Shown: piece after piece, positions 1 through 36,707 of the stretch
Layout: every line of letters starts with the position of its first letter
How positions within the stretch are numbered: position 1 is the first letter of the stretch
Assembly: GCA_964525635.1 (NCBI GenBank)
Contig: CAZGJX010000033.1
Span: 1-36,707 of the forward strand
Direction of reading: 5' to 3'
DNA length: 36,707 nucleotides
Origin: an uncultured archaeon
GTDB lineage: Archaea; Asgardarchaeota; Lokiarchaeia; Sigyniarchaeales; SOKP01
Notes under the pieces: model-generated
Seen by the model: only the letters and a program-made list of their open reading frames with translations
The model's database searches: none
What the model was told of the DNA's origin: nothing
Program-made: the position numbers and the translations under genes

Positions 1-257
1 TCTAAATTCCCTGCTTTCAATTCTAGGATAGCTCTTTCTGCCATACATAAAATTGTAGCGGTAGTAGCAGCTACTTGTAACTCCTCAATATCTGGTGGAA
101 GTATCGAAATAATAGGTAATCCTTCTATTGAAACTATAGCTGCAACCTTTACTTTAGGAATTGTTTTAATTAATTTTTTTAATATTCTTTCAAGTGATTT
201 GTGATTAGAGTCAGAGTCATATTGTTCTTCTTTTTCAATTGTTTTAGATATAGATAT
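1..257 (-). CDS. Roadblock/LC7 domain protein (3' end outside the window; probable non-ATG start)
   Basis: Manual minus-strand translation: ISISKTIEKEEQYDSDSNHKSLERILKKLIKTIPKVKVAAIVSIEGLPIISILPPDIEELQVAATTATILCMAERAILELKAGNL. The AAIVSxEGLPI...AAxxAxIL.MAERA pattern is typical of roadblock/MglB proteins. Not in the ORF track. No ATG/GTG/TTG before the domain; ATA at 257-255 lies 6 nt after GGGTGA. Confidence 0.85.
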   Translation of the reverse strand, partial: MSISKTIEKEEQYDSDSNHKSLERILKKLIKTIPKVKVAAIVSIEGLPIISILPPDIEELQVAATTATILCMAERAILELKAGNL

Positions 258-297
258 AAGAAATCACCCTCTATTATATTTTTTCATTTTAAATATT

Positions 298-338
298 ATA
301 TGGAACGTTTCATATCTAAGCATTTCTGGAACGTACCA
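298..338. promoter_or_regulatory. Two related imperfect palindromes (TGGAACGT core), possible operator pair
   Basis: ATATGGAACGTTTCATAT at 298-315 and TGGAACGTACCA at 327-338, centres 26 nt apart, just upstream of the roadblock gene. Confidence 0.35.
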
Positions 339-421
339 CAAGATCGATCTCCTGCAACATAAAAATGAAGAAATTCAAAAGAAAAATGTTAATTTAAATG
401 AAAAAAGAAGGTTAGAAAGAT

Positions 422-577
422 TTGATAGATGATAAATTAGATAAACTTGAAAAAGAATTGGAAAAAGCAAACCAATTAATAAAAAATGGATGTATTTATG
501 AAGAAGAGGTTCAAAAAACCAAAAAAAAGTTGATATATCTAATTCACTTCTACGAAAGTATAAAAGAAAATCTGTAA
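422..577 (+). CDS. Possible small coiled-coil protein (51 aa)
   Basis: TTG start; MIDDKLDKLEKELEKANQLIKNGCIYEEEVQKTKKKLIYLIHFYESIKENL has a charged helical composition. No family recognised. Confidence 0.25.
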   Translation: MIDDKLDKLEKELEKANQLIKNGCIYEEEVQKTKKKLIYLIHFYESIKENL

Positions 578-586
578 TAGAATTGA

Positions 587-934
587 TATAAAGTCTTTAT
601 TGATATATGTTTAAAGTCAAAGGGAAATCAAAGGATAAAAAGAGGAGAATTTACCTTAAAAAATACTAATAACACCGTTCTAGTTGAACATGCTTATGAG
701 GTGGATATCAAACAACAAATTGTCACTACTTCTCATCGATTTACTCTATTTGATAAAAATCAAAATAAACTTGAAGTTCGTAACTCTGCTTGGAAAACCA
801 GATATTTATATAAGCAACAATATCTTGACTTATTTGATAATTGCGGATTGGTTCCAGAAAATATAGTTGGAACATACAATAATGAACCAGTATCGCTAAA
901 AGGCCAACTAATTTTTCAATTAAAATTAAAATAA
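587..934 (+). pseudogene. C-terminal remnant of a class I SAM-dependent methyltransferase-like gene
   Basis: The frame of ORF 701-934 is open back to 587 (YKVFIDI...RYLYKQQYLDLFDNCGL..ENIVGTYNNEP...QLIF). This resembles a methyltransferase C-terminal half; the SAM-binding motif I and a start codon at 587 are absent. Confidence 0.45.
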
Positions 935-1118
935 TTATTTAAAATTATAGAATTGAGATTATTAGAAATAGTTACTATAATTCATGGAAGCAGAAAAATA
1001 AATTAAATAAATTATTCCCTGACTTTTTCATGATGAAATATATCTATGAAAACATTATTTACAAAAACTTAAATTTCAGAGTTTCTAATAAAAGTAAAGA
1101 ATTTTAGATTCCTGTTGA

Positions 1119-1541
1119 TTACTGGATAATTCTTGAGATTCTGGATAGTGGATGTCCTTTTGCTTTCATTTCTAATTCATTAAACCATCCAAAAGGAAGG
1201 CGTAGTACAGAATAACCTTTTAATGTGAGCAATGATTCAATTTTCTTAAATGATTTAAAAGCGTATTCTATGGATGAAAGTTGACCAAACAGATGAGCAA
1301 ATGGTACTATAACTAAATTTGAAATCTTGAGTTGATTGGTTATTTTTTTTATTTCAACAATGCTTTTTTCTAATAGATTAGGATCGATTTCATCACTTTT
1401 TTCAAAACTCATAAACAGAACTAATGCTTCTTTAACTAGGTTTTCTCTGTTTTCTTCTGTGATCTCTTCAATAATTGCCGAACGTCCCTTTTTTGTAACT
1501 TTATAATTAAACATATCGACATGAAATGATAAAAATCTCAT
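1119..1541 (-). CDS. Stand-alone archaeal threonyl-tRNA synthetase editing domain protein (DTD-like fold)
   Basis: MRxLxxHxD start, EKxDE, PFAHL, PFGW and KGHPLS.ISR motifs match the archaeal ThrRS N-terminal editing domain; no catalytic or anticodon-binding domain. Confidence 0.88.
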   Translation of the reverse strand: MRFLSFHVDMFNYKVTKKGRSAIIEEITEENRENLVKEALVLFMSFEKSDEIDPNLLEKSIVEIKKITNQLKISNLVIVPFAHLFGQLSSIEYAFKSFKKIESLLTLKGYSVLRLPFGWFNELEMKAKGHPLSRISRIIQ

Positions 1542-1739
1542 ACTTTCTCAAAATTTTCTTTATTAAATAAAGTATTTTTTTTAATTATAATATGATAAAT
1601 ATCTTAGCAATAATATTAAATTGTTAGATTATCACTTTCTTATAATTATATATCTATTTACTATATCTTTTTATTAAAAGAGGTTTATTTATCTGTGATA
1701 GAATAATATTAGAATATAAAAAATCTAAAGTCATTTGTT

Positions 1740-3791
1740 ATGTCTCAACAAAAAGAAATTCCTATTGTGTGCCCATATTGTGGAGTAGGATGTAATACTG
1801 AACTAGTGGTTGAAGATGGAAAAGCCGTAAAAGTTATTGTTAAAGGAAGAAATCCTGATTTAAATGGTAAATTTATATGTATTAAAGGGTTAACTGTAGC
1901 AGATATCTTAAATCATGAAGATCGCTTGAAGAGTCCTCTTCTTAAGATTAAAAATGAACATGTAGAAACAGATTGGTCAAATGCAATCAAAACAACTGCA
2001 ACCAAATTAAATGAAATAATTGAAAAATATGGAAACAATTCGATAGGTGTTTTAGTTTCTGGAAAAATATCAAATGAAGAGGGCTATTTAGCACAAAAAT
2101 TTGCTCGTACTGTGATAAAAACTCATAATGTTGATACTTGTGCGAGATTATGCCATTCCCCAAGTGAAGTTGCACTTAAGATGCAATTTGGATATGGGGC
2201 CGCCTCAGCATGTATTAATGATTTTAATGAAGCAGAAGTAGTGATGTTAGTTGGAGCAAATACACGATTTACTCATCCAGGGATTTGGAATCTATTAAGG
2301 AGGAGAGAAAAAAAAAGTATTTTGATTGTTGTAGATCTTTTCGAAGCAATATCTTCAATTGATATTAAATTAACACCTAATCCAAGTACAGATTTAATAT
2401 GGCTGAATGGATTAGCTAAAATTATCGTTGATAAACAGATTTATGATACTGAATTTATAAATGAGAGAACTATCGGATTTAAAAGATTTAAACAAAGTTT
2501 AGAAATATATGATAAAGATACTGTAGAACAAATAGCAAATGTTCCATACACTCAATTACAAAAAATTGCCGATCTTATTTCTAAAAAGAAAACAGTATTT
2601 GTTTGGGGTATGGGTCTTACTCAACATGCAAACGGAACTGATGCTGTTCTTTCTATTGGAAATCTTGCTATGTTAACAGGAAATATAGGTAAAAAAGGAA
2701 CTGGTGTTATTCCTTTAAGGGGCCAAAATAATGTGCAGGGGGTAGTAGATATGGGTGCAAATCCTTTTAGTTTAACAGGGGGATATTCTTTAACTGATAA
2801 AGGTGCTTTAACTCATTTTGAAGGATTCTGGAATACACGATTATCAGAAGAACCAGGATTAAGTGCAACACAGATGATCCATAAAATCCTTGATGGAAAA
2901 ATAAAAGCTTTATACGTTATAGGTGAAAATCCCGCTTTTAGCGAACCTCAATCTGCTTTTGTAAAATGGATGCTTCGAAACCTTGAACTTTTAATTGTTC
3001 AAGATATTTTTCTTACAGAAACTGCTAAATATGCTGATATTATTTTTCCTGCTGCCGCTTTAGGTGAAAAAGAAGGTACATATACAAATGCACATCGACT
3101 TATTCAATTAAGTGCTAAAGCAGTTGATCCTCCAGGAAGTGCAAAAGTGGACTGGGAAATTATACAAGATTTAGCACAATCAATGGGTTATAAATGGAAT
3201 TACAAAAATTCAGAAGATATTTGGAATGAGGCAAGAGAAATTGCACCAATTTTTAGAGGAGCTTCTTATTCCCATTTAAAAGAATCTAATGGTCTTTTTT
3301 GGCCAATATATGATGATAAAAGTACAGGTATAGAACGTTTATATATAGATCGTTTTATGTTTTCTGATAATAGAGCAAGATTTTACCCTATAAAAATTCC
3401 CTCAATTTTTACACATACAACTGATGAATATCCATTTATGTTAGTTACGCATCGTTTATATGAACAATTTAATACAGGAGAAATGACTTTAAGGAGTAAA
3501 ATAACCTCCAAAAAGGTTAAAAAAGGATTTGTCGCTTTAAACGATTCGGATACGATTTCATTAGATCTATCAAATAATTCATCAATTAGAATTAATTCCC
3601 CTTATGGTAGTATTGTATCTCCAATTAAAATAATTAAAGGAATGAAAGTTCCAAGTGGTTATATTTTTGCGCCTATTCATTTTTTTACCTATACAAATTT
3701 TAATGAATTAACAAGTACTTACCCTCTTGATCCAAAAGCTCATATGCCCTCTCTTAAAAAAATACCTGTTAATATTGAGAAAATTAACTAA
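1740..3791 (+). CDS. fdhF: Formate dehydrogenase alpha-subunit-like Mo/W-bis-PGD oxidoreductase (Cys form)
   Basis: CPYCGVGC...CIKG 4Fe-4S motif, CARLCH metal-ligand motif, WGMGLTQH, PLRGQNNVQG, EKEGTYTN and a C-terminal molybdopterin-dinucleotide-binding domain. Confidence 0.9.
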   Translation: MSQQKEIPIVCPYCGVGCNTELVVEDGKAVKVIVKGRNPDLNGKFICIKGLTVADILNHEDRLKSPLLKIKNEHVETDWSNAIKTTATKLNEIIEKYGNNSIGVLVSGKISNEEGYLAQKFARTVIKTHNVDTCARLCHSPSEVALKMQFGYGAASACINDFNEAEVVMLVGANTRFTHPGIWNLLRRREKKSILIVVDLFEAISSIDIKLTPNPSTDLIWLNGLAKIIVDKQIYDTEFINERTIGFKRFKQSLEIYDKDTVEQIANVPYTQLQKIADLISKKKTVFVWGMGLTQHANGTDAVLSIGNLAMLTGNIGKKGTGVIPLRGQNNVQGVVDMGANPFSLTGGYSLTDKGALTHFEGFWNTRLSEEPGLSATQMIHKILDGKIKALYVIGENPAFSEPQSAFVKWMLRNLELLIVQDIFLTETAKYADIIFPAAALGEKEGTYTNAHRLIQLSAKAVDPPGSAKVDWEIIQDLAQSMGYKWNYKNSEDIWNEAREIAPIFRGASYSHLKESNGLFWPIYDDKSTGIERLYIDRFMFSDNRARFYPIKIPSIFTHTTDEYPFMLVTHRLYEQFNTGEMTLRSKITSKKVKKGFVALNDSDTISLDLSNNSSIRINSPYGSIVSPIKIIKGMKVPSGYIFAPIHFFTYTNFNELTSTYPLDPKAHMPSLKKIPVNIEKIN

Positions 3792-3817
3792 TTTTTTTTC
3801 AATTTTAAGATAAAATT

Positions 3818-4446
3818 TCAATCATTAATCTTTTTTAATTTAACACTTTGAATTAGACACCATAAAATCAGAGAATATACTGTAATTTTTTGAAGAAATG
3901 CATTTCTAACAAGAAAAATGTGAAATAAAGCAATTAATAGGATTACGATACCAAGTGTAGCATAATAGTTTTCATGAGACTGATTAAAATACATAGCAAG
4001 TGAAAAGATAAAGATTGAAGAAAGTATAAATAAATAATAACTAAATGTTAACCTATCATGTATTTCAGGATAAATATCCCCTGGATAAAATGCAAATATA
4101 ATTCCAATAGGCACAGAAATTATATACAAAATCATTCCTATCCTACTGATTATTGCTATAGCTTTCGGATTTTTAAAATAAGTACTAAGACTAAAAAAAA
4201 GGGAATTAATAGGACTGTAAATGATATAAATGTAATAACAAATAGTGTTTGACATAAAAAATTTGGATTCCCATTATTTGCAGATGTGTAATATCCTAAA
4301 TAACTGATCTTATTATCCCAAAAAGAATATCCTCCAGGATATAATAGCATCATAAGAACTGTCATTATTATAAATTGGACTCCAGCAATAATACCAAAAA
4401 TACTTCCTATTAATTTCCATTTTTTAAAATTTATCCCTTTTTTCAT
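3818..4446 (-). pseudogene. DUF998-like multi-pass membrane protein split by a -1 frameshift (possibly a sequencing error)
   Basis: N-half (YPGGYSFWDNKISYLG) and C-half (P.D.YPEIH...LQKITVY) join if one T is added to the T8 run (A8 at 4193-4200 on +). Confidence 0.7.
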
Positions 4447-4545
4447 TTTTCTTATTTATCGAAGCATTAAATTTGTAAATTTAATAGTTAAAAATTAGGA
4501 ACTAACTTAGATATTATTCTATATTCAATAAGTTAAATAAAAAAT

Positions 4546-4556
4546 AAAAAAAAAAA
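4546..4556 (-). terminator. Oligo-U (T11) terminator candidate ending a ~100-nt 3' UTR of the selenoprotein gene
   Basis: A11 run on the + strand; archaeal intrinsic terminators are oligo-T tracts. Confidence 0.4.
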
Positions 4557-4610
4557 TCTATGATATTTATAAAAGCTATGTTGACATTTAGTAAAGTATG
4601 GCTAACTTAA

Positions 4611-4648
4611 AGGAATATAATATCATTTATCTTTTCAATTAAATTCCC
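4611..4648 (-). promoter_or_regulatory. Candidate SECIS / kink-loop RNA element
   Basis: GGGAAUUUAAU-UGA-AAAGAUAAAU-GAU-AUUAUAUUCCU begins about 10 nt after the stop. An 11-position stem (one U.U, one G.U) is capped by U.U and tandem G.A/A.G pairs. Confidence 0.45.
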
Positions 4649-4657
4649 ACTAAATTA

Positions 4658-5140
4658 TTAATTATTTATCTTCTTTAATTCATCAAGAATTTCCCTATTT
4701 TCAGGAATATCATGCATATTATCGCTATAATACGCGTATCTAATTACTCCTTGTTTATCAATGATTAATAATCCCGGTATTCTTCCTAATTTTGAAATTT
4801 TAATTTCTTGTTTTAGTATTTCTGTTACCTCTTTTTTTTCATCATAAAAAATAGGATATATCCTTGCATATTTTTGTTGCATTTTAATGGCATTTTTCTT
4901 ATTATCAGTTAAAATTGGAAATAAATAGGTGTTAAGTTCTTTTAATTTCTGGAAATCTCTTCGTAATTGAGCCACATGCCATCTACAATATGGTCAATGA
5001 ATACTCCTTAATAGAACTATTAAAATATTTTTTTCATTTTGGAAATCCTTTATGTTGATTAATTCATCGTTAGTATTTGGTAATTCAAATTCTTGTATTT
5101 TCGTACCTACTAATTTAAATTTATCTTTTATAGTGATCAC
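4658..5140 (-). CDS. Selenocysteine-containing peroxiredoxin-like (AhpC/TSA/redoxin) protein, UxxC motif
   Basis: ORF 4658-4975 extends in frame through a single TGA (4996-4994) to GTG at 5140: ..LVGTKIQEFELPNTNDELINIKDF..KNILIVLLRSIH-U-PYCRWHVAQL.. The TGA sits exactly at the first Cys of the thioredoxin-fold CPxC motif, with family-typical sequence on both sides. Confidence 0.88.
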
Positions 5141-5389
5141 TTTAATGATATTATTAGGATTTATTAAATTATTCTAATATCTAAATTATATTTTTATAAA
5201 ATAAAAATAGCTTTTGTGTGGATTATGAAAATCTATATTTATGAATAAACTGCAAAATTATCTACACCTAATAAGACATTTAATTTGAAAATAATTAGTT
5301 CTATATTATTATGGAAAATTTATACGATACTGATTTATTTTATAAATAATTATCCATGGATTTAACTTCTCAAATTAGTAATTTAAATT

Positions 5390-5869
5390 ATGGAGCCTGA
5401 AAAAGCTATATTTGCTGCGGGATGTTTTTGGGGTATAGAAGATAAATTTAGGAAAATAAAAGGAGTAATTTCTACTCGCGCTGGTTATAGTGGTGGACAT
5501 TTTGAAAATCCCACTTATGAAGATGTTTGTTATCGTAATACTGGTCATGCTGAAAGCGTGGAAATAACTTTTGATAAATCTAAGGTAACTTATGGGGAGT
5601 TATTAAATGTTTTTTGGTCAATTCATGATCCAACTAGCCTAAATCGTCAAGGTCTTGATACGGGATCACAATATAGATCAACTATTTTTTATCTAGATGA
5701 AAAACAAAAAGAAATAGCCCTCCAATCTAAAGTTGAAATTGAGAAATCTAACCGTTTTAAAAATCCAATTGTTACAGAAATCGTTCAAGCATCTGTATTT
5801 TGGGAAGCAGAAGAATATCACCAACAATATGTAGAGAAAAAAGGAAAACGTTTCATTAATATTTTTTAA
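5390..5869 (+). CDS. msrA: Peptide methionine sulfoxide reductase A
   Basis: FAAGCFWG, GYSGG, TGHAE, HDPT..NRQG.D.GSQYRS and AEEYHQQY motifs. Confidence 0.96.
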   Translation: MEPEKAIFAAGCFWGIEDKFRKIKGVISTRAGYSGGHFENPTYEDVCYRNTGHAESVEITFDKSKVTYGELLNVFWSIHDPTSLNRQGLDTGSQYRSTIFYLDEKQKEIALQSKVEIEKSNRFKNPIVTEIVQASVFWEAEEYHQQYVEKKGKRFINIF

Positions 5870-6028
5870 ACATATTTTCCTATGGAGTACCCATGATGAT
5901 AACAAATATTTGCATCTTCTATACCTAATTATTATCTTTAGTATCACATCCTTTATGATATGCTATTACAAACAAATAAATCTTAATAGTATCTCTTTAT
6001 AAATCGTATCCTTTTCAATAATAGTACT

Positions 6029-6266
6029 ATGAAATCATCTGAAGCGTGTAAATTATTACAAATTACAAAACCTACCTTATATAAGTATAAAAGTAATGGA
6101 ACGATCATAAATGCTGATGTGAATGCAGGCTATAATATTCTGAAAAAAGCATTCCCAAATTTTATAAACGATGATGGGATACAGGGTTTGGTGTTAAACC
6201 CCCAAGTTGTCAAGATTTCTTGATAATTTTAAATAAAATTAGCTAAATTTTACTAGTTTTGATAAC
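6029..6266 (+). mobile_element. Internally deleted IS607-family element (tnpA 5' end fused to tnpB 3' end); ends approximate
   Basis: The 64-aa ORF starts MKSSEACKLLQITKPTLYKY (HTH start of IS607 TnpA) and ends INADVNAGYNILKKAFPN...GIQGLVLNP (TnpB RuvC-III and tail). The 3' part is hairpin-rich. Confidence 0.8.
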
Positions 6267-6374
6267 ATGAGATTGAATGATTTTATAGTTTTATTGTTAT
6301 AAAATTTTAAATAGTATTCAAAGCTCTTCCTAGATATTCTAAAAAATATTAATATTGAATAAGGAGATAGGAAA

Positions 6375-6941
6375 ATGGAAAAATCAAAGGTCCTAATTGC
6401 TTATGGAACTCGTTATGGATGTACCCAAGAAATCTCTCAAGAGATTGGAAAAGTGCTTGAAAAAAAGGGATTAGATATAGAACTTATTAATTTAGGGATT
6501 ATAAATCCTATTAACTGGCCCCAATTAGATAATTTCGGAGGGCTTATAATAGGAACTAGTTTACAAATAAATTCATGGAAAAAAGAGGTAAAAATGTTCT
6601 TAGAAAGAAAAAAGGATGAAATTAAAAGCAAAAATTTAAAATTAGGTGCGTTTGTTTGTGGAGTTTATCCTGTTGCAGAACCTGTTAAAGCCAAGGATCA
6701 ATTTATTAAAAAATTATCTAAAAAATATGATCTTGAACCAGATATTTATGATGCTTTTGGAGGTATTTTAGACCTTTCAGAAGATACAAAAGTAGGTAAA
6801 GGGGCTAAAGTAGCTTTGAAAATAGTTGCAAAAATTTTATCCAAAAATCCAAATGTGGAAATAAAAATGAATGCATATAATGATCTTCGTGATTGGGATA
6901 ATATTCGAGCTTTTGCCGAAAGTTTTGCTAAGATATTCTGA
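6375..6941 (+). CDS. Flavodoxin-domain protein (HemG-like long-chain flavodoxin)
   Basis: IAYGTRYGCTQEI FMN-binding loop, AFGG and C-terminal DLRDWDNIRAFA. Confidence 0.85.
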   Translation: MEKSKVLIAYGTRYGCTQEISQEIGKVLEKKGLDIELINLGIINPINWPQLDNFGGLIIGTSLQINSWKKEVKMFLERKKDEIKSKNLKLGAFVCGVYPVAEPVKAKDQFIKKLSKKYDLEPDIYDAFGGILDLSEDTKVGKGAKVALKIVAKILSKNPNVEIKMNAYNDLRDWDNIRAFAESFAKIF

Positions 6942-6984
6942 TATCTATATATAAGGTTATTTATTTCTTCTTTTCTTTATTTAA

Positions 6985-8177
6985 TTAATCTTGATTAAAC
7001 TTATCTCTTTTTTTTCCTAAATATGGCATAGCATGTTTATATCTTTTCATAATGAATCGAGAAATAACGATTCTCTGAATTTCACTTGTTCCTTCATATA
7101 TTTGATACAATTTTGCATCTCTAAATAATTTTTCAACTGGATATGTACGTAGATATCCATATCCTCCGAAAATCTGAATTGCTTCAGTAGTAACATTCAT
7201 AGCAACATCTGAAGCAAATGCCTTTGCAATTGAAAAGCTTAAATTATTATCTATTCCTTGATCTGCTTCCCAAGCAGCTTTATAGGTCAAAAGTCTTGCG
7301 GCTTCGATATCCTTATACATATTAGCAATTTTGAATTGAATTGCTTGATATTTTTCTATAGGTCTCCCAAAGACTTCTCTTTTTTTGGTATAATCTATGG
7401 AATATTCCATAGCAGAACGAGCACATCCAATAGCAAAAGCTCCAATAGCAGGACGTGTGTGAGCAAAGGTTTGCATTGCTAATACAAAACCCCTCCCAGG
7501 TTTTGCTAAAACATTCTCTTTTTTAACCCTGACATTTTTTAATGCTACTGAAACTGTATTAGAAGCTCTCTGCCCCAATTTAGGAATTTGTTTTCCTAAT
7601 CTTACTCCTTCTATATTAGTTGGTATAGTAAAAGCACCTATTCCTCGATGTTTCATTGAGGGATCTTTAGTAGCAAAAATAGTAATATAATCTCCATATC
7701 CCCCATTGGTTATCCAGAACTTTGTTCCATTTAAAATATATTCATCTCCATCCTTTTCTGCAAGACATTTCATATTAGCTACATCAGAGCCCATTGAAGG
7801 TTCAGAAGTAGCAAAAGTAATAAGCTTAAAATTACTAACCAATTCTGTTAGAATACGTTGCTTTTGTTCTTCAGTACCCCAATAATTATTGGTTCTGCTC
7901 CTAAATTATTATCAAATATAGAAGTTGCGATACCTGGACATGCAGATGCAATCTCTTCAACAACTATACAAGCATCTAATAATCCCAATCCTTGACCTCC
8001 ATATTCTTTAGGAATAGCTAGATTCAATAAATTCTGTTCCCATGCCTTCTTTAATATCTCTATTGGAAATTCTTCAGTTTCATCATATTTATGAGCAACA
8101 GGTAACACTTCATTAATTGCAAATTCTCTTGCCTTTTCTCTTAACTTAATTTGTTTTTCTGATAAATTAAAATCCAT
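6985..8177 (-). pseudogene. Acyl-CoA dehydrogenase split by a -1 frameshift (probably a sequencing error)
   Basis: ORFs 7848-8177 and 6985-7842 join as ..EPIIIG-GTEEQKQRIL.. if one G is added to the G4 run (CCCC 7877-7880). The SEPxxGSD, NGTKFWITNG, FGGYGY and IYEGTSEIQR motifs are intact. Confidence 0.88.
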
Positions 8178-8229
8178 ATATTATACAACTTTCCTTTTTA
8201 GATATATTACCATTTTCTTTTGCATCTTA

Positions 8230-8255
8230 TTATATCTTATGTTATTAAGATATAA
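8230..8255. promoter_or_regulatory. Perfect 10-bp inverted repeat in the divergent promoter region
   Basis: TTATATCTTA-tgttat-TAAGATATAA, about 50 nt upstream of the acyl-CoA dehydrogenase start. Confidence 0.4.
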
Positions 8256-8340
8256 GTCTATGAAAAAAGAGTTATTAAATTACTTCAATACCAACTTAGA
8301 AAAACCATTATTATTGTTTAATAAAATTTTTAAATTTTAT

Positions 8341-8368
8341 TACGTTATGTCTCATAATACATTTCGAT
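8341..8368. promoter_or_regulatory. ModE-type (molybdate/tungstate-responsive) operator candidate
   Basis: taCGtTATGTc-tcataa-TACATttCGAT aligns without gaps to the ModE consensus ATCGnTATATA-N6-TATATAnCGAT, with both CG dinucleotides at the correct spacing. It ends 34 nt before the operon start. Confidence 0.55.
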
Positions 8369-8402
8369 ATATTAAATTAAAAAAAAAAATTACGGATTTA
8401 AT

Positions 8403-9614
8403 ATGGAAATAGGTAAAAAAGACGGTTTACTAGGAGGCTTATTGATTAGTATCTTTATTCTTGCTGGATTATCAGGCTTTCTCGGTCTTTCATTATTAAA
8501 TGTAGAGAAGGGAAACGCCCCAGAACAGACGATCCCTGGTCCATGGGGCTTACCTGATGATTGGAGTACTGCATATAATTCATCTTATTTTACTTTAGAC
8601 AATGGCACAGATATAATTAAAATAACTCTTGGAGATCTTCTAGAGGGGATTACTTTAGCTTTAGATGAAGAAGAGAATGGAAATGGAGCAGATATTAATG
8701 AATATAAAGTCCCACTTTATCTCTATACTATTCAAGATCCTTATTCTGGGATTTACTATACAGGAGTAGATATCTTAGATGTTTTAGAACATTGGAATAC
8801 AAATTTTGCATATAATCTCTCTTTTATGGCCTCAAAAACTCCTGATGGATTTAGTTCTGTAAGATATTTAAATATGAGTACGGCAGATATTATAAATAAG
8901 ATGTATGAGAATGATGAAGATCCTGTAATTATTGCTTTGGCAGCAAATAAAGGATGGCTTCCAGGATCAAAATTGGGTAATTTTACAATTGTAGGTAAAA
9001 ATATGAATGAATCATTGAGTAATTTAGAATATATAAGTGTATTAGATTCATGGAAAGTAGATATTTATGTTAATAATACTCTTGAATATACAATTGATCC
9101 TAGTAATATGATGACCAATGAATATGATGCCACCTATTATTATGAGGATAATGATTGGTGGAGTTTTAATAGACACTATTGGGGAAGAAATATTTCAGAA
9201 ATTATTTCCCACACCTCAATATTAGCCGAAGAAAATTACACAGTAAGAATCTGGTCTTGTGATAATTGGGCAACTCCAGTCCCATCTGGAACAAGTCCAG
9301 AAAAGCCATACAATAATACTGATGTTGAAGAAGGTATAACTCCTCCTTGGAATCCTGATAAGGATTTAGTTAATGATCCTGAGGAACCCTTACCTGAGTC
9401 TGATTTACTGATGAGTTTGGTATATGCAGACCAAGAATTTGGAGAAACGGGGCAAGGTATAACAGATCCTATCTGGCCTTATAGGTTAATGTGTGGTTAT
9501 CATAGAGGACCATTTTATGTATGTATTCCTGGAAGACCAAGACGTAATTATCTCTCACATGTTGTAAAAATTGAGATTACCGTATATCCAGGATCGATTC
9601 CTGACGATTTGTAA
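8403..9614 (+). CDS. Membrane-anchored surface protein with two divergent molybdopterin-oxidoreductase-like (sulfite oxidase fold) repeats
   Basis: N-terminal TM and many N-x-S/T sequons. Two repeats (YTGVDILDVL..FMAS..DG..IIALAAN..GNFTIV..LSNLEYI and YWGRNISEII..IWSCDNW..LVYADQ..GPFYVCIP..LSHVVKIEI) parallel the 10589-11134 protein. Confidence 0.6.
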   Translation: MEIGKKDGLLGGLLISIFILAGLSGFLGLSLLNVEKGNAPEQTIPGPWGLPDDWSTAYNSSYFTLDNGTDIIKITLGDLLEGITLALDEEENGNGADINEYKVPLYLYTIQDPYSGIYYTGVDILDVLEHWNTNFAYNLSFMASKTPDGFSSVRYLNMSTADIINKMYENDEDPVIIALAANKGWLPGSKLGNFTIVGKNMNESLSNLEYISVLDSWKVDIYVNNTLEYTIDPSNMMTNEYDATYYYEDNDWWSFNRHYWGRNISEIISHTSILAEENYTVRIWSCDNWATPVPSGTSPEKPYNNTDVEEGITPPWNPDKDLVNDPEEPLPESDLLMSLVYADQEFGETGQGITDPIWPYRLMCGYHRGPFYVCIPGRPRRNYLSHVVKIEITVYPGSIPDDL

Positions 9615-9671
9615 ATATTCAATTAACTAAAAATATTTTTTTTATTTAATTAACATATTAAGTATTATCAT

Positions 9672-10583
9672 ATGAATGGAAGAAATATGTCATCAAAAAG
9701 ATTGTGTTTATTTTTATCATACTTTTTTATAATTTTATTAACAATTCCTTTATGTTATGGATATTGGGGAAATGAAGGAGATTGCCAAGATTATCATAAT
9801 ATTACAAAAATTGAAATACCATATGATAAAGATGCCATTATCACTTTAGATGGGATACCATCTGAACCTTTTTGGAGAGATCCTCAAAATAATAATGGAA
9901 TGATAACCGTTCCTTTAGCTAGTAAGATAGGTAAACCTGGATTTTTTATAATTTATTTAAATTTGACAGTTATTATGAATGATAATTACATATATTTACT
10001 ATGTGAATGGAATGATAATTCAACAAGACCATACTTGAGTAATAACATCTATGATGGATTATTTTTCTGTTGGGACATAAATGTTCCTGATTTTTCAGCA
10101 GATTTTTGGGATGGAATGGAAACTGATTCTATGGGTGGTGGAAGAGTTGATAGCTGGGGGTGGATCTGTAATGGTTATCCTCCAAGTACTCCTGGGAATG
10201 GCTCTTCCTATTTCATAGATGATCGCTGTTTTGATGAAAATGGATGGTGTAGTAGCTTTGAAAGTAGTGATGTTGCTATTGGATATACTTATCGAGAAAA
10301 TAAAAGTTATATTGTAGAATTAAGCAGAGAGTTATATTCAGATGATGAATATGATGTACAAATCATAAAAAAAGAACTCTATAAATTTAATTTAGCTATT
10401 TTAAACGATGGAACACATGAAGATCATGCAATTTCTTGGACATATGCTTTAGATCTAACTGAAAACACCAGTGCTATTATTGGATATAATTTTATTATCG
10501 TGGTACCTATTATTTTCATCTCGGTAATAGTTCTAATTCAGAAATTCAAGAAAAAAATAGATTTTATCAATAGGAAAGAATAA
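9672..10583 (+). CDS. Secreted DOMON-like (ethylbenzene dehydrogenase gamma / cytochrome b558-566-type) protein with C-terminal sorting TM
   Basis: Signal peptide; ITLDG..E..W, YIYLLCEW.D, DGL...W, M....VD.W.W, Y.VEL.R.L...D..DVQ and F..A......H motifs. C-terminal IIGYN-TM-KKK resembles a Loki-CTERM tail. Confidence 0.65.
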   Translation: MNGRNMSSKRLCLFLSYFFIILLTIPLCYGYWGNEGDCQDYHNITKIEIPYDKDAIITLDGIPSEPFWRDPQNNNGMITVPLASKIGKPGFFIIYLNLTVIMNDNYIYLLCEWNDNSTRPYLSNNIYDGLFFCWDINVPDFSADFWDGMETDSMGGGRVDSWGWICNGYPPSTPGNGSSYFIDDRCFDENGWCSSFESSDVAIGYTYRENKSYIVELSRELYSDDEYDVQIIKKELYKFNLAILNDGTHEDHAISWTYALDLTENTSAIIGYNFIIVVPIIFISVIVLIQKFKKKIDFINRKE

Positions 10584-10588
10584 AGAAA

Positions 10589-11134
10589 ATGGAAAAACGG
10601 AAATTTTATATACTGGTCTCTATAGTATTAGTTGGAATTAGCATTTTTTGGTTAAATATTTATGCATTTATAGAATTAGAAATAGATCCTTTTTGGAAAT
10701 TTAAAAATAATGACACTCTTACCATTAAAGGAAATGTAAAAACAGATTTAGTCTTAAATTTAGAAGATATAAAATCAGATCTCTACCACCAAATTGAAAA
10801 TCAAGAATTTCATTTTGTAAATGCAATAGGACGACAGTTTGATAACAATTATTCTGGAGCATCTCTTTGGAGTATTTTAATAGTAGAGGGGATACTAAAC
10901 GCAGATTCTTCAACTTTCCAATTTATAGGTGCTGATGGATTTAAATCTCCATATCCTATATCTTTATCATTAGCAGAAGAAAATCTAGATTATGTAATTA
11001 TAGCCTATGAATGTGATAATTCACCATTATTTCAAGATGGTCCATTAATGTCTATCGTTGATTATAGTGTAATTCCTAATGAAGCTACTACACACTGGGC
11101 TGTGAAGAATTTAGTAACTATTTTAATAGGATAA
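10589..11134 (+). CDS. Membrane-anchored molybdopterin-dependent oxidoreductase-fold protein lacking the Mo-ligand Cys
   Basis: N-terminal TM; LTIKG.V.....L.LEDI, YSGASL..IL, F.GADGF, IIAYE.D..PL...GPL..IV and VKNL..I motifs of the Oxidored_molyb family. No Cys precedes the YxG motif. Confidence 0.75.
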   Translation: MEKRKFYILVSIVLVGISIFWLNIYAFIELEIDPFWKFKNNDTLTIKGNVKTDLVLNLEDIKSDLYHQIENQEFHFVNAIGRQFDNNYSGASLWSILIVEGILNADSSTFQFIGADGFKSPYPISLSLAEENLDYVIIAYECDNSPLFQDGPLMSIVDYSVIPNEATTHWAVKNLVTILIG

Positions 11135-11148
11135 AAAAATGAAAAAAA

Positions 11149-11793
11149 ATGAAATCAGAAGAATTTAAAAAAGAAAAGGAAGTTTATGTAAGAGAAATAG
11201 AAGAAGTTAATGGATATAAAAAGACAGGATTTAAAAAAGTAAGAGAAAACAAATTAACTACCTTAGATCTCTTATATTCAACTATAATTGGAGTTATGGG
11301 TGGATTTATCTCTAGTATTATCCCTTTTAGTTTATTAATAAAAGTATGGTATCCATTGACTGGTGGAACACAGCTCGTTAGTGGACATCATGTTATGTGG
11401 GCAGTTATTGTTTATGGCCTCACTCAGAAAAAGAGAAATATAATGATTACAATGCTCTCAAAGGGATTAATAGAATTTTTATTAGGAGATATATGGGGTA
11501 TTGTAATTATTTTTGTAAATATAATGGAGGGATTTTGTTTAGTTATAGGATTTTTTCTAATAGAGAGAATTGGGGAAGGTCAAACAAATCTAGGTTGGGG
11601 AATTGCTGGAGGATTTGGTAACTTTTTTCAAGCTCCTTTTTTTTGGATGGTTAATCAAAGGTGGCATCTACACTGGTCATTATGGGCTATAGCTTTAATG
11701 TTTGCTTTTATCTCGGGTATTTTGATTACAGGAATCTTGGGAAGAACTATTAAAAATGCATTGATAAAGGCTGGTGTACCAACAACTTTTTGA
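11149..11793 (+). CDS. ECF transporter substrate-binding S component
   Basis: About 6 hydrophobic helices, T.LDL...IIGV.GG start and G..EFLLG motif; adjacent to A and T components. Confidence 0.8.
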   Translation: MKSEEFKKEKEVYVREIEEVNGYKKTGFKKVRENKLTTLDLLYSTIIGVMGGFISSIIPFSLLIKVWYPLTGGTQLVSGHHVMWAVIVYGLTQKKRNIMITMLSKGLIEFLLGDIWGIVIIFVNIMEGFCLVIGFFLIERIGEGQTNLGWGIAGGFGNFFQAPFFWMVNQRWHLHWSLWAIALMFAFISGILITGILGRTIKNALIKAGVPTTF

Positions 11794-13630
11794 TGATGGG
11801 TGTGATATATTGATTAAAGATCAAAATTTAGCTGTTTCTTTTCGAAATTTCTCTTTCATTTATAGTACAGATATAGACCAAAAACCCACTTTATTTGATA
11901 TTAATTTTAATCTCTTTGAAGGCGAAACCTTAATTATAGCAGGTTCAAGCGGGAGTGGAAAATCTACTTTAACCTACGCAATGAATGGTATAATTCCTTG
12001 GAGACTAAAAGGATTTGCTAAAGGAGATGTATATATTTATGATAAAAATATATGGAATTATAAATATACGGAATTATGTAAAATAGTTGGTGTTGTAAAA
12101 CAAAATCCTTTAGATCAATTAGTCACTTTTACAGTAAGAGATGAAATTGCTTTTGGACTTGAAAATTTAAAATTTTCAAAAGAAGAAATAACAAATAGAG
12201 TCAATGAAATTACACAATTTATGCAAATTGATCATTTATTAGATCGTGATATAAATCAATTAAGTGGTGGTCAAAAACAATTGGTAATTCTTTGCTCATT
12301 TTTAGTAATGAAACCTAAGATTCTGATATTAGATGAACCAATAGCTTTCTTAGATCATCAATCAGAACATTTATTACTAAATCAATTAAGAAAATTAAAG
12401 AAATCTAAGGATTATAACTTGACTTTAATTATTGTTGAGCACAGATTAAACCGTGTTTTAGATATTGCTGATAAAATATTAATCCTAAGTGATGATGGAA
12501 CAGTTAGAGTAGAGGGAGATATTCAAAGAATATTAAAAGAAGAATTTGAATTAGTAAAAATAAGTAATCTTCGTATTCCTTGGATATTGGAGATTTATAA
12601 TATGTTTATTTCTAAAGTTCAAGATATTAATTTATTAGACAACAATATAAATTTCCAGAATTTTATAAATTATATTGGTAATTTAAAATATCAAGATCTT
12701 CAAGAATTTAAGAATATCCTCATTGATACAATAATAGAACCAACAATTATAAGGGAATATGAAGAATATGAGCAAATAATAGATTTTGAGAACTTATACA
12801 TCAATTCTTTAAAAAATAAATTTAATAATCACAAGAATGAAGATGAAAAATCAAATTTAAAGATAAATAAATCAGATAATATAATTTTAGAGACTAAGAA
12901 TTTATCATTTACTTATCCTAATTCAGGAATTAAGGCTATAAAGAATCTTTCTATTAAAATTAAAAAAGGAGAATTTATAGGATTAATTGGACCTAATGGT
13001 TCAGGAAAAACTACATTTTTGTACTTATTAGCAAATTTATATGATCCTACCTCTGGAACTATTTACTTTAAGAATATTGAACTACCTGAGATAGATCAAA
13101 ATGAATACTCAAAAAAAATTGGATTTATATTTCAAAATCCAGAAAAGATGATATTCAAATCTTCCATAAAAGATGAAATTCTTTATGGAGCTAAAAATTT
13201 TAAACTTCTTGATGATATCAGTGAAAAATATTTATCTAAACTAATAAAACTTATTGGTAAAGAGGATCCTGATAAAAATCCATTTCAGTTAAGTTGGGGG
13301 CAAAAAAGGAGACTTAATCTAAGTTGTATATTTATTTACAATCCTGATATTATTTTATTAGATGAGCCATTCATAGGTCAAGATCAAAGAACAATTGATT
13401 TTCTTATTGAAACGTTATATATTGAAAATAAAAGAGGTAAGACAATTATAATATCTTCACATGATTATCAATTACTTTTAAAATATACAAATAGAATAAT
13501 AGAACTTGATAAAGGAGGAAAACTTAAAACTGATGATTCAAATGAGAATTTTTTTAGTAAAAACAAAAAATTAGGGCCAATGTTATTATTAGACAAAATT
13601 AACAGAAGATTAAATGATTTGAGTAAATAA
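11774..13630 (+). CDS. ECF transporter fused A-A' ATPase (true start possibly TTG 11810)
   Basis: Two ABC domains: GSSGSGKS / QNP / LSGGQ / ILDEP / EH and GPNGSGKT / FQNP / LSWGQ / LLDEP / SHD. Confidence 0.92.
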   Translation: MYQQLFDDGCDILIKDQNLAVSFRNFSFIYSTDIDQKPTLFDINFNLFEGETLIIAGSSGSGKSTLTYAMNGIIPWRLKGFAKGDVYIYDKNIWNYKYTELCKIVGVVKQNPLDQLVTFTVRDEIAFGLENLKFSKEEITNRVNEITQFMQIDHLLDRDINQLSGGQKQLVILCSFLVMKPKILILDEPIAFLDHQSEHLLLNQLRKLKKSKDYNLTLIIVEHRLNRVLDIADKILILSDDGTVRVEGDIQRILKEEFELVKISNLRIPWILEIYNMFISKVQDINLLDNNINFQNFINYIGNLKYQDLQEFKNILIDTIIEPTIIREYEEYEQIIDFENLYINSLKNKFNNHKNEDEKSNLKINKSDNIILETKNLSFTYPNSGIKAIKNLSIKIKKGEFIGLIGPNGSGKTTFLYLLANLYDPTSGTIYFKNIELPEIDQNEYSKKIGFIFQNPEKMIFKSSIKDEILYGAKNFKLLDDISEKYLSKLIKLIGKEDPDKNPFQLSWGQKRRLNLSCIFIYNPDIILLDEPFIGQDQRTIDFLIETLYIENKRGKTIIISSHDYQLLLKYTNRIIELDKGGKLKTDDSNENFFSKNKKLGPMLLLDKINRRLNDLSK

Positions 13631-14506
13631 ATGACTAGAAAAAATAAAATTTTAGATAATAAACTATATACATTTGCATATATTCCAGGAAACTCCTTTA
13701 TGCATAAATTGAATCCTATTTCTAAAATCTTTTTTTTGATTATTTTGACATTTTCAACATTTTTAATTAAAAGTCTAATATTTTTAACTCTAATCTTTTT
13801 ATCCTTGATTATTTTAGCATTAATGAGCAATATTTCTTTAAAAAACCTTATTTTAAAATTAAAATTCATATTTTTTATTCTAATTTTTAGTATCTTATTG
13901 AATATTTTCTTTAATGCTATTCCAGACCAAAATGATGAGGTTTTATTTTATTTATTTAATCTACCATTTTTAAAAATAAGGAGATTAGCAGTATATTTCG
14001 CATTAAAAGCTTTTTTTATTATTTTAATTCTATATACATCTACAATTATATTTACTTATACTACTAAAATGAAAGATTTTGTATATTCATTGATGAGATT
14101 AAAAATCCCTTATAGATATTGCTTTGCATTTATGGTTGCAGTAAGAAATATCCCTTTAATTCAACAAGATGCAAGAACTATAGCGTTAGCCCAAAAGGCA
14201 AGAGGATTTGATTCTGAAAAAGTAAACACAATAAAAAAAGTATATTTTCTAATATTTGAACGCCTTATTGCTACAATTGTTTCTACACTTAGAAGAACCA
14301 ACACTACATCAATATCGATGGAAAATAGGTGTTTTGGAATATATAAAAAAAGAACAAATTTAATTAAAATTAATTTTAGGAGGTTAGATGTCTTTTTTTT
14401 GATCATTTTTTCTTGTCTCTTCCTATTATTAATTTTATATATTCTTGAAATTATACCTATTCCTCACTTTCCATCATTATATTCTTTTTTTTTAAGATAC
14501 TTCTAA
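13631..14506 (+). CDS. ecfT: ECF transporter T component (EcfT/CbiQ family)
   Basis: YIPGNS.MHKLNP.SK start, TM bundle, and coupling motifs AQKARG and SMENRCF. Confidence 0.92.
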   Translation: MTRKNKILDNKLYTFAYIPGNSFMHKLNPISKIFFLIILTFSTFLIKSLIFLTLIFLSLIILALMSNISLKNLILKLKFIFFILIFSILLNIFFNAIPDQNDEVLFYLFNLPFLKIRRLAVYFALKAFFIILILYTSTIIFTYTTKMKDFVYSLMRLKIPYRYCFAFMVAVRNIPLIQQDARTIALAQKARGFDSEKVNTIKKVYFLIFERLIATIVSTLRRTNTTSISMENRCFGIYKKRTNLIKINFRRLDVFFLIIFSCLFLLLILYILEIIPIPHFPSLYSFFLRYF

Positions 14507-14617
14507 AATCGTTCATATTTTAGTTTTATTAGGATTAATCATATATAAACCGAAATATTTTAAGTACTAATACTATTTATCTAATTATCAAGAAAATAAT
14601 CAATGAGGATTTAAAAT

Positions 14618-15064
14618 ATGCTATTTGATATTAATGATGAGGAGATTCATAGAATTAGATATATTTTTGGTACATTTGACGAAGATGAGAGTGGGAGTAT
14701 AACAATTAATGAAATAGGAAATATTTACAATGCACTTGGACATGAATTTTCTGAAAATGAGCTTACAGATATGATGAAAACTATTGATTTAAATAAAGAT
14801 GGCTATATTACTTTTCATGAGTTCCTAGGTTTGTATAAAAACCATGTATTCTTTAAAGTTCAAGAACAAAAACTAATTCAAGCTTTTAAAATATGCGATT
14901 GTGATGGAAATAAGTATGTCTCATTGGATGAATTAACACGAATTATGCATGAAGTAGGTGAGAGTTTAGATAATAAACAGATCAATGATATGTTGAAAGA
15001 AGTAGATAAGGATGGAGATGGAAGAATAAACTTCAGAGAATTCATCCAATTAATGAAGAAATAA
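14618..15064 (+). CDS. Calmodulin-like four-EF-hand Ca2+-binding protein
   Basis: Loops DEDESGSITINE (21-32), DLNKDGYITFHE (57-68), DCDGNKYVSLDE (94-105) and DKDGDGRINFRE (130-141) fall at the same residue positions as in calmodulin. Confidence 0.93.
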   Translation: MLFDINDEEIHRIRYIFGTFDEDESGSITINEIGNIYNALGHEFSENELTDMMKTIDLNKDGYITFHEFLGLYKNHVFFKVQEQKLIQAFKICDCDGNKYVSLDELTRIMHEVGESLDNKQINDMLKEVDKDGDGRINFREFIQLMKK

Positions 15065-15115
15065 TAAATCATTTGAAATTATTGTTGGCTCTCAATTAAC
15101 ATCTTTATGAATAAA

Positions 15116-17380
15116 TTATATATCAGCATTTAATTGTGAAATTAATAGATCTACTTTTTCATATGGGATATTTCCTAAAAATAGATAATCAATTATTTTA
15201 TTTAATGGAAGATCAAGCAAGCCCATATCCATATCATCAAGGGTGTCAATAAAATTCTTATCTAATTGTGCATTAGATATATCCTTTACCATTTCTTTTA
15301 GTAATTTGCGACCATTTGGATGAGTTAAAATCTCTTTTAATAAACTATATCGACTAAAAGATATCTTTAATTTTTGTTCAGAAGTCATATTAATAATTTT
15401 TTTCAGTTTTATATCTTCACTTGAACTACCCACCAAGATTTCGAATTCTCCACTTTCAACAACCCACGTCTTATATTTAGAATCCCAGTATGCAAAATCT
15501 CTCTCATTTAACATAAACTTAACTTTTTTAGCTTCCCCCACGTCTAATTCAATTTTTTTGAAAGCTTTTAATTCTTTAATTGGGCGAATAATGGTTGATT
15601 TTATATCTCTTACATAAACTTGTATTATTTCTTTTCCTTTTCTTGAACCTATGTTTTTTATAGTAACAAATAGCTCGAGTTCCATTTTATTCGTAATAGT
15701 CTCTTTATTAACTTCCAAATCTGTATATTCAAAGGTTGTATAAGATAATCCAAAACCAAAAGGGAATAATGGTTTTATTTTCTTTTTTTCATAATATCTA
15801 TATCCAATAAAAAGACCCTCTCCATAAATAACATCACGATTACCAAAATTAATAAAAGATGGATTATCTTCAAGTTTAATTGGAAAAGACTCAGATAATT
15901 TACCCGATGGATTGATTTTTCCAGTTAAAATATCCACAATGCTACTCCCAAATGCTTGTCCTGCTAACCATGCTTCAATAACTGCTGATGGATAGCTGAT
16001 CCAAGGCATTGTGACGGAGGAACCATTTGATAGAACAACAATCGTATTTTTTTGTACTTTGCAAATCTCTTCTATTAAATGATTATGAGATAAAGGTAGA
16101 TCCATATGCTTACGATCTCTTCCTTCGGTTTCGTATGATGGGGGTAACCCAGCGAATATTATGGCGACATCAACATTTTTAGATATATTAACTGCTTCCT
16201 GTATTAAATCCTCATTTATAGTATCTGAATTATAACCTTGAGCATAAAGTAATTCTCCTTTATTATCAACTCGGTTTTTTAAACATTCAAATGGAATATC
16301 TAATTTCGATGGAGTGATTTCTGAACTTCCTGCTCCTTGATAGCGAGGATTTAAAGCAAAGTCCCCTATTATCGCTATTTTCTTTAATTTTTCAATTTCT
16401 AAAGGTAAGATATTATTTTCATTTTTAAGTAATACAATTGATTCATTTGCAAATTCTCGAGCTAATTGGTGATGTGTTTCTCTATCATACTCACCTATAT
16501 CTTTACGATTTTCATAAGTTTTGAATATAGCTGTTAAAACTCTAAAAACGGCCTCATCAATTATTTTTTCATCTAATTTACCATTTTTAATAGCATTTAT
16601 TACTTCCTCATCGTGAAATTGGTTTTTAGTTGGCATCTCTAGGTCAAGTCCATTTTTTATACTATTTTCCTTATTGTTAGATGCCATCCAATCAGAAACA
16701 ACAAATCCTTTGAATCCCCATTCTTTTTTAAGTATATCACGTAGAAGAAAACTATTTTCCGAAGCATTAATACCATTTATTTTATTATATGAAGTCATGA
16801 TCGTCGTTGGTTGAGCTTTTTTTACAATTATTTCAAATCCCATAAGATATAATTCTCTCATTGTTCTTTCATTCACAATGGAATCCGATACAAAACGTTC
16901 ATATTCTTGATTATTTAAAGCAAAATGTTTAAGTGTAGTTCCTATTCCTTTACTTTGTACACCATTAACAAAAGCCACTCCTATTTCACCCGTCAATATA
17001 GGATCCTCAGAGTAATACTCGAAATTACGACCACATAATGGTGATCTTTTTAAGTTTACTCCTGGACCAAGAAGAATTTGAACATCTAATGAAATACATT
17101 CCTCTCCTAATGTTTCTCCTAACTTTTTAACAAGATCTGTATTCCATGAAGATGCTAAACCTGGAGAAGTAGGATAACAAGTAGATTCAATACCTTTCTT
17201 TACTATTCCTTCTAGTTCTGCTACTTTTCTTATACCATGAGGACCGTCAGCTAAAAATATAGAAGGAATATTTAATCGTTCAATAGGATAGGTTGTCCAA
17301 AATGTCTCTCCCGTTAATATTTGAACTTTTTCTTCAATTTGCATTTTATCAATAATGTCATTTATCACAGAATCTTCCAT
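15116..17380 (-). CDS. GH3 beta-glucosidase (cytoplasmic, with C-terminal FN3-like domain)
   Basis: ADGPHG, GRNFEYYSEDP, KHFALN, VSDW nucleophile motif, ETEGRDR and PFGFGLSYTTF; no signal peptide. Confidence 0.94.
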   Translation of the reverse strand: MEDSVINDIIDKMQIEEKVQILTGETFWTTYPIERLNIPSIFLADGPHGIRKVAELEGIVKKGIESTCYPTSPGLASSWNTDLVKKLGETLGEECISLDVQILLGPGVNLKRSPLCGRNFEYYSEDPILTGEIGVAFVNGVQSKGIGTTLKHFALNNQEYERFVSDSIVNERTMRELYLMGFEIIVKKAQPTTIMTSYNKINGINASENSFLLRDILKKEWGFKGFVVSDWMASNNKENSIKNGLDLEMPTKNQFHDEEVINAIKNGKLDEKIIDEAVFRVLTAIFKTYENRKDIGEYDRETHHQLAREFANESIVLLKNENNILPLEIEKLKKIAIIGDFALNPRYQGAGSSEITPSKLDIPFECLKNRVDNKGELLYAQGYNSDTINEDLIQEAVNISKNVDVAIIFAGLPPSYETEGRDRKHMDLPLSHNHLIEEICKVQKNTIVVLSNGSSVTMPWISYPSAVIEAWLAGQAFGSSIVDILTGKINPSGKLSESFPIKLEDNPSFINFGNRDVIYGEGLFIGYRYYEKKKIKPLFPFGFGLSYTTFEYTDLEVNKETITNKMELELFVTIKNIGSRKGKEIIQVYVRDIKSTIIRPIKELKAFKKIELDVGEAKKVKFMLNERDFAYWDSKYKTWVVESGEFEILVGSSSEDIKLKKIINMTSEQKLKISFSRYSLLKEILTHPNGRKLLKEMVKDISNAQLDKNFIDTLDDMDMGLLDLPLNKIIDYLFLGNIPYEKVDLLISQLNADI

Positions 17381-17499
17381 AATATCACTAAAAATATAGT
17401 ATAGTTTTAAGAAATATAATTTCTTTTAATTATTTTTGTCTTTAAAAATATAAAATTTAAAGTAAAATAATAATTTAGAGTTTTATCAGATCTTTTCAC

Positions 17500-18036
17500 T
17501 CAAGAGATATATTTTACATTTAACCTTTTTTCACGATTTATAAGAAATAGTTTCCATTTATTTAACTTTTTAAAACTAATTCCGGGGATTTTTTTTGCCA
17601 CTGAATTTATTTTATAATCGCGTAAATCTTTGATTTTACAAATTCCATGGTTATATAGTTTCTCAGCTGTTTTTAAACCAATTCCAGGGATATCAGTCAA
17701 TAGAAATTCTAATTCAGGGGAATTAATAACATCCTCGAGGTTATCTGTGAATTTTTCTATTAATATCTTTGAAGTTTCAAGTTCTTTTTCTTTTTCATTA
17801 AGATCTCGTCGCTGTGTTACAATTATTTCTTTTAAAATCTCAATATTTTTGGGTAATTTCATATTTTGAATTTTAAGTTCATCTTCTAATTTTTGTATTG
17901 TTTCATTTTGTTCATTTATTTTAATCTTTCCATTTATATTTTCATTTTTTAATAAACTTATTTTCTGTTTTAGTTCAGAAATAACTTTAGTTTCTTTTTC
18001 AATAAAATCTATTTTACCTTTTAATTCAGTATTCAT
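17500..18036 (-). CDS. Coiled-coil protein with C-terminal helix-hairpin-helix motifs
   Basis: Heptad-rich N-terminal ~105 aa, then LTDIPGIGLKTAEKL..HGI and IPGIS.KKL HhH motifs. Confidence 0.7.
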   Translation of the reverse strand: MNTELKGKIDFIEKETKVISELKQKISLLKNENINGKIKINEQNETIQKLEDELKIQNMKLPKNIEILKEIIVTQRRDLNEKEKELETSKILIEKFTDNLEDVINSPELEFLLTDIPGIGLKTAEKLYNHGICKIKDLRDYKINSVAKKIPGISFKKLNKWKLFLINREKRLNVKYIS

Positions 18037-18192
18037 TTTTTCAATTCCCCTTTCTTATTAGATAAATAAAGACACTTTATTCCTTACATTATATAAAAAT
18101 TTTAACTAAAATATTTTTACATTCATCTTTAAATTTCTGCTGATATCCGCTAAAAAAAGTTAAGGAGAATAAAATATGTATCCTAAAGCTTA

Positions 18193-18801
18193 TTATGGTG
18201 CTGTTATTTTATTTTTCTTCTTTTTAAACTTTAAATATCTTTTATAGAAAAATGAAATAATCGAAATTATAATCATAACTGTGAAAATGATAAATATAGT
18301 TGGATCTTGAAAATCGGTTCCAATTAATACACCATGTATATAAGCGAAAAATAAAGCAACATAGTTTAAGGCATGCAAATATCTCCATATTTTTGAGATT
18401 TTTTTTCTTAAGATTACAGCAATTATGGCAACATAGATTAAAATTAGAGCAGGACGCCCCGCTAATCTCCAAAAATCATTCCATGGGTAAAATATAGGTA
18501 TAAAGATTGTGATATCCAATTGATCAATTGCAAAGGCAAATGGGTGAATAGTAATTAGGATCAAACCCAAAATAGAATAGATATGATGTATTTTCATAAA
18601 TGATTTACCAAATATCTTATAAATCTTTGGAATAAATGATGTTAAAATCGTTGCAATAAATAGACAAATGAATCCAAATAATGCTGCGAATCTTATTATA
18701 AGATCAAGACTATTTTTGATTGGAACAATTTTTATTATTAGTAGGATTAATATTAAAACATTTCCTATTATTAAAAAAAGTATATTTCTTTTAGTTGACA
18801 T
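18193..18801 (-). CDS. Ferric reductase-like transmembrane (MsrQ/YedZ-like) heme b protein
   Basis: About 6 TMs with four His in the expected helices (KIHH, TIHP, WRYLH, YIHG). Confidence 0.85.
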   Translation of the reverse strand: MSTKRNILFLIIGNVLILILLIIKIVPIKNSLDLIIRFAALFGFICLFIATILTSFIPKIYKIFGKSFMKIHHIYSILGLILITIHPFAFAIDQLDITIFIPIFYPWNDFWRLAGRPALILIYVAIIAVILRKKISKIWRYLHALNYVALFFAYIHGVLIGTDFQDPTIFIIFTVMIIISIISFFYKRYLKFKKKKNKITAP

Positions 18802-18949
18802 AAGTATTGTTAAATTAAAGGAAAATAAAAAGATTTATTTTCAAATAACATTCAATTTGATAATTGAAATATAAAAGAAAAAAGAAAACACTTTCTAAAA
18901 TAATAATTGTCCCTATCGAAATTACTCTGTAATAATCTAACTTATTTCT

Positions 18950-20281
18950 CTATTTTAAGTTAAGATTTTTTTCTTTAACTAAGTAATTTCGAGTAGAGAT
19001 TAATAGAATTACTCCACTAATAACTGCTACAACTCCTGCAATCCAATGTATGCAAAAATAAGTTAAATTCTCATCAAGAACTATTGCAGAAATAATAGCT
19101 CCGATTAAACTACCAAGAAAAGTACCAATTAATTCAATAGAACCATAAAAAGATTGTCCAATTGCTTTTTGATCTTTAGGTAAAGATATATAAATCCCAA
19201 ATGTTGAGGTTGGCCACCACATTCCATAAACAATACCATTAAATATTTGGAATATATAACCCCAGTAAATATTGCCATAAAAAATTATGATAAAAGGCAT
19301 AAAAGCCATACGAATTCCTGAGATGATATATGAAAGAACGATTACATTTTGCCATCCAATTTTCTTAACCTGCTTAGCAAGTATAGTCATTACTGGCCAT
19401 TCTGCTAATGCTGCTATGCTATAAATCCAAACCAGTTCAAAATAATTGTTCTGTGAAAGTATATTGTAAAACAAACCTTGTACTGAAAGTGTTGTTCTAA
19501 ACGCTATAGCATAGAAAAGGCTAGCAATAATAAAAGAGATATAGATTCGATTTCTAAATAGTCTACTATAATTGCTTAATAAAGTGGATTTTTTAGTGTT
19601 TATTTCAACAGGGACCACTTGATCCGATGGAGATAATTCTAAAGAATGGTGCTTTGATAATATAATTTTTTCATTCACAGCAATAATGAACCATATTGAT
19701 AAAATCATTAAACCAATAGAACAAATTATAAAATTGATCCACAATCCTGTTTCATTAAGAATTAATCCTCCGATAGGAAGCCCTATAGCCCAGCCTAAGC
19801 TTCCAAAACGACGATAACGGGCGAATAGATTAATATTATGATATCTTTTCTCTATTGGGTCATCTGGAATATCGCTAACTCTATCAGATAAATTATAAAC
19901 GAGTACATTGGAAAGAATATCCCCATTTGGTGAAACTTGAATAATAATAGTTAGTACTAGCATCATCAAAAAGGAATTCACATATATAGTCATTGTTGAG
20001 ACAATAATAAGACTGAAATTTCCTATTGTAATATATTTCTTTATATTTTGAGTTTGATCAACGATTTTTGACCAAGAATTTTGAAAGATAAGAGATAAAA
20101 TCGGAGCTAAGGCAGCATTAATTAAAATTTGAGTTATCGAGAAATTAAGAACTTCTTTAAAATAAAGTGGTTGAAATACAATCCAATATGATAAGAACCA
20201 ATATCTAAAAAAAGTATAAATTTGTAAATAGCGATATTGCCTCCTTAATTCTGGTGATAAATTTCTAGTATAAGATATCAT
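18950..20281 (-). CDS. Major facilitator superfamily permease
   Basis: About 12 TMs in two halves with a central loop; YRRFGSLGW and AALAEWP motifs of the MFS_1-like group. Confidence 0.85.
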   Translation of the reverse strand: MISYTRNLSPELRRQYRYLQIYTFFRYWFLSYWIVFQPLYFKEVLNFSITQILINAALAPILSLIFQNSWSKIVDQTQNIKKYITIGNFSLIIVSTMTIYVNSFLMMLVLTIIIQVSPNGDILSNVLVYNLSDRVSDIPDDPIEKRYHNINLFARYRRFGSLGWAIGLPIGGLILNETGLWINFIICSIGLMILSIWFIIAVNEKIILSKHHSLELSPSDQVVPVEINTKKSTLLSNYSRLFRNRIYISFIIASLFYAIAFRTTLSVQGLFYNILSQNNYFELVWIYSIAALAEWPVMTILAKQVKKIGWQNVIVLSYIISGIRMAFMPFIIIFYGNIYWGYIFQIFNGIVYGMWWPTSTFGIYISLPKDQKAIGQSFYGSIELIGTFLGSLIGAIISAIVLDENLTYFCIHWIAGVVAVISGVILLISTRNYLVKEKNLNLK

Positions 20282-20740
20282 TAATTATTATTATAAAAAT
20301 AAAGTAAAATATTAGTCTATATTAGATACAAATATTGAAAGCTCTATTTATTTTCTTATAATTCCTCAATATATAAGATAGAACTTTCCTATTTATATAA
20401 ATCTAAAATTTAGATTAATAATATTCCTCATTAGTTTATTTTTACTAAAAATATAGCTTTTTTTATTTTCAATAAACTCTTCTTTTTATTCAGAATTAGG
20501 TATGGATTATTTATATATATTAAACAAAAAATTATAAAAATTTAAATAGTAATAAAAATTATATCCTTTAGGTCCAACTAAATATATCAAATATATCTTT
20601 TAGATTAAGGATCTAAAATAGGAAAATGATTATCTAATCATCATTATATGGTTAATAATATCAATAAATCTCCTAGATAATGGATAAAATACTCTTAATA
20701 AATTTATAGATAGATTTGAAAATAAAATGGGTGTAACAGT

Positions 20741-21520
20741 ATGTGTTCAAATTCAAAAAATATTGGTGTAAATTATTCTAATTGGTTACCTAAAAAATTT
20801 TTAAGTACCATCATTGCTTTAATTATATTTATCCTCATAATTTCTTTTTTTCCAATATTATTATTGGTGAGAATAATTTTATGGCTTATTTCAGGTATTT
20901 TCCTGATTGCTTTTATTTATCTATCATATATGTATTTAACATTCTCTAAGAATGATAACCATCTACCAAAAGAAGTATGGAATTTAGTTATAAAGAAATT
21001 AATTTGGGATGGAAAAGGAAAGGCTCTTGATATTGGTACAGGTTCAGGAGCACTTGCTATTAGTTTAGCTAAAAAAAATCCTGAGGCAAAAATATGGGCT
21101 ATTGATTATTGGGGAAAAATATGGAACTACACCAAAAATTTATGTGAAAATAATGCATATATAGAAAATGTTCATGATAATATTGTATTTCAAAAAGCAA
21201 GTGCTTCAAAATTACCTTTTGATAACCAGGAATTTAATGCAATAGTAAGTAATTTTGTATATCATGAAGTTAGAGATCTTAAAAATAAAAGAGATGTACT
21301 CAGAGAATCATTTCGTGTTTTAAAAAAGGATGGAGTATTCGCTTTACTAGATAATTTTAGAAATAGCAGAAAATTTGGAAGTTTTGATGATTTAATTAAA
21401 TCTATTAAAGAATGGGGTATACAAAAAATAAATTATTTAGATGTTTTAGATGAAATCAGAATTCCAAAATTATTAAAACCAGAATTTAACAAAGCAGTTA
21501 TTATATTTGGAATTAAATGA
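20741..21520 (+). CDS. Class I SAM-dependent methyltransferase with N-terminal TM hairpin
   Basis: ALDIGTGSG, AIDYW, ASASKLPF, VSNFVYHEV and RVLKKDG motifs. Confidence 0.9.
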   Translation: MCSNSKNIGVNYSNWLPKKFLSTIIALIIFILIISFFPILLLVRIILWLISGIFLIAFIYLSYMYLTFSKNDNHLPKEVWNLVIKKLIWDGKGKALDIGTGSGALAISLAKKNPEAKIWAIDYWGKIWNYTKNLCENNAYIENVHDNIVFQKASASKLPFDNQEFNAIVSNFVYHEVRDLKNKRDVLRESFRVLKKDGVFALLDNFRNSRKFGSFDDLIKSIKEWGIQKINYLDVLDEIRIPKLLKPEFNKAVIIFGIK

Positions 21521-21582
21521 TGTAGGTATATCTAAATAAAATATGATAAAAGAATAATAAAAATGAATAAAAAGTTGATGAA

Positions 21583-22464
21583 ATGAATAATAATATTGAA
21601 AATAAACCATCCGAGACAGCAGGATTTATAACATATTTTCGTGCTTGTTCAAATAAAGAAAAAAGACCACAATTAAGAGGACCAGATTATTTAGCTAAAG
21701 TTTTTCATATTGGTTCAGCAAAAATAAAATTGAAAATTTCTAGAATTCTTTTACCTCTTTTGAAAAAATATATTCCTGGAATATATGAATGGGTAATTGC
21801 TAGAACATTTGTTTTCGATGAAATATTTCAAGAGGCCTTAAAAAATAAGTATGATCAAATTATTATTTTGGGTGCTGGTTTTGATTCGAGAGCTTTTCGT
21901 TTTAAAAATTATAATATAAACACTGATATTTTTGAATTAGATATTCCAACAACTCAGGAATGCAAGAAAAAAATTTTAGAAAAATCAAATACCGAGATTC
22001 CAAAAAACCTAATTTATGTTCCAATTAATTTTAATAAAAATGACCTGTATACAACCTTACATAAAAAAGGTTTTAAGAAAAACGCTAAGAATTTATTTTT
22101 ATGGGAAGGAGTCACCGAATATTTAAATGAAGATGTTGTAGATTCTACACTTAACTTTATTAAACAAAATTCTCTCCCTAAAAGCCAAGTTGCATTAACA
22201 TATGTTTATAAAGAAATTATTGAGGGTGATTTTAGATTTTATGGTTCAAAACAAATAATAAAAATGACATCAAAAGTAGGTGAACATTATCAATTTGGCA
22301 TTAAACAAGGAGAAATTGAAAAATTTATTAAAAAAAGAGGATATAATTTGCTTAAAAATTGGACACCTGAGGATTTAGAAAAAGAATATTTAACTGATGA
22401 AAATGGTTGCTTGTATGGAAAAATTGGGGAATATCAATGCATTGCATTAATAGAAGTAAAATAA
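21583..22464 (+). CDS. SAM-dependent methyltransferase, leucine-carboxyl-methyltransferase-like prokaryotic family
   Basis: ART..FD, QIIILGAGFDSRAFR, FELD.P and FLWEGVT.YL motifs. Confidence 0.9.
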   Translation: MNNNIENKPSETAGFITYFRACSNKEKRPQLRGPDYLAKVFHIGSAKIKLKISRILLPLLKKYIPGIYEWVIARTFVFDEIFQEALKNKYDQIIILGAGFDSRAFRFKNYNINTDIFELDIPTTQECKKKILEKSNTEIPKNLIYVPINFNKNDLYTTLHKKGFKKNAKNLFLWEGVTEYLNEDVVDSTLNFIKQNSLPKSQVALTYVYKEIIEGDFRFYGSKQIIKMTSKVGEHYQFGIKQGEIEKFIKKRGYNLLKNWTPEDLEKEYLTDENGCLYGKIGEYQCIALIEVK

Positions 22465-22665
22465 TTTTTTAATCAATATCCGTATAATAAGTTTAATTAT
22501 TCTATATTCATATTTTTTTGAAGAAAATAATTTATATAAAAAAAAAATAAATGATCAAATATTTAATCAACGGATTACTTATTTAAGTTATAGTATTTCA
22601 TATTTTTCTTAATTAAATTTGGAAAATACATCTATGAGATTACTATATAAAATATAATAAATAAA

Positions 22666-22827
22666 ATGAAAAAAATGTCATATAATAATTTTAGAGCTCC
22701 TCGACCAATGCATAAGGTAACTTGTGCGGATTGTGGAATGGAGACAGAAGTACCTTTTAAACCTGATGGTACTCGCCCTGTCTATTGTAGAGATTGTTAC
22801 CGAAAAAGAAAACCAAGACGGTTTTAA
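22666..22827 (+). CDS. Small CxxC-x17-CxxC zinc-ribbon protein (start 22666 or 22675)
   Basis: MKKMSYNNFRAPRPMHKVTCADCGMETEVPFKPDGTRPVYCRDCYRKRKPRRF; below the ORF-track length cutoff; exact family signature. Confidence 0.93.
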   Translation: MKKMSYNNFRAPRPMHKVTCADCGMETEVPFKPDGTRPVYCRDCYRKRKPRRF

Positions 22828-22963
22828 TATCTTTACTTATATTGATTAGTATAAGCTTTTAAGGTTAAATTAAATATTATTCCTTCTAAAACTCAAACTG
22901 ATTTAATATATATATAATTAAATAATTCTAATCCTCTTTTTTTTTATCTTTCTTACTGATATA

Positions 22964-23773
22964 TTATTTTTTACCTTTAATGATTTCTTCTCCCAATTGT
23001 CTTTCATAATCTGATTTTACTTTCAAAAAGCATACAATTCCCCCGAAAGATTCTAATAATGATCCTGCTGGATTCTCATTATCAATAATTTTTGTTTTAA
23101 TCCCTCGGTTTCTAATAATCTGCAAGAGTTGATATACTCTGTTTTTTTGAGGATTATTATTTATATAATTAGTAGTGAGAATAATATATTCAGGATACAA
23201 TTTTAAGGGTTTATAATTTTTCTTTTTTTTCCCTCCTCTATAAATTAACTCTTCAATATCAATCAAAGTATATAAAACTAAACCTTCTTTTGGATTATTC
23301 AACCGTTTTTTTAAATTAGCAATAATTCGCCCACCCTCATCTACTTCGGCAGTCTTGATTGCCTCAAAATAATGTTTAGATTGAATAAATGCTGTCGCTT
23401 CATCATGATTCTGAATTGAACCTGATATAGATTTAAAGATGACTGAGTTGGGATTCTTTTCTTGAAACATCCATTTTTGATGAGATTTAATATGATTAAT
23501 AAAATCTTCTGAATATTTCTTCTTAATTGGATTGATTAGTATAATTATTCTGAGACCTTCACGAATAAATGGGCGAATAACATCAATAACCTCCTCAAAA
23601 TACTTATATTTTTGGGACTTTTCCATAAACGTATATTTTTTTTTTGATCTTAATATCTTTATAAATTTTACACGTTTGCTATATGCAATCCAAATTAAAA
23701 TATCTTTAGATTCTAATCCAATAAGGATTGCTACAGGATATCCTCGTGTTTGTCTTCTTTTTTTTTTCCCCAT
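22964..23773 (-). CDS. Pelota/aRF1-related protein comprising only middle and C-terminal-like domains
   Basis: C-terminal IID.E.PAG.LLESFGGIVCFLK matches the eRF1/pelota domain 3 ending. The N-part resembles domain 2. No N-domain and no GGQ motif. Confidence 0.6.
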   Translation of the reverse strand: MGKKKRRQTRGYPVAILIGLESKDILIWIAYSKRVKFIKILRSKKKYTFMEKSQKYKYFEEVIDVIRPFIREGLRIIILINPIKKKYSEDFINHIKSHQKWMFQEKNPNSVIFKSISGSIQNHDEATAFIQSKHYFEAIKTAEVDEGGRIIANLKKRLNNPKEGLVLYTLIDIEELIYRGGKKKKNYKPLKLYPEYIILTTNYINNNPQKNRVYQLLQIIRNRGIKTKIIDNENPAGSLLESFGGIVCFLKVKSDYERQLGEEIIKGKK

Positions 23774-24068
23774 AAATCCATCTTTTAATCTTTTTAACTT
23801 ATTGCATTAATTAATAATTCTTTTTATCTATAACGATGAATATGAAGAATAATCATCTTAAATATCCTAAATTACCAAAAAGTATGATATATAAGTTTCT
23901 TTAAAAATTAAAACTAAAATAAACCTTTAAAATCTTCTTTAAGACTATTAATTTGTTGTTTTTTTATTATTACCTATATAATTAGAATTTATATATCCAC
24001 AATAAGTTTAAGAATCAAAAATCCTTCTTTTTTACTAGATATTTAATTAGAAATGAAAAGAATTTACC

Positions 24069-26291
24069 ATGAGTAATGAAAAAAAGGTAGAGATTGAAAA
24101 ATTAATTTCTTATGGAAAATATAAAGACGCTTTAACTATTCTAAAATCTATAAAGAATGAAAGAACACTTTCTGACGATGAAATATTAACAAAAATGTAT
24201 ATTAAGATTTTTATTTATCTTGATAAAGGTTTTTTTGAGAAAGGTCGGAAATTAACCAAAAAGATGATGGATGAAGCAAAAAAAAAAAAAAATTCTTTAA
24301 GAGAAATCGATGCAATTTCTGGAAGAATAGAACATAATTTACCATCTCGTTTATTAATTGATTCTTATGAATTATTGGATAAATCGGAAGAAATATTAAA
24401 TAAATTACAGGATAGGAATAACAATGAAATAAAGAAGAGAGAAGCTTATATATTATATTTAAGGGCTAGGACTCTCCATTATGATCACAAATTTGTAGAA
24501 GCATTAGGTTATTATGAAAAGAGCTATGAACTTAGAAAAGAAATTCAAGATAAATTTGGAATGATGTATTCATTGTTGAATTGGGGTTCACTTTTGACAG
24601 TATTTGGAAATTTTGAAGATTCAAGAAGTAAGATTAACCAAAGTTTATCTCTAGCAGAAGAATTAAACCTTGAGGTTGCGATAAGCTGGAGCCTTATCAA
24701 TTTGGCGTGGATCGAATATAGTGTTAGAGATTCTGATAAGGCAATTTCTTATATAGAAAAATGTCTCTTAATATGTGAACTTAAAAATAATTCATATCAA
24801 ATTGCATTGTGTAATAACACTCTTGGAACTATCATGTATGAAAAAGGTGACTATAAAGAAGCCATTTCCTTAATTAATAAATCTCTTAATTTAGCTCTAG
24901 AATTGGGGGATCCTATGAATTTAGCAACAATATACAACAATCTAGCTACTATATATAGCCAAACAGGAGAATTTAAAAAAGCAAAAGAATATTGTAGTAA
25001 AATATTAGAATTTCCTGATGTTTTAAACACTCTTACATTTAAAACCTTATTTTTAACTACTATAGGAAAAATTCATGGAGAATGTGGTGATTTTATAAAG
25101 GCAAAAGAATCATTATTAGAAGCTCTTGATTCAATAAATGATCTAAATATGGTAATATATTATTTTCGGAATTATAAAGCTACTATTGCAAAAATCTACC
25201 ACTATTTAATCATTCTTTCTCTTAATAATAAAGAATTTATAGAAGCGAATCTATATCTGAAAGAATTATTAGAGGTAAGTAAAAAAAATGCTTCATTCAA
25301 ACAAATTGACCAAATATATCTCTTAGATAAAGCAAGTATTTTAAAATCATCGGATCGATTGGTTGATAAAATGCAAGCTGAGGTTATTCTAAAAGAGCTT
25401 ATTAAAGAAGAACATGCTGATTATGATACTACTATTGAAGCTATGGTAATTTTATGCGAATTATTACTATATGAATTAGAATTATCTGGAAATGAAAATA
25501 TCTTTAATGAAATAGAACAAATTACTGATAAATTGCTAAATATCTCGAAATCTCAAAATCTATATAATGTTTTATCGGAAACATATTTTTTTAAAGCAAA
25601 ACTTTCTCTCCTCCATTTAAATACTAAAGAAGCACGCTATTTACTTACAAAAGCTCAAAATATTGCTAAAGAACATGGATTAACAAGATTAGCAAATAAA
25701 ATATCATCTGAGCATGATTCCTTCTTAGAACATTTAGATGAATGGGAAGAAAAAGTAAAGCAAGATGTACCTTTACAAGAATTATTGCAATTCACTCAAC
25801 ATGACTTTTTATACTCAAAGATGGTAAAACAAAAATTAGATAAATTAAATAAAGAAAATGAAACTGCAGTCTCCCTTCTCTTGCTTCATAGCTATGATGG
25901 AAGATGCTTTTATAATAGAGTCTTCGAGGAGATGAATATTAATGATGGAGATCTTATTACGAATTTTATTTCCGCAATTAATTCGTTTGGAAAAGAAGTT
26001 TTTTCTCATTCAGGGACAATTGATCGAATAAAGCATGGAGATTATATGATAGTATTTAATTCAAAAGGGGATTTATTATTTGGATATGTATTTAAAGGAC
26101 AATCGTATTCCGCTCTCTCTAAATTGGATTATTTTATTGATAATTTATATAACCTTGAAGATATTATTAGAGAGATTAAATCTTCAGTTCTTACTCATAT
26201 GGAGATATCAGCGAGATCATATCATAATATTAATAAATTGGCAGATGAAATCTTTGTTTTAAATAAAGGATTAGATATATTAGAGAACTAG
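24069..26291 (+). CDS. Tetratricopeptide-repeat protein with C-terminal longin-like domain
   Basis: Multiple TPRs (e.g. NTLGTIMYEKGDYKEAISLINKSL); C-terminal ~140 aa LLLL...DGRCFY...DLITNFISAINSFGKEVF...IDRIKHGDYMIVF. Confidence 0.8.
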   Translation: MSNEKKVEIEKLISYGKYKDALTILKSIKNERTLSDDEILTKMYIKIFIYLDKGFFEKGRKLTKKMMDEAKKKKNSLREIDAISGRIEHNLPSRLLIDSYELLDKSEEILNKLQDRNNNEIKKREAYILYLRARTLHYDHKFVEALGYYEKSYELRKEIQDKFGMMYSLLNWGSLLTVFGNFEDSRSKINQSLSLAEELNLEVAISWSLINLAWIEYSVRDSDKAISYIEKCLLICELKNNSYQIALCNNTLGTIMYEKGDYKEAISLINKSLNLALELGDPMNLATIYNNLATIYSQTGEFKKAKEYCSKILEFPDVLNTLTFKTLFLTTIGKIHGECGDFIKAKESLLEALDSINDLNMVIYYFRNYKATIAKIYHYLIILSLNNKEFIEANLYLKELLEVSKKNASFKQIDQIYLLDKASILKSSDRLVDKMQAEVILKELIKEEHADYDTTIEAMVILCELLLYELELSGNENIFNEIEQITDKLLNISKSQNLYNVLSETYFFKAKLSLLHLNTKEARYLLTKAQNIAKEHGLTRLANKISSEHDSFLEHLDEWEEKVKQDVPLQELLQFTQHDFLYSKMVKQKLDKLNKENETAVSLLLLHSYDGRCFYNRVFEEMNINDGDLITNFISAINSFGKEVFSHSGTIDRIKHGDYMIVFNSKGDLLFGYVFKGQSYSALSKLDYFIDNLYNLEDIIREIKSSVLTHMEISARSYHNINKLADEIFVLNKGLDILEN

Positions 26292-26330
26292 ACTTCTTTA
26301 TAAAATATAATCATAGATTATTTATTTTAT

Positions 26331-27131
26331 TTATAAATCTCTTATGAATCTAACCAGATCTGATGCTTCCTTTAATTTTCTTTTAATTAAATCATCCATA
26401 TCATTAGGTATATCTTGTAAGTTTTCCTCCATTTTGATAAGATCATATGCCATAGAAATGGTATGGAAAATATTACCTAAATTATGAGAATATTTATCTT
26501 TCATATCATTTTTTTCAAGTTCTGTATTCATAAGTCTTAGATCTAATAAAGCTACAATCGCAGAGACTAAAAGCATGTTAAAAAATATTATGTCCATACC
26601 TAGGGCATATAATCTCAAATACTCAACTTCAAGACTCTCAATAATCGTAAATAATAAAGCTAAGAATACTGTGGACAAAGCCATACCAAGAAACGCATGT
26701 GAAAGCGTTTTTTTTTTTAAATATATCCTAAAGACCATAAATGCACTTATTAAACAAAAAATAATTATCAAAATTTCAAATGAAATCGTGAGAATTAAAA
26801 AGGGAACAGAAGTAATCATTATAGAATTAACTGGAAATTTAATTCTATTTTTCTTAAATATATTTAAATATTCTTTAAATACATGAATAAAGATTATTAT
26901 TGCTCCTGAGCTTAAGAATATTCTACTTATAAAATGCCCAATTTCGCCCTGAACACCTTGAGTAACAATATCATTAATGGTACTAATAACAACTCCGATC
27001 GTCGCAGAAATATATGCTAAAAGTAGAATTTTCAAATCTTTACGCTTTTGATAAACGATTGTCATTATTATTGATGCAATAATACCTAAAAGCGAGAGAA
27101 TTATACTTAATTGAGGATAAATTGTAGGCAT
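26331..27131 (-). CDS. Multi-pass (~6 TM) membrane protein ending in a HisKA/DHp-like phosphoacceptor, no ATPase domain
   Basis: Hydrophobic residues 6-196, then a coiled helix with H-box-like KYSHNLGNIF and a second helix ending ASDLVRFIRDL. Confidence 0.65.
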   Translation of the reverse strand: MPTIYPQLSIILSLLGIIASIIMTIVYQKRKDLKILLLAYISATIGVVISTINDIVTQGVQGEIGHFISRIFLSSGAIIIFIHVFKEYLNIFKKNRIKFPVNSIMITSVPFLILTISFEILIIIFCLISAFMVFRIYLKKKTLSHAFLGMALSTVFLALLFTIIESLEVEYLRLYALGMDIIFFNMLLVSAIVALLDLRLMNTELEKNDMKDKYSHNLGNIFHTISMAYDLIKMEENLQDIPNDMDDLIKRKLKEASDLVRFIRDL

Positions 27132-27679
27132 ATTATTTCACTCTTCTGTAAATTCTTTTTTAAAGACACTTGTAGGAATATTAATAATTGATATATTAAA
27201 CCATCTAATTATATATAAAATATTGGTTACATATATAAAATTCTAAAATTAATTTTAATTATTAATCATTCTATTAGGAGAAAAACTAACTCTAAGGTTG
27301 TTCAGCACTTCATTTGGTATATTGCTCAAAATATAATCATATGTATTACTTTTCTCATTACTTTAAAAGACTTAAAGAAAAATAAAAAAAAGATCTAGAA
27401 TTTTGGATTGAATATTGATTAATAATTTGAATTTCATTAAAAATATCTGTTTTTTTATTTTAAAATTTAAACAAAATCATTCTCATTAAATTGAATTTAT
27501 ATTGCTGGGTTATCCATAGGTGACATATATGTCTACTTTTTTTTCTATAATTATTATTGACGTTTTGATTTTCTAATTTCTTAATAAATATGATAGTATT
27601 AATTAATATAAATCAGGAAAATTATCTTTTTTAATAATTTTAAATCAATAGATAAATTGATATAATATATATTAATCTT

Positions 27680-28165
27680 TTAAAATTGATTTAAAGTATT
27701 TAAATTCCTGAAACTTTTAGTTTGTTTAGAATGAATTTCTGATTTAAAATATGTCTCTTTTTCATTGATATGAATTTTATAAATAAAATCAAAAATGCGC
27801 AAAATGTTAAGATGCCACCTAATAATATGATTATTTATCTTTAGATGTTTAACAATATCAGAATATTCTACTCCAGGATTTTTTATAATATAATCATATA
27901 TTTTCTTTCTCTTCAGAACCATTAAAACATCTTCTCTGAGGAAACTAGATCCTTCAACTAATATTTTTCTTTTTAAAAAAGAGGAGATTATCTCTTTGAT
28001 ATCTTTTTTATTGATATTTATATTGTCTTTTTCAAATTTTATTCTAATATAAGGAATGATTTGACACAATTCAAAAACCCTAAATTGATTCAGATAATTT
28101 TTAATTACTTGATATACCAATCTTTCCTTATCAATTAATTCAGAAGACATTTTATAAAAACACAT
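27680..28165 (-). CDS. Winged-helix transcriptional regulator-like protein (start possibly ATG 28150)
   Basis: R.KIYDYI.KNPG....DI.KHL.I....IRWHL.IL..F.FI wHTH, preceded by a second helical domain; starts 24 nt after the GH9 gene stop. Confidence 0.8.
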   Translation of the reverse strand: MCFYKMSSELIDKERLVYQVIKNYLNQFRVFELCQIIPYIRIKFEKDNININKKDIKEIISSFLKRKILVEGSSFLREDVLMVLKRKKIYDYIIKNPGVEYSDIVKHLKINNHIIRWHLNILRIFDFIYKIHINEKETYFKSEIHSKQTKSFRNLNTLNQF

Positions 28166-28189
28166 CTTAATTTATATTATTCAATAGGA

Positions 28190-31100
28190 TTATTGATAAA
28201 AGTCGTTAAGCATTTCTTTAATAATTCTCTGTCGCTCATTAGGACTTAAAATTAACATTTCCTTGATAAATTCCTTCTTCTCATATTCGTTGTCCCAACT
28301 TAGTTTTTCAATATTTTCAAGGAAATCTTCTTGAAGTATAGTTATTCTTATATCTTTAAATTGATCAATTCTTCTCAGAAGTTCCTCCTCTTCAAAAATT
28401 TGAATAAGTCTACTATTGTCTAAAACATCAACTTCACTTTTTACGAAGATTTTATGATCTTTAGGTTTATCAGATGATGTTATCGGAGGAATTTTTTCCT
28501 TTCTTCGGTTTACTAGTACATATACAGAACCTACTAATGTTAATACAATTATAGCTATAATAGTTACAAGTAAAATCAAATCCTCTAGTTCAGGACCAAT
28601 TGCTCCTGGAATCGTCACACTTGTTTTATAGGAAGGATCACTAGGATAATCATTAACATCAACAGCTATAATTAAATAATAATATGTGTTACCAATAGTT
28701 ACATTTGTGTCTAAATATTCACTTATATTGGTTTCAGCAATTAAAGTTGATTCACTTTGTATAAAATTTTCTTGTAAACTTCTATAAACTAAATATTTAA
28801 CAAAATCTATCTCTGAATTATCATCCCAATCAAGGAAAACTTCGATTTGATTAAATAAACTGGTTGTAACTCCCGTTGGAGATGCTGGGGGCTCTGTATC
28901 AATATCAGTTGTAGCATTCACTTCTATCGATGAAGTACTTGGATTACCATATATATCGACAGCTATTACACAAAAATAGTAGGTTGTATCCTGATAAAGG
29001 AGAAAATTTAAAAATTCGTTAATATAAGTTTCAGCTATGAAATATGTACTATTTGGTGTAAATCCTGGTGTTATGCTTCTATAGATACGATATAAATCTA
29101 AATCTAGCTCCGGATTATCAGTCCAATTAATAAAGATTCTTGATGAATCATACACAAAAGCTTCTAAACCTGTAGGAGCTGCAGGTGGAGTAATGTCAGG
29201 ATCAGTTATATTGTATAATTCTATTGAAGGAAAACTTGGATTTCCATATATATCAACAGCTACTATACGATAATAATAGGTTGTTTCAGGTGTTAATCCA
29301 ATATCATAATAAAAACTATCTGTAGTGTTAGCTATATTTGTAGAGATATTTATTGCAAATTCTGGTGCTGTATCACGATAAATCCAATATATATCAAAAT
29401 CAGATTCTAAATTATTATTCCAATCAAGATCAATTCTCGTATCATTATAAGTTAAAACAGTAAATCCATTTGGAGATACTGGGGGTGTAATATCCGGATT
29501 TGTTGTATCGTTTACCTCTGATGATGGAGGACTTAAATTATTTGCTAAATCTACAGCTATTACCTGATAATAATATGTTGTATCTGGAGTTAATCCTATA
29601 TCTAAATAGTAACTTACGGTATTGTTAGCAATATTCGTTGAGAGATCAGGAGTAAATCCAGATGTTGTACCACGATAAATCCGATATCCATTAAAATCCG
29701 GGTCAGAATTGTCATCCCAATTAAGTAAAATACTTGATGTATCAATTACATTAGTGTTTAATCCCGTAGGAGATGCAGGAGGTATGCTATCCGAAGCTGT
29801 TGTATCATTTACCTCTGATGATGGAGTACTTGGATTACCATATATATCGACAGCTACCACACGGTAATAATAGGTTGTATTTGGAGTTAAATCTGTATCA
29901 TTATAATCACTGTTAATTGTCTCAGAGATCAAATTTGAAATACTAGGTGTAAATCCTTGAGTTATACTTCGATAAACGCGATAAATATTAATATCTGGTT
30001 CGGAATTATTATCCCAATCAAGATCTATTCTCGTATCATTATAAGTCTGAACTGTGAGTCCTATTGGAGCTGATGGAGGAGTCTTATCTGAGAATGTTGT
30101 TGTATTTACTTCTAGTGAGGGTGAACTTGGATTACCAAAAAAGTCCACTGCGATCACTTTATAATAATATGTGGTTCCATTATCTAATCCTAAATTAAAA
30201 TATTCACTGATACTAGTTACTGCGATTAAATTACCATTAGGATCAAAACCCGGTGTAGTACTTCGATAAACTCGATAATTGTTGAAATCCGGTTCAAGAT
30301 TATCCTTCCAATCAAGTTGAATACTAGTCCCATTATATGGTTCTGCTGTAAGACCTGTTGGTGCTGCAGGTGGATCTGAATACAAAGCTTCTAGGGGTTC
30401 TTGACCAAATATTAATGTATCATTATCGTATACTGGAATAAATTCTGATGGAATTGGGTTGGAATTTAATCCTTGAAAAGACCAATCATTTGTAGGGTCC
30501 CACGCAGAAGGAGGGGCCCCGGATGGTAATTCAATTCTTATTTGAGACTCTCTAGCAGCTTTTGTTTCGTCACCTGGATAGATACTTGAACCTGTATAAT
30601 CGACTATTATATAATATGTATCATTAAAAAGGTGAATTAATCCTGAAACAGTTACTGGAACTTCAGAACTCTGTGGTAAAATACTAATATTTGCAATAGT
30701 ATAATTTGCTTCGAATACTTCGCTTAAATTGAAAAAGTATCTATACGAAAGGTTATCACCTACTTTGGCTGGCCAAGTTGCATGGTTTGATAGATCGCCA
30801 GCAAATTGCATTACTATATCTTCATCAACTATAAGACGTGCATTGCAATAATATTCAAGACCAGTTGTATTTTTTGGAATAAACCAATTTGGACCTGGAA
30901 AATCGGTATGTGGAGTCCCACCATACAATTCTGTCATTTTTGCAAGTGCTCCAATCAATCCTGAATTGTAATCTAATGCAACTCTATTAGTTGTGGAAAC
31001 TGATCTATCATTAATCCAAAAATCTCCACCATCAGCAGGACCACTCACAAGAGCGCCATATATGATATGGGAATTATTAATAGGATCATCAATATTTCTA

Positions 31101-32419
31101 TTCCATGAGCCATGAGCTGTACTATGACGTATCTTTTGCCAATAACTATTTCCAAATCCTATTAAATAGCTTGTACCATAAGTATTATTACCAAGAATAT
31201 AATTAATTTGGGATTTATAGAAATCTTGATATATTGGAACATTTGCTTGAGTACAATTTGGATCATCTGACCATACCGCAGCTAAAAATGCCTCGTTAGC
31301 GGCAAAACGAAGGGTTCCCTCACCTCCTCCCCAGTTAGCTCTATAATAAGCAAGTCCTCCTGGAGTATAATGGTTAGCACCATTTACCCACCAATCTAAA
31401 TTTCGTTCTATTGATTCTTTATAAGTTTGATTACCTGTTTCTCTAAACAATAAAATTTGGGCTAAATAATGCATATCATCCCAAGTATGGGTTGATGTAT
31501 ATTTAATATCAGAATTATCTTTTTTCCAGTGAATTACTGCTTGCTGAGCATCATCTAAATATGTAGAAATATGTGTTGCATTATATAATAATATTCCTGC
31601 AGCAGACAATTCGTCCCAAAATCCATTTTTTGAACTATAATCTCCCGCATAGGAATTATAATAATTATCCGACAAGCTTGTCCAAGCAAGTGTATAGAGG
31701 TCTTGTGCATGAGATAATAATTTTGCAGCATATCCCGGATTTGAAACTTCAAATACAATTGAGGAAAATACGAGAGCAGCTGCAGTTGCCGCAGCAACTG
31801 TGGAACCATGATTTGTTTGATCTATTTTATAAGAAGGGCGAGTTAGAAATTTATCAACCACCTCAACAGGACCCCACCATGCATAATCGTCATTAGGATT
31901 TCCAACTTGGAAATAATATTCATTTGGAGCTGTATGACATTTTAAAATATAATCTGTACCCCATTTAATAGTATCAAGAATTTCATCTAATTGTCCAATA
32001 CTATTAAAAACATCTTCATACTCATACACAGCCCAAGCTAATGTAGCAATTGTGGATGCCAAAGGAAGTCCTGATTTCACATAACCATCATCATCAAAAT
32101 ATCCTCCAATTAGATCTTTACCTACATCTGAACCATCATTAAGACATGAATCACCTCTCCATATTACAGTATTATTATCCGGTAAATCTCCTGATCTTTG
32201 TTGTTGATAGAAATATATTGCTTTTTGGAGAGCAGCAGCGTAATTGTCAGGCGATTCCATTGGAGGTGACCAATTTGTTTGAGGAATTATATTTGAATTA
32301 TTATTAAAATTTTTCAAAGAGGGAAGAGAAAATAGTGGATCAAATGAACCAATAGAAAATGTACTAACTATTAAGGCGATGAGTATACTTGCATATATTT
32401 TTTGTTTGCGATTTGCCAT
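28190..32419 (-). CDS. Cell-surface protein: signal peptide - GH9 (catalytic residues substituted) - CBM3-like - 6x FN3 - TM - cytoplasmic tail
   Basis: GH9 motifs FY..QRSG.LP...V.WRGDS, KWGTDY.LK.H, DEL.AA, QINYILG.N, TAHGSW and GALV.GP; CBM3c-like N...WPA....LSYRYFFNLSE...WDPTNDWS; six FN3 repeats; TM followed by RRKEK. Confidence 0.93.
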   Translation of the reverse strand: MANRKQKIYASILIALIVSTFSIGSFDPLFSLPSLKNFNNNSNIIPQTNWSPPMESPDNYAAALQKAIYFYQQQRSGDLPDNNTVIWRGDSCLNDGSDVGKDLIGGYFDDDGYVKSGLPLASTIATLAWAVYEYEDVFNSIGQLDEILDTIKWGTDYILKCHTAPNEYYFQVGNPNDDYAWWGPVEVVDKFLTRPSYKIDQTNHGSTVAAATAAALVFSSIVFEVSNPGYAAKLLSHAQDLYTLAWTSLSDNYYNSYAGDYSSKNGFWDELSAAGILLYNATHISTYLDDAQQAVIHWKKDNSDIKYTSTHTWDDMHYLAQILLFRETGNQTYKESIERNLDWWVNGANHYTPGGLAYYRANWGGGEGTLRFAANEAFLAAVWSDDPNCTQANVPIYQDFYKSQINYILGNNTYGTSYLIGFGNSYWQKIRHSTAHGSWNRNIDDPINNSHIIYGALVSGPADGGDFWINDRSVSTTNRVALDYNSGLIGALAKMTELYGGTPHTDFPGPNWFIPKNTTGLEYYCNARLIVDEDIVMQFAGDLSNHATWPAKVGDNLSYRYFFNLSEVFEANYTIANISILPQSSEVPVTVSGLIHLFNDTYYIIVDYTGSSIYPGDETKAARESQIRIELPSGAPPSAWDPTNDWSFQGLNSNPIPSEFIPVYDNDTLIFGQEPLEALYSDPPAAPTGLTAEPYNGTSIQLDWKDNLEPDFNNYRVYRSTTPGFDPNGNLIAVTSISEYFNLGLDNGTTYYYKVIAVDFFGNPSSPSLEVNTTTFSDKTPPSAPIGLTVQTYNDTRIDLDWDNNSEPDINIYRVYRSITQGFTPSISNLISETINSDYNDTDLTPNTTYYYRVVAVDIYGNPSTPSSEVNDTTASDSIPPASPTGLNTNVIDTSSILLNWDDNSDPDFNGYRIYRGTTSGFTPDLSTNIANNTVSYYLDIGLTPDTTYYYQVIAVDLANNLSPPSSEVNDTTNPDITPPVSPNGFTVLTYNDTRIDLDWNNNLESDFDIYWIYRDTAPEFAINISTNIANTTDSFYYDIGLTPETTYYYRIVAVDIYGNPSFPSIELYNITDPDITPPAAPTGLEAFVYDSSRIFINWTDNPELDLDLYRIYRSITPGFTPNSTYFIAETYINEFLNFLLYQDTTYYFCVIAVDIYGNPSTSSIEVNATTDIDTEPPASPTGVTTSLFNQIEVFLDWDDNSEIDFVKYLVYRSLQENFIQSESTLIAETNISEYLDTNVTIGNTYYYLIIAVDVNDYPSDPSYKTSVTIPGAIGPELEDLILLVTIIAIIVLTLVGSVYVLVNRRKEKIPPITSSDKPKDHKIFVKSEVDVLDNSRLIQIFEEEELLRRIDQFKDIRITILQEDFLENIEKLSWDNEYEKKEFIKEMLILSPNERQRIIKEMLNDFYQ
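28611..30376 (-). repeat. Six tandem ~300-nt fibronectin type III coding repeats
   Basis: Unit D..PP..P.G......D...I.L.W.DN.E.D...Y.IYR....GF.P.....IA......Y.D.GL...TTYYY.V.AVD..GNPS.PS.EV..TT occurs six times. Confidence 0.92.
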
Positions 32420-32666
32420 TTTCTCTGTTTTTTAAAAACCCTTTATATACTAGAATTATATATATAAATATTGATTCAAAATTCCACCATTATATATATA
32501 ACAAATATAATAAGTGTTATATAAATGACTATGGAGAAATATTGAATGATTTATAATTATAATTAATTCTGTTTATTATAACCCTTTTATTTTTCCTGAA
32601 TAATTTTATTTAAAATATTATATTTTTGGTAGTGCGATAATTTCTTTAATTCAATTTAGATTGGAT

Positions 32667-33224
32667 TTAAAACTTAATAATTCCTGCTCTATTCTTTATT
32701 AATTTTGTAATTTCTTCAAACGTGTAATCAACATTTTCTCCCGTTTTAGCAGAACATTCTTGATATGAATACAAATTTTGGTTATATACTATCTTTTCTG
32801 CTTGTTCTCTAGATATAACTCGTTTATATTTTAGGTCGGATTTTCCTCCTACTAAAATAATTGGTAAAGTAGTACCTTCCATCTTTACATCATAGCCTTT
32901 TCTAAACATATTAATCCACTCCTCAAAATGTCTAATACTTTCAAAATTTGTCATATCGAACATAAAAAGTGCTGCATTACAACCATTTACGAATGCAGGT
33001 AAAAGAAATCTGTATCTATCTTCTGCTGTGAAATCCCATATTTGTAAAGACATTTCATGATTATCAATCTCAATTCTTTTAGAATAAAAATCAACGCCTT
33101 CAATCTTTGAGTAAAATGTATGATAAAATCCAGTTAAGTATCGATTTATAAGTGAAGTTTTACCTACCCCATTATCACCAAAAATGCATATTTTAAATAC
33201 AATTTCACTTTGCAAAGTAAGCAT
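32667..33224 (-). CDS. Rab-like small GTPase with divergent G2/G3/G4 motifs
   Basis: FKICIFGDNGVGKTS (G1), GVDF, LQIWDFTAEDRYRFL, VGGKSDL and ECSAKTGENV; no C-terminal prenylation Cys. Confidence 0.92.
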   Translation of the reverse strand: MLTLQSEIVFKICIFGDNGVGKTSLINRYLTGFYHTFYSKIEGVDFYSKRIEIDNHEMSLQIWDFTAEDRYRFLLPAFVNGCNAALFMFDMTNFESIRHFEEWINMFRKGYDVKMEGTTLPIILVGGKSDLKYKRVISREQAEKIVYNQNLYSYQECSAKTGENVDYTFEEITKLIKNRAGIIKF

Positions 33225-34170
33225 TTTTATACCTCATATAAAAAAAAAAAAAGGAAGTGATTATTTTTTTTGCTATTTTTTGGTTTTTTAACCACTCCTA
33301 AAACTATCTGACAATTTTTTAATCCAGAAATCCTTCAGATTTCCGATATCATTTCCTTTTTATTTTTATCTTATAGGAAATATCCCAAATATTTCCGCAA
33401 TAAACTTTAATAAATAAATTGGATTGGTGATATTTAAAATCATATGGAGAAACTTTGAATGTATAATTATTTTTTAATTAATCTTAACCTTTTTCGACCT
33501 GAGATATGAGAAAATAGTATTATTTCTGATAAAAAAATTAATAAATTTCTATGAATTATTAAAATTAGTTATTGAGGAACATCCTTATTAATATCATATG
33601 ATTTTAATTTCAATTCAGAATTAGGTTTTTTAATAAAAATCGATTCTTTTTTTATTATTATTTTTGTATAAATATACCATAAAAATTTTTAAATTAAGGA
33701 AAAAATAATATGATTGAACGAATTTTTTTGAATATTTAATAGTAAATGATAAAGGATTATTTAGAATGCAAGTATCCAATAATCTTTATATAATTGTTTT
33801 CTCAGAGAAAAATCAAAATTATGCAAGATGGATTTTGAAGTTGGACTTTATCAATGTGATCAAATTTTAGGAGAAATTTACCATCATATGAGAGTTTATT
33901 TTTTAGAAATTAAATGGTTGATATTTTTTCTTTAAAAAAATATATACAGAATGTCGATTATAATAAAAGTAATAAGAAAGGATATTTAGTATAAAAAATA
34001 GAAAATTAAACTAATCAGAGAAAACTCGATAAGAAAATAAATATAATCATTATTATAAGTGATAATTTTAAATATAATGTAATATATAGTAATGAATAGC
34101 CTCATTTATTAAAAACAACTTTAATTTTTAACACAATTCATAAGATTTTCATATAGATTAAAGTAGATAT

Positions 34171-36621
34171 TTGATGGAAATAGATAAAAAGAAGAGATCT
34201 TCTAATCAAATTAAGTTAGAAAAAAAACGTATTACATTAAGATGTATCTTAGGACGCGTAGAAGAGAGTTTTCAAAAAACTATTTATAAAGGCATTAATG
34301 ATATTTCAAGAGAGAGAGATATAAACATTATCTATTACTCTGGTAGGCCATTAATTTTTCATCGAAGATTTGAGGCTTTCTGTGATATCATATTTGATTT
34401 AATAAATCCAGACATAATTGATGGAATAATTTCTGTCTCTGGAGTATTTCATAGCGACATTAGTCAAAATAAATATTTAAATTTACTCAAAAAAAATAGA
34501 GATTTACCATTAATAAGTATTTCAGTAAAACTAGAAAATCATCATCGTATTTTAATTGATAATCAAAAAGGTACATATGATGCAATAATGCACCTTATTA
34601 AAGTTCATGGATGTCGTCATATTGCATTTATAAAAGGACCTGAGGGGCATTATGAAGCGGAATTAAGGTTTAAGGCTTATAAGAAGGCATTAACAGAAAG
34701 GGAAATCTCTTACAATCCTGCTCTTGTTTCTCCTGGAAATTTTGAAGAAAAAGCAGGAATTAAAGCTATTCAATTATTACTTGATGAAAGAAAAGTTAAA
34801 TTTGATGCTATTATGGCCATAAATGATAATGTGGCATTGGGTGCATTATTAGCACTTCAAAAAAGAAAAATAAATGTTCCAAAAGATGTAGCAATTATTG
34901 GGTTTGATAATTCTATTAATAGCAAAATTTCAAATCCTCCTTTAACAACTATCCATCAATCCCCTTATCTTCTAGGTAAAAAAGCGACGGAAATCTTGCT
35001 TAATATTATAAATGGTCAAGAAGTATCAAAAGAAATAATTATTCCAACCGAATTAATTATCCGTAGATCATGTGGATGCTTTTCTAAGATAATAACCAAT
35101 GCTTCAATACCACCATTAGATTTTCAAAAAAGAAACAAACCTAAATTAAATGAATTTATATCTTCAGTTCTTAAAAAATCAATAAATCCTATCTTAAATC
35201 CAAAAAAATCTAAATCAATCGAAGTATTGCATAATGCTTTTATTATAGATATCAATCAAAATGAAAATTATAACTTTTTATCAAAATTTGATGATATACT
35301 CAGACAATCAGTGTCAAATAAAGAAAATCTTAATCAATGGTATGATTTTATCTCTAAAATGCGTAGTTTTTATGCACCTTATCTTCTCTCACAAAATAAG
35401 TTATTTCTCCAAACGGAGAATCTCTGGCACCAATCACGAATACTTATTGGAGAAACCATCGAAAGAGAAAAAGAATTGAAGAATTATATTGAAGAACGAA
35501 ATTCTCTGAGATTTTTATCATCTCTTGAATATATAAACATGGGACATGAATTACCAAAATTAAAAAAAAGGATTTTAGAAGAATTGCCTCTCTTGGGAAT
35601 ACGAAGTTGCTATATCTCTTTATTTGATGATATTAAAACCTCTTTTGAATGGGCAAAGATGGTTATAGGTTTTGATGATCGAGGAGTATTTGATATAACC
35701 AATAAATCTCCTTTTCCATCTTCCCAATTAATCCCTGAAGAAATATATTCCTCTGAAAGGCGTTATGAATGGATAGTTGAAGCATTGCGATTAAGTAATG
35801 AAAATCAGATTGGATTCATTGTTTTTGAACTTCAAAAAGAAGTAGGAGCATATTTTGGAAGAATTAGTAATCATATAAGTGCCGCATTACAAGGAGCTCT
35901 AATATTTGAAGAACGAGAAAGCTTATTAAAAGAATTAACTCGATCTAATATTCGATTAGAAGAATTTGCTTCTATTGTATCTCATGATTTAAAGTCACCA
36001 ATTCATACAATAATTGGATACTTAACACTCTTTAAAGAACAATATAAAAAGGTTCTAGATGATAATGCTATTGAAACAATTGAAACTGTTCTTATGAGTA
36101 CACATCGGATGAATTATCTTATTAATGATATCCTGAAGTATTCTCATATATTAAAGGGAGATATAACTTTTCAAGAAATAGATTGTAATCATATTTTAGA
36201 AAAGGTGTTAATTAATTTGAATTCTTCAATACAAGACAATAAAGCAAATATAACATATGAAATATTACCAAAAGTAATTGGAAATGAAATAGAGTTAATA
36301 CAACTGTTCCAAAATCTAATTGATAATGCAATTAAATTCCATAGTGATGTTTTACCTAAAGTTCATATTAGTTGTAATAAAAAAGGAAAGATGAATATTT
36401 TTTCTATTAAAGATAATGGTATTGGTATTGATCCTATTCATTTTAAAGAAATTTTTGAAATTTTTAAACGATTACATTCATATCACGAATACCCTGGGAG
36501 TGGAGTTGGATTAGCTATTTGTAAAAAAATAGTTGAACATCATAGTGGGGAGATGTGGATTGAATCTGAAAAAGGAAAAGGAACAACCTTCTTTTTCTCA
36601 TTACAATCTATTAATAGTTAA
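34171..36621 (+). CDS. Cytoplasmic histidine kinase with N-terminal LacI-type sugar-binding domain
   Basis: IDN..G...A..HL...G.R.IAFI.GP, A.ND.VALG, VP.DVAIIGFD, PPLTTIHQ and LIIRRSCGC (LacI effector domain, no HTH); then FASIVSHDLKSP, QLFQNLIDNAIKF, DNGIGI, GSGVGLAIC and GKGTTF. Confidence 0.93.
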   Translation: MMEIDKKKRSSNQIKLEKKRITLRCILGRVEESFQKTIYKGINDISRERDINIIYYSGRPLIFHRRFEAFCDIIFDLINPDIIDGIISVSGVFHSDISQNKYLNLLKKNRDLPLISISVKLENHHRILIDNQKGTYDAIMHLIKVHGCRHIAFIKGPEGHYEAELRFKAYKKALTEREISYNPALVSPGNFEEKAGIKAIQLLLDERKVKFDAIMAINDNVALGALLALQKRKINVPKDVAIIGFDNSINSKISNPPLTTIHQSPYLLGKKATEILLNIINGQEVSKEIIIPTELIIRRSCGCFSKIITNASIPPLDFQKRNKPKLNEFISSVLKKSINPILNPKKSKSIEVLHNAFIIDINQNENYNFLSKFDDILRQSVSNKENLNQWYDFISKMRSFYAPYLLSQNKLFLQTENLWHQSRILIGETIEREKELKNYIEERNSLRFLSSLEYINMGHELPKLKKRILEELPLLGIRSCYISLFDDIKTSFEWAKMVIGFDDRGVFDITNKSPFPSSQLIPEEIYSSERRYEWIVEALRLSNENQIGFIVFELQKEVGAYFGRISNHISAALQGALIFEERESLLKELTRSNIRLEEFASIVSHDLKSPIHTIIGYLTLFKEQYKKVLDDNAIETIETVLMSTHRMNYLINDILKYSHILKGDITFQEIDCNHILEKVLINLNSSIQDNKANITYEILPKVIGNEIELIQLFQNLIDNAIKFHSDVLPKVHISCNKKGKMNIFSIKDNGIGIDPIHFKEIFEIFKRLHSYHEYPGSGVGLAICKKIVEHHSGEMWIESEKGKGTTFFFSLQSINS

Positions 36622-36664
36622 TTTTATATATTAATATAATTCAAAAAAAGATAAAAAACTCCTT

Positions 36665-36680
36665 GCGAACTAAAGTTCGC
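36665..36680. repeat. GC-rich palindromic hairpin (REP-like or terminator)
   Basis: GCGAAC-TAAA-GTTCGC perfect hairpin about 45 nt after the kinase stop, in otherwise AT-rich DNA. Confidence 0.4.
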
Positions 36681-36707
36681 TTCTAATCACAAAACTTTTT
36701 TTCTTCT

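Follow-up and report, generated by a model that had tools for sequence, protein, structure and literature searches.

YkoEDC is a group I ECF transporter for thiamine/HMP in Bacillus subtilis, and the structure of YkoE is available (PDB 5EDL). Free Moco is labile, and the prevailing view is that Moco and Wco are too labile for a nutrient role. According to a 2021 review, only C. elegans is known to take up Moco, by a mechanism given as unknown (PMC9026282). The SUOX fold of the sulfite oxidase family (SorA, MsrP/YedY, SoxC) binds Moco. Among Cys-less SUOX families only PruR has been characterised; it binds small pterins, probably cannot hold Moco, and signals to DcpA-type sensors, with a Trp (PW motif) on a truncated hairpin (PMC11194511). 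A literature search that covered few subscription journals turned up no paper on a Moco importer of the ECF type or of any other kind in prokaryotes.

The operon lies in a Promethearchaeota (Loki) genome, G000. It quite probably encodes a group I ECF system that imports a metal-loaded pyranopterin (W or Mo cofactor) and replaces its de novo synthesis, as judged from fold, gene linkage and the replacement of the synthesis pathway; these support the initial annotation, which had proposed Mo/W-cofactor capture and ECF import. The imported form is most likely a non-nucleotide metal-MPT. Like the dietary salvage of C. elegans (PMC7849362, PMC9026282), the system would use ready-made, probably protein-shielded cofactor instead of synthesis; unlike that salvage, which takes place in an animal gut, it offers a defined prokaryotic candidate transporter.

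Organization of the operon and its operator

The six co-directional ORFs span positions 8403-14506 of the window, the whole stretch of 36,707 nucleotides that was analysed:

8343..8366, no strand: ModE-type palindromic operator, CGTTATGT-N8-ACATTTCG, 36 bp 5' of the first gene
8403..9614, + strand: gene A, surface protein held by an N-terminal anchor, two Cys-less SUOX/PruR-fold domains in tandem; putative role in cofactor capture
9672..10583, + strand: gene B, DOMON/EB_dh-like surface protein with a signal and a C-terminal anchor; accessory
10589..11134, + strand: gene C, single SUOX-fold domain on an N-terminal anchor, with a beta-hairpin of full length; predicted to pair with the S component
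11149..11793, + strand: ECF S component, PF09819 clan, distant from YkoE
11774..13630, + strand: fused ECF ATPase pair A-A' (best matches TIGR04520/04521)
13631..14506, + strand: ECF T component (CbiQ/EcfT; PF02361, E 4.6e-26)

In order, the ORFs are separated by gaps of 57, 5 and 14 bp, followed by a 20-bp overlap and an abutting pair. The initial annotation had described six tightly packed co-directional genes, a complete S + A-A' + T ECF transporter and a ModE-like box ahead of them; the coordinates and spacing, the matches (PF09819, two ECF ATPase domains and CbiQ) and the rank of the box in its genome agree with this description. The A-A' ORF is given with a GTG start, and its true start may lie some codons downstream.

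The box is the best consensus match in the 4.45-Mb genome and ranks first as well with a matrix built from other genomes (20.4 bits, with 0-1 equal matches per shuffled genome). By this matrix there is no second convincing site in G000, the runner-up (17.7 bits) lying before an acetyltransferase/deacetylase-like gene. The box is similar to the ModE consensus of E. coli given in PMC545781. In other Asgard lineages, the operon box scores at least 10 bits in 35 of 49 held-out regions versus 0.8 in shuffles, and of 20 biosynthesis loci, 14 have the box, in most cases ahead of tupABC/moa. The ModE-like protein of G000 (C2:99262-99645, 127 aa) consists of the DNA-binding domain alone, with no Mop sensor domain, and matches TIGR00637 at E 2.6e-12, below the cut-off; a divergent ModE-like gene is found in L048/L050.

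Surface proteins and transporter

Searches of Pfam, NCBIfam and PDB sequences returned nothing for A, which was identified by folding only (model pLDDT 88.8). The protein has a single TM helix (residues 9-27) and 10 sequons for N-glycosylation, and those of its 72 homologues that carry names are all Asgard or unassigned. In predicted-structure comparisons, domain 1 (residues ~55-216), with its short hairpin, matches PruR best (Z 12.9 to 7kp2/7rkb, rmsd 2.3-2.4), and domain 2 (residues ~216-403) matches sulfite oxidase/SorA (Z about 10-12). Residues 40-181 of C align with SorA 2blf over 132 positions (Z 16.8, rmsd 2.0), and C reaches Z 12-17 across structures of the sulfite oxidase family. The SUOX/MsrP fold earlier assigned to these regions, as three domains on two anchored proteins, is therefore right by the structure matches, with two domains in A and one in C.

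The ligand position was located with a Cys-bearing Loki SUOX protein as reference, in which the W/YxG motif has its conserved G 12 residues after the ligand Cys. By offset and profile assignment, not atom overlay, this position is occupied by N78 in C and by T109 and D249 in A, in line with the earlier claim that none of the three domains has a Cys there. No Cys was present near it in 29 C-type, 15 fused and 63 A-domain-2 sequences, and 9 of 64 A-domain-1 homologues carry a Cys in the ligand stretch. Unlike the sulfite oxidase family, A and C have neither the Mo-ligand Cys nor the dimerisation domain, and catalysis is not expected.

The window proteins resemble PruR (PMC11194511; PDB 7kos, 7kp2, 7rkb, 7kom) as extracytoplasmic, apparently non-catalytic, Cys-less SUOX folds, but they are membrane-anchored and coupled to a transporter. 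The PW motif is absent from their domains; Asn, Gly or Arg stands at the position on a full-length hairpin in C, the fused domain and A domain 2. In the loci read, no DcpA-type sensor lies beside the operon, the neighbours being ECF genes. These comparisons bear on the possibility that the substrate of the ECF is a precursor from the pathway or a pterin lacking the metal (cPMP, MPT, or an oxidised or dephospho form), which unrecognised enzymes would then complete. PruR-type folds do bind small pterins; however, the Cys-equivalent residue in C and the fused domain precedes the conserved Gly by 12 residues, as it does in a Cys-bearing SUOX protein, whereas the PruR spacing is 9. Together with the gene content discussed below, this makes precursor import unlikely.

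The initial annotation had called B a DOMON-like surface protein; its family matches are EB_dh/DOMON-like but weak (Atlas EB_dh clusters, NxrC 7b04_C), and PF09459 is matched at E 5.9e-6, below the Pfam cut-off. A Met/His pair is typical of heme-binding DOMON domains, and the conserved Met149 and His252 of B suggest heme b. SUOX enzymes work with cytochromes, and on these grounds A, B and C could act together at the surface, either as a redox enzyme that pairs the SUOX fold with a heme-b DOMON domain and whose product enters through the ECF, or as a heme uptake system in which the ECF carries heme. This is very improbable, as B is missing from several Loki operons and from all fused types and is a dispensable accessory to the system, the three domains have no ligand Cys, the loci read show no link to heme genes, and such a role would offer no reason for the swap with the moa operon.

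The transporter is a group I ECF system, with S, A and T in one dedicated operon. These genes lie side by side in the window and at most of the loci read, the adjacent ATPase being missing in the loci of family f29. The two ATPase domains of A-A' carry two sets of Walker A, signature, Walker B and H-loop, and T carries the ARG-type motifs KARG189 and ENR230. S scores above the PF09819 cut-off, and its best PDB match by profile is YkoE 5EDL (E 6.9e-11). Like YkoEDC, the system has a dedicated operon, a PF09819 S component, a fused double ATPase and a T component, and database names read thiamin/HMP permease; all this would fit import of thiamine/HMP, or of folate/methanopterin-type pterins. Whether S falls in a family of known substrate had been raised early on: it does share PF09819 with YkoE, but only distantly (45.5 bits, whereas the main Asgard members score 170-285). 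Unlike YkoEDC, with its TPP riboswitch, the system has a ModE-type box or a Moco riboswitch, added surface SUOX-fold proteins or an S-SUOX fusion, and no tie to thiamine auxotrophy. The thiamine reading was rejected because thiC is present regardless of S (67 of 69 family-f1 genomes, with or without S). Furthermore, no TPP riboswitch was found in any locus scanned, an Rfam scan of the window region gave no match, G000 encodes an MptA/FolE2-type cyclohydrolase, and distribution, box and synteny all track Moco. Import of thiamine or of these pterins is thus extremely unlikely.

The model of the S-C complex gave an ipSAE of 0.77 (best control 0.18), with at least 95% of contacts agreeing between runs and partner pLDDT of at least 89; in calibration, 58 of 80 solved complexes attained the ipSAE mark, as did 2 of 110 mismatched pairs. 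The contacts include C 79-80, adjoining Asn78, and the model supports binding between S and C.

Exchange with cofactor synthesis

G000 is a 100% complete genome with a demand for the cofactor: AOR matches number 3 and molybdopterin-oxidoreductase matches 4, an FDH alpha scores above the cut-off (FDH at window 1740-3791), and there is a MobA-like gene. No MoaC, MoeA, MoaE, MoaA C-terminal domain, MoaB, TupA or ModA was found in it. By sequence and neighbours, its PF00994 match is a split CinA, its PF13531 match an unrelated binding protein and its PF12849 match a PstS-like protein; its MoaA-like matches are generic radical SAM proteins, and these candidates were rejected as Moco/W genes.

At one and the same locus, with shared neighbours on both sides and the same box in front, sister Loki genomes have the ECF operon in some cases and a tupABC-moaCADE-moeA operon in others. 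In one genus, L044 (ECF) and L188 (tupABC-moa) have 4 genes upstream and 3 genes downstream of the site in common, with identities of 73-86%. Ready-made uptake is probable from the combination of cofactor-using enzymes, no detectable synthesis genes, an importer with outward-facing folds and this swap. The operator type is that of the ModE regulon (ModABC/TupABC), but the transporter is an ECF and not a binding-protein ABC system, and it is found where cofactor synthesis is absent.

Among 192 Asgard genomes of five families, 112 have S only, 59 synthesis only, 6 both and 15 neither, a split that was unchanged when repeated with a profile search; AOR is present in 296 of 301 Asgard genomes. Most surveyed genomes are MAGs; G210 and G259, each a single contig, have S only. 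Fisher P values overstate the association, since related genomes are not independent of one another, and weight was instead put on synteny and on within-genus contrasts, S-only and synthesis-only states occurring side by side within 11 genera. A prospective check was provided by family f29, in which moaC/moeA occur in 0 of 11 genomes and a divergent S was then found in 8 of 11, with the operon order SO-T-MobB-SO-S and the box in 7 of 8 loci. Co-occurrence with incomplete moa/moe pathways, a check proposed with the initial annotation, shows S replacing the moaA/moaC/moeA pathway. Counted against cofactor import are the lability of free Moco, the small-pterin binding of PruR together with the PruR-like first domain of A, the ModE-like protein with its sub-threshold match and no Mop domain, the bacterial carriers with biosynthesis and family f7, which has AORs and yet neither S nor synthesis in 26 of 28 genomes; no box was found at its SO-fold/ABC loci.

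Box control, occupation of the tupABC site, the metals carried by some ECF systems and family f7, which has neither known route, could also point to a tungstate/molybdate importer in place of TupABC, with the cofactor made by a non-homologous pathway. However, the whole moa/moe operon is lost together with tupABC, and an oxyanion leaves three pterin-binding folds unexplained; we regard this as scarcely probable. TupA and a second binding protein were sought and found in 0 of 35 S-only Loki-class genomes, and moeA in 0 of 35, so that free oxyanion or metal-free MPT would be useless to them. Import of a precursor would gain from the moaD/moaB genes kept beside the operon in L035-L037, among a few S-only genomes, but the S-only Asgard genomes lack moaC and moeA, those of Loki class also TupA, and G000 likewise moaE.

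For import of the metal-loaded cofactor, the surface SUOX-fold domains of A and C would bind its pterin end and leave the metal unligated, which may shield the cofactor and still permit release. C would dock on the outer loops of S and hand the cofactor over, A-A' and T would drive toppling of S and release inside, and the cofactor would then enter AORs or, via the MobA-like protein, bis-MGD enzymes such as FDH. The ModE-like DNA-binding protein may control the operon through the box, and B may be an optional heme/redox helper.

It is fairly likely that this is a prokaryotic importer of intact W/Mo cofactor, built from an ECF and de-catalysed folds, that at least 112 of 301 sampled Asgard genomes (more than a third) look auxotrophic through exchange of tupABC-moa, and that W/Mo pyranopterin is a metabolite traded within anaerobic communities. 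If true, there is a hidden auxotrophy in Asgard archaea that may bear on how they depend on partners and can be cultivated, and a number of transporters whose present annotation is thiamine/cobalt permease would be reassigned. The operon offers named, expressible proteins for work on cofactor capture, stabilisation and transport, and non-catalytic Moco-shielding domains could serve as cofactor carriers.

Fusions and bacterial relatives

A single-protein query with S found no related loci and a broad S alignment gave no usable pattern, but an alignment of fused proteins worked. In other Asgard lineages and in syntrophic Bacillota, the SUOX fold is fused to the S component, the fused domain being related to C. 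Operons of Thorarchaeia and Bacillota add a surface phosphoesterase fused to the SUOX fold, which hints at processing before uptake and, like the moeA kept by bacterial carriers, speaks for precursor import. The non-Asgard carriers keep moaC in 14 of 17 cases and moeA in 15 of 17; the exclusion between S and synthesis is not universal, as most bacterial carriers keep biosynthesis.

Bacterial copies adjoin modABC/tupA, a placement that would suit oxyanion import; on the other side, these loci have modABC next door and a cofactor-sensing riboswitch. No TPP or B12 riboswitch was present in 15 non-Asgard loci, and the Moco riboswitch RF01055 lies directly upstream in 8 of them. The neighbourhood survey suggested at the outset shows that the linkage of SUOX fold and ECF genes is not unique to G000 and is conserved, even as a fusion.

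The operon and its predicted surface proteins

The six tightly packed, co-directional genes of the operon (8341-14506) were all confirmed as ORFs at the coordinates of the initial annotation, and the last three encode the complete ECF transporter that it had proposed:

11149-11793, + strand, S component, PF09819
11774-13630, + strand, AA' protein of 618 aa, two ECF ATPase domains
13631-14506, + strand, T component (last gene), CbiQ/EcfT

The operon is a group I ECF transporter on every feature tested, a kind already known, here with an undescribed substrate that the evidence strongly implies; no prokaryotic importer of the molybdenum cofactor (Moco) is described in the literature searched. YkoEDC, sulfite oxidase and PruR were each rejected as the identity of the operon on feature comparison. 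Those homologues that bear names assign the genome to Promethearchaeota, and the DNA of the window is present in salt-marsh metagenomes. Immediately 3' of the operon lies a gene for a calmodulin-like protein with four EF-hands (14618-15064, +), not kept there in relatives, and the window also encodes a 1409-aa, cellulase-like glycoside hydrolase of family GH9 that also has fibronectin III domains (28190-32419, -), secreted or anchored at its N-terminus.

Domains of the sulfite-oxidase (SUOX)/MsrP fold had been proposed for genes A (8403-9614) and C (10589-11134), and structure comparison of predicted models agrees. Gene A had no match in sequence searches; its model (pLDDT 88.8) comprises two SUOX-type domains, of which the first (residues about 55-216) matches PruR (Z 12.9) and the second (about 216-403) sulfite oxidase/SorA. 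The gene C model (pLDDT 92.9) matches SorA with Z 16.8 (132 residues aligned, rmsd 2.0) and PruR with Z 14-15. The ligand position was set by offset, the Cys lying 12 residues ahead of a conserved Gly in a Cys-bearing Loki SUOX protein; by this measure none of the three domains has the Mo-ligand Cys, as first noticed. The position is Asn78 in C (Asn in 18/29 homologues), Asp249 in domain 2 of the window's A protein (Arg in 59/63), and in domain 1 Thr for most, with Cys in 7 of 64 A homologues; domains fused to S have Gly in all. Loss of the Cys would let the cofactor be bound without commitment.

Gene B, first noted as DOMON-like, encodes a putative DOMON/EB_dh-like protein with conserved Met149 and His252, and is absent from the operons of several relatives; a redox or heme role for the system is very unlikely. 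N-glycosylation sequons abound in A and B, and A and C each have one N-terminal TM helix, consistent with a surface location of all three. Large surface proteins in which the SO fold recurs many times (as many as 10 matched stretches) occur elsewhere (L166:2-3571; P0249, 1556 aa; P0287, 1234 aa).

Complex modeling supports predicted binding of C to S, with a score of 0.77 versus 0.18 for the best control; of 80 solved complexes 58 reached the mark used, as did 2 of 110 mismatched pairs. Contact agreement between runs was at least 95%, and partner pLDDT at least 89. In the model, a helix of C packs against S residues 173-188, and the C domain, including residues 79-80 next to Asn78, touches S 65-72 and 168-178.

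Candidate import genes and synthesis genes among Asgard genomes

The window's genome (G000) is 100% complete and encodes three AORs and four molybdopterin-oxidoreductase matches, one being the FDH alpha subunit in the window (1740-3791, +; TIGR01591 above cut-off, Cys motif present), a bis-MGD enzyme in a genome without detectable cofactor synthesis. Neither family models nor tblastn with sequences of close relatives found MoaC, MoeA, MoaE, the MoaA C-terminal domain, MoaB, MobB, TupA or ModA there. A MobA-like open frame (G000:C86:2944-3620, -) has an intact N-terminal motif and no ATG/GTG/TTG start, the start codon probably being ATA/ATT; a CinA-like gene (G000:C26) is interrupted by a stop.

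S, MoaC, MoeA and AOR were searched on one set of 301 Asgard genomes, 296 of which have AOR. The suggested comparison with the moaA/moaC/moeA pathway gave mostly exclusive states: in the five families where both states are represented (192 genomes), S stands alone in 112 genomes and synthesis alone in 59, the two are combined in 6 and both are lacking in 15, and a profile search found no extra S in any synthesis-positive genome. Deep kinship and assembly gaps are not easy explanations, since both states occur within 11 genera and the single-contig genomes G210 and G259 are S-only. The control gene thiC occurs in 67 of 69 genomes of family f1, independent of S state. In family f29, the profile search recovered a divergent S in 8/11 genomes (none of the 11 has moaC or moeA), in the order SO-T-MobB-SO-S or T-MobB-SO-S, with the ModE-type box in 7/8 loci.

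The genes that flank the ECF operon in many Loki genomes surround a synthesis operon (tupABC-moaC-moaA-moaD-moaE-moeA-moaB-moeA) in sister genomes. Two loci of one genus, L044 (ECF) and L188 (synthesis), have four upstream and three downstream genes in common at 73-86% identity, each cassette beginning after the box; the window's operon has neighbours different from those of this swap locus. Three loci of family f24 carry a second, lone S paralogue that has neither an SO domain nor an ECF module (L057:7140-7811, L060:6953-7573, L066:7658-8290), and L045 (G270:C182) carries two copies of the S gene as well as duplicated C genes in a genome that retains synthesis.

The ModE-type box and the S-SUOX fusions

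The ModE-like box ahead of the operon, CGTTATGT-N8-ACATTTCG at 8343-8366, held up both against the E. coli consensus, as quoted in PMC545781, and as the top match genome-wide. It again ranks first with a matrix derived from 18 other Loki operons (20.4 bits; 0-1 equal matches per shuffled genome), and 35 of 49 held-out Thor/Hermod regions reach at least 10 bits versus 0.8 in shuffles. Strong sites by this matrix occur in 14/20 biosynthesis loci, chiefly ahead of tupABC and often repeated ahead of moaC or moaA. A ModE-like gene, encoding a DNA-binding domain without Mop domains, is divergent from and adjoins the ECF operon in two relatives; its homologue in G000 lies away from it. The intergenic region of the box is shared with an acyl-CoA dehydrogenase-like gene (6985-8177, -) that a frameshift near 7850 divides into two ORFs of different frame.

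The SUOX/S association is not unique to this genome, as it recurs in the form of gene fusions in Thorarchaeia, Hermodarchaeia, other Asgard groups, one Thermoplasmata MAG and syntrophic or alkaliphilic Bacillota (Pelotomaculum, Syntrophomonas, Syntrophaceticus, Anoxynatronum). The fusion often adjoins modABC/tupA or follows a phosphoesterase-SO fusion, calcineurin-like in Thorarchaeia and Bacillota (L065:6136-7413; L164-L166, L168, L172), which may cleave the nucleotide or phosphate off the cofactor ahead of uptake. A Moco riboswitch lies immediately upstream in 8 of 15 fusion loci from outside Asgard and a TPP or cobalamin riboswitch in none of them; import of thiamine or another pterin is the least probable reading. 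Most non-Asgard carriers retain moaC (14/17) and moeA (15/17), and there the candidate importer would supplement synthesis. TrmO_N-FmdE-like proteins recur beside the bacterial operons (L156:1296-2138, L161:5096-5905, L177:1020-1832).

The probable substrate

The simplest reading is that a metal-loaded pyranopterin would be captured outside the cell and then imported by the ECF system. TupA or a second binding protein tested occurs in 0 of 35 S-only Loki-class genomes, and with neither moeA nor an oxyanion importer, free metal or a metal-free pterin would be unusable. Import of the oxyanion itself is very unlikely. Points against the intact cofactor are that free Moco is labile (PMC9026282), PruR prefers small pterins (PMC11194511), and 26 of 28 genomes of family f7 have AORs yet neither route. 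Import of a precursor instead is unlikely, though less so than that of the oxyanion, and the intact, metal-loaded cofactor is the probable substrate. An SO-fold match occurs in 22 of the 28 f7 genomes and in neither of the two with synthesis. In the three f7 loci read (L178:7862-12722, L179, L180), the gene for a surface protein with tandem SO folds is followed by two ABC_membrane+ABC_tran genes, a heterodimeric ABC pair of the exporter fold, with no box found; this locus may be a second, non-ECF cofactor importer.

Follow-up and report, generated by a model that had tools for sequence, protein, structure and literature searches.

The open reading frame at positions 14618-15064 (+) of the DNA analyzed here, a whole contig of 36,707 nt (hereafter the window) from a 4.45-Mb Lokiarchaeia genome rated 100% complete, encodes a 148-aa protein with four EF-hands. 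The protein is predicted to be a calmodulin-fold Ca2+ protein outside calmodulin proper, and it belongs to a real and, it seems, undescribed gene family that we call family A. In our preferred reading, to which we assign a probability of about one half, it is a stand-alone, calmodulin-derived Ca2+ switch, now accessory, that one Lokiarchaeia family obtained at an early time, with a eukaryote as the most likely source. Our literature search found no paper on Asgard calmodulin-like proteins; many subscription papers lay outside the search, and a listing in the supplement of PMC12962969 is possible. Calmodulin and EF-hands are unmentioned in the main text of three 2026 surveys of Asgard eukaryotic signature proteins, and NCBI labels the members of family A only as 'EF-hand domain-containing protein'.

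Sequence Features of the Gene and Its Product

The ORF contains no internal stop codon, and its assignment is based on the sequence, on PDB and structure matches and on homologs. A putative Shine-Dalgarno-like GAGGA is located at 14605-14609 (+), 8 nt upstream of the ATG, where a preliminary description of this DNA had pointed out a GAGG word, and similar purine-rich words are found upstream of most homologs. A candidate archaeal BRE/TATA-like stretch, picked out by eye at 14550-14566 (+), sits within the 111 nt that separate the gene from the CbiQ-family gene before it, a very AT-rich region where such a match may be due to chance. The gene had been described as AT-rich like its neighbors, in agreement with its GC content of 28.2% (26.8% for the genome) and its host-like codon use: among host genes, GC3 ranks at the 89th percentile and codon fit at the 12th, and neither leaves the host range.

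The four EF-hand loops recognized in the preliminary description fall at residues 21-32 (14678-14713, +), 57-68 (14786-14821, +), 94-105 (14897-14932, +), and 130-141 (15005-15040, +). Every loop, loop 3 included, retains Ca2+ ligand positions 1, 3, 5, and 12 in 32/32 family A sequences. Loop 1 has invariant D1, D3, and E12 with Ser or Asn at position 5 in 32/32, and loop 2 is the most conserved of the four among these 32 sequences, with D1, N3, D5, T9, F10, and E12 invariant in all of them. Gly at position 6 is kept in the N-lobe loops, in 7/32 EF3 loops and in 1/32 EF4 loops, the last being that of the window protein itself; its own EF3 has Lys at this position (Lys99), as had been noticed before. 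The central linker (residues 74-84; 14837-14869, +) has the length found in calmodulin, as it does in 31/32 family A sequences, and is modelled within a helix of residues 66-93. Its earlier portrayal as hydrophobic and basic is borne out for hydrophobicity (Kyte-Doolittle score of -0.83 versus -2.26 for calmodulin) and hardly for charge, the linker being barely more basic than that of calmodulin. The idea of a stiffer linker was dropped, as helix propensity on a crude scale shows no difference (0.39 versus 0.42 for calmodulin).

Similarity to Calmodulin and Centrin

In a phmmer search against the PDB, residues 4-146 align to calmodulin residues 4-146 without a gap (E ~1e-30 to 1e-32). The ungapped identity to six calmodulins is 49-56/148 (33-39%), and Foldseek, whose top matches are calmodulin and centrin, reports 36% identity to 1CLL, a vertebrate calmodulin, across 144 columns; the earlier hand count of about 53/148 identities therefore stands, and the calmodulin motifs that it placed between the loops are present in the sequence. 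Two AlphaFold models, one of them built from family sequences only, are two-lobed with four EF-hands (pLDDT 84), and it is in these models only that a single continuous central helix of residues 66-93 is predicted. Structure prediction of two copies plus Ca2+ returned a score of 0.00, which counts neither for nor against a homodimer. The lobes are in register with those of calmodulin (in-register minus crossed score of 0.76 per column, bootstrap P 0.0002), a similarity result in favor of a lobe duplication shared with calmodulin. The Loki N-lobe did not group with eukaryotic N-lobes in a lobe tree, whose 66 columns are too few for lobe-level rooting, and AU tests on 66 columns rejected neither an independent lobe duplication (p 0.51) nor a duplication shared with calmodulin. 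Two-lobed models, calmodulin spacing with 0 gap columns and the canonical ligands agree with a place in the calmodulin-fold four-EF-hand superfamily (calmodulin/centrin/troponin C type).

Family A has the same length, gap-free four-EF-hand spacing, and lobe order as eukaryotic calmodulin (PDB 1CLL, vertebrate; 1CLM and 1OSA, Paramecium; 8AHT, Plasmodium), together with a dumbbell model, most core aromatics and the C-lobe Met109/124/145 pocket. It is nevertheless not calmodulin proper: the above identity of 33-39% compares with 75-84% by lobe among the calmodulins sampled, and the combination of Met-rich pockets, Phe92, and acidic rims is not kept across the family. Phe92, just before EF loop 3, is replaced by Cys93 in 31/32 sequences. 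In the N-lobe, other residues stand in for the Met patch (M36Y, M71L, M72Y, M76V), with M51 retained, while in the C-lobe M109, M124, and M145, the pocket residues F141 and L105 and the acidic E114/E127 are kept and M144 is changed to Leu. Positions E11 and E84 of calmodulin are mostly Lys or Arg, K115 is Ser or Asn, and the net charge is -13 compared to -25 for calmodulin. Calmodulin is universal, whereas family A is accessory and patchy.

Centrin (caltractin) has the same spacing, a predicted continuous central helix and a similar net charge (about -14). However, family A is 35-37% identical to centrins by lobe, lacks the N-terminal extension (the protein begins at the first helix), and has intact EF3 ligands, the canonical EF3 set being present in 0/8 centrins used here. 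The centrin clade (100/99) excludes family A, which never grouped with it at starred support in the free ML trees. A match to NCBIfam XopAW was rejected at 49 bits against a cut-off of 120. Two-EF-hand domains with a Cys before the first loop, like EF3 of family A, were also seen elsewhere (L072:311-562, L073:858-1112, and L075), a likeness biased by the fact that they were chosen by that very pattern; L072 looks eukaryotic and the neighbors of L073 are virus-like.

Genomic Setting and Gene Neighborhoods

The best database matches outside family A are eukaryotic, as would be expected if eukaryotic DNA had contaminated the assembly or been joined to it in a chimera. Against this, three further assemblies reproduce the window across the gene at 99.9-100% over 935-4706 bp, archaeal genes surround 31 full-length relatives, homologs with archaeal neighbors are found on contigs of 128 and 663 kb, and within genus g1 of the host's family the gene tree equals the host tree. 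Contamination, already called unlikely in the preliminary description, is not credible because independent genomes carry the same gene, and we regard its probability as practically negligible.

The window also encodes a Ras-family small GTPase (32667-33224, -) and a stand-alone archaeal ThrRS editing domain (1119-1541, -). Upstream of the gene, the segment 8403-14506 (+) codes for two membrane-anchored proteins, a molybdopterin-oxidoreductase-like domain and an ECF-type transporter (S component, double ATPase, CbiQ), and downstream lies a GH3 glycosidase (15116-17380, -). Further genes of the window specify a GH9 cellulase-family protein of 1409 aa that has a fibronectin III stalk and is membrane-anchored at its C terminus (28190-32419, -), a large TPR-like protein (24069-26291, +), and a protein with a weak match to eRF1 domain 3 (22964-23773, -). 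An acyl-CoA dehydrogenase-like gene at 6985-8177 (-) appears to be split into two ORFs of 109 and 285 aa, perhaps due to a frameshift.

Family A genes occur in at least six different neighborhoods: beside the ECF transporter and GH3 genes in the window, nikR in other g1 genomes, proS in genus g10 and others, and MFS/FGGY genes for the divergent member P0033. In two species of genus g5 the gene is located within the trp operon between trpB and trpA (L064; L054:6763-9311); the trpB-trpA gap in the genome of the window is 173 bp with nothing between. An operon partner was sought among the five window neighbors, and none of them was found near 18 homolog loci.

The host genome encodes two Ca2+/cation exchangers, two SERCA-type pumps and gelsolin-domain proteins, which we infer to fit a low-Ca2+ cytoplasm where a Ca2+ sensor would be useful. 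One SERCA-type P-type ATPase gene adjoins a Ca2+/cation exchanger gene (G000:C2:57366-61707), likely forming a Ca2+ export cluster. A pump as the target was considered and rejected, as the type II ATPases of the host have no PMCA-like tail, and a search of the host genome, run without a positive control, gave no IQ-family match. Thus no partner is in sight.

Distribution of Families A and B

Family A has about 33 members with 45-78% identity. In a survey of 400 Asgard genomes, 135 of them from the Lokiarchaeia family of the host (f1), it was found in 10/135 f1 genomes, comprising all four of genus g1, two of six in g5, and four of ten in g10; the host of P0033 appears close to g9, a fourth genus. 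It was found in 0/54 and 0/42 genomes of the two largest f1 genera, where a control gene was recovered in 50/54 and 33/42, so the absence is real there. On the RpoA1 host tree the carriers are spread over three or more separate branches. (For the genome of the window, the RpoA1 match, L153 at G000:C71, begins at profile position 70 and has one in-frame TAA, perhaps an assembly error.) Within g1 the family A tree agrees with that of the hosts. Most dN/dS values are 0.11-0.3 where dS is measurable (0.37-0.51 in three pairs), and synonymous sites are near saturation between genera. These results argue that the gene is old in f1 and under purifying selection, and they make a recent transfer, raised in the preliminary description as a possible outcome, unlikely. 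One record (L062, JBHLLE01, G172) is labelled Candidatus Hermodarchaeota; genome placement assigns it to genus g10 of the window's Lokiarchaeia family.

The distribution across Asgard genomes, also proposed earlier as a check, is narrow, with no member of family A found in Asgard genomes outside the host's order. Outside the class, a protein query and PF13499 detected no calmodulin-collinear four-hand protein in a set of about 240 Asgard genomes, which presumably include the lineages nearest eukaryotes. A eukaryotic signature protein that eukaryotes inherited vertically from Asgard archaea should be sister to its eukaryotic homologs and present in several Asgard classes; the AU tests do not reject such a sister position, and calmodulin-collinear types were found in one order only. 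There was no bacterial member of family A among 185,579 species represented by one genome each and no family A relative of viral origin in IMG/VR or a phage collection.

A second calmodulin-sized four-hand type, family B (P0193 and P0194), occurs in two genomes of family f3 of the same order, at L011:1492-1944 (-) and L012:41-529 (+), and is carried by three assemblies; one of its genes adjoins a formate-tetrahydrofolate ligase gene. P0193 aligns to calmodulin with 0 gaps and 41/138 identities, and family B is 23-26% identical to family A. Two single-contig f3 genomes (4.4 and 6.0 Mb) contain neither A nor B. In other Asgard genomes, those of family f15, a two-EF-hand protein of 76 aa is present along with calerythrin-like proteins, all non-collinear with calmodulin (L014:349-579, L035:1180-1752, and L013:1522-1935).

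Calmodulin-Spaced Proteins in Myxococcota

Four-EF-hand, calmodulin-spaced proteins were detected in 7/251 Myxococcota genomes (L087-L092 and L094, from G584, G458, G554, G464, G519, G594, and G409); their alignments to calmodulin contain 0-5 gap columns and 38-52/138 identities. One of them, L088, aligns to calmodulin with 0 gaps and 50/138 identities, compared to 52/138 for the window protein. The GC content around these genes (62-73%) suits a myxobacterial host, and their linkers are Pro-rich and variable in length. We found no paper on these proteins, which may bear on the origin of calmodulin as much as the archaeal family does. The preliminary description reasoned that prokaryotic EF-hand proteins usually differ in spacing and that collinearity sets this protein apart; since Myxococcota share the calmodulin spacing, that argument is not supported, and collinearity alone is no pointer to an archaeal origin. 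Many Myxococcota genomes also encode single-lobe, two-EF-hand proteins of ~70 aa that are 30-50% identical to a calmodulin lobe and often end in a Trp-Trp motif (L065-L067, L093, and L095-L116).

Bacterial calmodulin-like EF-hand proteins (Schaffer et al., 2020, PMC7016017; the Myxococcota four-hand proteins; calerythrin- and calsymin-like proteins) resemble family A in being prokaryotic and intronless with three or four EF-hands. The Myxococcota four-hand proteins have the calmodulin spacing in common with family A, but the identity by lobe is 27/31%, compared to 37/40% between family A and calmodulin. Rhizobium and Streptomyces plasmid proteins match at about 24-27%, with gaps.

Phylogenetic Analysis

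Free ML trees were computed under LG+C20+F+G4 from sets of 92 and 41 rows; for the 92-row tree, in which the bootstrap was not fully settled, 17 rows were left out (near-duplicates and three poorly aligned multi-repeat proteins). The reference set was without intact troponin C, myosin light chains, calcineurin B, centrin-3, and cyanobacterial calmodulin-like proteins. Family A was recovered at 100/99 and joined at 97/90 and 93/88 to P0138, a eukaryote-like calmodulin-like protein on a transcript-like contig; the composition of P0138 is biased, so this join may be false. The backbone radiates star-like from canonical calmodulin, no donor clade for family A was found, and families A and B were not joined. 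Myxococcota rows split from family A at 95/81 in the 41-row tree. AU tests did not reject monophyly of eukaryotes with all prokaryotic rows outside (p 0.53), the union of family A with Myxococcota (p 0.51), or that of families A and B (p 0.54), and each constrained tree scored slightly above the free tree. The tests thus reject none of the origins and the trees do not decide between them.

Discussion

We prefer an old eukaryotic transfer because of the narrow range of family A, the absence in other Asgard classes, the mobility of the locus, and the closer match to calmodulin. In this view, an early arrival in a single Lokiarchaeia family, with a eukaryotic donor most likely, was followed by inheritance within some genera and movement between loci, and most lineages lack the gene. 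The preliminary description offered a pre-eukaryotic Ca2+ sensor or a transfer from a eukaryote; the transfer fits the distribution better, and the AU tests reject neither. The first of these options, a relic of an archaeal proto-calmodulin that the Asgard forebear shared by Lokiarchaeia and eukaryotes would have possessed, and of which A and B survived massive loss, draws on several observations: neither eukaryote monophyly nor A plus B monophyly is rejected, the order includes another family with a second collinear type (P0193), family A is found in four or more genera that branch separately in the host tree, and a patchy occurrence among Asgard genomes is seen for many eukaryotic signature proteins (PMC12962969). 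We consider it quite improbable, since it requires many independent losses, leaves about 240 Asgard genomes outside the class without a calmodulin-collinear four-hand protein, and has to accommodate an identity of only 23-26% between A and B, which the free trees do not join.

A bacterial origin, either from a pool of calmodulin-spaced EF-hand proteins scattered across prokaryotes or by doubling of a two-hand lobe, appears unlikely to us. The seven Myxococcota genomes with four-hand proteins and the many single-lobe versions would supply such a pool, the union of family A with Myxococcota is not rejected, and the sections consulted of Schaffer et al. (2020; PMC7016017) infer a cyanobacterial or actinobacterial source for calmodulin, naming only the calcineurin phosphatase as Asgard-derived and giving no archaeal version of calmodulin. 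Family A is nonetheless closer to calmodulin than to the Myxococcota proteins, which split off at 95/81 in the 41-row tree, and no bacterial member of it turned up in the scan of 185,579 species.

In terms of function, Ca2+ would fill all four EF-hands, as the invariant ligands suggest, and each lobe would then open a hydrophobic pocket, as the calmodulin fold leads one to expect, so that the opened lobes could bind a host protein whose gene lies elsewhere. Its altered pockets and lower negative charge suggest that the protein has a narrow range of partners, unlike the broad one of calmodulin. The protein could instead be a Ca2+ buffer or store that acts without a protein partner, like bacterial calerythrin, and for which the question of origin would be the same. 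All four Ca2+ sites are retained, Tyr and Leu occupy the N-lobe Met patch, the E11 and E84 positions are mostly Lys or Arg, and no partner gene travels with family A, all of which such a role would accommodate. We find it rather doubtful, because the kept C-lobe pocket (M109, M124, M145, F141, and L105, with acidic E114/E127) and the fixed linker length point to more constraint than a buffer seems to need.

If the transfer reading is true, family A records an old eukaryote-to-Asgard transfer and cautions against treating every eukaryote-like Asgard gene as ancestral. If family A is instead a relic, A and B would be archaeal sisters of the calmodulin/centrin ancestor, and the Asgard host, not a bacterium, would have supplied the central eukaryotic Ca2+ sensor. 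Loki A, Loki B, and the Myxococcota proteins make up three prokaryotic calmodulin-spaced groups that provide material for testing the origin of calmodulin. Whichever origin applies, family A offers a small, expressible natural variant for learning what the calmodulin fold does without the targets of calmodulin.

Follow-up and report, generated by a model that had tools for sequence, protein, structure and literature searches.

Introduction

The RsgI/SigI and Rsi24C-GH5 systems of Clostridium (Acetivibrio) thermocellum are built on single-pass receptors with an extracellular CBM or GH sensor (PMC3526467, PMC6852018). These sensors sequester a co-encoded transcription factor, and cellulosome genes as well as the system's own operon are controlled via a dedicated promoter element; in Rsi24C-GH5, the sensor is a GH5 that lacks the acid/base and binds cellulose (PMC3526467, PMC6852018). 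RsgI is a type II protein with a cytoplasmic N-terminal anti-sigma domain and an autoproteolytic periplasmic domain containing an Asn-Pro site (PMC10328401).

In this study, we describe a 1409-aa protein of the Lokiarchaeia (Promethearchaeota) with the architecture GH9-CBM3c-6xFN3-TM-tail, whose gene lies in a window (the whole stretch of DNA analysed) of 36,707 nucleotides. It resembles RsgI as a single-pass receptor with an extracellular CBM/GH sensory module, here a dead GH9 plus CBM3c, and this resemblance is convergent. The partner of RsgI is a sigma factor, whereas the partner here is a tandem wHTH in an archaeon with TATA promoters; the neighbour of the receptor is PF24266-like with an ArsR-like fold and is not a sigma factor. 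RsgI is type II, whereas the receptor is type I and carries a C-terminal tail unrelated to any Pfam or NCBIfam family. Pfam found no cytoplasmic N-terminal RsgI_N domain in the receptor, and the autoproteolytic juxtamembrane domain of RsgI has no counterpart in it, the FN3 array reaching to about 8 aa of the TM and leaving no juxtamembrane domain. Nor did a Pfam search of the receptor and the adjacent wHTH protein reveal histidine kinase or receiver domains.

With the Theme-B GH9-CBM3c endoglucanases (TfCel9A, 1js4; Cel9G, 1g87) the receptor has in common the fold, the CBM3c and the Ca-site residues D214/E215/D261, and its ancestry is direct, via intact Loki GH9s; unlike these enzymes, it has lost D58, H125, H376, E424 and cleft aromatics and has gained a stalk, a TM and a putative signalling tail. 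As in ToxR, TcpP, CadC and archaeal TM-fused tandem-HTH proteins (PF24266 HVO_0163-type domain), wHTH output is tied to a single-pass sensor. However, ToxR and CadC hold wHTH, TM and sensor in one chain, whereas receptor and wHTH are here separate genes (receptor stop at 28190), fused receptor-tail-wHTH proteins occurring only in relatives from a second genus (G019). The Lokiarchaeia system also differs in being mostly split between a receptor and a soluble wHTH, in its dedicated tail domain, and in the extra N-terminal wHTH domain of the regulator, which is the predicted interface.

Archaea have no sigma factors. The archaeal activators Ptr2 and TFB-RF1 bind next to BRE/TATA, which is reminiscent of the element found here just upstream of TATA, and Mlc, sequestered at the membrane by PtsG, offers a likeness in a regulator titrated at the membrane; these proteins are unrelated to the present ones, and none is known to work through an ectodomain receptor whose tail can be swapped. 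We know of no earlier account of an archaeal pathway of this kind, from receptor to soluble transcription factor. The literature searched, which left most subscription papers outside its coverage, held no description of this receptor-regulator-promoter system, of which the receptor is one copy and which is large and apparently undescribed. The novelty lies in the parts and the domain of life, while the logic converges on bacterial anti-sigma sensing.

Results

The features of the locus are as follows (positions in the window):

27680..28165, minus strand: two-domain wHTH protein, with an N-terminal winged-helix-like domain and one ArsR-like wHTH (recognition helix aa 112-124)
28190..32419, minus strand: receptor gene (signal/anchor, dead GH9, CBM3c, six FN3, TM, cytoplasmic tail)
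28193..28420, minus strand: conserved tail domain, acidic and helical, aa 1334-1409; from conservation and complex prediction, expected to act as an anti-factor module that binds the wHTH
28511..28579, minus strand: single TM helix, aa 1281-1303 (one strong TM)
28604..30373, minus strand: six tandem FN3 domains forming the stalk (fn3 Pfam match and repeat starts)
30380..30862, minus strand: CBM3c-like module, aa 520-680 (Pfam and structure-chain matches)
30920..32254, minus strand: non-catalytic GH9 domain, aa 56-500 (PF00759, E 2e-114, and active-site table)
30983..30985, minus strand: R479 replacing catalytic acid E424 (alignment to TfCel9A)
31121..31129, minus strand: R431-H-S433 replacing H376-H-R378 (alignment and site table)
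31883..31885, minus strand: Y179 replacing H125 (alignment and site table)
32084..32086, minus strand: G112 replacing catalytic base D58 (alignment to TfCel9A)
32342..32419, minus strand: N-terminal hydrophobic signal/anchor, aa 1-26 (hydropathy)
32520..32546, minus strand: TTCA-N8-CCA-N6-TATA box promoter element, lying some 100 nt upstream of the receptor gene; kept in the G001 orthologue
32667..33224, minus strand: Rab-like small GTPase of 185 aa, whose upstream position is syntenic across orthologous loci; carries the same element
33433..33459, minus strand: second copy of the element, preceding the Rab-like GTPase gene and likewise present in G001

The first-pass annotation had proposed an intact 1409-codon frame with a CBM3-like module, six FN3 domains and a TM, and all of these were recovered. 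The frame at 28190-32419 is open throughout. The (alpha/alpha)6 GH9 domain is supported by PF00759 (aa 60-492, E 2e-114) and by 1js4 (E 1e-133); the CBM_3 Pfam match is weak (aa 542-602, E 0.0015), and 2xfg_B, a separate endoglucanase module, aligns to aa 537-678 (E 1e-27). FN3 repeats start at aa 683, 781, 880, 979, 1078 and 1177, and relatives carry two to six copies. Hydropathy gives the TM, which is followed by NRRK, and N-glycosylation sequons number 35 outside and none in the tail; the sensor is thus placed N-terminally and outside, and the tail C-terminally and inside.

Alignment of the receptor to TfCel9A, whose numbering is used for D58 and the other enzyme residues, upheld the residue equivalences on which the same annotation had based its reading of a catalytically dead GH9. 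Translation confirmed DDDG at 32084-32095 and the Arg codon at 30983-30985, and HHR does read RHS. The claimed loss of the catalytic Asp stands for D58, which is replaced by Gly, and not for D55, which is kept as D109 (32093-32095), so that the base pair of the DAGD motif is incomplete rather than absent. In all, D58, H125, H376 and E424 are missing. D55, D58, H125, H376 and E424 are invariant across 134 intact homologue rows, and only six of 120 positions invariant in intact Loki GH9s (A110, D112, G175, H179, H431 and E479) are altered in all dead ones, the receptor itself retaining 102; because these catalytic positions are invariant in the intact rows and few other invariants have changed, their loss is not due to chance.

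The dead GH9s, nine rows from four species, group in a single clade (100/99) that lies within the intact Loki GH9s; the intact GH9s around it often bear dockerins. On the strength of this tree and of the alignments, we show that the receptor ectodomain arose a single time, from secreted GH9-CBM3c cellulases native to the lineage, through a targeted loss of catalytic residues. TM and tail are present in every dead GH9 with a complete C-terminus and in no complete intact GH9. The link between dead GH9 and tail represents a single evolutionary event.

The tail is an unnamed domain of 76 aa found in 322 clusters behind unrelated ectodomains, including beta-helix, SBBP propeller, SBP_bac_5 and multi-TM types. 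It is C-terminal in 146/149 representatives and is preceded by a TM in 101 of the 106 long ones. No family in Pfam or NCBIfam matches it, all ESM Atlas feature matches fall below 0.9, and the best PDB fold match (Z 4.2, rmsd 2.2, 50 aligned) is a generic helical bundle with no clear fold; missing matches of this kind do not prove a new fold.

The earlier suggestion that the tail would be found repeatedly next to this wHTH family, behind ectodomains of different types, was borne out: in this genome (G000), 10/11 membrane tail proteins adjoin a family member and 12 of the 13 members adjoin a tail receptor, and tail-wHTH fusions occur in G019 (L090, L094, L095). The adjacent wHTH gene does lie directly downstream of the receptor, although the gap is 39 nt and not the 24 nt first reported, since the start is probably the second ATG, at 28150 (a conserved Met). 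Its product of 161 aa lacks the third domain of the paralogues of about 220 aa, and its orthologues are equally short (153 aa). A frameshift hiding the third HTH domain was rejected, as no frameshifted remnant was found. Since the adjacent wHTH is truncated, the output factor may be a full-length paralogue acting in trans, and the neighbour is most likely an adaptor or a feedback decoy competing for the tail.

The tail-wHTH complex prediction scored 0.81, against 0.01 for the best of three controls, above a mark reached by 58/80 solved complexes and 2/110 mismatched pairs; these rates are approximate for the present pair, for which our own alignments were used. Runs shared at least 91% of contacts, with a partner pLDDT of at least 81, and the closest contacts fall on wHTH 112-124, the HTH recognition helix, including invariant W117. 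The acidic tail is therefore predicted, in the absence of binding data, to bind the wHTH N-domain and cover the recognition helix of the first HTH. The earlier suggestion that tail binds wHTH thus passes as a prediction, with the reservation that the neighbour is truncated and maybe not the output factor. Because close cousins of true partners also pass this test, cognate specificity is not shown. W117 was rejected as a tail-specific residue: WHL is also kept in tail-less TM-fused HTHs, which makes W117 a general feature of the recognition helix. A mirror-tree comparison gave a rho of 0.54 for 20 pairs and of just 0.38 (p 0.07) within the G000 paralogues; it was dropped as support, as co-duplication explains the correlation.

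The promoter element occurs at 54 sites in the genome, whereas shuffled sequences give 0-4 and the reverse strand 10, and is enriched before secreted (40/54), dockerin/GH9/CBM3 (8/54) and tail/wHTH-proximal (17/54) genes; genes that carry it include GH5, GH9, GH10, LamG, and S8 and C14 peptidases. The signal emerged only when the TATA box was included and the motif reduced to TTCA/CCA; the upstream 25-nt part of a 37-bp candidate (C75) gave, on its own, background matches only (12 vs 2-10). Held-out tail/wHTH loci of other genera hold 16 sites against 0.2 expected. Five genomes with at least six tails have 11-46 sites against 3-7 for a spacing control, whereas 18 genomes without tails total 65 against 67. 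The element is absent upstream of dead GH9s of the C222 type and of several intact GH9s. The Rab-like GTPase gene is a probable regulon member. Gene neighbourhoods and motif counts show that tail, wHTH and promoter element co-occur. On the same grounds, the element is found before receptor and hydrolase genes; the protein that reads it is not shown.

Discussion

We suggest that the receptor is the single-pass signalling receptor of a three-part Lokiarchaeia system, comprising receptors of the form variable ectodomain-TM-tail, a tandem-wHTH regulator family and the TTCA-N8-CCA element upstream of TATA. The tail, on the recognition helix, would keep the factor at the membrane and away from DNA. 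When the dead GH9/CBM3c, carried on the FN3 stalk, engages a beta-glucan or cello-oligosaccharide, the wHTH would, we infer, be freed through clustering, force or proteolysis of the receptor. The full-length three-domain wHTH would then bind TTCA/CCA, in which the spacing of the half-sites, roughly one helical turn, suits two tandem HTHs, and activate genes for secreted hydrolases, dockerin and surface proteins as well as the receptor itself. The TM and juxtamembrane region is poorly conserved (32-52%) and so does not hint at the way in which the signal passes the membrane. The system probably controls secreted enzymes as bacterial anti-sigma factors do, with unrelated parts, and although no experimental data bear on it, we favour, with some confidence, a sigma-free, anti-sigma-like glycan-sensing pathway of receptor, wHTH and element controlling the secretome. 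More tentatively, and with slightly more doubt than conviction, we propose that Lokiarchaeia independently evolved a sigma-free equivalent of the ECF/anti-sigma pair: a modular family of kinase-free type I receptors with swappable ectodomains and an acidic anti-wHTH tail, paralogous tandem-wHTH activators that recognise the bipartite element next to TATA, and, for feedback, truncated wHTH decoys and soluble tail-only inhibitors, switching on, in this genus, a dockerin-based cellulosome-like secretome on cellulose.

The findings indicate that a dockerin-rich Asgard lineage degrades cellulose under regulatory control. Eukaryotes, to which the Asgard archaea are the closest relatives, use the cytoplasmic tails of single-pass receptors to release or recruit transcription factors, and a native Asgard receptor-to-factor example therefore bears on the origin of cell-surface signalling. 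Receptor tail, factor and DNA element are all available as small soluble reagents, so that binding, occlusion and activation are testable in vitro without culturing the organism.

It is possible, though unlikely, that the receptor-wHTH coupling is real and responds to something other than a glycan ligand in the GH9 cleft, the dead GH9-CBM3c-FN3 rod being an adhesin or bulky envelope probe whose own damage, shedding or attachment is sensed, for a surface/envelope stress regulon. Aglycone and -3/-4 cleft residues are also missing in the dead GH9 (H125, F205, W209, W256, H376, Y420); with the cleft aromatics gone, cellulose binding is unproven and a beta-glucan ligand remains an inference, and, without binding data, the receptor may bind glycans weakly, through CBM3c instead, or no longer at all. 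Many sister receptors have beta-helix or propeller stalks, and the motif regulon is a broad secretome that includes proteases and surface proteins and not only glycosidases. Against this, the dead clade keeps Y206, D214, W260, R317 (Lys in one row), Y429 and CBM3c at a dN/dS of about 0.2, the genome holds 7 GH9s and 24 dockerin proteins, and Rsi24C-GH5 is a precedent for a cellulose-binding dead GH sensor (PMC3526467).

We consider it rather improbable that the tail binds a wHTH that is a repressor or a non-transcriptional adaptor, for example to ESCRT-II-like/GTPase partners, while the element is read by a variant TFB/BRE or by tail-less TM-fused tandem-HTH proteins. The element does occupy the BRE position, just upstream of TATA, and G000 does encode such TM-fused proteins, which share the WHL helix. 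At genus level the motif-tail correlation is weak and falls short of significance (rho 0.37, p 0.09), two genomes (G007/G018) having tails and no motif excess, and among the Foldseek rows for the wHTH are tandem wHTH chains of ESCRT-II and Pol III, with E-values that are similarly weak. However, the top structural matches are ArsR/MarR-type DNA binders, the element lies directly upstream of receptor/wHTH genes even in unrelated genera that otherwise have few copies of it, and its count tracks the tail expansion in a second genus (G019, 31 sites vs 6).

A non-signalling surface binding protein, with the tail as a sorting or anchoring tag and the wHTH as an ordinary co-located regulator, would account for the tail on very different surface proteins and for the one orthologue (G002:C145/P0002) with no wHTH downstream; the near one-to-one tail/wHTH adjacency and the fusions, the stand-alone tail proteins without a TM (25/149 representatives) and the passing complex prediction make this very doubtful.

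The reading of the receptor as a cellulase pseudogene in decay or an artefact of assembly, which its long terminal branch (0.42) and a dN/dS slightly above that of intact enzymes might suggest, is refuted by the open 1409-codon frame, the dead clade with identical sites lost in four species and three paralogues, the retained invariant positions and a dN/dS far below 1, and we discount it almost entirely. The dN/dS check posed for decay in the first-pass annotation instead points to purifying selection: GH9 values are 0.16-0.31 for dead and 0.12-0.14 for intact pairs, and the tail gives 0.06 or less. These estimates are rough (Nei-Gojobori; pS 0.5-0.85 in most pairs), and regions missing from contig-truncated genes were left out. 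Judged by these ratios and by orthologue identity (tail 80-83% vs GH9 59-64%), we show that the receptor is kept under purifying selection, the tail being its most conserved part; the least saturated dead pair has a dN/dS of 0.17 at dS 0.18.

The receptor gene and its GH9 domain

The receptor is a real and conserved feature, and it is part of a larger undescribed system. The coordinates and the intact frame given in the first-pass annotation were exact:

28190-32419, minus strand: receptor ORF, open over all 1409 codons
27680-28165, minus strand: 161-codon ORF after the receptor ORF

The protein runs from a GH9 domain through CBM3c, six FN3 domains and one TM segment to a 106-aa cytoplasmic part, in agreement with the architecture first read (a CBM3-like module, six FN3, TM and a tail of ~105 aa). 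N-glycosylation sequons number 35 outside and none inside, and basic residues follow the TM, a sequence pattern consistent with type I topology. The nearest homologues carry Lokiarchaeota or Promethearchaeota labels.

Alignment to Thermobifida Cel9A (1js4, whose numbering is used here) confirmed the presumed residue equivalence. Loss of the catalytic acid (E424 is Arg) and the change in HHR (H376 is Arg, R378 is Ser) were borne out, and H125 is Tyr; the reported loss of the catalytic-base motif holds for D58, which is Gly, and not for D55, which is kept. D55, D58, H125, H376 and E424, R378 being the exception, are invariant across 134 intact homologue rows. The source genome, G000, has seven GH9 genes, three dead (the receptor, C75 and C222) and four intact, three of the latter with dockerins, and each of the three remaining species in the genus also has dead versions. 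In the tree the dead GH9s form one clade (support 100/99) nested among intact Loki GH9s, and catalysis was therefore lost once, with duplication afterwards. Intact Loki GH9s share 120 invariant positions. Of these, just six differ in all the dead copies, D58, H125, H376 and E424 among them; the receptor retains 102.

All dead GH9s whose C-terminus is complete have TM and tail, and no complete intact GH9 has them. Where contig ends truncate dead genes, the break falls within FN3 repeats that are nearly identical; the first part of contig C8 matches the end of C222 at 94%, after which C8 runs FN3-TM-tail-wHTH.

At C13 of a relative's genome, G002 (L032, L034, L035), a window-type dead GH9 has an upstream gene of similar size to that of C222-type loci and a promoter resembling theirs; these mixed features suggest ectodomain exchange between paralogues. 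Elsewhere (L044:1298-4924, G035), a single TAA stop interrupts a GH9 gene whose catalytic motifs are intact.

The tail domain and the wHTH family

The tail has no naming match in Pfam, NCBIfam or PDB. Its predicted fold comprises four or five helices, and the domain is acidic (19 D/E vs 12 K/R), whereas the wHTH is basic. Orthologues share 80-83% identity over the tail and 59-64% over their GH9 domains, with a tail dN/dS of 0.06 or less. A profile search gave 322 clusters at 50% identity; the tail is C-terminal in 146 of 149 representatives, follows a TM in 101 of the 106 long ones, and forms short TM-less proteins in 25 of the 149. Within the host family, 32 of 40 genomes have it; elsewhere in the phylum the matches are weak.

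The wHTH family combines a characteristic N-domain with two ArsR-like HTHs. Ten of 11 membrane tail proteins in G000 adjoin a family member, and 12 of 13 members adjoin a tail receptor. The suggestion that the tail recurs beside this family with varied ectodomains was thus upheld, the ectodomains being beta-helices, SBBP propellers, an SBP_bac_5 domain, multi-TM proteins and unknown domains. In G019, of another genus, three proteins fuse the tail to a whole three-domain wHTH (L090:1250-4516, L094:781-5421, L095:698-3412), two of them also with ectodomain and TM. An orthologue without a downstream wHTH (G002:C145/P0002) keeps a tail 83% identical, which points to a partner in trans.

Both the wHTH adjacent to the receptor and its orthologues (153 aa, G001 and G003) are without the third domain, and no frameshifted remnant of that domain was found next to the receptor. 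The order full-length wHTH, promoter element, truncated wHTH, receptor recurs (G000 C13 and C82, G001 C41, G002 C35), with a similar arrangement at G001 C207 and G019 C32. Truncated copies therefore belong regularly to the system and are most simply read as adaptors or feedback decoys.

Several variant forms were seen. Stand-alone TM-less tail proteins of 82-96 aa (L037:2031-2306, L079:8739-8999, G000 C39:18149-18436) are candidate soluble wHTH inhibitors, and the element precedes the one at C8:2031. Two tandem tails occur on receptors at L082:5162-6793, L089:295-2529 and L129:520-3201. A conserved single-copy form of ~264 aa in two other genera (L119:780-1571, L120:647-1438, L121:1701-2486), directly after a full-length wHTH, has two TMs, the tail and then a ubiquitin-like domain (weak rad23 match; Atlas cluster with PF00240 in 23% of members), which hints at proteolytic control. 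Weak internal tail-like matches lie in large single-pass proteins (L122:1588-6255, L123:3-4052) from Asgard archaea that have small genomes and belong to another family; no adjoining wHTH was seen. Six G000 membrane proteins with fused tandem HTHs, lacking both tail and N-domain, are a related one-component family:

C1:4456-6723, C43:13211-15472, C67:13191-15458
C93:11808-14072, C7:20775-22028, C28:2598-3881

Predicted tail-wHTH complex

The proposed pairing was supported, not shown, by ESMFold2 with alignments of our own construction, in which tail and wHTH scored 0.81 and the best control 0.01. Of 80 solved complexes, 58 reach that mark, as do 2 of 110 mismatched pairs; these figures are only rough here. 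Runs share at least 91% of contacts, with partner pLDDT at least 81; the model favours binding without proving it, and close cousins can pass too. The closest modelled contacts are with wHTH residues 112-124, the second HTH helix, including the invariant W117, and the N-domain adds to the interface. As this helix is also conserved in tail-less relatives, the tail appears to cover a DNA-recognition surface, as an anti-factor would be expected to do.

The promoter element

The element, TTCA-N8-CCA-N6-TT(A/T)3A, ends in the TATA box and lies upstream of 54 G000 genes, where shuffled sequences gave 0-4 and the opposite strand 10; its matrix was refined on the same promoters. In an independent test, tail/wHTH loci of other genera, spanning 130 kb, yielded 16 sites vs 0.2 expected. 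In a second, the five genomes with six or more tails have 46, 26, 11, 19 and 31 sites vs 3, 7, 4, 4 and 6 in the spacing control, and 18 tail-less genomes 65 vs 67. At genus level the correlation of motif and tail missed significance (p 0.09); some genomes that have tails lack an element excess, and the site is missing upstream of C222-type dead GH9s. Genes for secreted proteins (40/54), dockerin/GH9/CBM3 genes (8/54) and genes close to tail/wHTH loci (17/54) are over-represented downstream of the element, and the genes bearing it include GH5, GH9, GH10, LamG lectins, dockerin and PKD proteins, and S8 and C14 peptidases. We infer that the wHTH reads it; with a spacing of about one turn, its half-sites TTCA and (T)CCA would be a fit for a pair of tandem HTHs. 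Two copies in the window are conserved in G001:

32520-32546: element before the receptor
33433-33459: element before the Rab-like GTPase gene

The Rab-like GTPase gene (32667-33224, minus strand; also L031:3953-4507 and L140:743-1300) is the receptor's syntenic upstream neighbour, 76% identical to its G001 counterpart, and its element is a possible link of the regulon to membrane trafficking or secretion. The 24 dockerin ORFs of G000 (L040:214-2691, L042:2628-6203, L043:2595-6203 and L036:6557-8005 are examples), several preceded by the element, include intact GH9-CBM3c enzymes and suggest that this Asgard archaeon has a cellulosome-like secretome. A conserved unannotated 59-aa ORF, absent from the window, lies ~100 nt after a further element copy on the downstream side of the orthologous receptor locus:

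L031, about 9040-9215 (G001)
L033, about 3015-3190 (G002)
L051, about 390-565 (G003)

Proposed mechanism and alternatives

We favour the following mechanism, with considerable doubt remaining. At rest, the wHTH would be held at the membrane by the tail; a glycan engaging the ectodomain would free it, whether through clustering, force or proteolysis being unknown; there is no juxtamembrane autoproteolytic domain, and the TM is not conserved. Freed full-length wHTH would then activate the secretome and, within it, the receptor, the truncated wHTHs and the soluble tails, which would provide feedback.

The coupling could be as proposed with a non-glycan or envelope input, which we think unlikely without setting it aside. 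W209, W256 and H376 are missing from every dead GH9 and F205 and Y420 from nearly all, Y206, D214, W260 and Y429 are retained, as is R317 in all but one row, and S210 is Asn throughout; the cleft is therefore remodelled, and cellulose as ligand is an inference.

It is slightly more doubtful that the element has another reader or that the wHTH role is non-transcriptional.

That the receptor is a plain adhesin has little to commend it. Decay is scarcely tenable, with dN/dS of 0.16-0.31 for the dead GH9 domain vs 0.12-0.14 for intact pairs, although these values are rough and near saturation.

Relation to known systems

The proposed tail-wHTH system would work like RsgI/SigI of C. thermocellum, in which biomass is sensed by CBM3 or GH modules (PMC6852018); Rsi24C-GH5 is a catalytically dead sensor that binds cellulose (PMC3526467). 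However, the receptor is not a member, since its topology is reversed and the system lacks the RsgI_N domain, sigma factor and autoproteolytic domain (PMC10328401). It differs from ToxR in that receptor and wHTH are on split genes, and it is not a two-component system. No description of the receptor-wHTH-element system was found in the literature searched, which left most subscription papers outside its coverage. Its proposed logic is convergent with anti-sigma sensing.

Two further genes lie near the receptor:

34171-36621, plus strand: histidine kinase carrying a fused LacI-type sugar-binding domain, which may be a second sensor of sugars
26331-27131, minus strand: 266-aa six-TM protein without a Pfam match, whose C-terminus, judged by eye, is like a truncated kinase dimerisation helix
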